Virus record (IMG/VR): IMGVR_UViG_3300032330_000956
Coordinates: 1 to 64,000 of that record
Length of the DNA stretch: 64,000 bases
DNA from: a virus
Lineage: Duplodnaviria > Caudoviricetes
Direction: 5' to 3' (one strand)
The position numbers and the translations under genes were made by a program. Below are positions 1 to 64,000 of the stretch, one piece after another. Numbering within the stretch: position 1 is the first letter of the stretch; every line of letters begins with the position of its first letter. The notes under the pieces were generated by a model. It saw only the letters and a program-made list of their open reading frames with translations. It was not told the origin of the DNA and made no database searches.

Positions 1-19
1 ACCATTATGCAACACTCGC
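1..19 (-). tRNA. 5' fragment of a tRNA (probably tRNA-Gly), cut by the window edge
   Basis: Minus strand reads GCGAGTG TT GCAT AATGGT, i.e. acceptor 5' strand, D-stem and a D-loop with GG. A GCG start is typical of tRNA-Gly. The anticodon is outside the window. Confidence 0.5.
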
Positions 20-93
20 AGATGAACAGTTTAAGACACATGTTCAGGTGTGGCTACCACCCTACTTCACATAGGCGGTGTGGTGAAGATTAT
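20..93 (-). ncRNA. Candidate tandem pseudoknot RNA between the transglycosylase stop and the tRNA
   Basis: Stems CTTCAC/GTGAAG and TGAACA/TGTTCA. Each has extra cross-pairing (CCGCCTA with TAGGGTGG; ACAC with GTGT). Confidence 0.4.
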
Positions 94-555
94 TTAGTAC
101 CAACCAGTTCTATAAGAATGGCTCAGTGCGGAACAAGGACTTCCATATCTTTGTGAGATATAACGAAGACCCCATTTGATTTGGACTTGTGGGTCACTGT
201 ACCAATTTTTTCCTGCGCTTGCCATTTTATTTCCTGGGAGGGCTTGTGGAATACCATGAGCACCAGATGGATTATGAGCATTAACTCTCCATCCGCTTTC
301 TCTATTCCACAGAGTAACTAAACAATTGTATTGACTTCCGCACCAACCATATACACTAGACATATAAGTCTGTGCAAATCGCTTATTATAAGCAGGTTGA
401 GCATAAGGCAATCTTTTATAACTACGAGAAATTTGTTTAATCCCGCATTTTTGTCTTTCATTAGCTTTGGCTTGATTCTGGGCTGTTGGTAGCGATACGA
501 GTAAACTCGTAAGAAGCGCAACTGCGGGAATCATAACCTTGGTTTTGAATCGCAT
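94..555 (-). CDS. Secreted lytic transglycosylase (SLT/lysozyme-like, actinobacterial type)
   Basis: N-terminal signal-like segment; motif CLVTLWNRESGW...SGAHGIPQALPG...QIKWGLRYISQRYGSPC with catalytic Glu (RES). Confidence 0.88.
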   Translation of the reverse strand: MRFKTKVMIPAVALLTSLLVSLPTAQNQAKANERQKCGIKQISRSYKRLPYAQPAYNKRFAQTYMSSVYGWCGSQYNCLVTLWNRESGWRVNAHNPSGAHGIPQALPGNKMASAGKNWYSDPQVQIKWGLRYISQRYGSPCSALSHSYRTGWY

Positions 556-561
556 TATTCT

Positions 562-590
562 AGTGTACTCTATTTATTTTTGTTTGTCAA
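562..590 (-). promoter_or_regulatory. Sigma70/SigA promoter, leaderless start of the transglycosylase
   Basis: TTGACA (585-590), N17, TACACT (562-567), then 6 nt to the ATG at 555. Confidence 0.8.
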
Positions 591-598
591 GGATCTAG

Positions 599-671
599 CA
601 CCCCATGAGAGATTCGAACTCCCAACCTAATCGGTAGAAACGATTTGCTCTGTCCCTTGAGCTAATGGGGC
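599..671 (-). tRNA. tRNA-Arg(TCT)
   Basis: GCCCCAT/ATGGGGT acceptor; anticodon arm AATCG-TTTCTAC-CGATT; T-loop GTTCGAAT; CCA not encoded. Confidence 0.95.
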
Positions 672-675
672 TTAG

Positions 676-756
676 TACGAACGGCGGGATTCGAACCCGC
701 AAGCCATAAGGCAATTGATTTTAAGTCAATCGTGTATGCCGTTCCACCACGCTCGC
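676..756 (-). tRNA. tRNA-Leu(TAA)
   Basis: GCGAGCG/CGTTCGT acceptor; anticodon arm ATTGA-CTTAAAA-TCAAT; long variable arm; GGG-TTCGAAT-CCC T-arm. Confidence 0.95.
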
Positions 757-787
757 AAACACAAATAAGGCTTATTTGTATGATACA

Positions 788-816
788 AATATACCCTATT
801 TAATAATTTCTGTCAA
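788..816 (-). promoter_or_regulatory. Promoter of the tRNA-Leu/tRNA-Arg pair
   Basis: TTGACA (811-816), N17, TATATT (788-793). A 9-bp inverted repeat ACAAATAAG/CTTATTTGT (761-779) lies in the leader. Confidence 0.65.
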
Positions 817-845
817 GGATTATAGAGTAATCCTTGTGGGATTGT

Positions 846-1295
846 TTATCCCCAGCCCCATTCAAATGAAGCTTTTAATTGCCATGCCCAAAATTGGTGT
901 TGTGAGATACGGGCTGCAACATCATTGCAAATACCCTGCTCGTTTAATTCATTGGCTTTGTCAAAAAGGGCAACAATACTATCTAATACCGTTTGATTTG
1001 TCTTATATAACTCTTGCAACATAGCATAAGGCTTGAGATCTAATGTATCATCAAGCTCGACATCTGACAATCTTGCCATATTCACTGCACCAAATGGTGC
1101 ATATTTACCAATCTTACGCTGCATTTCTGCATAGAGATCAATTGATTCAAATACATCTTCATAAATTTCTAAAAAGAATGCATGAAATTGCTTAAAATGT
1201 GGACCAACCACATTCCAGTGGTATCCATGTGTTTGAGAATACATTTGAAATGCATTTGCTTGCGCTTTACGAAGTAATAAGGCTAATTCATCCAT
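846..1295 (-). CDS. dps: Dps / ferritin-like DNA-protection protein
   Basis: HGYHWNVVGPHFKQFHAFFLEIYEDVFESIDLYAE ferroxidase signature; 149 aa. Confidence 0.9.
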   Translation of the reverse strand: MDELALLLRKAQANAFQMYSQTHGYHWNVVGPHFKQFHAFFLEIYEDVFESIDLYAEMQRKIGKYAPFGAVNMARLSDVELDDTLDLKPYAMLQELYKTNQTVLDSIVALFDKANELNEQGICNDVAARISQHQFWAWQLKASFEWGWG

Positions 1296-1310
1296 ATATC
1301 TATTATACCT
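1296..1310 (-). promoter_or_regulatory. Leaderless promoter of dps
   Basis: AGG-TATAAT-AGATAT-ATG; -10 box at 1302-1307. Confidence 0.65.
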
Positions 1311-1447
1311 TATCTTCCACCAGAACGCTTCTTATAACCAGTCTTACGCTTGTTCATAGATCCTGGAGTATTAAAACCAGTTTTATTTGGAGTATTTTTA
1401 ATTCTAATTTCTAAGGCTTCTTTAACCTTGTCGTGATGTTTTCCCAT
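1310..1447 (-). CDS. Small basic hypothetical protein (45 aa, MGKHHDK...)
   Basis: AGGAG RBS before the ATG at 1447. The ORF-track start at 1498 runs through a hairpin and is probably too long. Confidence 0.7.
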   Translation of the reverse strand: MGKHHDKVKEALEIRIKNTPNKTGFNTPGSMNKRKTGYKKRSGGR

Positions 1448-1467
1448 TACTCTCCTATTGTAAAAGA

Positions 1468-1500
1468 AGATGAGGCTAGTCGTGAGATATAGCCTCATCT
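1468..1500 (-). terminator. 11-bp perfect hairpin followed by TCTTTT (terminator or attenuator)
   Basis: AGATGAGGCTA (1468-1478) and TAGCCTCATCT (1490-1500); TGA-TATAAT at 1509-1517 just upstream. Confidence 0.6.
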
Positions 1501-1549
1501 TATGCTTTATTATATCATTCCAAGAATAATATGTAAAACTTTTTATTTT

Positions 1550-1777
1550 TTATTCTGAATCTGAATTACTAAATGCAGAATTAATTTCTTTTTTGCTAAG
1601 AATACCATCTTCAATATAAGCTCTTGCTAATCTTTCTAAGACTGTTGCTACTCCACTGATTCCCGCCATTCCAGCAGAAATCCAAAAGTTTACGCCAACA
1701 ATAGCACCAGCACCAATGACAGATAAGGCTGTGGCAACAAATACTGCTAATACTCTTTTAACTATATCAATTATCAT
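1550..1777 (-). CDS. Small two-TM membrane protein (holin-like)
   Basis: Two hydrophobic segments and a charged C-terminus; ATGA overlap with the upstream gene. Confidence 0.7.
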   Translation of the reverse strand: MIIDIVKRVLAVFVATALSVIGAGAIVGVNFWISAGMAGISGVATVLERLARAYIEDGILSKKEINSAFSNSDSE

Positions 1778-1965
1778 TCCTTTTCCTCCTTATCGTTATT
1801 TTCTCTTATTCCCATAGAAAGAAGCCAAATTATTAATGACCATACGATTGCATAGCCAACAACAGTTTTAGCACTTCCTTCAAGAACTACCCAAGCAATA
1901 AACATACCCAAAAGAGTAAATGTTTGGTTTAATATTTCACGAAATTTATCTACTATCCATTTCAT
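1774..1965 (-). CDS. Small two-TM membrane protein
   Basis: Two hydrophobic helices and an acidic tail; ATGA-coupled on both sides. Confidence 0.7.
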   Translation of the reverse strand: MKWIVDKFREILNQTFTLLGMFIAWVVLEGSAKTVVGYAIVWSLIIWLLSMGIRENNDKEEKE

Positions 1966-3044
1966 TTTTTAATCACCCTCCCCACCACGCTAGTTGTTGA
2001 TAAAATATGTGCAGCAATAACTGAAGCAACAACAACCTTTTGAGATTCTTTTCTGACTTTTGGTGTCATATCGGCACCAATATTAGCAACGGCTGTCAAG
2101 GCTTGTCCTGGATTTGTAAATATTGCGGATACTACTGCAGATGGGCTATCAAAAATTTGAATAGCATCAGCAACATTGGCAGTCAATACCACGCCGTTAG
2201 GCAAACTAATTAAAGTTTCTGGAGGGAGATCGGCATATGTTAATCCTAATGTGTCAAGGCTTTCTGTAGTTACCGCTTCTCCTGGGATTAAATTGTCTAA
2301 TATTGACTGAACTTTTACATCTGTGGTATCATTTATGGATGGAGTTTTTTCTGGAGAAGGAGTGTCAATTGGTGTCGGAAATTCCGATGGAGTTGGAACT
2401 GCTTCTGGAGACGAAACAACTGGCTCTGGAGTTACGATTGGAGTTAAAATCGGTTCTGGAGTCTTTGAAAAAATTGGAGAAGGAGTAGGAACTGGTGTTA
2501 AAAAAGATTTTGAAGGGGTTGGGGACGGCGTTACTTGTTCTGTCCTTGACGGTGATGGCACAACTGTTGGCGTTGGGCTTGGTGTGGGTTCTGGCGAACT
2601 GGTTTGTGTCTGGCTGGGACTAGGTTCTACAGTAAATGTAGGACTTGGCTCTATTGTGGGTGTCGGACTGGGAGTTGCAACATATACATAATGCACATAG
2701 ACATTTAATCTTTTATAAATTCCATAGCAAGGATCTCCAAAAATACTATTGGATGCGGGTATTTCAGCATAGTTATTATCAAAAATATAATCTTCGACTA
2801 TTGATTCTGAATCTTCTGCGTCACACCAAGATAATTCTAATTGTTCTGGTGTTCCATAACTGGCAAACTCTACATAATCAAATACTGCTCCCTCTGGAGC
2901 TTGCAAAATCAAAGTATCATTTTCTGGAACACTAGAAAAAATCATTTGAGAATCGTCAGCAAATGCTGGAGAGAAAATAAAAATAAAAGATACTAATATG
3001 ACTGGTAACAGACCAATAATACTTAGTATCTTTTTTCTTTTCAT
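1962..3044 (-). CDS. Exported membrane protein: signal peptide, SUEL/galactose-rhamnose lectin-like domain, Pro/Thr/Ser stalk, C-terminal anchor
   Basis: MKRKK + hydrophobic core + AFA-D cleavage site; YASYGTP...C...SNSIFGDPCYGIYKRLNV lectin motif; ~120 aa of PTPT/PSPT repeats; hydrophobic C-terminal segment followed by RVIKK. Confidence 0.75.
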   Translation of the reverse strand: MKRKKILSIIGLLPVILVSFIFIFSPAFADDSQMIFSSVPENDTLILQAPEGAVFDYVEFASYGTPEQLELSWCDAEDSESIVEDYIFDNNYAEIPASNSIFGDPCYGIYKRLNVYVHYVYVATPSPTPTIEPSPTFTVEPSPSQTQTSSPEPTPSPTPTVVPSPSRTEQVTPSPTPSKSFLTPVPTPSPIFSKTPEPILTPIVTPEPVVSSPEAVPTPSEFPTPIDTPSPEKTPSINDTTDVKVQSILDNLIPGEAVTTESLDTLGLTYADLPPETLISLPNGVVLTANVADAIQIFDSPSAVVSAIFTNPGQALTAVANIGADMTPKVRKESQKVVVASVIAAHILSTTSVVGRVIKK

Positions 3045-3079
3045 CCTTAATCCTAGGTCGAAATTTATCCGACAGGACC

Positions 3080-3088
3080 ATTATATCA
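3080..3088 (-). promoter_or_regulatory. Extended -10 promoter of the lectin/membrane operon
   Basis: TGA-TATAAT, 36 nt upstream of the ATG at 3044. Confidence 0.6.
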
Positions 3089-3096
3089 CAAATTAG

Positions 3097-3612
3097 TTAT
3101 TGATTACTGTAACCATAACCAGATTGATTTCCATAGCCAGCAGTTGGCTTGCCATCTTTTTGTGGTGGAGTGTTGTATGTAGAGTTATATCTAGCATCCT
3201 GAGATGCAGAACCCATTACTGGTGCAAAGGATCCATTCCAAAATGATAGTGCGGGAATTCCTTCTTCAGTAATTCCTTTTTCCTCATACCCGTCAACTTG
3301 CACAACAAGAGCTTCTAATGCTGCTCTTGCTTCTTTTTCTGTAGAATATGATCCGACAACTTGAGCATTATTTTCTTTACATACCGCCCATTTACCTTGA
3401 GCATCTGGCACGTTGTATTCAATATAAAAAGGTGTTTTAGCACCGTGACCAAATTGCATTTTTTTAACATCCTTTACATTAGCGTAAAGCGCAGCAAGGT
3501 GCGCTTTCGCATCTTTCTCAGTTTTGTGGCAAGTGATAATCTTACCTGTTGCATCTAATACAACAGCGTATCCCGAACAACCCTTTGCTTTGTTTGAAAT
3601 GTGCCAAGGCAT
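3097..3612 (-). CDS. Hypothetical protein with a duplicated small domain
   Basis: Two related units (PWHI...GYAVV...HKTEKDAKAHLAAL and PFYI...KWAVC...YSTEKEARAALEAL) plus a low-complexity tail. Confidence 0.7.
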   Translation of the reverse strand: MPWHISNKAKGCSGYAVVLDATGKIITCHKTEKDAKAHLAALYANVKDVKKMQFGHGAKTPFYIEYNVPDAQGKWAVCKENNAQVVGSYSTEKEARAALEALVVQVDGYEEKGITEEGIPALSFWNGSFAPVMGSASQDARYNSTYNTPPQKDGKPTAGYGNQSGYGYSNQ

Positions 3613-3615
3613 ATT

Positions 3616-4026
3616 TTACTCTGGTAACTTTTTCATGGTTAGTTCTACATCATTGTACATGGAAGCCCAACCGAGTGGCTGTACTCCCCAATTTTTCTTA
3701 AACCAAGTTAATGGAACTTCTCCAACAAAATCATTCTTTGGAGAATCTGTACCAATTACAAACCCCTTTTTGTCGGATTGAATTACAACGTGTCCAAATT
3801 TTCCAATGTTAAAAAAGATTGGAGCACCAATAGGTGCATTTTCAAAGTCTGTATGACGATGTGCTGCTGGAATATGATTCCAAGAATCAATTGCTGATGC
3901 ATACTTTACTGGTAAGCCCCAAGCATTTTGACAAGTCTTGTGGCACCAACCTTGAAAACCCGCAATTCCAATATGCTTACGCATATTTTTAAGAGCCTGA
4001 ATGCCATTAAGTTTACTCTTAGCCAT
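3616..4026 (-). CDS. Cys/His cell-wall amidase/endopeptidase (CHAP/NlpC-like)
   Basis: GWCHKTCQNAWG and GAPIFFNIGKFGHV motifs; adjacent to the M23 peptidase. Confidence 0.7.
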   Translation of the reverse strand: MAKSKLNGIQALKNMRKHIGIAGFQGWCHKTCQNAWGLPVKYASAIDSWNHIPAAHRHTDFENAPIGAPIFFNIGKFGHVVIQSDKKGFVIGTDSPKNDFVGEVPLTWFKKNWGVQPLGWASMYNDVELTMKKLPE

Positions 4027-4027
4027 A

Positions 4028-4462
4028 TTATGCCTCTAGAAGAGCTTTGGGGTCAACGTGACCGTCCCAAGCCCAATTTGCAGACTTCTGAACTTCAAAG
4101 TGTAAGTGCTCGCCAGTTGTGTTTCCATCTTCTGGATGCCCTGGTCGCCCACCTGATTCACCAATGTGCTGACCTTTTGTAACTTTGTCTCCAACTTTAA
4201 CAAGAGCCTTCATTAGATGAGCATAGATAGACCAATACTTTTTGCCATTGATTGAAGACTCAACAATAACTGAATGTGCGCCGAATGCTGCACCCCAAGT
4301 ACCAATTCCTACAACTTTTCCACCTGTTGCTGCAAGTACATCGGTACCTGCTTTACAAGGAAAGTCTACTCCCTTGTGAATTCCATGAGACCAAGAGTCT
4401 CCCTTTTTTCCATAAGGTGTTCCCACCTTACCACCTTTAATTGGTAATGCCATTTGCATCAC
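4028..4462 (-). CDS. M23 family zinc peptidase (endolysin-type)
   Basis: HKGVD (HxxxD), YAHL, V.VGD.V..GQ.IG and HLHFEV (HxH) motifs. Confidence 0.92.
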   Translation of the reverse strand: MMQMALPIKGGKVGTPYGKKGDSWSHGIHKGVDFPCKAGTDVLAATGGKVVGIGTWGAAFGAHSVIVESSINGKKYWSIYAHLMKALVKVGDKVTKGQHIGESGGRPGHPEDGNTTGEHLHFEVQKSANWAWDGHVDPKALLEA

Positions 4463-4495
4463 TCCTTTTATTTTATGTAAGCTTTCGCCCTAATA

Positions 4496-4504
4496 ATTAT
4501 AACA
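4496..4504 (-). promoter_or_regulatory. Extended -10 promoter of the M23/amidase genes
   Basis: TGT-TATAAT; AAGGAG RBS downstream. Confidence 0.55.
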
Positions 4505-4510
4505 CAATAA

Positions 4511-4625
4511 GGGGTTGCAAGCACGAGCAGAAATTCAACAGCACATAAAATGTCTGGACTATCTGTGCCCCAACTGGGACTCTTACCATAAGTAACTACA
4601 CCACCCTAAGAAAGTGCTTGCAACC
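4511..4625 (-). ncRNA. Candidate ~115-nt structured ncRNA of unknown family
   Basis: Closed by a perfect 12-bp stem GGTTGCAAGCAC (4614-4625 paired with 4513-4524); internal hairpins; its 5' G is 6 nt downstream of a consensus promoter. Confidence 0.7.
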
Positions 4626-4631
4626 AATATC

Positions 4632-4660
4632 ATTGTACTAAATAATACTAAAGTTGTCAA
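4632..4660 (-). promoter_or_regulatory. Near-consensus promoter of the candidate ncRNA, embedded in the terL 3' end
   Basis: TTGACA (4655-4660), N17, TACAAT (4632-4637). Confidence 0.8.
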
Positions 4661-6470
4661 TAAACCCTTGTTGTTCATCATCTGAAACATCTGCTGACAA
4701 ATAGTTTCTGATATTGTCTGGCATAAAGTTTCTTTCTGGCATCTTAATAACATTTGGATTATTTTCAAAAGCTTCTTCTTCTGTTTCTCTATGATAAGAA
4801 GTATAATCATAGATTTTAACCTCTTGATTTAAATTTCTAGCGGTACCCGCCACAGCATTGTAGATAGCCCCACAAACAGCGTCAGACAGATCCTTAGAGC
4901 CTTTACGGGGGTGATCGACCTTATCTTTGATAATTCTTAATTGTAGCAATTCCTCAATTAACAAATTAATCTTTGGTCCAACAAGCCTTTCTTCTACCAC
5001 AACTAACTGCATGTCATCATAATGCTTTTTAGCCACAGAAAGAATTTCAGACTTCATTCCGTAAGCAATCATTTGTTGCATCATATCATGGGAGTTCCAT
5101 CTATCGAATGTAACTAATTTAATATTAAATCCACGATGACGCAATTCTAAAATATAATCTCTTACATCCGCAAAGTCAACAGACTTATCTTTTGTTGGTG
5201 TCCACCATCTTACTGCATCTACTACAACTTTTGGAGATGCTTCTTTCATCTGTCCCGCAATTTTCATAGTTACCCAATGGTCAATATGTGCTAAGGCAAC
5301 TGCACAGTGGTCATGTTTTTGGGCAAGGTCAACGTGAACAAAGTATTCTTTTTCTTCATCTGGTACAAAATGGTTCTCAAAAGAACCAGTTTCATCTACA
5401 CCATTTTTCTGAACAAAAGCTGCTTCAACTTTTTCACGAGATTTAAAGAATGCATCTACTGCATCTGGTGGCATACAAGCAAAACGAGAAAGAGAGTCGA
5501 TTGGGTCATCATAAAAAGCTTGAGCTAAATCTTCAATTTTAATAGTTGGGTTAATTTCCCAAGTTGGTCGTTTTAATGCAAAAACTTTTTGTGTATTGTA
5601 ATGGGTAATATGATCTTCTTCCCATTCAATTGTAAATTCATTTTCTTTAATGCCATCTGGCAATTCAATATCTTTTTTAAAAGTATGAGATCTTACAATA
5701 ATTTCTTTTTCCGCTACAACGTGGTTATATCTTTGTTGGATGTAGTCATTTTTAAAGCGGGGGAATGAAAGAAGAATAATTTTTCCAACACTTGGAAAAC
5801 GAGATGTTACAGACTGACGGTACATCTTATAAATAGCCTCAGCAGTTTTTGCACCTGCGTGACCAGACGTAGATTCAAGCTCAAAGCCCGAAATCTCATC
5901 AAGAATGACCATAATAACATTGTAACCCTCCCAAGATTCTCTTTGAGAGTGACCAGAGTGTACTGTAATAGATTTAGGAAATGTAATAGATGCAACTTTA
6001 TCATCATATTTACCTGCAAACCAAGGACAATTCTTAATTCTTTTTAAGAAACCGCCGAAGAAAACTTTTTTAGCCTGTTCAGCGTTAATAGCGATATTGA
6101 TAATGTCAATAGCATCGTCTGTTGGTTTTCCAAAATATCGAGCAGGATCGTTTAGGCACAATAATAAATAAACAATGTAGGCACAAGCAATAGTAGAAAC
6201 ATAGTCCTTACCAGAACCTTTTCCTAGTTGGAAAATAACTTCTGTACAAGTTTGCTTGTGTCTTTTCAATCCCTCTTCTTCACCATATAATTGAATAAGA
6301 GTTTCTAATTTATAAACCTGAGTTGATGCTTTAATCATTGTGTACTGATTTTGTGAAAGTGGGGGCAATCCTAAGAAATCTTTACTTGTCACAAATTCTT
6401 CAATGTCTACAGGAACTTCCTCAAATACATCATCATCTAATGCACTAAGAAATTCATCAAACTCAAACAT
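4638..6470 (-). CDS. terL: Terminase large subunit
   Basis: Walker A GKGSGKD; Walker B VMVILDE; nuclease motifs VHVDLA and HPRKGSKDLSDAV. Confidence 0.95.
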   Translation of the reverse strand: MFEFDEFLSALDDDVFEEVPVDIEEFVTSKDFLGLPPLSQNQYTMIKASTQVYKLETLIQLYGEEEGLKRHKQTCTEVIFQLGKGSGKDYVSTIACAYIVYLLLCLNDPARYFGKPTDDAIDIINIAINAEQAKKVFFGGFLKRIKNCPWFAGKYDDKVASITFPKSITVHSGHSQRESWEGYNVIMVILDEISGFELESTSGHAGAKTAEAIYKMYRQSVTSRFPSVGKIILLSFPRFKNDYIQQRYNHVVAEKEIIVRSHTFKKDIELPDGIKENEFTIEWEEDHITHYNTQKVFALKRPTWEINPTIKIEDLAQAFYDDPIDSLSRFACMPPDAVDAFFKSREKVEAAFVQKNGVDETGSFENHFVPDEEKEYFVHVDLAQKHDHCAVALAHIDHWVTMKIAGQMKEASPKVVVDAVRWWTPTKDKSVDFADVRDYILELRHRGFNIKLVTFDRWNSHDMMQQMIAYGMKSEILSVAKKHYDDMQLVVVEERLVGPKINLLIEELLQLRIIKDKVDHPRKGSKDLSDAVCGAIYNAVAGTARNLNQEVKIYDYTSYHRETEEEAFENNPNVIKMPERNFMPDNIRNYLSADVSDDEQQGFIDNFSII

Positions 6471-6984
6471 CTACAGGTTCGACCTTTCCAGTAACTTCAG
6501 ACAATCTACGAGCAACCTCAAATTTACAATGGTCGCAAGACGCTGTTACTGATTTAAGAATGTTTACAAGGATCTCTTGTTTTCTTTCTGTTTCTAGTAA
6601 TTGATCTGCCAATTCATTATTTTCTAGCAGTCCCGCTTTCTGCAGCATATCAATTCTTTTGCCCTCAACATCAGCAATAAGCTTTAGAGTCTGAGCTTTA
6701 ATATTTAATTGATCGTTTGCGTCTGCTTGCTCTACAGTTTCCCAAGCACGATTAATAATCATTGCGTAATGTTGATCTGTAGCAGCAAGTGCTTCTTTTG
6801 CTCTTTCACGAATACTGCTGTCGCCCTTAACAAGGCTTTTCCAAGTATCTAGATGCTCTAAGACTTCTGTTCTTTTAATTCCAAGTTGTCGTGCAATTGC
6901 TGTGGGATTATTGCCCTTTAGCATTTCTTCCACAACATTATTCATTTGATCAAATTTATTAGCAACTTCAATTTCAGTTGACAT
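6463..6984 (-). CDS. terS: Probable terminase small subunit (HTH plus helical domain)
   Basis: N-terminal HTH (NPTAIARQLGIKRTEV); immediately upstream of and overlapping terL. Confidence 0.6.
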   Translation of the reverse strand: MSTEIEVANKFDQMNNVVEEMLKGNNPTAIARQLGIKRTEVLEHLDTWKSLVKGDSSIRERAKEALAATDQHYAMIINRAWETVEQADANDQLNIKAQTLKLIADVEGKRIDMLQKAGLLENNELADQLLETERKQEILVNILKSVTASCDHCKFEVARRLSEVTGKVEPVDV

Positions 6985-7249
6985 TCTTTTTCTTCCTAAA
7001 CTTTTTAGGCTTAACTTTCTTTACATCAAAGACATAAAATGATCTAAATCCATCTCCACCCACAACGTCAATCCATTCTGTTTGAGTTTTTGTGTTATAA
7101 ACATGACGAATAAACTTGTATTCTCCACGATTAAATTTAACTTTAACCTTATCTCCTGGAACTAAAACATCCTTGCCCTGAGTATATTCCTCAGAAACTT
7201 TCCAATTGGGGTTCAAGTTAATTGGTGTTTCTTGTTTTTGTTTCGCCAT
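6974..7249 (-). CDS. Hypothetical basic SH3-like protein
   Basis: ORF-track 6974..7297. The start is more likely MAKQK at 7249, just after the upstream ORF stop. Confidence 0.65.
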   Translation of the reverse strand: MAKQKQETPINLNPNWKVSEEYTQGKDVLVPGDKVKVKFNRGEYKFIRHVYNTKTQTEWIDVVGGDGFRSFYVFDVKKVKPKKFRKKKNVN

Positions 7250-7250
7250 T

Positions 7251-7424
7251 TTAGCGATACCCTCCTGATGTAGGTGCCCATACAGACACATTTCCAATTT
7301 TTAATGTTCTGGTTAACTGATTTTTACATTCTTCGCAAACCTGATTATCTCTTTCATCAATTGGGATAAACATTTTATCCACAGACGTTTCACAGGTGTT
7401 GCACTCATAATAATATGTTGGCAT
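7251..7424 (-). CDS. FmdB-family zinc-ribbon protein (57 aa, not in the ORF track)
   Basis: Translated by hand: MPTYYYECNTCETSVDKMFIPIDERDNQVCEECKNQLTRTLKIGNVSVWAPTSGGYR, with an MPTY.Y.CxxC...CxxC signature. Confidence 0.85.
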   Translation of the reverse strand: MPTYYYECNTCETSVDKMFIPIDERDNQVCEECKNQLTRTLKIGNVSVWAPTSGGYR

Positions 7425-7477
7425 TTAAAATCCTTTTGTTATATACATTATACATTATATGTAGACTTTTGTACAGT

Positions 7478-8089
7478 CTAGTAATTGTCTCCCAGCACTT
7501 CGGGCAGTTCTGCCCAAGGATACTTGCTACACATTTCTTGATAGATATAGCCATCCGCACAGAAATCATTACGATACCAGTATCCTGATTCTTTCCAAAT
7601 ATCTCTATGTGCAACAAGTTGCATTGCATCAATATGTGTTACAACTGGTGGCAAACCTGTAAACGGAACGACACCGCCATTCATTTTAAAATGCAAAACT
7701 TGAAAAATAACAATGCCAACATTAGTTTCATTTAACTTGTTGTTTATTTTTTCAAAAGCTTCTGGGTAAAATACGTTGTCTATATTAAATTGAATAAAGA
7801 ACTCTCCATTTGCTTGCCTCATAGCCAGATCTCTTGATGGATGACCCCATTCACCTAAATGATGGGAAGTATGAATAATGGTTGGATTTAGTCCTAATGC
7901 TTCAAAATCAATTTCATCTGAATATGGAACCTCTTTTGGACCATCGTGACAGATGATTAATTCAAAATCTTTAAATGTTTGATTTGCTAAAGATTCTATT
8001 CCTTTACGAAATCCATCTCTAGGAACATGCTTTTCATAGTCTACCGCAATAATAGAAAATTTAGGTCTTTGCATTATCTCTTCTCCCAA
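7478..8089 (-). CDS. GT2-family glycosyltransferase
   Basis: FSII...IESLANQTFKDFELIICHDG, and NIDN at the DxD position. Confidence 0.88.
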   Translation of the reverse strand: MGEEIMQRPKFSIIAVDYEKHVPRDGFRKGIESLANQTFKDFELIICHDGPKEVPYSDEIDFEALGLNPTIIHTSHHLGEWGHPSRDLAMRQANGEFFIQFNIDNVFYPEAFEKINNKLNETNVGIVIFQVLHFKMNGGVVPFTGLPPVVTHIDAMQLVAHRDIWKESGYWYRNDFCADGYIYQEMCSKYPWAELPEVLGDNY

Positions 8090-8727
8090 TAGTGTAAATT
8101 TTTATTTATATCATTAAATGGATTTTCGTAAGTTTCTTTATCTGGCATACCGCCCCATTTAGATATATAGTAATTTTGATTATGATCCCAGTCTGCATCA
8201 GTTGTTACAGGATTATCTGGGTCATGCTTTTGTGTGGCAGAGCCAACATGGTTAACTGTCACATCTGTTCTTACATAATTTTTTAATCCAGCCAAACGTA
8301 TTCTTCTATGCATATCATTGTCTTCAAAATATGCTGGAAAAAAGTTTTCATCAAACCACCCAACATTTTCAATCAATTGTTTAATATCAACAATGAAGCA
8401 AAAGAAATCCGCATTGCTTACCAGCTTAAATCCTGGCTCATATCGATTTTGATTTGGAGATACAATTACTGCTTTGGTGTATCTGATTGTATCATATAGT
8501 TCTTTGATTGCCCCTTCTGGAAAAGTAACATCATCATTGGCAATAATAGCATAATTGTTCCCGTATTGTAAAGATCTTTTCATTCCTTCATTCCAAGCCC
8601 CCGAAACTCCCCTATTTTCTTTCCAATTATCCATGATAATTGGTTGAACAGGATAGTCTACGGTTGCCATCAACTCGGTAAATAAGTCAAACTTGTTTAA
8701 TACGGGAACAATTAGCGATAGTGTCAT
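8074..8727 (-). CDS. GT2-family glycosyltransferase
   Basis: NRGVSGAWNEG, IANDD, GWFDENFFPAYFEDND and HVGSAT motifs. Confidence 0.88.
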   Translation of the reverse strand: MTLSLIVPVLNKFDLFTELMATVDYPVQPIIMDNWKENRGVSGAWNEGMKRSLQYGNNYAIIANDDVTFPEGAIKELYDTIRYTKAVIVSPNQNRYEPGFKLVSNADFFCFIVDIKQLIENVGWFDENFFPAYFEDNDMHRRIRLAGLKNYVRTDVTVNHVGSATQKHDPDNPVTTDADWDHNQNYYISKWGGMPDKETYENPFNDINKNLHYWEKR

Positions 8728-9738
8728 TTAGAGATTTAACCATTCTGGATGAGCAAGTGTCCACTCTACCGTTTTACGAATTGATTCTTCCAAAGGAATT
8801 GGTAAAGACCATCCAGTTTCAGAAATTTTTGTACCGTCAAGTGCGTAGCGCAAGTCATGCCCTGGGCGTGACGAATGAAAATCTTCCAATTCATAATTCA
8901 AAGGCTTCCCTACAGCATCTGCAATCATTAAAGCCATCTCAAGGTTATCCACTTCACGCTCTCCTACAATATGAAAACGCTGTGGCATATCTGCTTCTCC
9001 GTAGAGAGGAAAATCTTGATTAAGAACATGAAGCAACCCATCTGCTTGATTACGAGCATGCAGGTAAAAACGACTCCCAATCTCTCCTGTTGGAGATGCA
9101 TGAATTTTCATTGGTTCCCCACTGAGAACACGCTTAATTGTCATAGGCATAAACTTTTCTGGATCTTGTGTTTCACCAATAATATTCATTGTGTTGGTGA
9201 TTGCCAGAGGAATACCGTATGTACGCCAATAAGAAAATGCAATATCTTCTTGAGCAGCCTTAGAAGCTGAATACGGATTGCTTGGGAAATGTTGATCTAC
9301 CCATTCACGATGAGCATAACCTGCTGGTGCTGGACCATAAACTTCATCTGTAGATACCTGCAAAAACTTTTCTGGCTGTGCAATTCTAGCCCAGTCAAGT
9401 AGGTGACAAATAAGAGAAACATTGTTAATAATAAACGGGGCTGGATACTCAATGCTTCGATCAACATGGCTTTCGGATGCCACATTAATTACATAATCAA
9501 TCTTACCAAACTCATGTGCGGTTACTGCAGAAATTGGTGCTGTAAAGTCACACCTAATTACTTTAACTCGCTTGTAGGCATCTTCTATGCCCTCACAGGC
9601 TACACGAATTCTATCGGTCAAACCTTTATGTGTAAATGTTGTTGGGCAAACTACATACCAATCTGTATTTACCAAAATGTGGCGAAGTACATGACTTCCA
9701 ACAAAACCACTTGCTCCTGTGAGCAATACTCTTTTCAT
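8728..9738 (-). CDS. rmlB: dTDP-glucose 4,6-dehydratase-like NDP-sugar dehydratase
   Basis: TGASGFVG, AsESHVDRS, STDEVYG, YSASK and RPGHDLRY motifs. Confidence 0.88.
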   Translation of the reverse strand: MKRVLLTGASGFVGSHVLRHILVNTDWYVVCPTTFTHKGLTDRIRVACEGIEDAYKRVKVIRCDFTAPISAVTAHEFGKIDYVINVASESHVDRSIEYPAPFIINNVSLICHLLDWARIAQPEKFLQVSTDEVYGPAPAGYAHREWVDQHFPSNPYSASKAAQEDIAFSYWRTYGIPLAITNTMNIIGETQDPEKFMPMTIKRVLSGEPMKIHASPTGEIGSRFYLHARNQADGLLHVLNQDFPLYGEADMPQRFHIVGEREVDNLEMALMIADAVGKPLNYELEDFHSSRPGHDLRYALDGTKISETGWSLPIPLEESIRKTVEWTLAHPEWLNL

Positions 9739-9763
9739 TATTCTCCTAATTGTATGTTTTGAT

Positions 9764-9772
9764 ATTATAGCA
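9764..9772 (-). promoter_or_regulatory. Internal extended -10 promoter for the rmlB-GT2-GT2 block
   Basis: TGC-TATAAT; AGGAG RBS before rmlB. Confidence 0.6.
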
Positions 9773-9779
9773 AATAATA

Positions 9780-10373
9780 TTAAATACTGCCATAATATCC
9801 TGGACTTTTTGGTCTAACCAAATAAATATCTTTTTGATACCAGTTAACCCTTACCCCAAAATTGCTTAAATTTTTAATATGCTCATAATCAATCCAATGG
9901 GGATTTTCAATCCTTGCAGTTGCTGCTGAAAATGGGTACTCAAAGAGTAGGGCTGTTTTATATGTAGGCACCGCTACTGTACCAACTTGAATAAATGCTA
10001 CAGGATTCATGCAAACTGTGTTGCCATCATTATATCTTAATCCAGGAATCCATATTCCAGCATCTGGATCTTGTAAAATTCTTTGTTGCATAAATTCCGC
10101 AGCACCTTCAGCAAATTCATCATCATCATCAAGTAAGCAAAAATACTCTGTAGTTGTAGCATAAGCTCCCATATTAATTGCTGCACTTCCATATTTATCA
10201 AATTTTTGACCTGTTTTTAGATATGTTACATCTTTTGGTAAAGACTCAAGATCTAAATCTACCGCATCGGCAACCACTATGACATTTTGAAATTGTGATC
10301 TTACTGAATTAATTGCATGAATTAGTGTCGGTCTACCAATTGTTCTAATAATAACTGTTATATTATTTACCAT
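9780..10373 (-). CDS. GT2-like glycosyltransferase
   Basis: ITVIIRTIGRPTL...SV..Q, and YFCLLDDDD. Confidence 0.8.
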   Translation of the reverse strand: MVNNITVIIRTIGRPTLIHAINSVRSQFQNVIVVADAVDLDLESLPKDVTYLKTGQKFDKYGSAAINMGAYATTTEYFCLLDDDDEFAEGAAEFMQQRILQDPDAGIWIPGLRYNDGNTVCMNPVAFIQVGTVAVPTYKTALLFEYPFSAATARIENPHWIDYEHIKNLSNFGVRVNWYQKDIYLVRPKSPGYYGSI

Positions 10374-10984
10374 TTAAAAATCCACCTATAGTCTACGTTT
10401 TGTTCTTCAATATCTGAAAAATCTGGTGATTGTGAGCAAAGTTGAGATACAAAGCTATAAGCCTTTAATTCATTTTGAAGGCTTGCATAATAAATATCTG
10501 CTTGCACATTATTGTTTGTAAAATGTTCGTGTGCAATTTCTATAGTTTTTCTATTAAGAATAAAGGCATGAATAGCATATCCATTTCTAATCCTAATTAT
10601 TTCGGGATGATCTGTTGGCTCGGTACTACTTGAAACAGTATTAAAACCCAAATAAATCATATCCCAATCATTTGGAATATGTTCATATAAACGATTAAAT
10701 TCTTTCTCAAAGTTTTCACAAAACTCAACATCATCCTCAAATATTGCCACAACATCAACATCGTTTTCAAGGCATTTATTTAATACTCTTAGGTGAGATA
10801 TATAATTTCCGTACTGCCCAGCATTCATATAAGTATTATTAATTAAGGTTTTTCCATCTACCGCATCAAATCTTTCAAATACTATGTTATTTTCATTTAA
10901 TAATTTAGTTGATTTTTCCAGCCTATCTTTTCTTCTTTCCAGATTAATCAAATATACCTTGTCTGCAAGTTCATTAATTTTCAT
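10367..10984 (-). CDS. GT25-family glycosyltransferase
   Basis: YLINLERRKDRL, FDAVDG, SH, IFEDD and HAFIL motifs. Confidence 0.88.
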   Translation of the reverse strand: MKINELADKVYLINLERRKDRLEKSTKLLNENNIVFERFDAVDGKTLINNTYMNAGQYGNYISHLRVLNKCLENDVDVVAIFEDDVEFCENFEKEFNRLYEHIPNDWDMIYLGFNTVSSSTEPTDHPEIIRIRNGYAIHAFILNRKTIEIAHEHFTNNNVQADIYYASLQNELKAYSFVSQLCSQSPDFSDIEEQNVDYRWIFKW

Positions 10985-11696
10985 TATTAATCACCGAATT
11001 GATAATCTTATTTTTAAAATCTGTAGTCGAATAGCCATGTTTTCTATTGATCCATCCAATTTTTAAAGACAAATCTTTGCCAGTATAATGCTCTTTATTT
11101 AAATAATCTTCACCCAAAAATCTAATATCATAATGTCCTGAAGACAACATCTCTTCCAACTCCCACTCGTATTCATAAATATTAATGTCGTCTACATACT
11201 TTAGGGCTAATAAGATTTCTGCACGTTCCGCCCATGTGTGAATAGGCTTTACCTTACCTCTTTCTAGAGATGGATCCATGTGCAAGGCAACTGTTAAATG
11301 ATTACATTTTTCTTTTGCTTCCTTGAACATCTTTATATATCCTGGATGGATAACATCAAAAGCACCAGCAATAATTCCATTCTTTTTTGGACCTACCGAC
11401 TTTTTCCAATCATCAATATGCACTGCCCTATCATCAATATACTGATGGGCAAAAGGCTTTTTATTCATAATTAATTTATGATACTTAACCCCCCAAAGTT
11501 GAAGTTGATTTTCTGTTAATGCGGTATGATCTTTTTTACTTACAGAGCCTCTGGCAGTCATAACAATGATTGTGTTACCATCATTATAGAGTTCATTAAT
11601 TTTATCTACCACAAAAATATCTGGTTCTGCCATTTCATATTGACTATTTTCTACAGAACTACAAATTGTTCCATCTAGGTCAAAGCAATAAATCAT
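10974..11696 (-). CDS. HAD phosphatase fused to a cytidylyltransferase-like nucleotidyltransferase
   Basis: N-terminal FDLDGT...TARG...KP...YIDDR; C-terminal GAFDVIHPGY...R...L..LKYVD...GYSTT. True start is MIYCF at 11696 (ATGA overlap with gmhA). Confidence 0.85.
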   Translation of the reverse strand: MIYCFDLDGTICSSVENSQYEMAEPDIFVVDKINELYNDGNTIIVMTARGSVSKKDHTALTENQLQLWGVKYHKLIMNKKPFAHQYIDDRAVHIDDWKKSVGPKKNGIIAGAFDVIHPGYIKMFKEAKEKCNHLTVALHMDPSLERGKVKPIHTWAERAEILLALKYVDDINIYEYEWELEEMLSSGHYDIRFLGEDYLNKEHYTGKDLSLKIGWINRKHGYSTTDFKNKIINSVINNEN

Positions 11697-12205
11697 TCGC
11701 ACTCTACAATTCCATGTAGGAAAACCTGATGAATACACTCCGCTACACCATAACTATTTGTTGGTATGTAATAATTAAATTTAGATTTTACAGAAGAAAT
11801 TCTTACTGGATTGTTAGGGTCAAAGGCTGTCAATACTCCAAAATCAATATTATTTTTAATACAATATTTAACAGCCTCAAGAATATTTTGCGATTTGCCA
11901 GAAGAACTAATTAAGATTACAAGAGTATCACTACCAGCATAGAATTCTAAAAATTTTGCGTATGCATCATCTACGCCATAATCATTCATAAAGCATGTAA
12001 GCATTGAAGGATCTGAAAAAGATAAAGCTCTTTTGCCACCCCGCTTTGTCATATCTTGAGCAATATGAGATGCTACTGCATTACTTCCACCATTACCTAA
12101 AATAATAATATTTTGATGACTATTATAGGCTTTTTCAAAATCTTTATAATCTTTTCCATCAAGGATATCTTGAGTTGCTTTAATGCACTCTTTAAAAAAA
12201 TTCAC
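11693..12205 (-). CDS. gmhA: Sedoheptulose-7-phosphate isomerase (SIS domain)
   Basis: GNGGS, NDYG and SSSGKSQNIL motifs. Confidence 0.85.
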   Translation of the reverse strand: MNFFKECIKATQDILDGKDYKDFEKAYNSHQNIIILGNGGSNAVASHIAQDMTKRGGKRALSFSDPSMLTCFMNDYGVDDAYAKFLEFYAGSDTLVILISSSGKSQNILEAVKYCIKNNIDFGVLTAFDPNNPVRISSVKSKFNYYIPTNSYGVAECIHQVFLHGIVECE

Positions 12206-13149
12206 AGAATTACTCCATCTACTCCATCTGTCGACATACTAATTTTAACACAATCTTTAGAAATACTCAAGGTATTTTTTTTGGAGAATATCAGAAAAAA
12301 CCCTCCGTTACCAGCACCACAAAGCTTGTGTGCTAAAACATCATTATTTTTTGATAAGCTATTATCAAGTTCTTTAATGATTGGATTTCCAATTATCATG
12401 CTACTAGTATTTTTCTTTTCATTCCAACTTTTTTTAAAAATTTGAAAAAACTCATCATAGTTTTTATTTTTAAGAGCATAATCAGCATCTTCAACCAAAC
12501 TTATCAATGGGAGAGATTTATCTATATTTTCAGTTACATCTTTAAGAACTTCTTTAGAATTTCTTGTTACTCCAGTAAATAATAAATGCATGTCATACTG
12601 ATCAAATAGATCTGTTGATAAAAATTTATACTTTACAGACTCATCATCAAAAAATTCAATTCTTTTAAAACCACCAATACCACAACCATGTGGATCCTGA
12701 TAACCACAATAGGGATTAAATTTTAATTCTAACTCATAAGCCAGAGAGCATATTTCGCTGTCTGTCATAATAATATTTTGAAATATTGTCACGGCTTTAA
12801 TCAGGCTTATCAGGTATGATGATGAGGACGCAAGACCGCTACCCTGTGAATAAACATCGCTAGTAAGGGTTATCTGAACAGGCTCTACATTAAAATATTC
12901 TAAAACACATCTAACTAATTCATTTTTAATTTCAGAAATCTTGGACACCTCTTCTCTTATTGAATAATTAATCACATATTTGTGGTTGTATTTATTTGCC
13001 CCCACCCTATCTTGAGTAAGAGTAACATATGTTTTAAGATTTGAAGTAAAACTTATAACAGAACCATATCCAAACTTTTCAATAAAAAATGCATTGTCTG
13101 TGGAACCACCAAAAAGTGAAATTCTTAATGGACAACTTGCAACAATCAC
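12202..13149 (-). CDS. hddA: GHMP-family sugar kinase (D-glycero-D-manno-heptose-7-P kinase-like)
   Basis: PLRISLFGGSTD, GSGLASSSS, GYQD and KLCGAGNGGF motifs. Likely GTG start at 13149 (GTGA overlap). Confidence 0.82.
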   Translation of the reverse strand: MIVASCPLRISLFGGSTDNAFFIEKFGYGSVISFTSNLKTYVTLTQDRVGANKYNHKYVINYSIREEVSKISEIKNELVRCVLEYFNVEPVQITLTSDVYSQGSGLASSSSYLISLIKAVTIFQNIIMTDSEICSLAYELELKFNPYCGYQDPHGCGIGGFKRIEFFDDESVKYKFLSTDLFDQYDMHLLFTGVTRNSKEVLKDVTENIDKSLPLISLVEDADYALKNKNYDEFFQIFKKSWNEKKNTSSMIIGNPIIKELDNSLSKNNDVLAHKLCGAGNGGFFLIFSKKNTLSISKDCVKISMSTDGVDGVIL

Positions 13150-13916
13150 AACACAATCCATTCTTTTGGTCTAAGATCTGACATGTCATAATGACTATAA
13201 TTTATGCCAAACCATTTTTCTGGACAAACAACTTTTTTACCTAAATTATTATTAAGATAAGCCCCCCACCAACTAAAAGAACTATTAGCAATAATATTAC
13301 CTTTAGCATAAGCCATCGTATGCAAATCATCTGCTACCGACCTATTGGTGGCAATCATACATTTTGAAAATATTTCTTGTTGGGAGCACCATTCTGGATC
13401 ATCGGATACAACTATAAAACTTTCTCCATCAAAGACTTCCATTGCTTTTCTATAATAATCTAAGTCGCATACAGGATGAAATTCGGGCTGATTTACATAA
13501 TCACCTCTGCGAACGTGAATGACAATTGAATCACTAGAAAATGCTAGAGGACCCGATTTAAAAGAAAATTCTTTAATTAATTCGTCACGAATATGATCAA
13601 AGTATTTATGGGATTGATAATAACCATTAAGATCTACGTTATCTGGACAATTATTAAAAAGGTCTTCATCGAAATGAAAATGCTTTTCTGGAAGAACAGA
13701 ATTTTCTGGAAGTATTGTTTGCAATACAGTTACATCTGGTAAATTAAAAACATCATACATACTACTACGCATAGGATATCTAGTTCCAAATTCATATTTT
13801 GCAGGGATTGCCCATTCGTATCCATGCTTTGCAGCAATTCCTCTCAATGTGGCATACTGAAACATTTGATTTCCTACATGCCCCATATTACCAAGCTGGC
13901 TAAACGATATTGCCAT
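13146..13916 (-). CDS. GT11 alpha-1,2-fucosyl/colitosyl-transferase
   Basis: GNQMFQYA, GYYQS.KYF, HVRRGDY and IIANSSFSWWGAYL motifs. Confidence 0.92.
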   Translation of the reverse strand: MAISFSQLGNMGHVGNQMFQYATLRGIAAKHGYEWAIPAKYEFGTRYPMRSSMYDVFNLPDVTVLQTILPENSVLPEKHFHFDEDLFNNCPDNVDLNGYYQSHKYFDHIRDELIKEFSFKSGPLAFSSDSIVIHVRRGDYVNQPEFHPVCDLDYYRKAMEVFDGESFIVVSDDPEWCSQQEIFSKCMIATNRSVADDLHTMAYAKGNIIANSSFSWWGAYLNNNLGKKVVCPEKWFGINYSHYDMSDLRPKEWIVL

Positions 13917-14535
13917 TTATCCATACCTCATCAACGCTGTTCTCCCCAAAATTGTATGAATGAATTAAAACAAAGCCCTTGCTCTGCAAAAAATCTCCAA
14001 CTTCATTGGAAAGTTTTTGTTCCTGCCAGTATTGATATGTTTCATTTTCTACATGAAACATGTTTACATTTTTAATTTCATCTAAAAATCCCTCAAGCAC
14101 TTCAAAAGAGCAGCCCTCGGTATCAATTTTTACAAGATCAAATGGTCCCAGAATATTATTATCTTTGATAATATTATTTATTGTATTTACGGAAACAGTA
14201 ATTTTTTTTGCCTTGTCTGAGTACCAATCATCAGTTCTGTCTTTAAGTGATGATGTTCCGACTGCTTCCCAATCATGTGATACCACCATATTAAAATTTG
14301 CATTACCTTTATAGTTTGATATAGCACCATAAATATTTTTAAAATCTGGATAAGAATTTTCAATTAAGGCGTGGCAATCTGGGTTAGCTTCAAATGTAAA
14401 TACATTTTTTGCGTTTAAAGAATCTGCAAGATATTTTGCATCATTGCCGTCTCTAGATCCAATATCAAAAATTGTATTGGCAGTATCGCCAATGTTTGAT
14501 TTATATAAATCTACTAAGTAAGCTAATTTATTCAT
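13900..14535 (-). CDS. FkbM-family SAM methyltransferase
   Basis: IFDIGS.DG, FEANP and KIDTEGCSFEVLEG motifs. Confidence 0.85.
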   Translation of the reverse strand: MNKLAYLVDLYKSNIGDTANTIFDIGSRDGNDAKYLADSLNAKNVFTFEANPDCHALIENSYPDFKNIYGAISNYKGNANFNMVVSHDWEAVGTSSLKDRTDDWYSDKAKKITVSVNTINNIIKDNNILGPFDLVKIDTEGCSFEVLEGFLDEIKNVNMFHVENETYQYWQEQKLSNEVGDFLQSKGFVLIHSYNFGENSVDEVWINGNIV

Positions 14536-15691
14536 TTATATCCTCTAATATCTTTTTTAATAATTTAATTTGTTTCTTTCCAACAAAATGATTATTTCCC
14601 AAGTATACACCAAGATTGTGAATTTGGTCAACTGATGTATTCTTTTTGTTTGTTGTAAGTTCATAATCTTTCAAAAATGGTTGTTTCAATAGGTTGCCAC
14701 TGACAATTGGACGATGTTCAATTTCATGTTCCTCAAACTTGTCAATAAGCTTTTTGTAAATGTCTTTATTCTTAGCAATAATTGGAAAGCAAAAACTACT
14801 ATTAGTTGAATTTTCTGCCACTGGATAAACTTTATCTGGGTATCTATTCACAACTTCACGAAACATCTTATAGTTTTCTCTACGAATTTCAATCATTTTA
14901 TCTAATCTTTTAAGTTGCGAAGATCCAATAATCGCACACATCTCATGATTTCTAAAATTATATCCATCCGTAACAAATAAAAATAATTTGGAAATATCTG
15001 AATATTGCTGTGCATATGAATCATAGTTTATAGACTCTCTAGCCATGCCATGACTACGCTTCATTCTCATAAGATCGTATAGTTCTTTGTCGTTTGTTGA
15101 AACCATCCCGCCCTCAACTGTAGTCATATGATGACCAAAGTAAAAACTAAATGTTGCTCCAGTGCTATTTGCACCACGTTTAATTCCATTTGGATCGGTG
15201 CACCCATGAGATTCACAAACATCATCTAAAATAATTGCACCTGGAAACAACTCTTGACACAATTCATTATTTGCAGAAAATCCTAAAAGATGAGTAACAA
15301 ATATCATTTTGATATCTTTATGTGTTTCAGCAATGTACTTAAGTTGCTCCTCGTCAAAGCTGAAATTATCTATATTAATGTCACAAAAGATTGGCTTAAA
15401 TCCCATTTGAATGATTGGACCAACATTAGTAACCCATGTGCATGCAGGAAGTAATACTTTATCTCCATCCTTTAGACCGTACTTTTCTTTTACGGCAGCA
15501 ATTAGCAAAGAATTTGCTGTGCTGCCAGAAGATACAAATAAAGAATATTTGGCTCCCAGCCAATTGCTCCACTCTTTTTCGAATTTTTTAACTTTAGGAC
15601 CATTTGTAAATTGCTTTGTTGTTAAAACAAATTTAGCCAACTTCATACGATCTTTTGATGTGATTGTGTCTTGCATCAATTTCCAGGTCAT
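14528..15691 (-). CDS. colD: PLP/PMP-dependent NDP-4-keto-6-deoxysugar 3-dehydratase (ColD-like; DegT/DnrJ fold)
   Basis: SSGSTAN, DDVCESHG, and SFYFGHHMTTVEGG with His where aminotransferases carry the Schiff-base Lys; adjacent to gmd and fcl. Confidence 0.75.
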   Translation of the reverse strand: MTWKLMQDTITSKDRMKLAKFVLTTKQFTNGPKVKKFEKEWSNWLGAKYSLFVSSGSTANSLLIAAVKEKYGLKDGDKVLLPACTWVTNVGPIIQMGFKPIFCDINIDNFSFDEEQLKYIAETHKDIKMIFVTHLLGFSANNELCQELFPGAIILDDVCESHGCTDPNGIKRGANSTGATFSFYFGHHMTTVEGGMVSTNDKELYDLMRMKRSHGMARESINYDSYAQQYSDISKLFLFVTDGYNFRNHEMCAIIGSSQLKRLDKMIEIRRENYKMFREVVNRYPDKVYPVAENSTNSSFCFPIIAKNKDIYKKLIDKFEEHEIEHRPIVSGNLLKQPFLKDYELTTNKKNTSVDQIHNLGVYLGNNHFVGKKQIKLLKKILEDINE

Positions 15692-16587
15692 ACATTCTCT
15701 CCATAACTCAATTTAATTCCATCTATCAACCTTGTAGATTGAAAATCTGGGAATATATTCTTTAGCTTCTCTATAGAAACATCTTTTCTTAATTGACCAT
15801 CTGGCTTTTCGCTATCATATATAATGCTCAGGCTGGAGTCGGTGGCAGCCAAAGCAATCTTTGCTATTTCATCTATGGAATAAACTTCATCAGTAGCAAC
15901 ATTAAAACTTTCATAAACATTTCTATCTATGACCATCTTAATAATTAAAGCTAGGTCTTTAGCATACATAAATTGTCTTAATGGTTTGCCACTTCCAAAT
16001 AAAGTAATGTGATCCGAATTAGAATCTTTGGCATCTGAAATCTTTTTTAGTAATGCTGTAACAAAATGACTTTTGTGCTCATCATTCTTATCGCCAAGAC
16101 CATACAAATTACAGGGAATTAAATAATTATAATTAGTTCCATATTGCTTATTATACGATTCAATTTGTACCGCCAGACTTCTTTTGGCATAAGCATAAGA
16201 AAAATTTGTTTCAGTTGGTGGACCGCTGTGCAGATCTTCTTCTGTCATTGGATACTCTTTTGAAATATCTGGATATATGCAGGTACTTAGAATACCTAAA
16301 AATCTTTTTACACCATAAAGATGAGCATATTTTAGTAACAGAGTATTCATCAGAATATTGTCATCAAAGTATTCGGCGGGCTTATTAATATTATCAATAA
16401 TTCCCCCAACCTTTGCAGCTAAATGAATTACTGTATTTGGGCTAAGTTCCCTATACATTCTTTCAACATCTGATTCTTTGATCAGGTCGTAATCTGAAGA
16501 TGACAAATAAATAGCATTTGGCATAATCTCTTTTAAATAAGATCCTACTAAACCCGATCCCCCAGTAACTACGACACTATCCTTCAC
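15688..16587 (-). CDS. fcl: GDP-L-fucose/colitose synthase (epimerase-reductase)
   Basis: [29 protein letters not shown] and PDGQLRK motifs. Confidence 0.9.
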
Positions 16588-17584
16588 TTAAACACATATC
16601 TCTAACTAATTCTTTGAAGCTTATTTCAGCTTTCCAGTTTAAAATCATCTTTGCTTTTGTTGAATCTCCCAACAAAGAGTCTACCTCTGTAAGCCTAAAG
16701 TATCTTGGATTCACCTTGATTACTGTGCGATTAGTATTAGTATCAATCCCGACTTCATCTACTCCAGACCCCACCCATTTAATGTTCATGCCAAAATATG
16801 GCGCACATTCTTGAATAAAATCACGAACAGAGTGTTGTATTCCTGTTGCAATAACAAAATCTTGCGGAGCATATTGCTGAAGCATCATCCACATTGCACG
16901 AACATAATCTTTGGCATGTCCCCAATCTCTTTTTGCATCCAAGTTGCCAAGTTCCAAAACATCCTGCTTGTTACTTGAAATAGCTTTCAGACCTAAAACA
17001 ATCTTTTGTGTAACAAATGTTTCTCCTCTTCTTGGAGATTCATGATTAAATAAAATACCAGAGCAAGCAAATATTCCATAAGCCTCACGATAATTTTTTG
17101 TAATCCAATGACTATAAAGCTTTGCTATCCCATAAGGTGATTGTGGATGAAATGGAGTATTTTCATTTTGTGGTGGTAGGGATGAGCCAAACATTTCAGA
17201 AGTCGATGCCTGATAGAATTTAACATCTTTTTCCATACCAAGTATTCTAATAGCTTCAAGTATTCTTAGTGTTCCTAGAGCATCTGAATTTGCCGTGTAT
17301 TCTGGAGTTTCAAAGGAAACCTGGACATGGCTTTGTGCACCAAGATTATAAATTTCATTTGGCTTAATTTTGCTAATAATTCTAATAATATTTGTAGAAT
17401 CTGTTAAATCCCCGTAATGTAAATGAAAGTTTGTATTTGTTTCAAATAGGTGATCTACACGCTCTGTATTAAATGATGAGGATCTGCGCTTAATGCCATG
17501 AACCTCGTATCCTTTTTCCAAGAGAAATTCTGCTAAGTAGGATCCATCCTGTCCAGTAATCCCAGTAATAAGTGCTTTTTTCAT
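16577..17584 (-). CDS. gmd: GDP-mannose 4,6-dehydratase
   Basis: [42 protein letters not shown] and RDWGHA motifs. Confidence 0.97.
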
Positions 17585-17733
17585 TATCTCTTCCTAATAA
17601 GCCCAAACTTTTCAAGGGCACGTTGTATGGTCATATGACTACAACCAGCTTCTTTTGCTATTTCAACAATGTTCATTTTTTTAATGATGTATCTATTATA
17701 CAACCAATCTTTAGATTCGTAAAGTTTTTTCAT
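17584..17733 (-). CDS. 49-aa helix-turn-helix protein (not in the ORF track)
   Basis: [49 protein letters not shown]; TAATG-coupled to both ruvC and gmd. Confidence 0.8.
17695..17723 (-). promoter_or_regulatory. Possible internal promoter for the glycan operon
   Basis: TTTACG-N17-TATAAT followed by AGATA, the same downstream motif as the dps and 62308 promoters. Confidence 0.4.
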
Positions 17734-18287
17734 TATACCAACTCATTTACTGCATACCATGCAATACCCGCCGAGTCTGCAACATTGTCATTTGTAGTAA
17801 CAACTCCAAGATCTTTGACAAAATCAATTGTCTTTTGCTTACGCTTTTCTCTAATCTTGGCTTTATACCAGTTGTCAGACTTTCCTGGAAATTCCTGCCT
17901 AACTTCTGCTTTCTGGGCATTATTAAAATTCTTATTTCCGATATAAGACTGCCAAGTAATTGGCGGAACTTCTTTAACCTGAACACCATCATGAAGTAAT
18001 TCCCCCATGATTGCACCAAAGATGTATGCCATTTTTAATCCTGTATTTGCAGATCGAACCATTACGGCTGCTTCAATTGCAAGAAAATCATAATCTAATT
18101 CAGACTTAAATGCTCTTACTTTTCTCTTTGCATCTAATATTCTGTCATAAACTGTAGATCCTGTAAAGGTAATTTCTCCCCATTTTACTGGAGTTTTCCC
18201 ATCCATCAGGCAGAAAGCAATCGTATTTGTGCTTGCATCTACACCAAGAACTTTATGAGAAGCCTTTTTTAATTTAGCTAGAGACAT
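17733..18287 (-). CDS. ruvC: RuvC-like Holliday junction resolvase
   Basis: VLGVDAST, AIEA and DNVADSAGIA acidic catalytic motifs. Confidence 0.85.
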   Translation of the reverse strand: MSLAKLKKASHKVLGVDASTNTIAFCLMDGKTPVKWGEITFTGSTVYDRILDAKRKVRAFKSELDYDFLAIEAAVMVRSANTGLKMAYIFGAIMGELLHDGVQVKEVPPITWQSYIGNKNFNNAQKAEVRQEFPGKSDNWYKAKIREKRKQKTIDFVKDLGVVTTNDNVADSAGIAWYAVNELV

Positions 18288-18561
18288 TAAAAATCATCTC
18301 CAAAATTTCTTTTCGTTCTTGTATTTTTTTGTTAGCCTCACATGGTTCGCAAGTCATATTAGAATTATATCTACTAAGTTTAGTCTTGCAATTTCTGTTG
18401 GCGCAGACTCTTTCTTTGCCCGCCAATCTTGCTTTTTTGTCGTAATATTTTTGTTTAATTTTTGCGTTAGTTGCTTCACGGCAGCATTCATCACCACAAT
18501 ATTTCATGTTGTGAGTTTTAGGCTCAAACTCGTTACTACAACCCTCATTTGAACATATCAT
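18274..18561 (-). CDS. Zinc-binding hypothetical protein
   Basis: CSNEGC...YCGDECC and CANRNC...CEPC. Confidence 0.7.
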   Translation of the reverse strand: MICSNEGCSNEFEPKTHNMKYCGDECCREATNAKIKQKYYDKKARLAGKERVCANRNCKTKLSRYNSNMTCEPCEANKKIQERKEILEMIFNVSS

Positions 18562-19343
18562 TTAGGTGGCACCATTGATTCAATAGTTACTTCTCCTACT
18601 AGGGCATCCTTAGCCCAGCATGCTTTTCTAATTGGGCAATACTTACAGGCTGATTGTGATTTAGTAAATCCACGAGTGGGAATTGTTTCATCCTTATAGG
18701 CTTCATAAACTTCACGCAACCAATCATATGTATCGTCAACAAGTTTACGATTTGCTTCTGTCATGTTAATTGGAATAACCAAGAAGTCATTATCATTCTT
18801 ATTTTCATAAAAAAAGAATCCTTGATCTACTCCTGCAATATCCATGTAAATTAAAAGTTGTAGTTGGTGATTTCCAGAACCCTGCATCTTTGCTTGTCTA
18901 ATTGAATAAACTTCATCTTTGGCAGACTTAATTTCACCAATTACTTCCTTGCCATCCCAATTAACAATAAGGTCAGAATATCCACGAATTGGCGGATCTG
19001 ACTTTACCATTTCTCGTTCAATTTCTTTGATACGATCATTAGGAATCTTCTGCATAATTGTTTGCAGCCTGTCGTGAACATACGTTCCATTAAGCATATT
19101 AGCCTTTGCTTTAGCATCAGCATTATCTTCAAACTCTGTTCCCTCAAAAGCCATGTACCAATAGCGAGCACAATTACCATGACCATAGCCAATGGTGGAT
19201 GGGGCAAATGTTTTCTTTTGGGTAAATCCGTCTCGCTTATCTGCAAGATATGCTGCTTCTACTTCGGCAGCAAATACCATAGGGTCAAACCCACCATCCT
19301 GAATCTTCTTAAACTTTAAGTTTCCAACTATATTTCTACCCAT
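18558..19343 (-). CDS. Cas4-like PD-(D/E)xK exonuclease
   Basis: N-terminal C.RYWY, GTYVH, D...EIKS, H..QL..Y and C-terminal CKYCP...C Fe-S ligands; no CRISPR array nearby. Confidence 0.85.
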   Translation of the reverse strand: MGRNIVGNLKFKKIQDGGFDPMVFAAEVEAAYLADKRDGFTQKKTFAPSTIGYGHGNCARYWYMAFEGTEFEDNADAKAKANMLNGTYVHDRLQTIMQKIPNDRIKEIEREMVKSDPPIRGYSDLIVNWDGKEVIGEIKSAKDEVYSIRQAKMQGSGNHQLQLLIYMDIAGVDQGFFFYENKNDNDFLVIPINMTEANRKLVDDTYDWLREVYEAYKDETIPTRGFTKSQSACKYCPIRKACWAKDALVGEVTIESMVPPK

Positions 19344-19666
19344 TATAATCCATATCTCGCTAGGTACTTAACGCTATCTACTAATTTATCAATAGCATCC
19401 GACACCGTGTAATAAACATTTTTCTTTTTAGCGGAATCCCCGCCTTTTTCAAATGTCGTATAGTATCTAGACAACATAGAAAACTTAGCACTTAGTGCTT
19501 GAAGCTTTACGATAAGTTCTGGAGATTTTCCAGCAGGTACATCTGGCTTCATAATTAATTTAATAATCAAATCTAAGGCTTCATCTAGTTCGGGGTCATT
19601 CATGAATTCTTTTATTTCATTAAATTCGGTTACTTGGCTTACTGCTTCAAGGATGTTATCTGTCAT
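19343..19666 (-). CDS. Hypothetical helical protein
   Basis: Intact ORF coupled within the operon. Confidence 0.7.
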   Translation of the reverse strand: MTDNILEAVSQVTEFNEIKEFMNDPELDEALDLIIKLIMKPDVPAGKSPELIVKLQALSAKFSMLSRYYTTFEKGGDSAKKKNVYYTVSDAIDKLVDSVKYLARYGL

Positions 19667-19734
19667 TCTTGTCCTCCAAGTATTTTTTTACATTGACGTA
19701 GCAATTAATCAATACACCAAACATAATAATAATA

Positions 19735-20046
19735 TCAATTACTATTTTGACATTCATCCCAACACTCCTCCAACTCTTCTAATCTATCCCATTCAATTAC
19801 CGCCAAACGAATCTTATTGGTATCACCCAAGATTAATTTAAGTGCTGGGAACATACTCCGACTTACTTTAAAAGTATCTGTGCATACTTTAGCCCAAATT
19901 GCTGGACTAATAGAAATAGACTTGGAATACTCTTTGTAGTCTACTACATAATTTTTCCACTTAGCATCGCCTTTTTGATATTGACCACGCCCAGAATTTT
20001 TTTGTAATTTTGCGCCATCACGCTTTGCTTCACTACGCTCTGACAT
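19735..20046 (-). CDS. Hjc-like PD-(D/E)xK resolvase/nuclease
   Basis: NSG.G..QKGD....YVVDYKE pattern. Confidence 0.65.
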   Translation of the reverse strand: MSERSEAKRDGAKLQKNSGRGQYQKGDAKWKNYVVDYKEYSKSISISPAIWAKVCTDTFKVSRSMFPALKLILGDTNKIRLAVIEWDRLEELEECWDECQNSN

Positions 20047-20231
20047 TACCCCACCTTGATAGTTGATTTATGTTTCTTGGAGCAATACCAAGAAATTTCT
20101 CCAATTGATTCATTGAAGTAAGCAGTATTTGTATACTCCTCGCAAAGCTGACAGCCATAATTTCCATTTAATATTTCTAAGTTTCTTGCTTCTTTTGGAA
20201 CTGGGTTTAAAAAATCATCAAACTTTGTCAT
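20046..20231 (-). CDS. Small Cys/His hypothetical protein
   Basis: CQLC...C..KH; coupled to recA. Confidence 0.6.
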   Translation of the reverse strand: MTKFDDFLNPVPKEARNLEILNGNYGCQLCEEYTNTAYFNESIGEISWYCSKKHKSTIKVG

Positions 20232-21222
20232 AAATTTTTTCCCTTAGCGCATCTAGTACATCTGGGAATCCACGAAGATATTCTACAGATTTTGCACGAC
20301 CCTGGAAACGCTCTCCTTCGATTGTATACCAAGATCCGCCTCTCTGAACAATACCCATCATTTCGGCAACGTCCAACACTTCCCCAACGGAATCCACTCC
20401 AACTGTGTCTCCCTGATAATAAAAGTCGTATTGACCACTAAGGTTTGGTGGTCCAAGCTTGTTATAGTCAATAATCCAGTTGACGGGTCTGCCAACTTTT
20501 TGGTCAATGATCTTATCACCAACCTGGATTCCAGATTTAATAGCATTTGCTTCAGCTTCTGATGCCCAGAGTTTAATGATCGTAGATGAAAAGAACTTAA
20601 CTGCCATTCCTCCCGTTGGAATATGAGATGCATGCATAGATCCAAATTGATTTCTCTGCTGGGAAATAAGAACCAATAAGGTGTTCTTATTTGCATAGTT
20701 AAGCATTTTAACCGCATGTGTCATATCCTTTGCTTCCGCACCAATTTGTTTAGTGTCTTGTAGATCTTTAAGGTCATCCCCATCTTTTTCAAAGTAAATA
20801 GCGGGAAGTAATGCTGAAATAGAATCAACAACAATGATATCTACTTCTGCTTTCATAAGTTGAACAGCAACGTCAACCATATCGTTAATAGATTTTGCTG
20901 GAGAATAAATTAACTTACTAGAGTCAACCCCTAACAGTTCCGCCCATTCAGCGGAATAGGATGCTTCTGAATCAATCCAAGCGCAAGTCTTACCATTTTT
21001 TTGTGCATCAGCAATCATTTGTAAACAAAATGATGACTTACCTGCTGATTTATTTCCCCAGACTAATACCTGTCTGCCAAATCCAAGCCCGCCTCTAAGT
21101 GCGAGGTTTAGACCTATACTGGGAGTTTGCTGTTTTTGAACGTCTACGGTTGTCGCCATTTGAACCCTTTGTCTTGTTTTTGGGTCCAATCTTGCCAGAA
21201 TTTCTTCTGCTACCTGTGTCAT
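20218..21222 (-). CDS. recA: RecA-like recombinase
   Basis: Walker A WGNKSAGKSS, IVVDSISAL, ISQ.R and GGMAVKFFSS motifs. Confidence 0.95.
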   Translation of the reverse strand: MTQVAEEILARLDPKTRQRVQMATTVDVQKQQTPSIGLNLALRGGLGFGRQVLVWGNKSAGKSSFCLQMIADAQKNGKTCAWIDSEASYSAEWAELLGVDSSKLIYSPAKSINDMVDVAVQLMKAEVDIIVVDSISALLPAIYFEKDGDDLKDLQDTKQIGAEAKDMTHAVKMLNYANKNTLLVLISQQRNQFGSMHASHIPTGGMAVKFFSSTIIKLWASEAEANAIKSGIQVGDKIIDQKVGRPVNWIIDYNKLGPPNLSGQYDFYYQGDTVGVDSVGEVLDVAEMMGIVQRGGSWYTIEGERFQGRAKSVEYLRGFPDVLDALREKIYDKV

Positions 21223-21379
21223 TTAAGCTCTCTTCTAATAATAATGCCAGTTCTTTAATCCATTTTGAGCGACTGGTGCTCAACCTATCTATTAACGCTA
21301 AGATAGAATCTTTGTCTTGACTCTTTATAACTAAAAGGTATTCATCTTCAATACCCTCTAGTATGTAGGCATCGCTCAT
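21095..21379 (-). CDS. Hypothetical protein overlapping the recA 5' end
   Basis: Own promoter (AAGACA-N17-TATAAT at 21388-21416, 8 nt from ATG). The C-terminal 128 nt overlap recA in another frame. Confidence 0.6.
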   Translation of the reverse strand: MSDAYILEGIEDEYLLVIKSQDKDSILALIDRLSTSRSKWIKELALLLEESLNDTGSRRNSGKIGPKNKTKGSNGDNRRRSKTANSQYRSKPRT

Positions 21380-21420
21380 ATGATTCTATTATAGCGTATT
21401 TTTATTTGTTTGTCTTTAAA

Positions 21421-21771
21421 TTATGCTAAATTGCCATGCATAGGTGGACGTTCTTTATTAATGCCAATTTTCTTTTCAAGAATATCATCAAACGAAGACG
21501 TTACCCATCCTGTAGCCTTTGCCCCAGCATAAAAGTCCATTAAGCGAATAAAGATATCTACAAGCTCTTCTACAATTTTTTCTTCACCCTGTTGCTTACG
21601 CATGGCTTCAAGAACTTCACTTACCTCGGAATGAACTAGGGCAAGCTTGGCAAGCATAAAATCAATGTCTTGAATTGGGGCACTTTCGCTATGCTTGTAT
21701 ACCTTAGACCAAAAACCCTTTTTCTTTGCTGTTGCATGCAAGTCGTTTGCTAGATTACTCAGATACTGCAT
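21421..21771 (-). CDS. mazG: MazG-like nucleotide pyrophosphohydrolase
   Basis: LALVHSEVSEVLEA...EELVDIFIRLMD motif. Confidence 0.85.
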   Translation of the reverse strand: MQYLSNLANDLHATAKKKGFWSKVYKHSESAPIQDIDFMLAKLALVHSEVSEVLEAMRKQQGEEKIVEELVDIFIRLMDFYAGAKATGWVTSSFDDILEKKIGINKERPPMHGNLA

Positions 21772-21964
21772 CTAGATCTCCAACTTCAACTAGGGCAAAT
21801 TGCAATTCGCCTTCTCCAATAGGATCAACTGCTACAGCAAAGTTTGAGTAATCTGCAACCAAGTCTTCCTTATCCATTACAACAATACCTACTTTATTTA
21901 GTACCGCTGCCAAAATTTGTTCAACTGTAATTTGAACTTGCTGTAAATCTAATTCTTCAGCCAT
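21755..21964 (-). CDS. Acidic hypothetical protein
   Basis: Intact ORF abutting the dnaE stop. Confidence 0.65.
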   Translation of the reverse strand: MAEELDLQQVQITVEQILAAVLNKVGIVVMDKEDLVADYSNFAVAVDPIGEGELQFALVEVGDLDAVSE

Positions 21965-24900
21965 TTAATTTATCTCCTTTACGAATGTAGTATCATCATC
22001 TGATGATTTGATTTCTAATGAACACACAGTTCCCACCCTCATTTTACCAAGAGCTTTTGAATACATTGTTGGAAATACCAACACACGACTCAAAGTCTTA
22101 GTATTATCCGAAAGGATAATGTGTGCCATCATTTTATTTGTTTTTGTTTTGTAATGTGTAAAATCTACAACCAAATGCTTTTCATCTGGAATGTCAATTG
22201 TATCACGATAGAGCCAATTAATAAAGGGATCATCCTTTTTATTAATTACATCTTCAATTTCAACGTAGCGATGAATGCGATTATCTCCGACAAGGAAGAA
22301 ATACATATTGCCAGTTTCAATCTGTGTATTTTCGCTATGAAAAATACCAATAGCACCTGTATCGTCTACCAATTCTACACGACTCCAGCCCTTACCCTTT
22401 TTAATAGAGCGAACCATAGCCATAAGAACAAAGCATCCCTCTTCAAGGAATTCTTCAAGTGGTTGAACTTGTGCCTTAATCTTTGGAGCAAGACCTTGAA
22501 TATCAAACTTAGGAATTGTTAGGTACTCATATAAGTTGTCATTCTCATTGCCATGACGAGGATTATCTTTGAAAGAAGCCCCGCCAATTGCATTAAGTGA
22601 TTCAATTGCTCTAGTATTAATTCCACTATTCTTAGTTTTAGAAACCTCTAATAAATGCTCATAATTCTTATAAGGTCTATTTGCAATTAACTTAGAAGCA
22701 ATGTTATCGGAGATGTATTTAATATCTCCAAGTCCAAACCTAATTGCTGTACCTTGAATACTAAAGCCAGATTCTGATTCATTGACATGGGGTAGCAATA
22801 CCTTAATTCCTAGTCGCTTTGCTTCCAACAAATACTCTGTTCGTGCATCTTTGTCTTTTTCATTTTTAAGAATAGAATAAATAAACTCAAGCGGATAGTA
22901 ATGCTTAAGCCAAGCAGTCCAATAAGACAACATAGAGTAAGCAACAGCATGACTACGATTAAAAGAATAACCAGCATGAGCCTCAAAATCATGCCACAAG
23001 TGTTCCGCATCTTCTTTAGAAATGTTTTTACTTGCGCCCTCAACGAACTTGTCTCTAAATATATCAAATTCTCTAGCATCCTTTTTCTTACCAATGATCT
23101 TACGAACTTTATCGGCTTCCGCCCATGTCATTCCGCCAAGGTGTACACAAGCTTGCATAACTTGCTCTTGATAAATAATAACACCATATGTGTTTTTTGT
23201 AAAATCTTGCATAATTGGATGAACATACTGAACCATTTCTGTTCCACGCTTGCGATTAACATATGCCCCACCCACCGTATTCATGGCACCTGGTCGAACA
23301 AGAGCATTTGATGCAACAAGATCCTCAAAATTATCCACACCCATCTTAATTAGTAGATTGGTGTATGGTGTTGCTTCAGCTTGAAATACGCCTCGTGTGT
23401 AGCCGTTAGATAAATCTTTAAAGATCTTTGGATCGTTTAGTTGCAGGGAATGTAAATCAATTTCTTTTCCATCTCTTGATTTAATAATATCTAGTGTATC
23501 TTTAATTACAGACAAAGATTTAAGACCAAGTGCATCTAGTTTAATTAAACCAATATTTGCAGCATGCTCCATGTCGTATCCAACTACTGGAATGCGACCA
23601 GATACAGAATCATCTGGGTCTTTACGAGTTTCAATTGGTACATACTTAGAGATTGGTTCTTTGGAAACTACAACACCTGCAGCATGCATACCAACAGCAC
23701 GAATTTTTCCACGAAGCATAGAAGCATACTTCATTACCTCTGGATATTTTTCTCTAAACCAGTCTGCGTTTGGATTGCTTTCCAAATCTTCAAATGTTTC
23801 AATACCCTTAAGAGCCTTATTAATTTCTCCAAGCGGTACGCCAAAAGCTCTACCCACATCTCGGACTACACCTTTATCTTTAAAATACTGAAATGTAGAA
23901 ATAGATGCAACATGCTTAAACTTTGTACGCAAGTAATCTTTAACTTCACCACGCCGTCTATCCATAAAGTCGGTATCAATATCTGGAAAATCATTACGTT
24001 CAGGATTGATAAAGCGGAAGAACAACAGGTCATATTGAATTGGATCTACATCTGTTATTCCAAGCAAATAGCATACAAGACTTCCTGCAGCACTACCACG
24101 ACCTGGACCAACCATAATATCTTGATCTTTAGCCCAACCAACCATATCTGCTACAACTAAAAAGTATGAGGCAAAATCTTTATTCTTAATTACTTCAAGT
24201 TCTTCTTCAAGTCGTTCAACATAGTCTGATCCATATGCCGTGTCAATAACTGCTAACTTCTCCAATGCTTCTTCGCATAGTTTACGCAATTCATCATTAG
24301 CATTATTCTTAGGCTTAGGCAATAACTCAAGACCCTCGTAAAATTCGTATTCACCAATCTTATTTAATACATCTAACGTATTATCATATAGATCTTCACG
24401 ATCAATACCTTGCTTAAGCATAGACTTTTTAATCTCATCCCGCCCTTGAATGTAAACATCAATCTCCTCAAAAGAAATGGGACGGTCTGGGTAAAGATGA
24501 TTTAATCTTTGAAATACATCTTTAAATTTCTTACCAGACTCATATGTTGCTTCTGCGCCCATCTTAGGCTTTGTAGAAATAATAAGTAGAATCTCTTCTA
24601 AAGCACGTTGTTCTGGTGTATCAAAGTGGGCATCGGAGGTTACAACTGGCTTTACGTTAAATTCATCCGCAAGTTCTAGTAGTTTGTAGTTAAGGTCTGC
24701 AGGATTATGTGCTTGAATCTCCATGTAGAAATCGTCACCAAATCGGTTCTTAAACCAACGAGTATATTCCTTAGCCTTTTCCATGTCCCCACGATCAATT
24801 GCCTTAGCAATAAGACCATTCATACATCCAGAAATAACAATAATTCCATCGCCATGATCATTTAGTAGTTCCATATCAATTCGTGGCTTATGGTAATAGC

Positions 24901-25252
24901 CCTCAATCCAAGCTTTTTCGGACATAGCCTGAAGATTTTTTAGACCATTCTGATCTTTAGCCAGTAAGATAACATGATTGTATACAGAAGTATTATCATC
25001 ACGCTTCTTAACATCACGCCTATCAAACCTATCGGTGGCAGAAATATAGGCTTCTAGACCTAGTATGGGCTTCATTCCCAATTCTTTTGCAGCAATTTGC
25101 ATATCACGATGTGAAGACAATGTGCCATGATCTGTAATAGCCATAGCAGTATGTCCCAATGCTTGACCCGCTACTAAAAGCTCATGTGGGGTGCAAAGAC
25201 CATCCATTAGGCTATAGTGGGAATGAACATGCAAGTGTACAAAATCAGTCAT
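21965..25252 (-). CDS. dnaE: DNA polymerase III alpha subunit (C-family)
   Basis: PHP HLHVHSHYSLMDG, GPGRGSAAGSLV, PDIDTDF, KLDALGL and FNRSHAVAY motifs; no intein seen. Confidence 0.97.
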   Translation of the reverse strand: MTDFVHLHVHSHYSLMDGLCTPHELLVAGQALGHTAMAITDHGTLSSHRDMQIAAKELGMKPILGLEAYISATDRFDRRDVKKRDDNTSVYNHVILLAKDQNGLKNLQAMSEKAWIEGYYHKPRIDMELLNDHGDGIIVISGCMNGLIAKAIDRGDMEKAKEYTRWFKNRFGDDFYMEIQAHNPADLNYKLLELADEFNVKPVVTSDAHFDTPEQRALEEILLIISTKPKMGAEATYESGKKFKDVFQRLNHLYPDRPISFEEIDVYIQGRDEIKKSMLKQGIDREDLYDNTLDVLNKIGEYEFYEGLELLPKPKNNANDELRKLCEEALEKLAVIDTAYGSDYVERLEEELEVIKNKDFASYFLVVADMVGWAKDQDIMVGPGRGSAAGSLVCYLLGITDVDPIQYDLLFFRFINPERNDFPDIDTDFMDRRRGEVKDYLRTKFKHVASISTFQYFKDKGVVRDVGRAFGVPLGEINKALKGIETFEDLESNPNADWFREKYPEVMKYASMLRGKIRAVGMHAAGVVVSKEPISKYVPIETRKDPDDSVSGRIPVVGYDMEHAANIGLIKLDALGLKSLSVIKDTLDIIKSRDGKEIDLHSLQLNDPKIFKDLSNGYTRGVFQAEATPYTNLLIKMGVDNFEDLVASNALVRPGAMNTVGGAYVNRKRGTEMVQYVHPIMQDFTKNTYGVIIYQEQVMQACVHLGGMTWAEADKVRKIIGKKKDAREFDIFRDKFVEGASKNISKEDAEHLWHDFEAHAGYSFNRSHAVAYSMLSYWTAWLKHYYPLEFIYSILKNEKDKDARTEYLLEAKRLGIKVLLPHVNESESGFSIQGTAIRFGLGDIKYISDNIASKLIANRPYKNYEHLLEVSKTKNSGINTRAIESLNAIGGASFKDNPRHGNENDNLYEYLTIPKFDIQGLAPKIKAQVQPLEEFLEEGCFVLMAMVRSIKKGKGWSRVELVDDTGAIGIFHSENTQIETGNMYFFLVGDNRIHRYVEIEDVINKKDDPFINWLYRDTIDIPDEKHLVVDFTHYKTKTNKMMAHIILSDNTKTLSRVLVFPTMYSKALGKMRVGTVCSLEIKSSDDDTTFVKEIN

Positions 25253-25746
25253 TAAAATTCCTCGTTGTTAATTAGTTTATGTGTAAACCAGTAATAGTTG
25301 CAACGGTCACAACATACATTGTTGCGGATCTTTTTAGATTCCCGCTCAAACTCAAAGTAATACTCTGAATCTTTATTATATAGATTTCCACGATGGGTAA
25401 TCTCAATCTTGTTGGCAATTGATTCGTCTGTCATCCAGCCTGGAACTGTAAGTCCATCGCCACGATGATAGTTTGATTCATGCATTTCTTCAATAGCTGT
25501 CCAGTTTTTTTCTGTCTTAATACCACGCCTCTTGCACTCACGCATAACAGAATATAGATATTTGTATAGCATGTTTTCATGATTTTTCCACATGCGAGTA
25601 GCTGGATGATTTACCCAGCCCGCTGTGCGACCAAGAAGTGCTGCATAAATTTGACGACCCTCAAGTAGTTGCTTGTTAAGTCGCTTGTTGTCTAATGCTT
25701 GTGCGGATAAATCAAAATTATAAACGTAAGGTAGAAAAGTTTGCAT
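25252..25746 (-). CDS. Pyrimidine-dimer DNA glycosylase (DenV/MSMEG_6728-like)
   Basis: MQTFLPY...SAQALDNKRLNKQLLEGRQI, HPATRMW and HRGNL..KD..YY motifs. Confidence 0.8.
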   Translation of the reverse strand: MQTFLPYVYNFDLSAQALDNKRLNKQLLEGRQIYAALLGRTAGWVNHPATRMWKNHENMLYKYLYSVMRECKRRGIKTEKNWTAIEEMHESNYHRGDGLTVPGWMTDESIANKIEITHRGNLYNKDSEYYFEFERESKKIRNNVCCDRCNYYWFTHKLINNEEF

Positions 25747-25764
25747 ATTAATCCAATCAATTGT

Positions 25765-25805
25765 GTTAGGGGACTAGCATAACACTAGCCCCCTAACTTT
25801 GTCAA
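25765..25805 (-). promoter_or_regulatory. Promoter enclosed in a 13-bp hairpin
   Basis: TTGACA (25800-25805), N18, TG-T-TATGCT; stem GTTAGGGGGCTAG/CTAGTCCCCTAAC at 25765-25797. Confidence 0.55.
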
Positions 25806-25812
25806 TAATTAT

Positions 25813-26481
25813 TTACCACTCAACGGATGATGATGTGGATGAATCAGAATCTGATGTGCGACCAAGATAGAAATCTTCCTGCTCATCATATGTAACATCA
25901 CGAACTGCAACCTTTTCAAGGTCTACCAGTTCATACTTTTCCACATCAACTGGCTGAATATCAGCAGTCGGGAGTGGGATGATACTGTAATTAGTATCAG
26001 TCTTTTCACCTGTGCGCTTCAAACGCCAGATAACATCTGTGATGCTACCAGTCTCACCAGCATACTGGATAATTTCTGGAGTTGCACTCTTTGGTCCTGC
26101 ACCCTGCGAGAAAATTGCAACGTATGGCTCTTCCGTACCATCATCAACAAGTACGTTGATGTATAGTCGGCTACGACCCTTCCATCCAATTTTTGGATCA
26201 CGGCGATGCTGCTCACATCCGTAGCAACGACCCTGATCGTCAATAGAGCATAGAGCCTTACGGCGGTAATCGGTTGGATTTGTGTGTTCAACGGCAATAA
26301 AGCCAAGTCCTGCATCTGCAACGTAATTCTTTGAGTCTGGGTCAAGTTCCTGCAGGAAGCGAATCTTAACACTCTGATTGTCGTTTAGCTTAAGCCAACG
26401 ACCCTTTGGACCATCTGCATAATTTGATGCTGGCTTGTCCAGAGCCTTGTTCATAGCGGATAAACCTTTTACTAATCCCAT
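25813..26481 (-). CDS. ssb: Single-stranded DNA-binding protein (gp32-like)
   Basis: KIRFL...HT...C...C.GC zinc site, aromatic OB-fold residues and an acidic/Ser tail; promoter TGGTATAAT at 26531-26539. Confidence 0.75.
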   Translation of the reverse strand: MGLVKGLSAMNKALDKPASNYADGPKGRWLKLNDNQSVKIRFLQELDPDSKNYVADAGLGFIAVEHTNPTDYRRKALCSIDDQGRCYGCEQHRRDPKIGWKGRSRLYINVLVDDGTEEPYVAIFSQGAGPKSATPEIIQYAGETGSITDVIWRLKRTGEKTDTNYSIIPLPTADIQPVDVEKYELVDLEKVAVRDVTYDEQEDFYLGRTSDSDSSTSSSVEW

Positions 26482-26542
26482 TGTATATCTCCTATAGTGT
26501 AATTGGGCTATATTGTGCCCTTGTCTTATTATTATACCATCA

Positions 26543-27508
26543 TTACATGGCTGTTGTCAAGGCATATTCATAATGCGGAACAGCATTAATAATACATGTC
26601 CTAATTTCTTCTGGAGTTAATTCTCCAGCATCTTTTGCTTCATGTGGATATATCATATCATAACTATACGAACTCCACAAGATATTTTTATTATTTAATC
26701 TGTTGGCGATATTGGTGCCAAGTTTTCTACCAGCCTCATCATTATCTGTCATGATAATAATAGTAGATGCGTATCGATTAAGTAATTGAATTTGTTCTTT
26801 TGATAAATGTGCCCCTAGTGTGGCTACAACATTTGGAAATCCCGCCTGAGCAATTAGAATTGCATCAAAAGATGATTCGCAAACGATAATCTTTCCACCA
26901 TGCTTTTTGGCAGAACTAAGATTAAATAAAGTTTTATTGCGTGGAAGATTCTGACTATTCTTAAATGCTTTTCCCTCAACCGATCTACCAATAATTCCCA
27001 CCAACATTCCATCTGGAGAGCGCAATGGAACTGTCACCATATCATGCACAGCGGAATATCCAAGAGAAAAGTCTTTTATTGACTCTATAGATATACCCCT
27101 AGAATAAAAATAGCTTAGAGCTGTTTCATTATTTAATAATTCATTGTGTAATCTAGTAGCAGTTTCTGTAGAAAATTCTACAAAATCTGGCTTTTGCTCT
27201 AAAAGATCTGAAAGTTCATCGGAAACATCCGAACTTGATTGCTTATTAGCCAAAATAAATCTAATTGCTTCAAAATCGTTTCTGTGTGTAGTTTCTTTAA
27301 CTAAATCATTTAGTGTACCTCTAGCATCACAGGATGGATTAAAACAAAAGTAAAGACCTTTATTATAGTCTACTTCAAATGATGGGCTATTGCGATTGGC
27401 ATGAAATGGGCACAAGCATAAAAAATGCTGTCCAGTTTCTGATTCAATCTTAAGATTTAGGGCATTAAGAATTGATCGGATATCCGATTTGGTATAAACA
27501 TCGTTCAT
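26543..27508 (-). CDS. dnaG: DNA primase (CHC2 zinc finger plus Toprim)
   Basis: CPFH...PSF...CF..C; Toprim CESSFDA...TDNDEAG. Confidence 0.93.
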   Translation of the reverse strand: MNDVYTKSDIRSILNALNLKIESETGQHFLCLCPFHANRNSPSFEVDYNKGLYFCFNPSCDARGTLNDLVKETTHRNDFEAIRFILANKQSSSDVSDELSDLLEQKPDFVEFSTETATRLHNELLNNETALSYFYSRGISIESIKDFSLGYSAVHDMVTVPLRSPDGMLVGIIGRSVEGKAFKNSQNLPRNKTLFNLSSAKKHGGKIIVCESSFDAILIAQAGFPNVVATLGAHLSKEQIQLLNRYASTIIIMTDNDEAGRKLGTNIANRLNNKNILWSSYSYDMIYPHEAKDAGELTPEEIRTCIINAVPHYEYALTTAM

Positions 27509-27519
27509 TGTTTTTTTGC

Positions 27520-27801
27520 CTATCTAGGAATAAAATTTTGCCCAGAAAATCCTTCGAATTTTTGAGCCTTACTCTTGCCTAAGTATACACCATAGACTTC
27601 TAATTGAAAAGTATAATTGTCTTTTAGGTGATTATATTTTACACACCATTGCGGGTCTAAGTCTAAAACGGGAACATATCCATTAGATCGCATCTCATCT
27701 ATTAATAATTTAAGATACATTTCTTTTAACCTAACCATGTCAGAGTCGCTCTTAATGATTCCATTAAGGTAAAAACTCTTTATATTTCGTTTTAACATCA
27801 C
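27520..27801 (-). CDS. Hypothetical protein
   Basis: Intact ORF with RBS and TGG-TAAAAT upstream. Confidence 0.65.
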   Translation of the reverse strand: MMLKRNIKSFYLNGIIKSDSDMVRLKEMYLKLLIDEMRSNGYVPVLDLDPQWCVKYNHLKDNYTFQLEVYGVYLGKSKAQKFEGFSGQNFIPR

Positions 27802-27851
27802 GACCTTCCTTACAAACCATTTTACCAGGAATATAAGGGTTTACATAATGT

Positions 27852-29075
27852 TTAAAAGGGTTGTTCGTAGATTTCTTTAACGATACCCCGATTAATATCC
27901 CAGTCAAGGAAAAAATTAAAATCGGTACCGTGACGATTCTTTCTACTAACTACTTCAATAATATTAGTGTCAGGGGTTCTATGTACCGCCATTGCCATGT
28001 CAGCATCATATTCGATAGCTTTTGACCATGCCACCTGTGACAATAATGGTGGAGCATCCTGATCTGATACATCATCCATTGTTGCTGCAGTAATATCAAT
28101 AACAGGAATGTTATTTCGTACCGCCAAGTTTTTAAACTCACGAGAAATATTCATGTTACGCTCTGTTGGAGCTTTTGAATTATTGCTATCCGTAAACAAT
28201 TGGTGGTAATCAAGGATTACGATATCTGGTTTATGTTGATCAATCTTAGCCTGAACAGTTGTTGGGGTGACTTGACCTGAACCCTCGTTAGATACAAGGA
28301 TAAAGCCATTGGTATCCAAGAACTTCTTCTTAGCCCAAGAACCAAAATCATCTGGATTTACAGTAGCTTTAGCAAAATCTGATGCCTTAAACAAACCTGA
28401 GCCAAGCATGGTGTAAATACGGTCACGCATATTTTCAGGTGTCATCTCAAGGGAAACAATCATTGGCTTAAATCCTTGTTCCCATGCCTTGCAAGCAAGA
28501 TAGGAACTCATCCAAGTCTTTCCACGACCCGCCCAACCAATCATAACAATTAGGTGTCCTGGAGCCATTCCAGTGGGGTATGCTAAATCAATAGCTTTAA
28601 AGCCAGTCATAATACCTGGACTTCCGCCCATTTCAGCAGAGCGTGTTCTTACGGCATCAAAATGTTTTTCCGCTAACTCATAATCTGTAACATCTACATC
28701 TCGTACAGTATTTGTTAGGCGAGTAAGCTTCATCAATTCTGAAGACATATCTGAAATTACTCGTGATGCTGCATTAGTCTTTAGACTGTTGCCAGAATTA
28801 AGAAGCATGTTGCGAATGCGAGATGTAAGATAATCATTTTTAAGCTGATCTAAATAATAGGCAGTTTCTCCTTTTACAATGACTGGCTCAAAATCTTTAA
28901 ACTTTTCCTGCAACACAGATGCATCTGGAACAGCACGAAACTTATTATAATAAGATTTAAGACCATCCCAAACATCTCTATGCGATACAAATACATCATC
29001 AATGTTCTCAGCAAGTACGGTTGAAATATCTTTGTTGTTGCATACTGACGAAATTAGGGCTGCTTCACTATTCAT
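27852..29075 (-). CDS. dnaB: DnaB-like replicative helicase
   Basis: Walker A GWAGRGKT, SLEM, DYHQL, IEYDAD and KNRHG motifs. Confidence 0.95.
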   Translation of the reverse strand: MNSEAALISSVCNNKDISTVLAENIDDVFVSHRDVWDGLKSYYNKFRAVPDASVLQEKFKDFEPVIVKGETAYYLDQLKNDYLTSRIRNMLLNSGNSLKTNAASRVISDMSSELMKLTRLTNTVRDVDVTDYELAEKHFDAVRTRSAEMGGSPGIMTGFKAIDLAYPTGMAPGHLIVMIGWAGRGKTWMSSYLACKAWEQGFKPMIVSLEMTPENMRDRIYTMLGSGLFKASDFAKATVNPDDFGSWAKKKFLDTNGFILVSNEGSGQVTPTTVQAKIDQHKPDIVILDYHQLFTDSNNSKAPTERNMNISREFKNLAVRNNIPVIDITAATMDDVSDQDAPPLLSQVAWSKAIEYDADMAMAVHRTPDTNIIEVVSRKNRHGTDFNFFLDWDINRGIVKEIYEQPF

Positions 29076-29391
29076 TTTCTTCTACCATCTTTTTTGTTTG
29101 TTCTAGCAAAAATTTTCTGCGTTCTTTATCTTGTTGCAACTTTACCATATTCTCATCGATCTTGTCAAAATTATAAAAAAACCAAGTTAAAGGATGACCT
29201 GGTTTTGTGATTTTGAAATAGTATTCCAATAGTTCTTTTGACCTATCGTAGCCTACGCTATCTATTACGTCTTGCATAGCCCACTTTTCTCTGTGACGAT
29301 TAATGTGTGGGGCTTTGGAATATTTTTCCTGATATAATGCAGCATACTTACTCACCAAAGCATGAGCAAGTTTAGCATCTTCTTTTGTCAT
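29068..29391 (-). CDS. Hypothetical protein (possible helicase partner)
   Basis: Intact ORF overlapping the helicase start. Confidence 0.65.
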   Translation of the reverse strand: MTKEDAKLAHALVSKYAALYQEKYSKAPHINRHREKWAMQDVIDSVGYDRSKELLEYYFKITKPGHPLTWFFYNFDKIDENMVKLQQDKERRKFLLEQTKKMVEENE

Positions 29392-29603
29392 TATTTCTTG
29401 TTACCCTTAAGTTCGGCTTCAATTTCATTTGCCTTTTCAATAACCTTGTCTTCAACAAACTTATAAACTCTATCTGTTGCATCATTAGTATTTTCACCTT
29501 GTCTTACAAAGTCTTCAACACCAATTGATACACGAATGCTTTCATAATTCCCCAAGTTGCGAACAAACTGCAACTCTACTCTAACACTTGTATTATTGTT
29601 CAT
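29391..29603 (-). CDS. Hypothetical protein
   Basis: NLGNYESIRVSIG motif typical of small phage proteins. Confidence 0.7.
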   Translation of the reverse strand: MNNNTSVRVELQFVRNLGNYESIRVSIGVEDFVRQGENTNDATDRVYKFVEDKVIEKANEIEAELKGNKK

Positions 29604-29805
29604 CCTGATCTCCCGTCAAAAAGCCCAGAGGCTTCATTTTTTTATTGTCTTTGATATTACTTAGCAATTCATATAATAGCATAAGTCGGTCTGATATAGC
29701 AAGCATTGTTTCTGTATCGCCCTTTTTCTTTGCTATTCTATAGGATTTATTAAGTACCTCAAGGGATGATTTTAATATCTGCTTTGGATTATCTTCAATA
29801 CTCAT
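29593..29805 (-). CDS. Hypothetical protein
   Basis: Intact coupled ORF. Confidence 0.6.
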   Translation of the reverse strand: MSIEDNPKQILKSSLEVLNKSYRIAKKKGDTETMLAISDRLMLLYELLSNIKDNKKMKPLGFLTGDQDEQ

Positions 29806-29808
29806 AGT

Positions 29809-30324
29809 TTACCATTCTGGTTGTTTCCAGACGGGAACAAATTCTCCATCTGGATTTTTAGCGTAGAGAACCTTTTCATTTCTCATCAAGGCTTCAAGTT
29901 CAGCCCTGCTGGGAATATTACTTGTTGTGATCATTCCATCTTTTCTGGGTCTTCCCCGATGAACTGTTTTAAAAAATTCGTGAAGACTAATCATATCTTC
30001 TTCACTAAAATAAAATTTTCCTGGAACTCTGTTTTCGTCAAGGGTGTAGACTTGCTGAGGTTTATTTATATCCCCTGCTCGCCAATGTCTTTTAATTGTA
30101 TCCGAGCTTCTACCAATTAACTTGGCTGCTTGGGTTATGGTGTATGCACTTTTTTTATTTTTTAATACATCAGTAAGAGAATAAGCAACTCTCTTACCTG
30201 ACTCATAATCCCAAGCAATCAGCAAGTCTTCTGCACGATTACGATGTAATGCCTTGTGTATTTTATCATTTAGATAAAAGTACAATATTTTTTCGCTAGG
30301 CTTTTTTCTTTTTGTTGCAGCCAT
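29809..30324 (-). CDS. MerR-like HTH DNA-binding protein
   Basis: YTITQAAKLIGRSSDTIKRH...G.I and HRGRPRKDG. Confidence 0.75.
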   Translation of the reverse strand: MAATKRKKPSEKILYFYLNDKIHKALHRNRAEDLLIAWDYESGKRVAYSLTDVLKNKKSAYTITQAAKLIGRSSDTIKRHWRAGDINKPQQVYTLDENRVPGKFYFSEEDMISLHEFFKTVHRGRPRKDGMITTSNIPSRAELEALMRNEKVLYAKNPDGEFVPVWKQPEW

Positions 30325-30455
30325 GTTCCTAAAGCATTCCCATCTTTTTTAATCATCCATCTTTTTCCGCATGCCATACAGAATAATTCTACTCTTTGTT
30401 TTTGAGAAAAAACTCTGTCGACAAACACTCTACCTTGACAATTTTTACAAAACAT
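30270..30455 (-). CDS. Zinc-ribbon hypothetical protein
   Basis: CKNC...CMACG. Confidence 0.65.
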   Translation of the reverse strand: MFCKNCQGRVFVDRVFSQKQRVELFCMACGKRWMIKKDGNALGTWLQQKEKSLAKKYCTFI

Positions 30456-30770
30456 TTACTTCTTTGTTGGCAATAAATTAAACTTGATTAGCCATGCATT
30501 AAAAGCTGTATTTTGTAGTGCATAAACATAAACAATTTGTGATGCTGTATAGATATAGGTAGAGTGCTTTGCCGTATCTAAAAGATCAATTGTTCCATTC
30601 TTTAAAAAGTAAGCACTGACATAGCCCGTCAAAAGACTAAGTGCGCCAGCGATTGCATTTGATGCCTTTGGTGAAAGGTTAATAGTCTTTACCAAAGATG
30701 TTGCTAGGGTAACTAAAATACCCAATCCCAAAAATAATAGGGATGTTGTTTGTGTATCTGTTAGATTCAC
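30456..30770 (-). CDS. Three-TM holin-like membrane protein
   Basis: Hydrophobic segments; AAGGAG RBS and GTG start. Confidence 0.6.
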   Translation of the reverse strand: MNLTDTQTTSLLFLGLGILVTLATSLVKTINLSPKASNAIAGALSLLTGYVSAYFLKNGTIDLLDTAKHSTYIYTASQIVYVYALQNTAFNAWLIKFNLLPTKK

Positions 30771-30789
30771 TTTAATCTCCTTAGATTAA

Positions 30790-31551
30790 TTATGCGGAAA
30801 ACTTTTTTCCGTCAACATAGCAAGTATAATCTGGGGTAATTTGAATTAGTTGAATATGGGGGAAGTTACCATTTTCAACATGTGCTACCGCAAATCCTGC
30901 TTGCCAATTTTTTGTGATGGTATAATCCATCTTGCTAACATCTGTAAGATGCCCAATTTCAAATCCCCGCAACTCTTGTCCAGTAATGCTGTATGTTTGA
31001 AAATAAGTTCCCATACGATGTGAATGTCCACGAACCAAAGATACTCCCCAGTTATTAACATCATTTCTTACAGACTCTCCAGCATGCTTGGAAATAGATT
31101 CTCCGTGATGAGCATACATATCTCCAAAGCGATGCACTGGTTCCTGATCGTATTCATGCCAAACAAATCCTGCGTTTTTGTAATCATATAGGGAATCTGG
31201 TGTAATATATTCTAGAAAAGCTGGTGCTTTCTTAGCAAGATAATCTCCATGACGAGTCCATCCATGATTTCCATCATGAAAATGCTTGTCTGCCTTTGGC
31301 ACAATTTTATTAATTTGATGAAGAAATTCCTTAGTTCCAGTAACTCCGCCATCACTTACAGGAATTGTAAATTCAAGAGGGGAATCTGAAGCCCAACGGC
31401 TTGTAGAATCTGCATCATCAATATCTCCCAATAGGTCAACTGCATCTGGCTTCCACCACTTCATTACCTTTAGAAATAACTCAACTTTGCGTGGGTCATG
31501 GCGAGGAAAATGTACGTCACTTACCATCATCCACTTAAGATCGTTTGTCAT
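30790..31551 (-). CDS. Calcineurin-like metallophosphoesterase
   Basis: SDVH, LGD..D, GNH, HHG and GHSH motifs. Confidence 0.9.
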   Translation of the reverse strand: MTNDLKWMMVSDVHFPRHDPRKVELFLKVMKWWKPDAVDLLGDIDDADSTSRWASDSPLEFTIPVSDGGVTGTKEFLHQINKIVPKADKHFHDGNHGWTRHGDYLAKKAPAFLEYITPDSLYDYKNAGFVWHEYDQEPVHRFGDMYAHHGESISKHAGESVRNDVNNWGVSLVRGHSHRMGTYFQTYSITGQELRGFEIGHLTDVSKMDYTITKNWQAGFAVAHVENGNFPHIQLIQITPDYTCYVDGKKFSA

Positions 31552-31562
31552 TTTATTACTTT

Positions 31563-31820
31563 CTACTTGTGAGCTTTACTATGTTGCTCTCTGGTACACA
31601 GAAATAGATTTTCTATTCCGTTGTCTATTTTGTTTTCGTTTATATGATGTACAGTTTCCCATACATCTAATATTCTGTCAAGGTTTTTTTCTATTACCAA
31701 CCTATGCTCATAGTACCAGCCACCAAATGATTTTGGATGTTCTGGTATTTTTATGAGTATATATCCTTCTTTTGATATTTTAGATTCTCTTTTAACCCAA
31801 GACTTTAATATCTTATACAT
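31563..31820 (-). CDS. Small HNH endonuclease
   Basis: YEHRLV...VHHINENKIDN...NL...H...H. Confidence 0.85.
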   Translation of the reverse strand: MYKILKSWVKRESKISKEGYILIKIPEHPKSFGGWYYEHRLVIEKNLDRILDVWETVHHINENKIDNGIENLFLCTREQHSKAHK

Positions 31821-32275
31821 TATGCATAGGAAATTAAAAGTAAGTTTACTATTACCATAAGAGGCTTTTTTGTAGAAATAGTCCCTGCTGGTGCTAGAGA
31901 ATCAACACTAACCGTTACTGTATGCTGACCATTTTCATTTTTAATGTTAGTTGATGTTATAAGCTTATACTGACTAATATCATGTGTAGCAGAAATACTA
32001 GCAATCGCTACTGGAAATTTTGGCTTACTTTGAAACCCTTTAACGGAAAATGTTACAGAATCGTTAATCTTGGTTAATTTTTTAGTTGACGCACCTGCAT
32101 AAATTTGAATACCCGCTTCACCATCACCAGAAATTAATCTAAGTCCTGTGGCAGAATCTCCACTCGCTGTATTATCAAAATGAAATTGTGTTTTTTGATC
32201 TAGCTTGCTCTTATTTGAATCGATAGTATTTTTAATCTGATTAATATCTGCTACTGTTAAACTAACATTATCCAT
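31820..32275 (-). CDS. Hypothetical tail-associated protein
   Basis: Beta-rich; lies at the end of the tail operon. Confidence 0.55.
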   Translation of the reverse strand: MDNVSLTVADINQIKNTIDSNKSKLDQKTQFHFDNTASGDSATGLRLISGDGEAGIQIYAGASTKKLTKINDSVTFSVKGFQSKPKFPVAIASISATHDISQYKLITSTNIKNENGQHTVTVSVDSLAPAGTISTKKPLMVIVNLLLISYA

Positions 32276-32651
32276 CTAATGGTTCTCCTTCTTTTTGAAG
32301 TCCCGCCTCTTTTTTGCTGACGAGAACAATTTCGTGCTTTTTAAATCCAAGTGATTTGATTATATCTGGATTGGTAATTAAACTTTTTTTATTATCTATA
32401 ATAAGATATATTTTACCACTAGATATATCTCTGATCAAAGATCCGTCTCTGAAGCCAATAACTCCAACAATTTTGCAATCATTCATTACAGATTCAGAAG
32501 TTTTTACCGTTCTTAGATTCCATGATTCTCTTGCCCGCTCAGACACAAATCTAAATCTTTTTTCACCCTTAACATAAAAATATCCTTTTTCTGTATGGGC
32601 AATCATTCCACTTGGAATGCGGGGATTTACATTAGTTTGCTTTTTGAACAC
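32268..32651 (-). CDS. Hypothetical protein
   Basis: Intact ORF with a duplicated YF/YLI..KR motif. Confidence 0.65.
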   Translation of the reverse strand: MFKKQTNVNPRIPSGMIAHTEKGYFYVKGEKRFRFVSERARESWNLRTVKTSESVMNDCKIVGVIGFRDGSLIRDISSGKIYLIIDNKKSLITNPDIIKSLGFKKHEIVLVSKKEAGLQKEGEPLDG

Positions 32652-32868
32652 TTACTTGTAATTCCTGAATACGCTGTTCACGGGCTTGAATCTCTTGTGT
32701 TGCTTGTGCTTTTAGCATAGCAAGATTTGTTTCGTATTGGCTAGTGATTTGACCAATACGATTTTGTAGTTCCTGAACTAATAATTCTAGTGTCTGAAAA
32801 TCCTTTGCCGATGGCTGTGGAGCCACATAGCGGGGATCTGGTACAAATTCTGTTGTCTCTTCTGACAT
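32632..32868 (-). CDS. Coiled-coil hypothetical protein
   Basis: Heptad pattern; AAGGAG RBS; promoter TTGCAT-N17-TACAAT at 32896-32924. Confidence 0.7.
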   Translation of the reverse strand: MSEETTEFVPDPRYVAPQPSAKDFQTLELLVQELQNRIGQITSQYETNLAMLKAQATQEIQAREQRIQELQVSVQKAN

Positions 32869-32927
32869 TTATATCTCCTTTGTGTATGTTTACCAATTGT
32901 ACTATTTGTATTTTTATAATGCAAGTA

Positions 32928-35036
32928 TTATTGCATAGTTCCATAAGAATACGCACTTGCTGTCATTTGTACTGCATGAATTGCATAATAAACATTTGCT
33001 ACAAAAGAAAAAGCTGTACCGCTATAATTATGAAATCTTATAGTACAGCCAGATGCTGTTACTAATGTAGCTGGAATAGAAATTTCAATATTTCTACTAA
33101 AAGGCGTTGTAGTTCCAGTTGCCCATGTTGCAGTAACTACAGGTGCAACTGAAAATCTTCCAGATGGAAATGGAATTGTCGCATCAACAAAGCTTCCATC
33201 AGAAATAGATGTTGTTGGGGCTGCAAAATATCCCGTAGAAGTTGCAAATGGCAAATTTCCAGAAATTAATTTTGGTCCTGCGGTCCAAGTGTCGGATGCT
33301 GATTGATATAAATATGTTGTTCCCTGATAGACTGGAACTTGATAATACTGAGACACAGTATAGTAATCTGATGTTACTACGTTGGAACTTAAAGCAGATG
33401 CACCAAAATAATAAGCTGAACTTAATTTTATTGCGCCCGAATCTTCGGTAAAATTTGATGCTGAAGATGGATTTATAGTTTTTGTATTAAATATTGAAAG
33501 GTTGGTAGCTCCACCATAAATACCAAAATATCCAGGAATTAAATAAAATTGTGAATTTCCATAAATACCATTAAGACCATATGGACTATATCCAATTGCA
33601 CTTCCCGTTCCATTTGCAATGGATAATGAAACATTTTGATCAGCAACGTGTCCAATTTTAATATCGAACAACCCAGAAGAACTTCCAATACTAACAGCTC
33701 CTGTAAAAGATCCAGATGTTGCATTTATATTTCCTGTTACTGAAAGATTTCCATTAGACATAGAAATAGCACCAGATGCTCCAGCTAATCTAAAGTTACC
33801 TGCTTTGTCAACATAGAAACCGCTGCCAGTTGAAGATGCTGTTTGAATACCATTAATAACACTGTACATTTGTCCGAGTTGACCATTAAGTGTAATATTA
33901 TTTGCTGTAGCACTTGCTGCCGAACCACTATTTCCAATAATAAAGTTTGTTGATCCCGACCCTTCAGATGCAATACCTGTTGTTAAAACTTGGAATCTAG
34001 CAATTGTAGGGCTTGCTCCAGTTGCTGTAGGGATGCTAAACATTTGAATACCATTCCCATCATATCCAAATAAACCTGTTGAGTCAAGAATGACTCTTTG
34101 TCCCGATCCCGCATTTGTTCCTGCATACAAAGAGCCACCAGATTGCACTTGAACTGCACCAGTAAATGTTCCAGATTGTGCTGTGATATTTCCACTAAAA
34201 GATCCAGAAGTTGCATTAATATTTCCTGTAATGGATGCGCTTGTGGCAGTTAAAGCACCTGTTTGCGTAACTCTAAATTGTGATGCGGAACCAAGAGCAA
34301 AACCATTTGCTGAATCTAAAGAAATGTTGGTGGCTGTTAAAGCATTTGATCTAATGGAAAACCCACCGATTGAACCAGATGTTGCTGAAATACTTCCAGA
34401 AATACTAGCATTTGTAGCATTTAATAAACCAGCACTTGTAACAGAAAATTGTGCTAAAGCAGGATTTGTATTTCCTGCATAAAATGGATATCCTGTTGTG
34501 TTCATTCCTACGGCATTTGTTCCAGTGCCCGCTGTTAAATCAGATGCGCCAATAGCCCAACCACCAATTAATCCCGCACCCGCATAAATAGTGCCTCTAA
34601 AATAAGCATTACCATCTACGGTATTTAAAAAAAATTGGGCTTGACCAGAAGATGTTGTAGCAAATTTGTATCCAAGAATGCCAGTGCTATTTATAATTAC
34701 CGCACCCGTGTTGGCAGATCCAGTTAATTGAGAAATTACACTTGCAGTACCATTCCAAATATCTGCTAGTTGAGCTTTTCCTGCATACTTAATTCCATTT
34801 TTATCTAACCCACCAGCAGTTAATGCACCACCAACAACACTTCCAGAATTCTGAGCTAATGCAGTAACAACAGCACTATTAATGCTAGTCAGTTGCGAAC
34901 CGTCTGAATTTGTTAATGGCGTAGTAAATTGATAAACAATTGAATTGGGAGAATAATTGCCATTATCATCTTTGGCTCTCACCATAACATTGTATGTCTT
35001 GCCTGGCTGAAGTTTGGTTAAATCAATACTAGCCAT
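32928..35036 (-). CDS. Tail fibre / minor tail protein with an N-terminal FN3 strand and Gly/Ser-rich repeats
   Basis: LQPGKTYNVMVRA; repeated G.I.ATSGS.GG units; C-terminal gp53/H-type-like tip. Confidence 0.8.
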   Translation of the reverse strand: MASIDLTKLQPGKTYNVMVRAKDDNGNYSPNSIVYQFTTPLTNSDGSQLTSINSAVVTALAQNSGSVVGGALTAGGLDKNGIKYAGKAQLADIWNGTASVISQLTGSANTGAVIINSTGILGYKFATTSSGQAQFFLNTVDGNAYFRGTIYAGAGLIGGWAIGASDLTAGTGTNAVGMNTTGYPFYAGNTNPALAQFSVTSAGLLNATNASISGSISATSGSIGGFSIRSNALTATNISLDSANGFALGSASQFRVTQTGALTATSASITGNINATSGSFSGNITAQSGTFTGAVQVQSGGSLYAGTNAGSGQRVILDSTGLFGYDGNGIQMFSIPTATGASPTIARFQVLTTGIASEGSGSTNFIIGNSGSAASATANNITLNGQLGQMYSVINGIQTASSTGSGFYVDKAGNFRLAGASGAISMSNGNLSVTGNINATSGSFTGAVSIGSSSGLFDIKIGHVADQNVSLSIANGTGSAIGYSPYGLNGIYGNSQFYLIPGYFGIYGGATNLSIFNTKTINPSSASNFTEDSGAIKLSSAYYFGASALSSNVVTSDYYTVSQYYQVPVYQGTTYLYQSASDTWTAGPKLISGNLPFATSTGYFAAPTTSISDGSFVDATIPFPSGRFSVAPVVTATWATGTTTPFSRNIEISIPATLVTASGCTIRFHNYSGTAFSFVANVYYAIHAVQMTASAYSYGTMQ

Positions 35037-35959
35037 TATGTCACCGTCAGATAATATTCAATTTCTAGGGGCTGACCATATTTTGTTGTAACTAATGGAC
35101 CTGCAGAAGATGAGCGACTTACCAATTGTTGTTCAGATAGCTTGTTGCTACCGTCCATAAACTTAACTGCATCTAGATAAACTGTTCCATTCCCGCCAGC
35201 AAAACTTGCTGTTAGTCTATCAATTACATAATTAAAGGATGCTGTTGGATCGTTTAACATTCGTACCGATGCCGAATAATATCCAGAAGCAGATGTGCTT
35301 AATCTAATTGAAGATGAGGTCCAAGTATTCAACAAATCATCTGTCATAACAAATGTAAGACTTGGACTAACACTTGATGATGCAGCAACATAGTATAGCA
35401 ACTGAATAAAATCATTGCTATTGAAGCCTGAAACATCTAAGCCAAATCCCGATCTTGTTGCAATACTTGCAGTAGGAACAGCAATGTTATAATAACCAAA
35501 TCTTGATGATCCACTGGTTGCAACATTAGATGCAGTTGCAACACTTGATCCTACAGACCAGTCACTTGATGCAGTTGATCCATAAAGCTCATCAAACTCG
35601 GAGATGTAAAGATTGTCTGCTGCGTCAGTATTAAAATAGTTTTGAGGAATAATTCCAATTTCATAAATAGATGCAACAAGAAGTGGGTCTAGACTAGCCT
35701 TAATAACAATTTGATTAGACCCAGATACTGGCTTATAAGTTTTCATGGTAATTGGTGAGCGACTTACTTCATAGGCTAAAGTGGTATCTGTTGATGCTGA
35801 TACTGTATATAAAGCACCAACCAATAAAGTACCCGCCCAATCCTGTGTGGATTGTGCTAAATATTTATTAATCATTTGAATACCGTTTGAAGTAACTACG
35901 TTTTCTTTCTCCGCAATTATTTCTCCGTTAGACTTAAATATATATTTTCCTTTAATCAA
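35036..35959 (-). CDS. Minor tail / baseplate protein
   Basis: ENVVTSNG...I..YLA...EIGI motif typical of tail-fibre base proteins. Confidence 0.7.
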   Translation of the reverse strand: MIKGKYIFKSNGEIIAEKENVVTSNGIQMINKYLAQSTQDWAGTLLVGALYTVSASTDTTLAYEVSRSPITMKTYKPVSGSNQIVIKASLDPLLVASIYEIGIIPQNYFNTDAADNLYISEFDELYGSTASSDWSVGSSVATASNVATSGSSRFGYYNIAVPTASIATRSGFGLDVSGFNSNDFIQLLYYVAASSSVSPSLTFVMTDDLLNTWTSSSIRLSTSASGYYSASVRMLNDPTASFNYVIDRLTASFAGGNGTVYLDAVKFMDGSNKLSEQQLVSRSSSAGPLVTTKYGQPLEIEYYLTVT

Positions 35960-36423
35960 CTTTCACTCGCATTAATTGTATATTCGTATTCTGCTGCTCC
36001 AGGCACATCATCAAAAACTAATGACGCAACCCATCTAACCATACCATCTGATGATGCAGAATTATCTTCTAGTTGATATGAAGTTACATCAATTGCTAGA
36101 TTTTGAGGGGCATCCAAAAAACCTACCACATCTTCAATCATTAAATCATCTTGAGTTGGCACTACCTCGCTATTATCTTCTGAAAGCATTGAATCTGGGT
36201 CAAACATCTCTCCAAAAGAATCATCAAAATAGTTTTTCTGTTCAAGATCTTGGATTTCAGCTTCTTGGTCAATAATTTCATAAACAACATCAGAAGATTC
36301 TAATCTGTCAATAGTATTTCTGGGATCGTCCCGATAAATAGTTATTTTCTTTTTAGTTGGAACTGTTGCTGGATTTACATATTTATGAGACTTTGTTGGT
36401 CTATGGTTAACATGACTTTTCAT
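35956..36423 (-). CDS. Acidic tail-associated hypothetical protein
   Basis: FN3-like C-terminus; TGGTATAAT at 36445-36453 and GGAGG RBS. Confidence 0.6.
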   Translation of the reverse strand: MKSHVNHRPTKSHKYVNPATVPTKKKITIYRDDPRNTIDRLESSDVVYEIIDQEAEIQDLEQKNYFDDSFGEMFDPDSMLSEDNSEVVPTQDDLMIEDVVGFLDAPQNLAIDVTSYQLEDNSASSDGMVRWVASLVFDDVPGAAEYEYTINASES

Positions 36424-36454
36424 ACTTACTCCTCCAATTACTATATTATACCAT

Positions 36455-39400
36455 CTATGGCATTATTATGGGTTTTATCGTTAATTGTGTTTCAGACAAT
36501 CCTTCGCTAAATCCCTGACTTACTGATGTTACAAGGCAGATTAAGGGCTTTGAACTATCCGTACCAATTCTTTTTAAAGTATAAACTAATTTAACAAAAT
36601 CCCCAACTTGAATCAATGGGTTTCCAAAAATAGAAATACTAATATCTGTATAGAAAGTATTAGCGGATTTTGATAGCAATTCCATCATGCCATCAATGTC
36701 TTTTTCAGATCCAACCCAATCTGCATTTAATTCAATACTCAGTCTTTGATTTGAATCAATGACACGTTCAACTCTTTTTTGCTCTGAAAGAAGCTGATAT
36801 TGTGACCAAATTTCTATTGGTTCGTGAGAGTTGTTATCTGTTCCAGATGAAAGTTCTACCGTTTCATTGCAGTTATTAACAACTACAAATTTAGACCTGA
36901 ATGGCGATGCATAAAGACTGGAATACATCAAATCATTTTTTGTGATAGGTCCCGAAATTCCAGCTTTATTATTGGTTGTAGTAGCACTTGCTCTAGATCC
37001 ATATACAACTGGAATAATTTTTGCTGTCCAAGGAATAATCGGTGTTAGTGCATTTGTAACATCGTAAAGCTTTATTCCTCTTGCTTGTGGTTGTGATTGG
37101 AATAAATATAAATTTGTTGTTTGATTAGGATTTTTAAATACTAAATTATTTAAAAAGTTTTTTGATGTAAAAAAGTATCTAGCATGAGATTCATATTGCT
37201 CTACTGGAATATTTTTTCCGTTTGTATCTGGAAGCACTGTGTCTGCATAAATTTCTTTAATATGCATTGTTACAGATTGATTAGTATCATTACATTTTAC
37301 ATAAGCCCCAAAATTAGAACCCGCAGTTCCTTGAGAAAATCCTTTAAAGACACTTACGGTTGAAATCTTTTTTCCATCTACAGCAATATCAATATATCCA
37401 TTTGAAATGTACATAGATAATCTGTGGGTTTCTCCATCAAACATTCTTGGCAAGGAAATGTTTTCTATATATGCTATCTGCTTCCCACCTGATGGACTAA
37501 GCCTATACAAAGAAAGATAATACACGATGCCACGCTTTCCTGTAGAAGATTGCTTTGATGTAATCTCTAAGAAAAAGGTAGAGTTACTTTCCTTTGATCC
37601 AATTACAACATCTGAGTTTATTCCAGTCATATTAAAGAATATTCCTATAGATGCATTATGCAAATCTGTCCAATGACCAGTAACAACTTTTCTAGTTTGA
37701 TTTCCGTTTTTATCCGCTACCCACTTTTTTCCACTCCAATGACCATGCTGTGTTTTAGTAACATCCTTTACATCAGAGTTTGATGCGGGGGGAACGGAAA
37801 AATCTATTGCATACAAATTGTATCCTGCATCTTTTTGATTTTGTGGCGACATAAGGACATATTCGCCTTTCTTTTTTGCAGTCACAACAAGATCATTTGA
37901 CTTGATTGTAAATCTTGAAACTTTATCGTTTAATACAGCTTTTGTATCTGAAGTAGAATACAAGTATGTCTTAAATTGATTTTGAATATTATCTGGAGAA
38001 TAAATAATATGATCTGAAACAAGAGTTCCATATTTTCCTCTTTGTAGATTAACTAATCTTCCTGTTGGTTCATACTCAACTGAAGTAATTAAGTTTGTAT
38101 AAGAATTTCTAACTTCTTCAATTGCTTGGCTAATGTCTGCAGAACCTTTAATAATTTTTGTAATATACCCAGCATGATTTGTAGATGGATAAAATATGTA
38201 TTCCATACCATTGTATCCAACAATTTCATTTCCAATCAGAAGGTCTCCCGCATAATTGCTAATTGCTTTTTTTGGACCAGCAAAAGTAATGTTTGGATTA
38301 AAATGAATAGAATTTGATGTAGATCTCAAACTTTTTCTTAATTCAAATTTAGGAAGAGATATTGCTGATTCTTCCCACCAAATTTTTGGAGAAGATACGC
38401 TATTCTTAAAAAATACTTCTTTTGCTCCAGACTTGGCATTTCTTTTATCGTCTGCAACGCTGTCAAAAACTTTTGGAGTTTTGTAGTTAATAATAATTTT
38501 TCCTACTTTTTCAGAGATCTCTTCTGAATAACTATCTGAAATAATATTTGGATAATAAGTTATTCCACTAGCGGAAGTATTGGTATCTGTAATTGCAAAA
38601 TTAACTGATCCTGAATTTTTATTAAATGTTTGTAAAATTTTTGCAAGGCTTTGGAATCTCATAATTCCATACTCATCTATGAACGCCCCAATTTGATTGG
38701 CAATAAAAAGATCTTGCAAGTTTTCAAAAACGGATTTTGATTCATCGTACCAAAAACTGCTTGTGTTTGCTATATCTTGACATATGTATTTGAGAACATC
38801 ATAATCATAGTCACTAAATCCAGAAATATTTAGCATGGTTTTGATAACAGAAAAAAGATTTTCATTTCTTGATGAATAAGGTGTTGAATCAATTCCTTGA
38901 TAAAACTTTGTAATATCAAAAAGTTCTACTGAGACATTACTGATATCATCAATCCTCCAGCCATTTGAATACAAAACAAACTGACTAACATTTTCTGTAA
39001 GATCTGGCTGGAATGATGGAGATGTAAGGAATCCCGTAAACTTAACTCCCTGCCTCATAAGGTTATAAAATGTTGCACTAGATGACTGATTTTCAAAAAT
39101 AGTGTATGCGGATACATCATCTTGGTAAAAAGGAATATTGCTTATAGAAATAGTTCCACTATTTGAATTAATATAAGACAGGGGAAAACTATTTGAATTT
39201 GGAGAAGTTAATTCTTTTCTTACAGAATAATCTTGAACAATGGGAGTAATATCTACTTCAAGTCTTGGGGATAGCTCTATCAGGTGTAATCTAGTTTTAT
39301 CGTTATCGGATAGGTACTTTGAGTAGGTTGTCTTTGCAGTAGTGTTTGCACTAAAGCTAATTCCAACAACATTGTTAACAACATTTTGGAATGTCCCGCT

Positions 39401-40948
39401 TGAGCTTAATTGTGGTGGTGTTGTCCAAGAACTTGTTGACCAAGAAGAACCATTATAATATAAGGTTGTAAGACCAGAATTATTAAAGTCTGATGATGAT
39501 AAACTAATTGTAGATGGGGTACTTCCAGAACCTGTATATAGAACAACGCTTCCAGAATTAATTGTTTGAAATGTAGTAGCATACTTAATAACAATTTTAT
39601 TAATTGATAAATTAGAGTTATATCTTGCTTGAATTGATTGCTTGACACTATCAGAAATATAATATTTAAATTTTTCATAACCATCTGGCAAGATTTGTTG
39701 CTGAGGACTAAGAATTTCTTTTGCAATATATGACTGTGGATTTTTTACAGCAAAAGTTACAGGTTTTGTTGTTGATGCCGAACTGCCATTATAAACTGCT
39801 TTATCTTTGCTTGGAAGAAAAGGATGTAGTAATGCTTCTCCAGGTCGCATAGCTGAAAATGCTGATTCTGGTGGATAGTATTCGTTAAGAAAAAAATTGT
39901 GTTCTGTTATTGGATATAATTCAATTTTATCTACCCACAAAATTGAATTTTCATATTCAGATACCATGTCAAAAGATAGTTGAGCATAACTCATATCTGG
40001 AGAATTAGTATCATTTGGCACTCCAAACCAAACCTCAACTTTCTTCCAAGTATCTACAACTGCCTCAACTGTGCTAATATTTTTGTTTAGTGTGCCAGTT
40101 GTAATATCTGTTGATCGTACAAACTGATAGACATCTACACTTTGACTAGATGAGTTGTAGGCGTTAATTTTTGGAGTAACAAAAACGTGTGGATTAAATG
40201 CTGCCGAAGGATATGCATCGGCATGCTTTGATAAATTATCTGTATACGAAAGTGATGATGTTGTTGTTCTATATGAACTATCAACCTTTCCGTTAACTGA
40301 ACGATAAATTCTATATGCTGTAGCATTGTCATTTTTGTACCAACTTAAATAAACCGTTCCACTTCCACTAGAATAAACATCAATAGCATCTAAACTGTTT
40401 ATATTTTTTACTTGCTCCCCGTTTGAATTAATACCAGCAACTCGATAAGTGTAAAGATTTGTACCAGAACTACTTACGTTGGCATTTTTAATTTGAGTGT
40501 ATAGAGCATCCCCATCTGTATAATTAATTCCCGCCGTTTTTACAAAAAATACAAATTTATAAAAATAAGATGTTTTGGGCAGGGTAATAGAGTCGGATAT
40601 AACCCTTGACGCAATAATTCCAGACTCTTTGGAATCGGATGGGTCTATTTTGTCTAATGTTGTAAATTGTAGAACTGTTGATGCTGTATCGGTAGGATCT
40701 GGAATTCCTTGTCCAGATATTGAAACTATTGAAGAGTTTGTAGTGCTTGAACTTCCATTACTTACAAAACCATTATTCCAAAATGATGCAGAGTTAAGAC
40801 TTGCAGTAGCAATAGAAGTTCCACTTGATGATGTAACAACATATGGTTGAATGAATGAATTATAATTCCATTCCGCCCAAATTTGTGGAAGAATTGCAAT
40901 AGAATTAGCAGATGCAAATAGCTGTTGTGTTAATGAACTTCCTAACAT
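36455..40948 (-). CDS. Large minor tail (hub/tip) protein
   Basis: 1497 aa, directly after the Dit-like gene; GAFIDEYG.MRF and FGNPLIQVGD hub motifs. Confidence 0.85.
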   Translation of the reverse strand: MLGSSLTQQLFASANSIAILPQIWAEWNYNSFIQPYVVTSSSGTSIATASLNSASFWNNGFVSNGSSSTTNSSIVSISGQGIPDPTDTASTVLQFTTLDKIDPSDSKESGIIASRVISDSITLPKTSYFYKFVFFVKTAGINYTDGDALYTQIKNANVSSSGTNLYTYRVAGINSNGEQVKNINSLDAIDVYSSGSGTVYLSWYKNDNATAYRIYRSVNGKVDSSYRTTTSSLSYTDNLSKHADAYPSAAFNPHVFVTPKINAYNSSSQSVDVYQFVRSTDITTGTLNKNISTVEAVVDTWKKVEVWFGVPNDTNSPDMSYAQLSFDMVSEYENSILWVDKIELYPITEHNFFLNEYYPPESAFSAMRPGEALLHPFLPSKDKAVYNGSSASTTKPVTFAVKNPQSYIAKEILSPQQQILPDGYEKFKYYISDSVKQSIQARYNSNLSINKIVIKYATTFQTINSGSVVLYTGSGSTPSTISLSSSDFNNSGLTTLYYNGSSWSTSSWTTPPQLSSSGTFQNVVNNVVGISFSANTTAKTTYSKYLSDNDKTRLHLIELSPRLEVDITPIVQDYSVRKELTSPNSNSFPLSYINSNSGTISISNIPFYQDDVSAYTIFENQSSSATFYNLMRQGVKFTGFLTSPSFQPDLTENVSQFVLYSNGWRIDDISNVSVELFDITKFYQGIDSTPYSSRNENLFSVIKTMLNISGFSDYDYDVLKYICQDIANTSSFWYDESKSVFENLQDLFIANQIGAFIDEYGIMRFQSLAKILQTFNKNSGSVNFAITDTNTSASGITYYPNIISDSYSEEISEKVGKIIINYKTPKVFDSVADDKRNAKSGAKEVFFKNSVSSPKIWWEESAISLPKFELRKSLRSTSNSIHFNPNITFAGPKKAISNYAGDLLIGNEIVGYNGMEYIFYPSTNHAGYITKIIKGSADISQAIEEVRNSYTNLITSVEYEPTGRLVNLQRGKYGTLVSDHIIYSPDNIQNQFKTYLYSTSDTKAVLNDKVSRFTIKSNDLVVTAKKKGEYVLMSPQNQKDAGYNLYAIDFSVPPASNSDVKDVTKTQHGHWSGKKWVADKNGNQTRKVVTGHWTDLHNASIGIFFNMTGINSDVVIGSKESNSTFFLEITSKQSSTGKRGIVYYLSLYRLSPSGGKQIAYIENISLPRMFDGETHRLSMYISNGYIDIAVDGKKISTVSVFKGFSQGTAGSNFGAYVKCNDTNQSVTMHIKEIYADTVLPDTNGKNIPVEQYESHARYFFTSKNFLNNLVFKNPNQTTNLYLFQSQPQARGIKLYDVTNALTPIIPWTAKIIPVVYGSRASATTTNNKAGISGPITKNDLMYSSLYASPFRSKFVVVNNCNETVELSSGTDNNSHEPIEIWSQYQLLSEQKRVERVIDSNQRLSIELNADWVGSEKDIDGMMELLSKSANTFYTDISISIFGNPLIQVGDFVKLVYTLKRIGTDSSKPLICLVTSVSQGFSEGLSETQLTIKPIIMP

Positions 40949-41472
40949 TAAATCTCCGTAAACTCTATTTGAACATTAACAATATCCGTTAGCTTGTATC
41001 TCTTAACTATATTATAGTTAAAGTTGGTCATGAAAGCCTGAATTGTTTCAAAGGCAGCAGATGATGTTGATGGATAAAATGCTGAACTAGAATTTGCGGA
41101 TGCAGTATCTTGAGAGTGTGCAACTCTTAAATAAATTGGTTTAAATAGATTTGTTTCATAGAATGATTTCATCCAAGCCCCACCCTTATATCCATCAACA
41201 GTCATTGTATATCCACCATATGTGGTAGATGATGATGCGGGATTTGCTGGAGTGCCTGTTCCAGAAGGAATTTCATTCCAAGAAACACTAAATCTTTTTT
41301 TCTTTGACACAACATATTTTCGCATAGTACCATTTGCCATGCGTTGTGCTTTTTCAATAATTTCATATCCAATATCAATAGGCTGGCGGTTATGATCGGT
41401 AAGTTGATAAAAAGTTGTAGATGCTGCTGATGTAGCAACTGAAATACCTGCTGATGCGGAATAATAAGGCAT
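40948..41472 (-). CDS. Distal tail protein-like
   Basis: Follows the tape measure; RMANGTMRKYVVSKKKRFSVSW. Confidence 0.75.
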   Translation of the reverse strand: MPYYSASAGISVATSAASTTFYQLTDHNRQPIDIGYEIIEKAQRMANGTMRKYVVSKKKRFSVSWNEIPSGTGTPANPASSSTTYGGYTMTVDGYKGGAWMKSFYETNLFKPIYLRVAHSQDTASANSSSAFYPSTSSAAFETIQAFMTNFNYNIVKRYKLTDIVNVQIEFTEI

Positions 41473-41473
41473 T

Positions 41474-44400
41474 TTATCCTAAAGTCCTTCCAGTAGACAT
41501 ACTTCTACTTTCTCTTTGAATTGTTCTCATGACGGTTCTTGCAATTTCATCGGGATTGGCATTTGTGTCAACGCTTACGTTAATATTATACACTGAATTG
41601 TCACTAAACGAGTTATTATTATCACTAGCCATACCTCCAAATGAATAGTGTTTTGCTAACCCCCCAGCAGCATAATGTGGACCAAATGAGCCATCATTAA
41701 TAGCATTCATTAAGCCTACCCCATATTTACCAACCGAATTAGCTCTAACAACATACTCACCATTTGAAAGCATGGCGGGAATTGAATCTGAAGTCATAGT
41801 TCCTGGACCAGATATGTAACCACCAAACGCATAATTTTTGCCAGTAGCTGGATTAATAACGGGATGCCCATCCGATACCATTCCTGTGGTATCTAGTGAT
41901 GCTGGTGTATCTAAGGTTTTTCCATTTTCTGCATCCCATTGCAACCATTTATTTTCTTCCTTGCTCCAAACAAATTCTGAACCATTTGGTGTAAACCCAT
42001 GCATACCGTCTTTTACTCTTACAGGTTTTTTGTTTTTATTTGTTCCTGGGGACTCTGTTGCATCCCAGATAGATTTTGCTCTAGACACAGCTGCTGTTGC
42101 AGTTGTTCCTGGGTGAGCAATCATAATTCCTGCAGCAGTTTGTCTAACAAAATCTTTTTCTGCTTTTGTTGCAATTCCTGCCAGCATTCCAGAAACTTTA
42201 TCAATTGCTGCAGCAGCATTCAAAATAGATTGAATTCCAGGACTTTTTGAAACATTGTCAAAATAAGTGTGCCATTTATCTAGACTAATTCCCGAATCTG
42301 CAACAAGTTTTTTAATGCCATCATCTCCAGAAAGTGCTTTCCATGCAGACTTTGCATCTTTATATTTTCCACTTGTAAGTGCAGCAACCATTTTTTCTGC
42401 CAGTGTTTCTGCAGATGTTGCTGTGTTTTTGGTTGCTGTATCTACTGTAACTACAGTGCTATTGATTACACCCAACTGAGTAGTTAAAGCTTTTAGTTGA
42501 GTTTGTGCAGCATCAATTGCTGCCTGATGCCTTGCAATTTTTGCATCATCTGAAGCATCTGCTCGATCTTTTTTCTTTTGCTCGGCTTGTTTTAGCAACT
42601 CTTCATTGTAAGCACTTTGAGCAGCAGCCATTGCAACAAGATCTCCAGTAGCACCCGCTCTGGTAATTCCCATTTTAAGATCTGCCAAAGTTCGTTCATT
42701 TTGAATTTGTCTGTTTTGGGCATCTGCTACTTTATTTCTAGCTTCTTTTTCTTTATTAATCTCATCAATATAACCTTGTTCTTTTTCAATGGCTGCATTA
42801 ACATGATCAATTTCTGCTTGTTTAGCATCTATAGAAGCTTGATGTGCTGCTTCCTTTGCTTTTTGAACTTTTTCAGCGTTTGCTGCAGCATTAGTATCAT
42901 TTTTTCCAGCAAGGTCTATAAGTCCCTGGAATCCAGTCATTCCCGCAGATTTTGCAGCATATATATCCATCATGCCATTTAAAGCATCTACGTTGCTGGT
43001 TAAAGCAAGAACTTGTTTATCTGTTATACTAAATCCAGCATTTGCCAAAGCGTCATACTTTGCAACACTATCTAAGCTAATGCCAGATTTATCAAGTTTA
43101 GTATTTAATTCAGCAAGTCTTGGATTTGTTGCGGAAACAACATTATTAAATTCTTTGAATGCTGCTGTGCTAGTTTTAAATTTACCAGAAACTGCCCCAG
43201 ATAATCCTTGAATTTGTTTTGTAAACAATGCAAAATCTGGATTTTGTGCTGCTTGAGCAAGAACATCTCCCATGACGGTTGTTGAAGGAGCTTTACTTAA
43301 TGTATAATTTAAAGAATTTTCTTTAGTAAGATTCTTAACACCCATACCGCCAAGCACTTCACCAGTTTGTCCAACTGTTGCACCTGCACCCTGCAAATAC
43401 GCTTTAACTGCAGCATTGGCTTTTACCTTAGATCCTGTTAGTTCAAGGGTGCTTGCATAAGTAGTTGCCATAAGACCTTGAACTTTTTTAATGTCTTTGT
43501 CTTTTAATGCATCTTTCAAGTTCTTCATTGTTTTTTGAACTTCTGGGTCGTCAGAGTTTTTAAAGCTTTCCGCTAAATTATCAATAGTTTGTTTCATTCT
43601 GCTTGCAGCAGTAGAAAATGATTTAGACGAAAGAATGGTAGCATTACCAAATCCTTTAAGGCTTACTCCAAATGCTTCCATCGATGATGTTCCCATAAGA
43701 ACTGCTGATTTTAATCCCGCTGCTGTATCTTCTGCTTTAACTTTTTGTTCTGAGAACCATTTTGTAGCCAGCCCGCCAACGCCACCAAGTGCAGCACCAA
43801 TTGCTGCTCCATATGGTCCAAACATAGCACCTAAAGATGCTCCCTTTGCCATTCCGCCTACTGCAGACTGTCCAAGACCTTCTGGCATTCTACTTGTAAG
43901 TGCATCTCCCGCAGCCGTAATCAATGGGGCAGCCATCATACCACCCATACTAAACTTAAGTTTACTCTTGCCCTCCGAATCTTTTAACGAACCTTTAATT
44001 TTGTCCATCATGGAACCACTAGAAAGCCCACCACTAGAACCAATCATTTTTGCATTTGCTCTTTGATCTTTCATATCTTTAAGATTTTGTTTAAATGTTT
44101 CACCAATTCCTGGCAATGTATTTTTCATTTTAAAATTAAAATTACTAAATGTGGTAGCAACAGTGCTTAGACCATTCTTTACTGAACTTGCTGCCGATGA
44201 AATTGCTGTACCAACCTGTGATTGTTCCGATGCTCCTGTAGCAAAACCTGGAGCTTGTTTTAGAACTGCTCTATTTGCACCAGAACCACCATATCTTATC
44301 TGATCTGATGGGGTAATTCCAGCAATTGTGCTTGCGTTTCTAATACGACTAAAAAGACCACCTATGCCAAATTTAGGAACATGACCGCCATTTGCAAATT

Positions 44401-47400
44401 TTGCTGTACCGTTATTAATCCCTGCCATAAATGATGATCCATGTGCTGCAGTTGCTTGAGGGGACATGACGTATTCTCCATTTGAAAGCATAGCAGGAAT
44501 TTGTCCACCATTGGATGCTCCAAGTGCAGTCATCATGGACTTGAAGATCTTTAAGCCAGTTCTGCCTCTTCCTGCTGCAAGTTGTTCTAAAGGAACAGTT
44601 TGAATTCTTTTTGGACTTCTTGCTTTATTTGCTCCTGCAGCATTTTGAATGTATTCTCCATTCTTGAATGGGGTTCCGTCTGCATTATAATGATCCCATT
44701 GAGTAGTTGAGATACCTGGTCTTCTAGTAACATAGGTTTCTCCGCTCTCGCTATAATATCTGACAGAACGATTTGGCATTACTTTTCTATTTGGAAAGCC
44801 TTCACGCACCCTTGTAGCACTTAATGCTCCTCTTGTCTCAGTTCCTTGTAATGATAAGTTTTTAGCAATAGATCTATAAATTTTTCTATCTTCTGGATTA
44901 TTAAAAATATTATTTTTTGCAAAACCATACCAGTCTTTGTCAGTCACCCTTGCTCGACCCATTTTCTGCAAATCAATTAAATAATTCATAGTTTTGTTTT
45001 TGTATTCAGCTGCTTTAGCTTCAGCGAAAAGACTAGCTTTTCTTGGACCCATTTTTTCAATAACAGAAGCGTATATATTTTTTTCTAAATCTCTTGTTGC
45101 CCAGGGAGTCTGCAACTCATGTAATAACCTTGATATGGGTGTTCCAGTTTTTTTGCCAAGTTGATGATTTGTAATTTCATTTATATTGAATCCATAGCCA
45201 ACATGTCTTTCGTATCCTGGATCTATTTTTTTATCTGGTGCTATAGCATGAGCAAAAGCATCTTCTTTATCACCATATCTTCTAACTGGCTGATTCTTTG
45301 TTGTTGGATCGGAAAAATATTGAACTGGTCCACCTGTAGCATATCCTTTATTAATGGCATCAAGGGTGTCTCTGCCATACTTGTTTACGGATGATGCTTT
45401 GATTACATATTCCCCGCCCGAAAGCATTGCTGGAACCTTATCATCTTTTGGTCCACCTGGACCACTTACATATCCGCCAACAGCAAATTTTTGAATAAGA
45501 CCGCCATTTGCATGTCCAGCAATAAGTGCGCCTTGTCTTGTATAAGAAGCATCTCTTGTTGCAAGTCTTCTAAGAGAACGCATCCACGCTCCGCCCTTAG
45601 CTTCTCCAGCCATAGAAATTCCAGATTGTGCTTCTGCTCCAATCAAGGCTGCTTCAAATGTGGTTTGTGCTTGAGCGAGATTAGCAGCAAGTTCTGCAGT
45701 CATCATATTTACCATATTGGCAACTTGTGTTCCTGCTGCTAAAACTTCTTCTTTAAATGCTACGAATGCTTTACTTAGTGCAGCTGGTTTGTCAACAATT
45801 GCTGGATCTGATGTTATAGCAAGAATTTCGGCATTCAATGCCTTAAGTTGGCTTTCTTCTGCATTAAGTAATGCATAGTTTGTTTCAACGTGAGTAACAA
45901 TAGTCTTATGGAATTCTTGTTCGCTAAAACTAACTTTTCCAATTGCTTTTTCTATTTCTAGTTGTTGTTCTGCAACTGGCAAAGCCCTAATCTTTTCTAG
46001 CTGTTGGGCTGCTAAAGAATCTTGTGCAATTGTACCACTAAGAATGTCGTCATGAATTTTTTCTAAATGAACTAATCCTCTTGTCATTACATCAGCTTTT
46101 GAAACACCAGTTTTTCCGCCATGAATAACATCTTCGTCTTTAAATTTTCTTTGGAGTTCTGCTTCTAAAGATCCTTCTGGAACTGCTTTGAATTGCGCTG
46201 TCAATCCCTCTGACATATATTTCTTTTGATAATCCTCATCTTTTCCAAGTAATGCTTGTTGGATGCTTGGATAGTTTGCCTGTTGTTCTGGAGACATTCC
46301 TTGCCAACCAGAATGTAGGCGGGATCCTGGGAACATATGAGGTCTTTCAATTCCTTGAATTTTTTTCTTGTCTGCTAAATAAGGATTAAGCATTTGCATT
46401 TCAGCAAGGGTTTTTCCAGAATAATCTGTTACTTGCTTACCAATATTTTTAACACCACCGCCAGTAAAAATACCAACTGGGTTTTTAGCAATAGCCTCTA
46501 GGTTCATTCTTAATTCTTGAACAGCAACATTTAAGACACCAAAAGCTTGTTCAGCACTAATTGCTGAATCTCTCATAAAGTCTACATTTCTTGAGGCAGC
46601 AAGTGATGATACATCAATCTTTTCAAAGAAGTTAGACATTGCTCCAAGAGCACCCTTAATACCACCATCCTTAATGCCATCCTTAAACATTCTAAAGTAT
46701 AAAGCACCCTTCATTAAGCTTCCCACAAGGTTCATAAACAAACCAGAAAGCATAAGGATTGGACCAACTAATGCACCAAGTGTAAGAATTCCACCCAAAA
46801 TGTTTTTAAGTGGTCCAAGTTTGTTGATAAATTGCAGGACTTTAGAAAAAGCATTCATAATTACTGTAGCAAACTTAGTTACCTGCTGACCAATTGGAAG
46901 CATGGCAGCCTTAAAAGATTCCATAGCTCTTCTGTATCGACCTGTAACACTATTTGCTTGTTGGTCTAATTCTGCTTTGGCAAGATTGGCAAGGGATGTA
47001 TTGGATGCTCCTGCCAATTTAAATACTTGTTCTGTCTGGCTTCCTGCCTGACCTAAGTTATTAATAAGTGCTGTCATTTTAGCAAATTGGAATTTACCAA
47101 AAAGTTGTTCAATTAATTGAAGTCTTTGTTGTGGGTCAATGTTTGCAAGAGATGCTTGTAAATCCTGAACCATTAACATTAAGTTTCCAGCGTCTTTTGT
47201 TGTAATAGACTTAATACTAATTCCCATTGCATCGAAGGCTTTTACCGCTTTTGTACTTGGGTTAATTAAGGAAGCCATAGCAGATTTAATGGCATTTGCA
47301 CCTTCTGCTGCAGGAACTCCAGCTTCTCTTAGAGCAACCATCATAGCAGCAAGATCTTTGTATGACCCGCCAAGATCTGAAACCACGTTTGCTGCTCTTG

Positions 47401-48415
47401 GCAATGATTCTACAAGGTCTGCCATAGATGTGCTTGTCTGGTTTTCTACAGCGTTCAAGAAGTTGACTGCATTTGCAGTATCGTCTGTTGTAAGTTTAAA
47501 TGTTCTTTGTAAAGCAATTGTTGCTTTAATGGCACTCTGCTGATCTAATTCGCCAAGAGTTGTAAGGCGCATGACTTCTCTTGTAGATTTAATTAGGTCT
47601 TGACCTTGTAAGCCAGTTGCAGCCAAATCTGCTGCTGCTGCAGCGGTATCTTTTGCAGCGACACCATAAGCGGTAGCAAGTTCTTGAGCAAGTGCTAAAG
47701 TTTGCTCACGGATAACACCAACAGTTTTTTGTGAAGTAGCCTCTAAGCCACTACCATAAACTTTAGACATTCTGGTTAGTTCTTTATCAACTTCCTGGAA
47801 AGCTTTACTAGCAGCCCCTCCAAAGGCAGCAAGAGGCACTGTAAGACCTACTGTAAGCTGACGACCCGACCATTGGGTATTTTTACCAAGATTTTGCAAT
47901 TCTGTGGACATTCCACGAATAACTGAGTTGTGAATTCTAGTTTTAATAATTGCTGCTTCTTGCTCCGCATTCAGGTCCTTCATCTTTGCAGAGATGTTTG
48001 TTAGAACTCTTGCGTATCCTGTTTTCAATGCATCTGGAATAACTACAGATTTAGCAATTCTTGCCTGTGATTCGGCAAGAGCATCCATTTCACTTCTTAC
48101 ACCTTTAGCATTTTTGCGGTAAAGGGAAAAATAATCGTGAAACTTTAATTTTCCACGTTCTAAATTTGTTCCAAAACGGTCAACCGAGTCTGCCATTTTG
48201 ACAAACTCGGTATTGAACGCTCTAGTAGATGTGACCATGCTGTCAAATCTTGATTGTGCATTAGTAATTTTTCTGGCAAAATCATCATTAACATCTCCCA
48301 GCGGGATTCTCTGTAATTCAAGCATGGAAGCTTTAAGCGAAGCCACCTGCGCTTTAATTTGTGCAAAGTCTCCAATTGCACTTACTTGAATGTTAATTTG
48401 ATTATTATTAGCCAT
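41474..48415 (-). CDS. Tape measure protein (TP901-like core)
   Basis: 2313 aa, Ala/Gly-rich helical; TP901 core; three GGY..GPG...D.IPAMLS.GEYV repeats; follows the tail chaperones. Confidence 0.95.
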   Translation of the reverse strand: MANNNQINIQVSAIGDFAQIKAQVASLKASMLELQRIPLGDVNDDFARKITNAQSRFDSMVTSTRAFNTEFVKMADSVDRFGTNLERGKLKFHDYFSLYRKNAKGVRSEMDALAESQARIAKSVVIPDALKTGYARVLTNISAKMKDLNAEQEAAIIKTRIHNSVIRGMSTELQNLGKNTQWSGRQLTVGLTVPLAAFGGAASKAFQEVDKELTRMSKVYGSGLEATSQKTVGVIREQTLALAQELATAYGVAAKDTAAAAADLAATGLQGQDLIKSTREVMRLTTLGELDQQSAIKATIALQRTFKLTTDDTANAVNFLNAVENQTSTSMADLVESLPRAANVVSDLGGSYKDLAAMMVALREAGVPAAEGANAIKSAMASLINPSTKAVKAFDAMGISIKSITTKDAGNLMLMVQDLQASLANIDPQQRLQLIEQLFGKFQFAKMTALINNLGQAGSQTEQVFKLAGASNTSLANLAKAELDQQANSVTGRYRRAMESFKAAMLPIGQQVTKFATVIMNAFSKVLQFINKLGPLKNILGGILTLGALVGPILMLSGLFMNLVGSLMKGALYFRMFKDGIKDGGIKGALGAMSNFFEKIDVSSLAASRNVDFMRDSAISAEQAFGVLNVAVQELRMNLEAIAKNPVGIFTGGGVKNIGKQVTDYSGKTLAEMQMLNPYLADKKKIQGIERPHMFPGSRLHSGWQGMSPEQQANYPSIQQALLGKDEDYQKKYMSEGLTAQFKAVPEGSLEAELQRKFKDEDVIHGGKTGVSKADVMTRGLVHLEKIHDDILSGTIAQDSLAAQQLEKIRALPVAEQQLEIEKAIGKVSFSEQEFHKTIVTHVETNYALLNAEESQLKALNAEILAITSDPAIVDKPAALSKAFVAFKEEVLAAGTQVANMVNMMTAELAANLAQAQTTFEAALIGAEAQSGISMAGEAKGGAWMRSLRRLATRDASYTRQGALIAGHANGGLIQKFAVGGYVSGPGGPKDDKVPAMLSGGEYVIKASSVNKYGRDTLDAINKGYATGGPVQYFSDPTTKNQPVRRYGDKEDAFAHAIAPDKKIDPGYERHVGYGFNINEITNHQLGKKTGTPISRLLHELQTPWATRDLEKNIYASVIEKMGPRKASLFAEAKAAEYKNKTMNYLIDLQKMGRARVTDKDWYGFAKNNIFNNPEDRKIYRSIAKNLSLQGTETRGALSATRVREGFPNRKVMPNRSVRYYSESGETYVTRRPGISTTQWDHYNADGTPFKNGEYIQNAAGANKARSPKRIQTVPLEQLAAGRGRTGLKIFKSMMTALGASNGGQIPAMLSNGEYVMSPQATAAHGSSFMAGINNGTAKFANGGHVPKFGIGGLFSRIRNASTIAGITPSDQIRYGGSGANRAVLKQAPGFATGASEQSQVGTAISSAASSVKNGLSTVATTFSNFNFKMKNTLPGIGETFKQNLKDMKDQRANAKMIGSSGGLSSGSMMDKIKGSLKDSEGKSKLKFSMGGMMAAPLITAAGDALTSRMPEGLGQSAVGGMAKGASLGAMFGPYGAAIGAALGGVGGLATKWFSEQKVKAEDTAAGLKSAVLMGTSSMEAFGVSLKGFGNATILSSKSFSTAASRMKQTIDNLAESFKNSDDPEVQKTMKNLKDALKDKDIKKVQGLMATTYASTLELTGSKVKANAAVKAYLQGAGATVGQTGEVLGGMGVKNLTKENSLNYTLSKAPSTTVMGDVLAQAAQNPDFALFTKQIQGLSGAVSGKFKTSTAAFKEFNNVVSATNPRLAELNTKLDKSGISLDSVAKYDALANAGFSITDKQVLALTSNVDALNGMMDIYAAKSAGMTGFQGLIDLAGKNDTNAAANAEKVQKAKEAAHQASIDAKQAEIDHVNAAIEKEQGYIDEINKEKEARNKVADAQNRQIQNERTLADLKMGITRAGATGDLVAMAAAQSAYNEELLKQAEQKKKDRADASDDAKIARHQAAIDAAQTQLKALTTQLGVINSTVVTVDTATKNTATSAETLAEKMVAALTSGKYKDAKSAWKALSGDDGIKKLVADSGISLDKWHTYFDNVSKSPGIQSILNAAAAIDKVSGMLAGIATKAEKDFVRQTAAGIMIAHPGTTATAAVSRAKSIWDATESPGTNKNKKPVRVKDGMHGFTPNGSEFVWSKEENKWLQWDAENGKTLDTPASLDTTGMVSDGHPVINPATGKNYAFGGYISGPGTMTSDSIPAMLSNGEYVVRANSVGKYGVGLMNAINDGSFGPHYAAGGLAKHYSFGGMASDNNNSFSDNSVYNINVSVDTNANPDEIARTVMRTIQRESRSMSTGRTLG

Positions 48416-48418
48416 TAA

Positions 48419-48742
48419 CTACTCCTCCACATGATGCCCCAAGCCAAGACCGATTCCAAAACCAGCCTCTTTTGCCTGATAGCCCTTGAGGGATGTAACG
48501 TCTTTAGCAACTGATTCGTTGTCGGGTTTTTCTTCAAGATCCACCCCTTGAATTGCTGCCTGGAATCTGTTATGACGATCTTCTCGTTCATACATAGCTT
48601 TGAGAGTTGCAAGCAACTCTTCAACTGACATATTTGATTCAAGTTCGTCATAATTTTTCCAATGACCCAGAAGAAATACTTCTGATTCTAACTTGGCAAG
48701 ATCTAGTTCATCCCAACTAGATCCGCCACCGCTAGGTTTGGG
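48419..48742 (-). CDS. Tail assembly chaperone, -1 frameshift extension (GT-type)
   Basis: The -1 frame is open from 48742 to 48419 (PKPSGGGSSWDELDLAKLESEVFLLGHWKNYDELESNMS...). Confidence 0.8.
   Translation of the reverse strand, partial: PKPSGGGSSWDELDLAKLESEVFLLGHWKNYDELESNMSVEELLATLKAMYEREDRHNRFQAAIQGVDLEEKPDNESVAKDVTSLKGYQAKEAGFGIGLGLGHHVEE
48700..48742 (-). promoter_or_regulatory. Programmed -1 ribosomal frameshift signal
   Basis: Slippery heptamer C CCA AAC (48736-48742) in frame; 9-bp hairpin GATCTAGTT/AACTAGATC at 48700-48723. Confidence 0.8.
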
Positions 48743-49038
48743 TCATTCAGCTTTAGCCCTCCAGCTACCTCCAAGATTTTCATCATGGTCGGTACTTCAA
48801 TTGTTTCTTCGAACAAATCTCTGTCTACAGAAAGTTCTGGTTTTAGTTGCCCAAGGCAAACCATAGCACCCTCAATAAAGATTTCCATAATCTGGTCTTC
48901 TTCTGTAATTTCTGGACTATCCATCTTTTTAATTACCTGTAAAAATTTCTTTAAATGCTTAATTGTAAGCGGTCTAATTGTTAGTGTTTCACCGTTTGAT
49001 AGTTGAATTTCCTCAACATCGTATACTGTTGTTGGCAA
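48703..49038 (-). CDS. Tail assembly chaperone (G-type)
   Basis: Between the major tail and tape measure genes; TGGTATAAT at 49064-49072 and GGAGG RBS. Confidence 0.85.
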   Translation of the reverse strand: MPTTVYDVEEIQLSNGETLTIRPLTIKHLKKFLQVIKKMDSPEITEEDQIMEIFIEGAMVCLGQLKPELSVDRDLFEETIEVPTMMKILEVAGGLKLNDPNLAVADLVGMN

Positions 49039-49094
49039 AATGTCCTCCTAAATGTCTATTCAAATTATACCAAAACAAATGGTTAAAACATAAA

Positions 49095-49115
49095 TGCCCC
49101 CAAAAAATGGGGGCA
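49095..49115 (-). terminator. Intrinsic terminator after the major tail gene
   Basis: TGCCCCCA/TGGGGGCA 8-bp stem followed by TTTATGTTTT. Confidence 0.75.
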
Positions 49116-49137
49116 CCTACGTTTAAGACTTTGAATC

Positions 49138-50262
49138 TTAGTATGCTGTGAACACACGGTCAATAATTACACCGTATTCTGCACCATCATAAAGATCGTT
49201 ATCATCTGGCAAGCAACGGAACTGCACAGGGAATACTGTTGCAGAATCACGCTTTAAGCCATGAGATGAAGACTCGATTTGTACAACTCTTCTTGCAACG
49301 TATACACGCTCTTTCAGAGATGTTGTTACATCATTCTTTCCTGGAACAAATTGGTTGTTTGGATCGTATGAAGGATCCGCAGTTTCACCAAATTGAACTG
49401 GAGCTTGACCAACTGCAACGATTGAACGCTCTACTGGAGCATCACCTAATGCACCTGCTGCAAGGCTAAGGGTAGCCGTTTGACCACCTGTGAAGCTTGC
49501 TGCAAGGTTAAGGGTAATGTCCTGGTTTGCAGAACCTGAAGTTCCACTACCACCAAAGTATTTCTGATCAGCACCGAGGATCTTAATTGTTCCTGATGCA
49601 GCACCTGCAGTAAATCCACTACCACCATATACCTGAGTAACAGCGATAACAGAACCACTAGAGTTTCTTGTTACGTTGTACGTTGGAGCAGTTGACGCAG
49701 TTACTGTGATTGTACCTGTTGAACCAATTGAAGGAATAATTGTTGTTCCTGTTAGCGTTGATGACGCAGTTCCACCTGAACCAAGTGTAATCTTTGCTGG
49801 ATCAATTGAAGTTCCATCATTGTAATCCAAAACCTTTGGATAAGATGGAGTACCTGACTGATTGTATGCTGCTGGGGTTTCGCTTTGACCAAATACTAAC
49901 TGAAGGTTCTCAAGAGTACCTTCTGCTAATTCTGTCTTAAGCATAACCTTAAGAGTTGACTTGAACAAACGAGCTGCATCAAGTAATTGGTCAACCATAA
50001 CATCGTTATAGCCTGGTTCGTATGAAACTTCAAGACCTGTGTTGGTATAACCAACGTCTCTCCAGTTTGCATTCTGACCCAAGTATGATCTTGCACTTTG
50101 CTGTGCTGTAAAGTTTACGTCACCTGTAGCATTTACTAAACCAGGTAATGCATTTCCAGTTGCCTGGGATGTACCTGGCTTTGTGACTGGGCGGTAAGCA
50201 CCTGAACCTCTAGATACATAGATCTGAGCAGCACCTACCAAAATATTTCTTACATCTGCCAT
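49138..50262 (-). CDS. Major tail (tube) protein with a ~135-aa insert
   Basis: NILVGAAQIY, WRDVGYTNTG, VDQLLDAARLFK and ATVFPVQFRCLP; position upstream of the chaperones. Confidence 0.88.
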   Translation of the reverse strand: MADVRNILVGAAQIYVSRGSGAYRPVTKPGTSQATGNALPGLVNATGDVNFTAQQSARSYLGQNANWRDVGYTNTGLEVSYEPGYNDVMVDQLLDAARLFKSTLKVMLKTELAEGTLENLQLVFGQSETPAAYNQSGTPSYPKVLDYNDGTSIDPAKITLGSGGTASSTLTGTTIIPSIGSTGTITVTASTAPTYNVTRNSSGSVIAVTQVYGGSGFTAGAASGTIKILGADQKYFGGSGTSGSANQDITLNLAASFTGGQTATLSLAAGALGDAPVERSIVAVGQAPVQFGETADPSYDPNNQFVPGKNDVTTSLKERVYVARRVVQIESSSHGLKRDSATVFPVQFRCLPDDNDLYDGAEYGVIIDRVFTAY

Positions 50263-50363
50263 ATTATTTTTTCACCTACTTCCTTTTTTAAGGTATTGGC
50301 GAATTTCACTTCCTCACTTTTTATTTTATCATGAGTAGACAACAAAACAAACTTGTTGCAATC

Positions 50364-50852
50364 TCAATCTTTTCTTACATAAGTATAACGAATTTTAACT
50401 TCACCCAACATAAACCCGCCCTCTGTGGAAAAATTTTGAGGGGATAAAGTTTCTTCATTGTAGAAGAAATGGTATTCAAATGGTGTAGTGTTGTTATTAA
50501 AAGCATTTATATCATGGGCAGCATCGTCAAATCTACTCATAAGTGCCTGTAAATAATTAATAATTTGATTAATCTTGTCATAACTTGGAGATACAATACT
50601 GTAGGTTGCAATCTCTTCTGTAATCCAGTAGTTTTCTCCAGTTCTTAAAATATCATAGTCATAAACCATATATGTTTGACCTGGCAAAAGATTGTTAAAT
50701 TCAGGGATTTGTTGTGCTGGAATTATAGGGGTTAATGGTTCGGTAAAACCTTCTGCATAATAATCTTGTTCATCTAAAATCCCGTCTGATTTTAAATTTG
50801 ACCAAATATAATCATTAATTCCATAAATGGCTAATTTTAAATAATCTGTCAT
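50364..50852 (-). CDS. Tail terminator-like protein
   Basis: Position directly before the major tail gene; size. Confidence 0.65.
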   Translation of the reverse strand: MTDYLKLAIYGINDYIWSNLKSDGILDEQDYYAEGFTEPLTPIIPAQQIPEFNNLLPGQTYMVYDYDILRTGENYWITEEIATYSIVSPSYDKINQIINYLQALMSRFDDAAHDINAFNNNTTPFEYHFFYNEETLSPQNFSTEGGFMLGEVKIRYTYVRKD

Positions 50853-51577
50853 TATAATTCAATTACTCCCTGTGCATATTTTTCTGTAATTTCTCTAATA
50901 GCTTCTTTGGCTGCCATTTTTCCACTGCGTTTTTGATTCAAAACTTTAGCAACATTTTTCCCAATTTCCTGAAACATTCCAGATCTTCTAATTGCAGAAT
51001 CAACTTTTTTAGAATACCACATAGTTGCAAATTTATCAAAGGCGTTGGTGGTTTGTTTTCCACCAGGATTCATAATTCGAACAACATGTCGTGGACTTAC
51101 AAAATGAACTTTATTATCTTTTTGTGATAAGAATATGATGTATTGTTTTGTAGTAAATGTTACTGGCTGTCCATCTTCCATGACCTGTGCCATATTTTTA
51201 AATACCGTTCTTTTACTAGCAACCCTTCCCTTTTTTCCAGGCATTTTTAATACTTCTGGAATAGGTACTGGAGTAACAGATTTTTTAAAAGAAAGATTTA
51301 TTTTTAAATCCCCGCCAGACACAGATTGTCTTTTAATTTTAAAAAGCTTTTGAGTTGGGTCCCCAACCTTTTCCCACTCATACATATGAAAATATTTTTT
51401 AGGATTTTTGGCGGAGGCAATAGAAAAATCTTTAATAAATTGCTTGCTGGTAATTGTAAAGATAGCTTTAGAAATTTGAGTTTTTGTATCACGAGTACCA
51501 AGCTCTTTAATACCCTCAACTTTATTCTCTAATTCAAAAAATAAATCATTTAGATTCTCAAATTGCAATGATATCAT
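50852..51577 (-). CDS. Head-tail joining / minor tail component
   Basis: Basic protein within the connector cluster. Confidence 0.6.
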   Translation of the reverse strand: MISLQFENLNDLFFELENKVEGIKELGTRDTKTQISKAIFTITSKQFIKDFSIASAKNPKKYFHMYEWEKVGDPTQKLFKIKRQSVSGGDLKINLSFKKSVTPVPIPEVLKMPGKKGRVASKRTVFKNMAQVMEDGQPVTFTTKQYIIFLSQKDNKVHFVSPRHVVRIMNPGGKQTTNAFDKFATMWYSKKVDSAIRRSGMFQEIGKNVAKVLNQKRSGKMAAKEAIREITEKYAQGVIEL

Positions 51578-52019
51578 TGTTTTGAACCTGTGCCCTTCGC
51601 AAATTTATTTCATAATATGAAATTTTTCCAAATGGATCTAAAACGGGGTGTGTAGAAATTACATCGAATATTGTATCCGATAAACTCATGGTATCTGCTT
51701 CAACAAAAGCACTTTCTCCATCAGATGTTTTAATTCCCGTTACTCTAAAACGCTTACTTAATCTTACTGTGCATTGTAGCTTAATGTGCATATTTTCCTG
51801 ATAACCTTGACTGCCAGGTTTAAACTGCTTGTCATCAATAATTCCTTTACCGCCATCATCTTTGACAACCATAGCTTTGCAAGAAATAGTTCTATCATAA
51901 GACCATTTTCTTTTTACCGATCCAGACTGAGATTGAATATTTGTTTGTGTGTACACATCTGCAGTCATGTTCATGAAAGCGTTTGCATATGAGTTTAATT
52001 TAAAAATTCCAGTGCTCAT
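51558..52019 (-). CDS. Head closure (stopper) protein
   Basis: Position after the adaptor; beta-rich; G..KRKW...I.C motif. Confidence 0.65.
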   Translation of the reverse strand: MSTGIFKLNSYANAFMNMTADVYTQTNIQSQSGSVKRKWSYDRTISCKAMVVKDDGGKGIIDDKQFKPGSQGYQENMHIKLQCTVRLSKRFRVTGIKTSDGESAFVEADTMSLSDTIFDVISTHPVLDPFGKISYYEINLRRAQVQNNDIIAI

Positions 52020-52020
52020 A

Positions 52021-52962
52021 CTAAATCACTACAATATTAATATTTCTATATTGATCCAAGATTCCATCAACAATCACGTTGCCCGTTCCATTTAGGGCAC
52101 CTGCACTTAATTCAAATGATACTTCTGCTAGTGTGACTTTCTTTAAGTATTTGTTTCTCCACGCTGCATCATTTGACAACAAATCGCCACAGAGCAACAG
52201 GGTGCAAAGTTTAATATCTTGTGGTACATAATTATACCCAATTTTTCCAACAATTTTATAGCGGGAGTTATTTCTAAATTTTCCATAAGCAATAATTGTT
52301 GGATCTACTTGATTGTCATAACGAGTATCAAATAAGTTGGTTTTAATTCTTAAAGCTTTTCCAGTTTGAGTTAATTCTACATCAAAGCCAAAGCTGTTAT
52401 ATGTTGGGCTGGCGGTGTAATCAATAACAAGTTCATCATTTTCATACAACTTATCTACAGCAAGCATTCTTTCTGTAAGCTGTATAGCATCGCTTCCAAT
52501 TCCAAAAATTTCTTGATAATCATAACGATTGCCAAAATCTTGCATGGTATAGTTATTGATTTGTGTTCTAGCAATATTTTCAGCAATCATAATTTCTTGC
52601 TCAGAATAATAGTTGGGTTGCGATGGGGCAGCCCCCAACTTGTAATAACTAATAATATCACTGACTAATGCGTATGGGGTAACAACCTCAACAAATTGTG
52701 TTTGAGATGTTGCTTTACCGCCCAAAGTATATGACCAAAGGACTTGCAGAACCCTGTTTGACTGCGTGATATCTGGAGTTACTTCATAAGTATATTTTCC
52801 TAAAGGCGTTTGACCTACGGCTGAGGCGGAGCTGACAAGGACTGTTCCTGTGTCAGCATCCGTAATTTTAACAATAACAGATCCATCAGCATTCATGAGC
52901 TGACCCTGACTGTAAATGTCTAAAGTAATGGTTTGTGTTGTGCCATTATGAATTTGTTGCAA
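52021..52962 (-). CDS. Head-tail adaptor with an N-terminal Ig-like domain
   Basis: GKYTYEV...WSYT N-terminal domain; VPQDIKLC and VDGILDQYR gp6-like C-terminus. Confidence 0.75.
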   Translation of the reverse strand: MQQIHNGTTQTITLDIYSQGQLMNADGSVIVKITDADTGTVLVSSASAVGQTPLGKYTYEVTPDITQSNRVLQVLWSYTLGGKATSQTQFVEVVTPYALVSDIISYYKLGAAPSQPNYYSEQEIMIAENIARTQINNYTMQDFGNRYDYQEIFGIGSDAIQLTERMLAVDKLYENDELVIDYTASPTYNSFGFDVELTQTGKALRIKTNLFDTRYDNQVDPTIIAYGKFRNNSRYKIVGKIGYNYVPQDIKLCTLLLCGDLLSNDAAWRNKYLKKVTLAEVSFELSAGALNGTGNVIVDGILDQYRNINIVVI

Positions 52963-52981
52963 TTAAAATTCCTCCAATAAA

Positions 52982-53374
52982 TTAGCGGTAAAATTCCTGG
53001 ACTTCTCTAGGTGTCGCTAATCTAAAACCTTCAATATTATCGAAAATAGTTTGTGCCTGATTTTCATTCATTGGAACATATGGGTGCTGCTGTGTGAAAA
53101 CAAAATCTCCATATTGATAAGACATATTGCCTCTTTCCATTTTTACCAAAACAACTCCAGGAGCACGAACATCTAAGTTTTGCTTGCGTGGAGATGGATC
53201 TGGTTCTGGCTCAACTCTTTCACTTTCAAAAAATCTTTTATAAGTATCGTATGTGATACCTTCTTCTTCAAGTAGTAAAATTAACTTTTGTTTTGCAATT
53301 TTAACTGGTAATTCTACTGCAAAAGACTCCGCTACGTCACGAAGTTCTTGCACTTTCATTGTATCAAAAGACAT
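52982..53374 (-). CDS. Hypothetical head-associated protein
   Basis: N-terminal SAP/Rho-N-like segment (MKVQELRDVA); RLATPREVQEFY; TGGTATAAT at 53398-53406. Confidence 0.65.
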   Translation of the reverse strand: MSFDTMKVQELRDVAESFAVELPVKIAKQKLILLLEEEGITYDTYKRFFESERVEPEPDPSPRKQNLDVRAPGVVLVKMERGNMSYQYGDFVFTQQHPYVPMNENQAQTIFDNIEGFRLATPREVQEFYR

Positions 53375-53423
53375 TTGATTCCTTTCTCTATGTAACGATT
53401 ATACCAAATAATTTATAAAATGA

Positions 53424-53453
53424 ATAAAGGGAGCCAATATATGCTCCCTTTAT
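53424..53453 (-). terminator. Hairpin terminator after the major capsid gene
   Basis: ATAAAGGGAGC/GCTCCCTTTAT 11-bp stem followed by TCATTTT. Confidence 0.75.
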
Positions 53454-53473
53454 CCAATAGACTAATAATTATA

Positions 53474-54703
53474 TTAGAATGTACCCAATCCTGCAGGGCT
53501 AGTACCACCAGGTTGGAAATTGGTGTTAGATCCCTTGAAGAAGTTCGGATCTGTAACTCCAGATCCATTGTAGAAGGAACCAAAGTTGGAACCTTGAGGT
53601 ACAGTTGCGTATGCCGTTCCTGTACCAGATACACGAACATTCTTGACAAGAACGTGTGCGTCATAGTTTTCTAATACACAACCAACACGGATGAAGAGAG
53701 TGTACTCAATTGTATCCTTCTTTGGCTGGAATAGACGATAAACTGTAACATCACGCTTAATACCAACAATGAAGTTCTGGGGGAATGTAAGGTGGATATC
53801 ACCATGCAAAGCACCAGTTGTAGTATCTCCTGCTCTAGCTGTACCTTCGTATGCCAATGTCTCGTCCATCAATGGGACGTTGATTACTGGAATACCGAAA
53901 GCAAACGGGGTTGTTGTACCTGGACCACCATCATTAGCAGCCACTTCACCACGAAGGATACCTGAAGAGATATCGAATGGGAGGAAGTTTCCACCAGTGT
54001 TGGTTAGGTTGTATAGGTAATCCTGAACCAAGTTAGATCCTGCAAAGAAGCGCAGCTGGTTACGGCGTTGCTTGTACTTACGAGGAAGTTGCTTGATTGC
54101 AAGGTTGAATACAGCCTTATCTAGACCATAGCCCTGTGCGTCTACAACGTGTGCATTGGTTGCAGCAAGTCTACGGAAACCGTTAAATGCTGACATTAAT
54201 CCACTTGTGTATCCAGTGCTTCCATTGATCAAAAGATCTTCCACATCGTTACCAGCTTGTGTAGCCATAAGTCGTGCAATGTGATCTTCTAGATCTGGAC
54301 CTTCAATGTTGTCTTCAAGTGACTCTGCTGAAAGCTCCCAATCAAGACGCAATTTGCGAGTTGTAAGAGAGATCTTTGAGAATACTGCGTCACGGTTAGT
54401 GAACGCACCAGTTCCACCAGCTACGCCAGTGTAATCACGAGGATTGTCTTCTGAAGCAACGGTCATAATTCTTTGACCAACTGCGGTACGATCAATTTCA
54501 GTTGTGTTTGAGCGCATACGGATAGTACGAGCTGACTTAGCTAAAATTGTTGCATCCCACATGTAATCAAGGAATCGATTAGCCTGGTCAGGGTAGAGAA
54601 GACCAACACCACTAGGGTTGTTAGTATCTCCCGATGCGTTAACTGTAGCACCGCCACCGAGGTTTGTTGTATCAATTACTTTTTGTAAAAGTTCATTACT
54701 CAT
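53474..54703 (-). CDS. Major capsid protein (HK97 fold)
   Basis: L.PDQANRFLD, KLRLDWELSAESLEDNIEG, GNDVEDLLING and IVGIKRD.TV motifs; follows the protease. Confidence 0.93.
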   Translation of the reverse strand: MSNELLQKVIDTTNLGGGATVNASGDTNNPSGVGLLYPDQANRFLDYMWDATILAKSARTIRMRSNTTEIDRTAVGQRIMTVASEDNPRDYTGVAGGTGAFTNRDAVFSKISLTTRKLRLDWELSAESLEDNIEGPDLEDHIARLMATQAGNDVEDLLINGSTGYTSGLMSAFNGFRRLAATNAHVVDAQGYGLDKAVFNLAIKQLPRKYKQRRNQLRFFAGSNLVQDYLYNLTNTGGNFLPFDISSGILRGEVAANDGGPGTTTPFAFGIPVINVPLMDETLAYEGTARAGDTTTGALHGDIHLTFPQNFIVGIKRDVTVYRLFQPKKDTIEYTLFIRVGCVLENYDAHVLVKNVRVSGTGTAYATVPQGSNFGSFYNGSGVTDPNFFKGSNTNFQPGGTSPAGLGTF

Positions 54704-54736
54704 TTTTTATTTCACCTACCTTTCAAAATAGATTTT

Positions 54737-56116
54737 TTATAGGTCTTGGACTCCGAGGAAGTGTCCTTGCCAAATATTATTTTCTTTTCTTGCTACCTCT
54801 GGCTTATCCATGTCGCCAGACTTTTTGAATGCTGTGTCATTTTCATACATAGCAACTCTTTCTGATGTTTCCACCAATGATTTTTGTAAATCGGTAACAA
54901 GCGTCTTAATGTCATCAAGTGACTTTTTAAGTTCTACATTTTCCTCACGCACTTCATCAAATCTTTTTACAAGATCCGACTTCTCTGTTTCCAGAGCTTT
55001 GCGAAGTTCTAATGCTTCTGTACTTGCATCACTGATGCTTTTCTCAAGCTTTTCGCCAACAAAGTCTTTAAGGTCAGTAACCATCTTGGTAAAGTCTAGT
55101 TCGTCAACCTCAACTTCCGAGATATCTGCAGATTCTTCAATCTGTGTGTCTTCTACCTCTTCAACAACTTCATTGATTTCTTCAGCTTGGTCGTATTCTA
55201 GTTCTTCTGGGCTTTCTTGTGCCACGATACTACCTCCTTTGCTGATTTTATTTTTTTCATCAATATCTTTTGTAGTGCTGATATTGTTTTGATCAGGGTA
55301 TCTATTAATAGTACCCTGAGAATTAATTGTTTTTGATGGGGAATCTAGTGTTCCGTTTGGACCATGATTTGGACCTGGAGCATCATCTTTTTGTAAGTAG
55401 CCATCAACTACCTTTTGAATAGAGTCAGATTTTTCTGTGTCCGACTTTTCAACCCAACCAATGGTTTCCATCGAATCTCCGCAAATGCTGCAATCTTTTG
55501 TTTCGTTCGCAGCAGATGTAGCAACCTGATCTGTTCCGCACCAAAATACATTTTCTGTTTCAATTTCTGTTGCCATTCCTTTAAAAATTAAGCTGTCTCC
55601 AGTTTTTTGAATAGAAAAAATGTTTGCAAGTGGATTTGCAGGATTATCAACAAGGCTTAGTTCATGTAAATCATAATCTTTAATTACTCTACGCTCTTCA
55701 TCTGCATCGGATGCTCCTTTTTCCATTGAAGCCTCTACGATATTTCCACCAATTGAAAATCCAGTAAGGGTGCCATCTAATACTTTTTCCCAAGTATCCT
55801 GAGCACCCTTTGAAACATAAACATTGACATAAACACCCTTATAGGTATTTCCTGATTGTGAGTCGAAGTAATCTTCTTCGTTAAAAGAGAGGACTTTTCC
55901 AACAGCAATTGGCTGATGCATTTCTCTAATATTTCCACGAAATCTTTCAAATGCTCGCTTGCTGGCATCAGGCTCTACAATGTCCCCATGCTTATCTGGA
56001 TTATTTAATGTAGCGAATCCTGATACTGTGCGCTTCTCTTTATCTACTTTGGCAAAGGGAAACGCAAGACTCATCTTGTGTTCGCCATTTGACCATGTAG
56101 CTTTTTCAATATTCAT
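54737..56116 (-). CDS. Prohead protease fused to a scaffold coiled coil
   Basis: RTVSGFA, REMH, GFSIGG and ELSLVDNPAN; CxxD...CxxC linker; acidic coiled-coil C-terminus. Confidence 0.9.
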   Translation of the reverse strand: MNIEKATWSNGEHKMSLAFPFAKVDKEKRTVSGFATLNNPDKHGDIVEPDASKRAFERFRGNIREMHQPIAVGKVLSFNEEDYFDSQSGNTYKGVYVNVYVSKGAQDTWEKVLDGTLTGFSIGGNIVEASMEKGASDADEERRVIKDYDLHELSLVDNPANPLANIFSIQKTGDSLIFKGMATEIETENVFWCGTDQVATSAANETKDCSICGDSMETIGWVEKSDTEKSDSIQKVVDGYLQKDDAPGPNHGPNGTLDSPSKTINSQGTINRYPDQNNISTTKDIDEKNKISKGGSIVAQESPEELEYDQAEEINEVVEEVEDTQIEESADISEVEVDELDFTKMVTDLKDFVGEKLEKSISDASTEALELRKALETEKSDLVKRFDEVREENVELKKSLDDIKTLVTDLQKSLVETSERVAMYENDTAFKKSGDMDKPEVARKENNIWQGHFLGVQDL

Positions 56117-56178
56117 ATTAATTAAATAATACCAAGATTGTAAACTAATACAAAATTTATGGTATTATATGCTCCTAT

Positions 56179-57759
56179 TTATTTTTGGGTTCTTCCCTCG
56201 CCCTTTGGGTTTCTTGCTTCGCCTTGCGTATCTGTTGCATTAATTTTACGCTGCTGATCTCTTTGTCTTGTGCCATTTTCTTGAGTTTTTGTTTCTGCTG
56301 CATCTTTTGCACCAATTACTAGTGGCTCATCCCCACCCTTTCTTGGTGGAAGACCCTTGCGAAGTCTAACATCGTTAGGAACAATAACCTGGTCCTTAAG
56401 ATAAACATCATCAATTCTTGCTTGCATTTCTTCATCTGTAAGAGTAAGTTCATTAAATCTAATTGTAAAAGCATCAGTCATTTCACTAATTAATTTATTA
56501 AGCTTGTACTCAAAGTAGTCCTGTTGTGGTCGACAAACCTGCTCTTTAAATGTTTTGTCTGCATCTCTTGCTCCCGCCAAAGATGTTCCTTGCGGAGTAC
56601 CTAATTTGCTAATTGGGACACGGTGAGCCAAAAGAATACGATCACGACTTTCAATTGCGTATTCCTTAAATGAAGAATCCTGAATACCTGCTTCAATTGG
56701 CTCCATATTAAATTCTACACGAGCATTTTCTCCATCAGATGGGAGCGGGATGTAAAGGGTTCTATGATTTCTTCCACGAAGCCCAGTTTGGAAAAACTCC
56801 AAAAGCTTTCTCTCAGAATCTGGATTAAGTTTTGCTCCCTTTACTGTAATAATATAGCGTGGAACAGCCTTATTCTCAAAGTAATCTAAATTAAATCTTT
56901 GAGCAAATTCATCACCAGCGATAGCGTTTTTTGCGGAAATAACATCTGGGACACCATAGTATGTGTTGGTTGGAGTATATTTTTTAAAATGAATTACTTC
57001 ATTTGGTCGTGGGTCTGTACCAATTTGATCTTCTGTTGTTGTGTCCCCATAATTTCTAAAAAATGTATAACGGTTATAAACAACCTGAACAAAGCCATCT
57101 CTGTGACGGCGAACACGCATTGTGATAGATGGAATATGACCAATGTATCCAATTTTGCCAGAAGAAGTTCTACCAATTTCTAAATAAGAATTTCCAGTAA
57201 CTTCTAAATCTGTGCAAACCTTTTTCATTGTTTCAAGGAAGCCATCATCAGAATTCATGCTTTCCAGATATTGTCTAAGATCTTGTTTTCCACGAGAAAT
57301 CTTTCTGCGTAACTTGTCTAGTTTATCTTCATCCTGAAGAACATCTTCTACCTTATCCAAAGTTCTTTGAGTTTCTTCAAAGTCGTAACCAAGTCCAATA
57401 ATATTTGCAGTCTTGGCTTCAACTGCTGCGTGATGAAATGGGGAAAGGTCAAAGAGTTGTGACAGATACATAACATTGTATGGTGGCTGCACAATCATAA
57501 ATAAAGAATAGCCTGTTAGGTCAAGTGGGTCAAGCTTTTTTGACTTTGCTCCATCAATTCCAGTAAATGATTTTTCTAAACGATTTGCTCTACGCTTAAA
57601 ATTTTCATTAAGTCCTTCTACCTTTTTTAAATCATCCCAGCTTTTTGAAAAAGGGTCTTCAAATTCTAATTCTTGAACTCTAGGGGAATAATCTCTATCT
57701 GTTCTAATTTGAACAAAATTTGAATCATCATCGTCATCTACTGGCACTAAACTTGTCAT
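56179..57759 (-). CDS. Portal protein (PBSX/HK97-like)
   Basis: DLEVTGNSYLE, EVIHFK..PTNTYYGVPD, YFENKAVP and NDVRLRKGLPP. Confidence 0.93.
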   Translation of the reverse strand: MTSLVPVDDDDDSNFVQIRTDRDYSPRVQELEFEDPFSKSWDDLKKVEGLNENFKRRANRLEKSFTGIDGAKSKKLDPLDLTGYSLFMIVQPPYNVMYLSQLFDLSPFHHAAVEAKTANIIGLGYDFEETQRTLDKVEDVLQDEDKLDKLRRKISRGKQDLRQYLESMNSDDGFLETMKKVCTDLEVTGNSYLEIGRTSSGKIGYIGHIPSITMRVRRHRDGFVQVVYNRYTFFRNYGDTTTEDQIGTDPRPNEVIHFKKYTPTNTYYGVPDVISAKNAIAGDEFAQRFNLDYFENKAVPRYIITVKGAKLNPDSERKLLEFFQTGLRGRNHRTLYIPLPSDGENARVEFNMEPIEAGIQDSSFKEYAIESRDRILLAHRVPISKLGTPQGTSLAGARDADKTFKEQVCRPQQDYFEYKLNKLISEMTDAFTIRFNELTLTDEEMQARIDDVYLKDQVIVPNDVRLRKGLPPRKGGDEPLVIGAKDAAETKTQENGTRQRDQQRKINATDTQGEARNPKGEGRTQK

Positions 57760-58100
57760 TATTTATAAAGCCCTAATTTTCTTTTTTGCTGGATATCTTC
57801 TTTGATGGCGGGAACATCAAGTTCGTCTGGAACGAGTCCCACTTCCATTCTTTGTCTCTGCAATTCATATTCTTCTTCGGTTACTCTTCTATGTGCAGAA
57901 AACCAAACTGGCTTTCCTGCTTCAAGTCCATAAGATTTTGCAGCATCTTTAAGTCTTTTAATTCTTACAATATCGCCTTTCATTGCAGCGACATTTAAAT
58001 AATTTCTATCTTCATCCATAACCAAAGATCCATCTGGCATTTCCCAAAGATATAAGCCATAGCTGACTTCATCAATTTCTGTTACTTTCATTCTACTCAT
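57759..58100 (-). CDS. Hypothetical protein heading the portal operon (leaderless)
   Basis: TGG-TAAAAT-TTATTC-ATG; TAATG-coupled to the portal gene. Confidence 0.75.
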   Translation of the reverse strand: MSRMKVTEIDEVSYGLYLWEMPDGSLVMDEDRNYLNVAAMKGDIVRIKRLKDAAKSYGLEAGKPVWFSAHRRVTEEEYELQRQRMEVGLVPDELDVPAIKEDIQQKRKLGLYK

Positions 58101-58150
58101 GAATAAATTTTACCATTATTGCTAATGAAAACGAAATTATTGAACATATA

Positions 58151-61100
58151 TTAACCAATTTTTGTTATGACAAACTTATCTGTTGATGAACTAGATACCA
58201 CTTTTGTTGTATTGTTATCTATAATTTTTGTGGGAACTTTTCCAATAAATTGATTATATCTTGAAAGTATATTACTTGATGTTGGGGCAGAGTTCCAAAA
58301 CTGAAGATATCCAAATGTAGATTTATTAGAATTTGAAGGAACTACTGTGTTGTTTCCATTTAAGTATAAGTTGGAATTATTAGATGCTGATAAAACAAGT
58401 GCTACATGATAAAGTTCATTTGTTGATGCTCCATAAGTATTGTCAGATACTGATGCACCATTTATGTAAAGTGTCCCGCCCAAAGATTGAAATTTGGATG
58501 ATGCGCTAATCCAAATTGCGGGACTTGGCAAAGAGCTGCTGGTATTATTCAAAATATAAGAATTTCCTAATTTTGATGAAGATAAGTTTGAGTCACCATT
58601 CCAAGAAATAAAGCTAGAGTCAATATATTGATTTGCGGAACCTGATTGCTCAAGCATAACCCCATCAATTAAGAACCTTTGTCCAGCAATAGCACTTGCT
58701 GTAGGATTTGCATTGTTGCAAACAAAAAGTTTTAAGAATTTTGTTGATGCTGATGTAGTAAAAGTATTTACAACTCTAGTCCATTGAGAACTACTTCCTT
58801 CAACATATGAATTAAGGCTTGCTGATGCTTCTAGCATAACCCCATCTATATATAAATTTGAGTTTAATTTAACTCCATCTGGTTCAAAGCCAATACTCCA
58901 TCTGGCACTAGCATATAATTGATTTACTGTTTTGGAAACCCTTGTCCAAGTTGCAGCAGGAATAGTAAAAAGACTTCCTCCATCATATAGAGCACCGCCA
59001 TTATCTCTAAAAATAATTCTCATACTTGCTGTTGTTGGTGAATAAACATATGCACTAAAAGTATATGATCCCGTACCAGATCCTACATCCACATTTGCAA
59101 AAGCGTAGCATACAGAAGATGTTGATGATGATCCAATTGAAAGATTTAAACTATTGTTTCCAAAATAAGAATATGCCGATGAAGTTTGAATACTAGCTGA
59201 TACATTAGACCTAGTAAGTGCCCAGCCAGAACTTCCGCTTTCAAATGACGGATTTGCAATAAGATTTCCAGTATAAACATATCTAACATTGTTTTGATTA
59301 TATTGGAAACCGATAGTTGATGCAGAATTTTTATCATGGACAATATTTCCCAAAAATATGCTATTTGTTCCTGGTGCGGGCTTAACATAATATGAAAAAG
59401 TGTATGTTGTTGATGGATTTGCTGGGATATCGCTGCCTACCACCACGCCTGAATAAAATCTTGCAGCTTGTGTAACCTGTAAAGAATTTAATCCAAATAG
59501 TGAATCGTATGATGCTGATGTAATTGAAGCAGTATCATTTCCGCTCCATCCAGTGCTACCACTTTCAAATGATGGATTTGTAACAAAATTTCCAGCATAA
59601 GTTCCGTCAAAATAGGTTCCAACACTTGAAGATAATTCTAGCATAACTGCATCTACATAAAAAGACTTTCCATTCCCTGAGTCAGATGCGGAATAAATTG
59701 GCATTGTTGAAAGAACTCCAGGATAAAGTTTTGTTGCTCCAACTGGAGCACTTGCGGTAACAGAAGCTCTTGTCCACGCAGAAGATGAAATACTTGTACT
59801 ACTGGTTGTTATTCCCAAATAATTATTGGCAGATCCATACCAAATTAAAACTCCATTAACGGGAGAGCCAGTATTAACATCTTTTACATAGCCTGAAAAA
59901 GTATATGTTTTTCCACTTTCAACTACAAATGGTTGATAAGAAGTGTCAACCGAGACAAATCCAGGGTATCCTGGAGAAACTATATAACTTGCTGTGACAA
60001 GAAGGGATGATGCTCCCAAAAAACTTGTTGAAGATGTTATTGTTAAAAAGCTGGTTTGTTCAAAAAATCCACTATAATTTTCAAAGGAGGGATTTTGAAT
60101 AAGATTTGTTCTATATGAATCTATGGAATCTGGTCTGTACCAAAATTCAACTGCGCTGTAATTTGTTGATGCAGGAACATTAATTAATCCATATCCCTGA
60201 ACTTTGTTATCATCCCCCGTAAACTTCATCCCGAAGTTATTTGAACGGGAAAAGATAGAATTCTCTTCTGTAGAAACAGTAAAGTTTGCATATGTTCCAG
60301 AAGAACTTGTTAGCTTGTAATAGTCAAGATCCGAGTGTAGATAAAGATCTGTATAAACATTCCAAGAAATTTCGTTAAAGGATTGATATTTTGTATCTAA
60401 AGGGTAGTCTGTATTTAAAACAACTTTAACCATAATATTTTGTGCTGTTGATTCAGTATCGTATCTTGTTGCCGTTTCATTTCTTTTAACTGGATAAAAT
60501 GTTGAACCACTATCTGTAGAGATATAAACAAGGCAATTATCCATGCCCCGCCAATCAAATGAAACTCCATCTACATAATAATTTTGAATATTTGCTGATG
60601 GAATATTGTATGTCCAGTTACCTGTCTGACTCAAAATAAATGGATAAGATGAATTTGTTAATTTAGCCATAAAAGTAGATGTGTTGGCAAAATCAAATGT
60701 AGCAAAGGATGTTGGAGCTAAATCTGTAATTCCAAAATTTTTAATCTTTGAATAAAAAGTTTTTAGACTATGATAAGAATTTCCAACTGTAACAAGTGCT
60801 TGCCTGTCCATAGAAAGCGGGAAGTATGTTGGGCTGGAAGATGTTAAAAATACTGTTGAGCTTGATCCATTTTCACTTGTATAGAAAACAATACTAGAAC
60901 TATTAAATAACACCCCGATGTTTGCTGATGTTGCTGATGCACCTGCATTGTGATTAATTAGTGTTGTTGTTGCATCTTGGTAAGGATCATATAATCTAAC
61001 ATAATACCTGCTACTGCTAGATGCGTAATCATACTCAAGATAGAGATATTTTCCATCTACGTTGCTTATGCTAAAAATATATTCATTTAATGCAGTTGTT

Positions 61101-62308
61101 CTAAAAACTTGAGCACTAAATACTGTTGAATTTTGTAAATTAAAGTAAATTGGCATGCTGTAAATATCTAATCCCGCCGATCCAGAAATAGATAACCCAG
61201 ATGAACTATTTGTAGAGTAACTTGCTGACAAATCATACGAATTATTAAATGCTGGCTGCGTAATATTAATTGGTGACAAACCATTTCCTGTTACATCTAA
61301 GTTATAAACAAATCCATTTTTATTAAAGTTGTCTCCATAAATTGATTGATAATAACCTAAATCAGACTGCATCTCTTCCATCTTGAATAAGGATGTACTT
61401 GCAGAAAGTATTGATTGATATACTGGTTTTTCATCATTTCCCGCCCACATTAAGTGTTGTTGAATTTGAGCATCTGTCAATTTATAAGTAAAGAAAGCAA
61501 GGCTACTTACTAAATAATTTGTGGGCAGTGTGGATGTTCCAGTAATCGAACTTCCATCAATATTAAAAGTTAAATAAGTTTTTAAATAATTTTTCATCAC
61601 AGAGGTATCGTTTACTGATCCATTTATACCATCTCTTGCATTAACATTTAAAGACAATGCTCCATTTGAATAGTTAGCAACAATATAAAAACTTCTGTCA
61701 AAATTATCTACTACATAATAAGCGTCTGAATTATTAGATCCACTAAAAGAAAAACGAATTGTATTAGATAGGTAATCATAATATATTCTTGATATAATAT
61801 TATCTATCTTGCCCCAACGATAAGGGTCAGTTGATGGTCTTACATTTTTTGATGGGGGAATTTTGTCGGAGGTGGCTACTAGATTTACATAAACATCTCC
61901 CTCGTAATCTACCTTTGTCCCAACTGAATAACCAGTATACTGATCCCAAATTTCATTTGCAAAATTTTTTACATAAAAAATATCTAATTGATTTGATGCA
62001 TATGGGCTTGTTTCATTTCCCGCACCTGTTAATTGATTGTTGAAATTAAACCATAAAGCAATTGTAAAGTTTTTATTATCAAAATATTTAGAAAATACTT
62101 CGTATGTTCCCGCCGTATTTGAAATAACAACACTTGATGTATTTGAAATTTTTAATGCTGACCCACTATTTGCAATAATTGGCGGGGATAAATATGAAGT
62201 TGCGGTCAATACTGCATTATTAGCATTTGCAGTTAAATCATTTGCAGTATTATTAAAAGACCAATAACCAATTGGATTGTCTTTTAAAATTTTTAAATCA
62301 TATGACAT
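58151..62308 (-). CDS. 1385-aa virion protein with LamG-like domains and multiple carbohydrate-binding modules
   Basis: DNPIGYW and FTIALW LamG features; three NL..NPSFE...D.VMLE CBM4/9-like units; a CBM5/12-like insert; leaderless AGG-TATAAT-AGATAA-ATG. Confidence 0.8.
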   Translation of the reverse strand: MSYDLKILKDNPIGYWSFNNTANDLTANANNAVLTATSYLSPPIIANSGSALKISNTSSVVISNTAGTYEVFSKYFDNKNFTIALWFNFNNQLTGAGNETSPYASNQLDIFYVKNFANEIWDQYTGYSVGTKVDYEGDVYVNLVATSDKIPPSKNVRPSTDPYRWGKIDNIISRIYYDYLSNTIRFSFSGSNNSDAYYVVDNFDRSFYIVANYSNGALSLNVNARDGINGSVNDTSVMKNYLKTYLTFNIDGSSITGTSTLPTNYLVSSLAFFTYKLTDAQIQQHLMWAGNDEKPVYQSILSASTSLFKMEEMQSDLGYYQSIYGDNFNKNGFVYNLDVTGNGLSPINITQPAFNNSYDLSASYSTNSSSGLSISGSAGLDIYSMPIYFNLQNSTVFSAQVFRTTALNEYIFSISNVDGKYLYLEYDYASSSSRYYVRLYDPYQDATTTLINHNAGASATSANIGVLFNSSSIVFYTSENGSSSTVFLTSSSPTYFPLSMDRQALVTVGNSYHSLKTFYSKIKNFGITDLAPTSFATFDFANTSTFMAKLTNSSYPFILSQTGNWTYNIPSANIQNYYVDGVSFDWRGMDNCLVYISTDSGSTFYPVKRNETATRYDTESTAQNIMVKVVLNTDYPLDTKYQSFNEISWNVYTDLYLHSDLDYYKLTSSSGTYANFTVSTEENSIFSRSNNFGMKFTGDDNKVQGYGLINVPASTNYSAVEFWYRPDSIDSYRTNLIQNPSFENYSGFFEQTSFLTITSSTSFLGASSLLVTASYIVSPGYPGFVSVDTSYQPFVVESGKTYTFSGYVKDVNTGSPVNGVLIWYGSANNYLGITTSSTSISSSAWTRASVTASAPVGATKLYPGVLSTMPIYSASDSGNGKSFYVDAVMLELSSSVGTYFDGTYAGNFVTNPSFESGSTGWSGNDTASITSASYDSLFGLNSLQVTQAARFYSGVVVGSDIPANPSTTYTFSYYVKPAPGTNSIFLGNIVHDKNSASTIGFQYNQNNVRYVYTGNLIANPSFESGSSGWALTRSNVSASIQTSSAYSYFGNNSLNLSIGSSSTSSVCYAFANVDVGSGTGSYTFSAYVYSPTTASMRIIFRDNGGALYDGGSLFTIPAATWTRVSKTVNQLYASARWSIGFEPDGVKLNSNLYIDGVMLEASASLNSYVEGSSSQWTRVVNTFTTSASTKFLKLFVCNNANPTASAIAGQRFLIDGVMLEQSGSANQYIDSSFISWNGDSNLSSSKLGNSYILNNTSSSLPSPAIWISASSKFQSLGGTLYINGASVSDNTYGASTNELYHVALVLSASNNSNLYLNGNNTVVPSNSNKSTFGYLQFWNSAPTSSNILSRYNQFIGKVPTKIIDNNTTKVVSSSSTDKFVITKIG

Positions 62309-62339
62309 TTATCTATTATACCTTAGTTTAATTTATTCA

Positions 62340-63254
62340 TTAGGACCAAGACCCTGTTGCACCAAATGGCATTTCGTAAATTTCTATAAAAGATCCTGGT
62401 TGGATATCTGGGGTCGCTGCAACTAATGCATTTGCTGCCGTGCCCTGTCCAAACATTAAAGAAAAAGTTCCTCCAACAGAAGCGTTTGTTCTAATAAATC
62501 CTTGATAGTTAATCGATATTGATGCTGATGCACTTGTAGCAGTATTAGAAACAAGAAAAGAGTTTCCAGGAATTATTGTGTGCCCAACACCAGTTGAAAT
62601 GGAAGCCAAATTGTATCCAGCTGCAGATAACACAAAGTTTTGAGTTGAAGCTGAAACGGACGCTCCAATTAAAACACCATTTGCTGTACCAGCAAAAGAT
62701 GCACGAGTACCATAAAGGACTCCTCTAAATTGATAGAATGTGTTAGCTTTAAGATTAAAAGCACCGCTTGAAGTTCCAGTCGAACCTGCAAAAACTGGCT
62801 CTAATACTGCTGATGCTGTATGTGTTTTTACTGATGTAACCACAGCAGAAAATGCGGGACCAGTTCCAATGGACACTACGCTTCCAGATGTTGGAAGGGT
62901 TAGTGATGTACTTCCTGTTGTATTAAGTATTAGGTTGTTTGAACCAGATATTGTCAAATTACCGCCCAGAACTAAATTACCGCCCAAACTAATAGTTCTT
63001 CCAGTATTGGATGATCCAGTTCCACCATATTGACCAGAAAGAATACCAGAGTTAATGCTTGATGCACTTATATTTAAAAGATAGCTTCCATCTGTTGCAT
63101 AAGGCAAAAGTGCCCAGCTACTGGTACCCGTTCCAATTTTAAACTTTCCAGTGTCTAACTCAAATCCTATTTCACCCGCAGCAAGTTGCGGGTTTACAGA
63201 ACTCCAAGCAGAAGCTGAGTCTCTTCTAATTTGTATTTGTGTAATTCTAGCCAT
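62340..63254 (-). CDS. Fibre protein with an Mtd-N/hyaluronidase-type N-terminal domain
   Basis: IQIRRDSASAW...NPQLAAGEIGFELDTGKFKIG.G...W..LPY. True start is likely MARIT at 63254. Confidence 0.8.
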   Translation of the reverse strand: MARITQIQIRRDSASAWSSVNPQLAAGEIGFELDTGKFKIGTGTSSWALLPYATDGSYLLNISASSINSGILSGQYGGTGSSNTGRTISLGGNLVLGGNLTISGSNNLILNTTGSTSLTLPTSGSVVSIGTGPAFSAVVTSVKTHTASAVLEPVFAGSTGTSSGAFNLKANTFYQFRGVLYGTRASFAGTANGVLIGASVSASTQNFVLSAAGYNLASISTGVGHTIIPGNSFLVSNTATSASASISINYQGFIRTNASVGGTFSLMFGQGTAANALVAATPDIQPGSFIEIYEMPFGATGSWS

Positions 63255-63985
63255 TATAACCCCCACTTAGCTTTCAAATAATTTTCTATACCAATTCTTA
63301 AATTATCGCTAGTATTATTGTAAGCAACAACTTCAGCAATTGAATTAAGTCCATCAATTCCGTATAGAGCCTGAGATGAAATAAATGCGCCACCATTTGT
63401 ATAGTGATGTTTTAAAACACTATTTTGATAAAGTTTGGCGTTGTTGCCATCAAAGGTGAATGAATTTACACTGTAGGATGCTGAAGAAAGTGTTGCTGTA
63501 TTTGGAATAATATCGGTATTTGCATTATTTGTATCTAGATAGCCATCCATTCCATAACCAGAATAGTGCTGAATTGAAGCTTCATTTCCATCGGTATTGC
63601 CAACATAAATAAGGTGACCTGTAACAACAGGCGCAGTTAATCTATCCGCTTTTGCAACTACAAAAAAGGACAAACTTGAATTTCCAGCCCAAGGATTTGT
63701 TTCGGTTGCACTATAATAAGATAGTTGTAGACCTGGTTGAACACCTTCCTCAAAGTCTACAATATTCTTTCCGTTTAATTGTGTTACTCCACTTCTTGAA
63801 ACACTATAGGTCCCTGTTGTCAAAACTACTGTTGTTAATGTACCCTTATTTTGCCAAGCTGTAATAAGATTGGTTGATCCTGTTGTAATTGTTGATGTAT
63901 CCGATGCGTCAAACCATAGCAATGGGGGAAATTGTGATGGATTAACAATATTTTCTCTAGATAAAACTGAATGCATTCCAGGCAT
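63254..63985 (-). CDS. LamG/concanavalin-like domain virion protein
   Basis: LWFDASD...W.NK and IAEVVAYN...IENYLKAKWGL pattern. Confidence 0.75.
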   Translation of the reverse strand: MPGMHSVLSRENIVNPSQFPPLLWFDASDTSTITTGSTNLITAWQNKGTLTTVVLTTGTYSVSRSGVTQLNGKNIVDFEEGVQPGLQLSYYSATETNPWAGNSSLSFFVVAKADRLTAPVVTGHLIYVGNTDGNEASIQHYSGYGMDGYLDTNNANTDIIPNTATLSSASYSVNSFTFDGNNAKLYQNSVLKHHYTNGGAFISSQALYGIDGLNSIAEVVAYNNTSDNLRIGIENYLKAKWGL

Positions 63986-64000
63986 TATGCCACCGCCAAA

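Follow-up and report, generated by a model that had tools for sequence, protein, structure and literature searches.

Phage-encoded small RNAs with a conserved core antisense to helix 69 of 23S ribosomal RNA

The spacer downstream of the terminase gene terL in an uncultured tailed phage encodes a structured RNA whose invariant core is the reverse complement of helix 69 (H69) of 23S rRNA and of the adjoining junction. The analyzed window comprises 64,000 nucleotides (positions 1 to 64,000) of the IMG/VR record IMGVR_UViG_3300032330_000956, a 79-kb contig of 63% completeness and 36% G+C content. The RNA is a member of a hitherto undescribed phage small-RNA family, the reality of which we consider practically certain. 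The core is very probably antisense rRNA by descent, and a function through pairing with the 23S rRNA of the host is the reading that the comparative sequence evidence moderately favours.

The genes surrounding the element in the window all lie on the minus strand. The features of this region are as follows.

6470-4638, minus strand: terL gene, with the stop codon TAG at 4640-4638
4660-4632, minus strand: sigma-70 type promoter TTGACA-N17-TACAAT (TTGACA at 4660-4655, TACAAT at 4637-4632)
4513..4625, minus strand (read from 4625 to 4513): structured RNA gene of 113 nt, type 1 of the family
4614..4625, minus strand: 5' arm of the closing stem P1, GGUUGCAAGCAC, pairing with 4524-4513 in 12 perfect base pairs
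4513..4524, minus strand: 3' arm of P1, pairing with 4625-4614; the two arms enclose 89 nt
4592..4610, minus strand (read from 4610 to 4592): invariant core CUUAGGGUGGUGUAGUUAC, antisense to 23S rRNA 1910-1929
4567..4580, minus strand: internal hairpin GUCCC-AGUU-GGGGC of the predicted fold
4539..4547, minus strand: second conserved motif UAUGUGCUG, containing GUGC at 4544-4541
4530..4536, minus strand: degenerate, weakly conserved third arm GAAUUUC, antisense to 23S 1935-1941 (helix/loop 70)
4496..4504, minus strand: extended -10 element TGTTATAAT of the M23 peptidase gene, following P1 and conserved in relatives as TGnTATAAT
4462-4028, minus strand: M23 peptidase gene downstream of the RNA, starting 50 nt past the element

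A first-pass annotation of this DNA had placed the promoter and the perfect 12-bp stem correctly. The promoter agrees with the consensus at 11 of 12 positions and is the top promoter-like site between 3500 and 7000; transcription is predicted to start at G4625, 7 nt past the -10 element. The 126-nt stretch that was folded has an energy of -42.1 kcal/mol (z = -3.5), which none of 200 shuffles equals, and the predicted fold of the element is a four-way (multibranch) junction with the 12-bp end stem and no T-loop. The complementary strand of the element folds nearly as well (z = -3.5), thus the strand is not decidable from the energy alone. There is no terminator 3' of the RNA within the window, which leaves the 3' end of the RNA undefined. 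Of the three sub-hairpins drawn in the first-pass annotation, CCC-AGTT-GGG stands, since the corresponding GUCCC-AGUU-GGGGC hairpin carries one-sided changes in close relatives that keep the pairing (it is absent from distant members), whereas the other two are not conserved as drawn. The core occurs as a single copy in the window. Upstream of terL (window 7478-9738, minus strand), two GT2 glycosyltransferase genes and an NAD-dependent epimerase/dehydratase gene (Pfam) form part of a sugar-modification island.

Relatives of the element were found by BLAST and by reading the DNA downstream of terL. TerL itself has more than 590 relatives in viral contigs, many of which contain the element. In total, about 80 viral contigs were found to have it; together with the other scaffolds described below, these contigs of the window type make the family widespread. 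A scan of the collection with the core pattern returned 86 stretches; five of them lie within open reading frames, where they encode LGWYSY, and were taken as chance matches, and the rest represent 45 distinct elements in 58 non-redundant neighbourhoods. The sequence of the closing stem varies among relatives and is always paired, and the segment shortly 3' of its 5' arm, CUUAGGRUGGURUAGUUAC, is invariant across them; YGUGC forms a smaller second motif. Outside the invariant 19-nt core, the columns average 52% identity. In the 31 distinct aligned type-1 members, 97% of the P1 stem cells pair and 10 of the 11 pairs show compensatory changes, which gives P1 a covariation score of 0.77 (0.31 in shuffled alignments, 0/500; at most 0.19 in slid controls). 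Pairing at P1 in this comparison far exceeds chance. The 38 distinct stems contain 24 internal G.U pairs and no C.A pair, on the terL/tRNA-sense strand only, and this restriction of G.U pairs to one strand indicates that the RNA is read on the terL-sense strand. All tRNA genes within 600 nt of the elements are co-oriented with them.

In most relatives, the element fills a slot in a tRNA array, its stem separated by 0-3 nt from the end of the upstream tRNA (Met-CAU, Ile-UAU, Asn or Gly) and by 1-3 nt from the start of the following one, frequently Pro-UGG. In the window, in L017 and in the L045-L050 group, a promoter ending 7-8 nt before the stem is found instead. The spacing to the tRNA end or to the promoter predicts the mature 5' end at the same base in both settings. 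The window RNA would thus be made from its own promoter, and the RNAs of the relatives would be cut out of tRNA arrays by tRNA-processing enzymes.

The element lies outside the known classes of structured RNA that were examined. Rfam 15 at E<=10 gave no match on the window element, nor on nine loci spanning both architectures of the family, and a scan of the whole window at gathering scores returned two tRNAs only. Neither ARAGORN nor the Rfam tRNA model (RF00005) matches the element, in line with the earlier statement that it is not a tRNA or tmRNA, and the view that it is not an SRP RNA, RNase P RNA or riboswitch likewise agrees with the empty Rfam result. Neither of the box C/D guide signatures RUGAUGA and CUGA occurs in the 113-nt sequence. 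The first-pass annotation had suggested a Y-RNA-like or 6S-like decoy, which would bind Ro60 or RNA polymerase, or else a packaging RNA, which would act with TerL or the portal. A long stem does join the ends of the RNA, a trait shared with Y RNAs, and terL is close in the window; however, at E<=10 the element has no match to YrlA (RF02553), Y_RNA (RF00019) or 6S RNA, a multibranch junction takes the place of the long interrupted helix of 6S RNA, and the 79-kb record (63% complete) has no TROVE (Ro60) gene, PF05731. Most relatives have the RNA in tRNA arrays or after other genes, away from terL, and since the tRNA-array slot is the usual one, the adjacency to terL reflects synteny and not a packaging link. 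With the rRNA complementarity left unexplained as well, a decoy or packaging function is very improbable. The anti-defence role that had also been put forward finds no support.

The position of the element 50 nt upstream of the M23 start, with no terminator in between, could suggest a riboswitch or attenuator that acts in cis as the leader of the M23 peptidase gene. Against this, RNA and gene are separated by the conserved extended -10, in agreement with the first-pass annotation, which gave the M23 gene its own promoter; the downstream neighbour varies among the relatives (tRNA-Pro, M23 or an unrelated ORF), and there is no riboswitch match in Rfam. A leader function thus has an equally slight probability, and the earlier preference for a stand-alone small RNA holds, since in relatives the element sits between tRNAs or before unrelated genes. 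These observations support the element as an independent, conserved, structured small RNA outside every Rfam family. Between the extended -10 and the M23 ribosome-binding site, at window 4479-4491 (minus strand), there is a GNRA hairpin of the GGC-GAAA-GCU type, which covaries in relatives (GGC/GCC, AGC/GCU, GGU/ACC) with a GAAA or GAUA loop.

The decisive feature, overlooked in the first-pass annotation, is that the core is antisense to H69 of 23S rRNA. A search of the genomes of 185,579 species with the core pattern gave five matches, one of which, a 619-nt contig, proved to be 23S rRNA in reverse orientation. In E. coli rrlH numbering, the core corresponds to the reverse complement of G1910-G1929, a stretch that takes in the loop and 3' strand of H69 as well as its junction with helix 70, and the YGUGCAG motif matches 23S 1962-1968 in the same numbering. 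The 23S rRNAs of three Actinomycetota (Streptomyces, Arthrobacter and Tsukamurella) read GGUGGUAACUAUAACCAUCCUAAGG, as do all 80 metagenome 23S genes that the CCATCC pattern retrieved, whereas those of Paracoccus, E. coli and Priestia read GGCCG...CGGUCC. By this comparison, the GGAUGG of the phage core is the complement of the actinobacterial form of H69. The core is one nucleotide shorter than the perfect complement, so that one target A (1918 or 1919) stays unpaired and must bulge; the bulge is shifted or widened in rare variants (L053/L055/L074, L019 and L020). By our own estimate, the chance of a 19-mer match with one indel over about 9,000 rRNA positions is about 1e-6. Searches with blastn-short against E. 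coli rRNA were too noisy, and RNAduplex runs of the whole element against the full 23S rRNA were uninformative, producing large spurious duplexes, the same as those of shuffles; both were replaced by ungapped-helix and alignment tests.

A host 23S rRNA without one H69-loop A, which the core would match perfectly, was sought and rejected: it occurs only in one odd 619-nt MAG contig, in 0/200 genomes of the class, and the 80/80 metagenome genes keep both As. This contig, L168 (NZ_JBALTN010000040.1, 619 nt, from a Parasphingorhabdus MAG), is a 23S fragment with an actinobacterial-type H69 that misses one loop A. The CCAUCC-type H69 is found in none of 200 other genomes of its class, the same MAG holds two ordinary proteobacterial-type 23S pieces, and the contig is probably foreign to its bin or misassembled.

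The complementarity extends beyond the core. An ungapped scan against actinobacterial 23S 1850-2050 places the core on 23S 1910-1918 and 1919-1932, and a second arm on 23S 1962-1970, reaching 1980 in L142 and L154. In the window, this second arm is the family-invariant GUGC (23S 1964-1967), and in other members it comprises 7-19 nt (1962-1980). A third, GGAAUUUCGCUA-like arm, complementary to 23S 1931-1942, lies just 5' of the 3' arm of the stem and corresponds to GAAUUUC at 4536-4530 in the window. In a permutation test, the closing stem was removed, the 3' part was joined to the 5' part, and helix 71 (H71, 1945-1961) was deleted from the target. The re-joined members are all colinear with antisense 23S 1910-1980 minus H71, with z scores against shuffles from 6.1 (window) to 15.8 (L154). 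This colinearity after re-joining marks the window RNA, on alignment, as a circularly permuted antisense copy of domain IV with its end-stem at 1930/1931.

A second architecture, type 2, is found at L082, L084, L085, L093, L114, L121, L122, L125 and L136, and has the natural antisense order of second arm, 5-9 nt and core, with a tRNA immediately after the element. Its closing stem, of 13 bp, covaries too and differs from P1 (CCCAUAUGCCAGC with GCUGGCAUAUGGG, or variants of these). As aligned, type 1 is a circular permutation of type 2, with its ends within the stem inserted at 1930/1931. Every type-2 RNA is immediately preceded by a gene for a SpoU-family 2'-O-methyltransferase (PF00588, E 1e-27; L121:2221-3133) and a 137-aa phrog_2859 gene. 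A partnership of these two genes with the RNA was considered and set aside, as other lineages have them at a distance of 0.7-7.8 kb, to one side or the other, and the record of the window lacks them; we read their proximity as synteny. In addition, the tRNA array around the type-2 RNA of L093 contains a phage-encoded tmRNA-like gene (L093:811-1036, minus strand; RF00023, 45.4 bits with a cut-off of 47, E 7e-15).

The pattern of substitutions bears on whether the complementarity is still in use. Across the family, the core and its flank vary only by A>G in two columns and C>U in one, all opposite a U or G of the target, with one further A>G in L009; the arms outside the core show all kinds of change, except for the invariant GUGC. 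Across unrelated scaffolds, the type of the core shifts with the type of H69 (GGAUGG vs GGACCG), and the orientation of the element is always that of the local transcription signals.

These unrelated scaffolds came from a scan for the complement of the proteobacterial-type H69 (CUUAGGACCGUUAUAGUUAC), which revealed eight non-rRNA phage loci. For instance, in the L174 group UUAGGAC and GUCCUAG close the 14-nt loop CGUUAUAGUUACUU, directly after the major capsid gene and with a strong terminator next; L179 is a small RNA with a promoter at its start and a terminator at its end; L176, which lies 3' of a tRNA, follows antisense 23S minus H71 colinearly; and L182 has a 21/22 match. An intergenic spacer of the cultured Vibrio phages PWH3a-P1, qdvp001 and vB_VpaM_R16F contains CCUUGGGACCGUUAUAGUUAUGGC. 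This unannotated element (L308:684-810, that is, about 80870-80996 of PWH3a-P1, NC_020863.1; L310; L311) includes a 24-nt complement of 23S 1907-1930 with two departures from the perfect complement, both of them G.U, and a CGCUACC arm downstream; it is conserved among the three phages, and its flanks diverge. Carriers among cultured Vibrio phages make the question of function directly testable. The wobble-only changes, the loci in other scaffolds, the Vibrio phages and the consistent orientation together favour RNA pairing over mere descent, and they argue against recognition at the DNA level.

In the latter case, the element would be rDNA captured by the phage and used as the site of a homing endonuclease or of recombination. 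The rDNA segment 1910-1935 is a classic target of site-specific mobile elements, with the I-CeuI site and many intron insertion sites, and an HNH gene lies near type-2 copies. Nevertheless, the G.U pairs of the closing stem are confined to one strand, wobble-type changes in the core would be mismatches for DNA recognition, the orientation always matches local transcription, and the right half of an I-CeuI-type site (GGTAGCGA) is displaced by the stem, which makes a DNA-level role hardly credible.

A weightier alternative, which we still judge unlikely, is that the RNA descended from antisense rRNA and no longer pairs; the core and GUGC would then form a protein-binding or tertiary site in a compact four-way-junction fold, and the permutations would reflect the three-dimensional fold, as in ribozymes. 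RNAs with a compact fold typically show circular permutation with alternative closing stems, of which there are two here, GUGC is invariant though just 4 nt long, and parts of the core are able to pair internally; for example, the R of GURUAGUUAC also fits an internal G.U/A-U pair. Several further observations speak against pairing with rRNA: the core is fixed one nucleotide below perfect complementarity, the second and third arms have decayed in the subgroup of the window to GUGC and GAAUUUC, the core is predicted to be unpaired with a probability of no more than 0.4-0.55, and the RNA of the window lacks a terminator. On the other hand, the core tracks the H69 type even in a bare hairpin with a terminator, which has no room for a complex fold; every substitution in the core keeps the rRNA pairing; and no protein gene travels with the RNA, since SpoU and phrog_2859 are syntenic in some lineages only.

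We therefore return to pairing with 23S rRNA as the reading to be developed. In the 70S ribosome, H69 makes bridge B2a and lies buried. A 13-mer PNA directed against H69 invades its hairpin, shutting off translation and growth, according to the citations of Kulik et al. (2017) in PMC10777018 and PMC12828698, and the toxin MazF-mt6 cuts helix/loop 70 in 50S and not in 70S particles (PMC5408214). As H69 and H70 are reachable in the free 50S subunit and H69 is buried in the 70S ribosome, the free or immature 50S subunit or nascent 23S rRNA is favoured as the target. The core would pair in trans with H69 and its neighbours in 23S rRNA outside 70S ribosomes, be it in a free 50S subunit, a late assembly intermediate or nascent rRNA; such pairing would impede the joining of subunits or the late maturation of the 50S particle and leave alone the ribosomes that are already translating. 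A block of subunit joining or of the maturation of new 50S subunits is the variant that we favour, if tentatively. It is less probable, and rather doubtful, that the pairing tethers the RNA to the 50S subunit, and still less so that the third arm shields helix/loop 70 (UUCCU 1939-1943) from a toxin RNase. The benefit of striking 23S rRNA is not obvious, because the phage needs ribosomes. The broader proposition that phages of several lineages and host phyla encode natural antisense RNAs to H69-71, the inter-subunit element with the highest conservation in the ribosome, tuned to the rRNA variant of their hosts, and that these RNAs would seize, silence or re-route large subunits or their assembly, appears evenly balanced to us.

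The family can be compared with several known systems. CopA/CopT of R1, RNA I/RNA II of ColE1 and many sRNAs are trans-acting antisense RNAs with the recognition sequence in a loop. The phage RNAs resemble CopA and RNA I in having a short complementary segment, conserved above a variable scaffold, with substitutions that keep the pairing, and, in the L174 group, in presenting it as a loop before a terminator. Unlike CopA and RNA I, they would target rRNA rather than an mRNA or replication primer, they descend from the antisense of their target, and they exist in circularly permuted forms; colinearity with antisense 23S 1910-1980 minus H71 and a covarying closing stem are the hallmarks of the family. 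Stable RNAs of about 120-140 nt among tRNA genes, freed by tRNA processing, are also represented by species 1 and 2 of T4 (rnaC/rnaD), which have no known function and for which we know of no rRNA complementarity. The resemblance is that of phage-encoded RNAs located among tRNA genes, by description and not by sequence, and the new family offers a testable function for such long-unexplained stable RNAs in phage tRNA clusters. The snoRNA-type guides of eukaryotes and archaea pair with conserved rRNA segments during ribosome biogenesis; unlike them, the window RNA is viral/bacterial, has no C/D (UGAUGA, CUGA) or H/ACA boxes and no linked partner enzyme. The target H69 is shared with the anti-H69 PNA (Kulik et al., 2017, as described in PMC10777018 and PMC12828698), a man-made 13-mer with a peptide backbone, whereas the phage RNA is natural and longer, extends to the junction and H70, and is known from sequence.

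A full-text literature search returned no description of a phage RNA antisense to 23S rRNA. To our knowledge, no bacterial virus has been described that targets the ribosome itself by means of an RNA guide. If the pairing is real, these RNAs would be the first natural antisense RNAs against a bacterial rRNA and a new viral route to the translation machinery, and nature would have chosen the very site, helix 69 with bridge B2a, that drug designers hit with synthetic oligomers.

The core may also carry information about the host. The closest counterparts of TerL of the window, and of the capsid gene in related contigs, belong to Streptomyces phages of about 130 kb. Beyond the window, the record contains three perfect TCGAAC-N4-GTTCGA palindromes (73881-73896, 74537-74552 and 75997-76012), and a control with the reversed pattern gave 0; we take this pattern to be the actinobacterial LexA-box (SOS-box) consensus. 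The host is likely a freshwater actinobacterium, as far as these markers can tell. BLAST of the element against 50,697 phage records gave no cultured carrier of the actinobacterial-type family. Since the core is matched to the rRNA variant of the host, it could mark the host phylum for uncultured phages.

Other parts of antisense 23S rRNA have weaker counterparts in cultured phages. In the Staphylococcus Sextaecvirus phage vB_SpsS-DH5 and 'Arcanobacterium phage TPWB06' (L312:401-430 and L313:401-430), 30 nt right after an exonuclease gene resemble antisense 23S 1927-1956; the stretch GGGAUUUCGCUACCUU is two A>G changes from the complement, and with BLAST E values of 3-8 the similarity may be due to chance. 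In Enterobacter phage Arya and about eight related 41-kb phages (L309:501-541), 41 nt are 80% similar to antisense 23S 1935-1975 (E = 0.2), with 16 identical bases over helix 71, in non-coding DNA near an integrase-like ORF and a tRNA-Arg gene.
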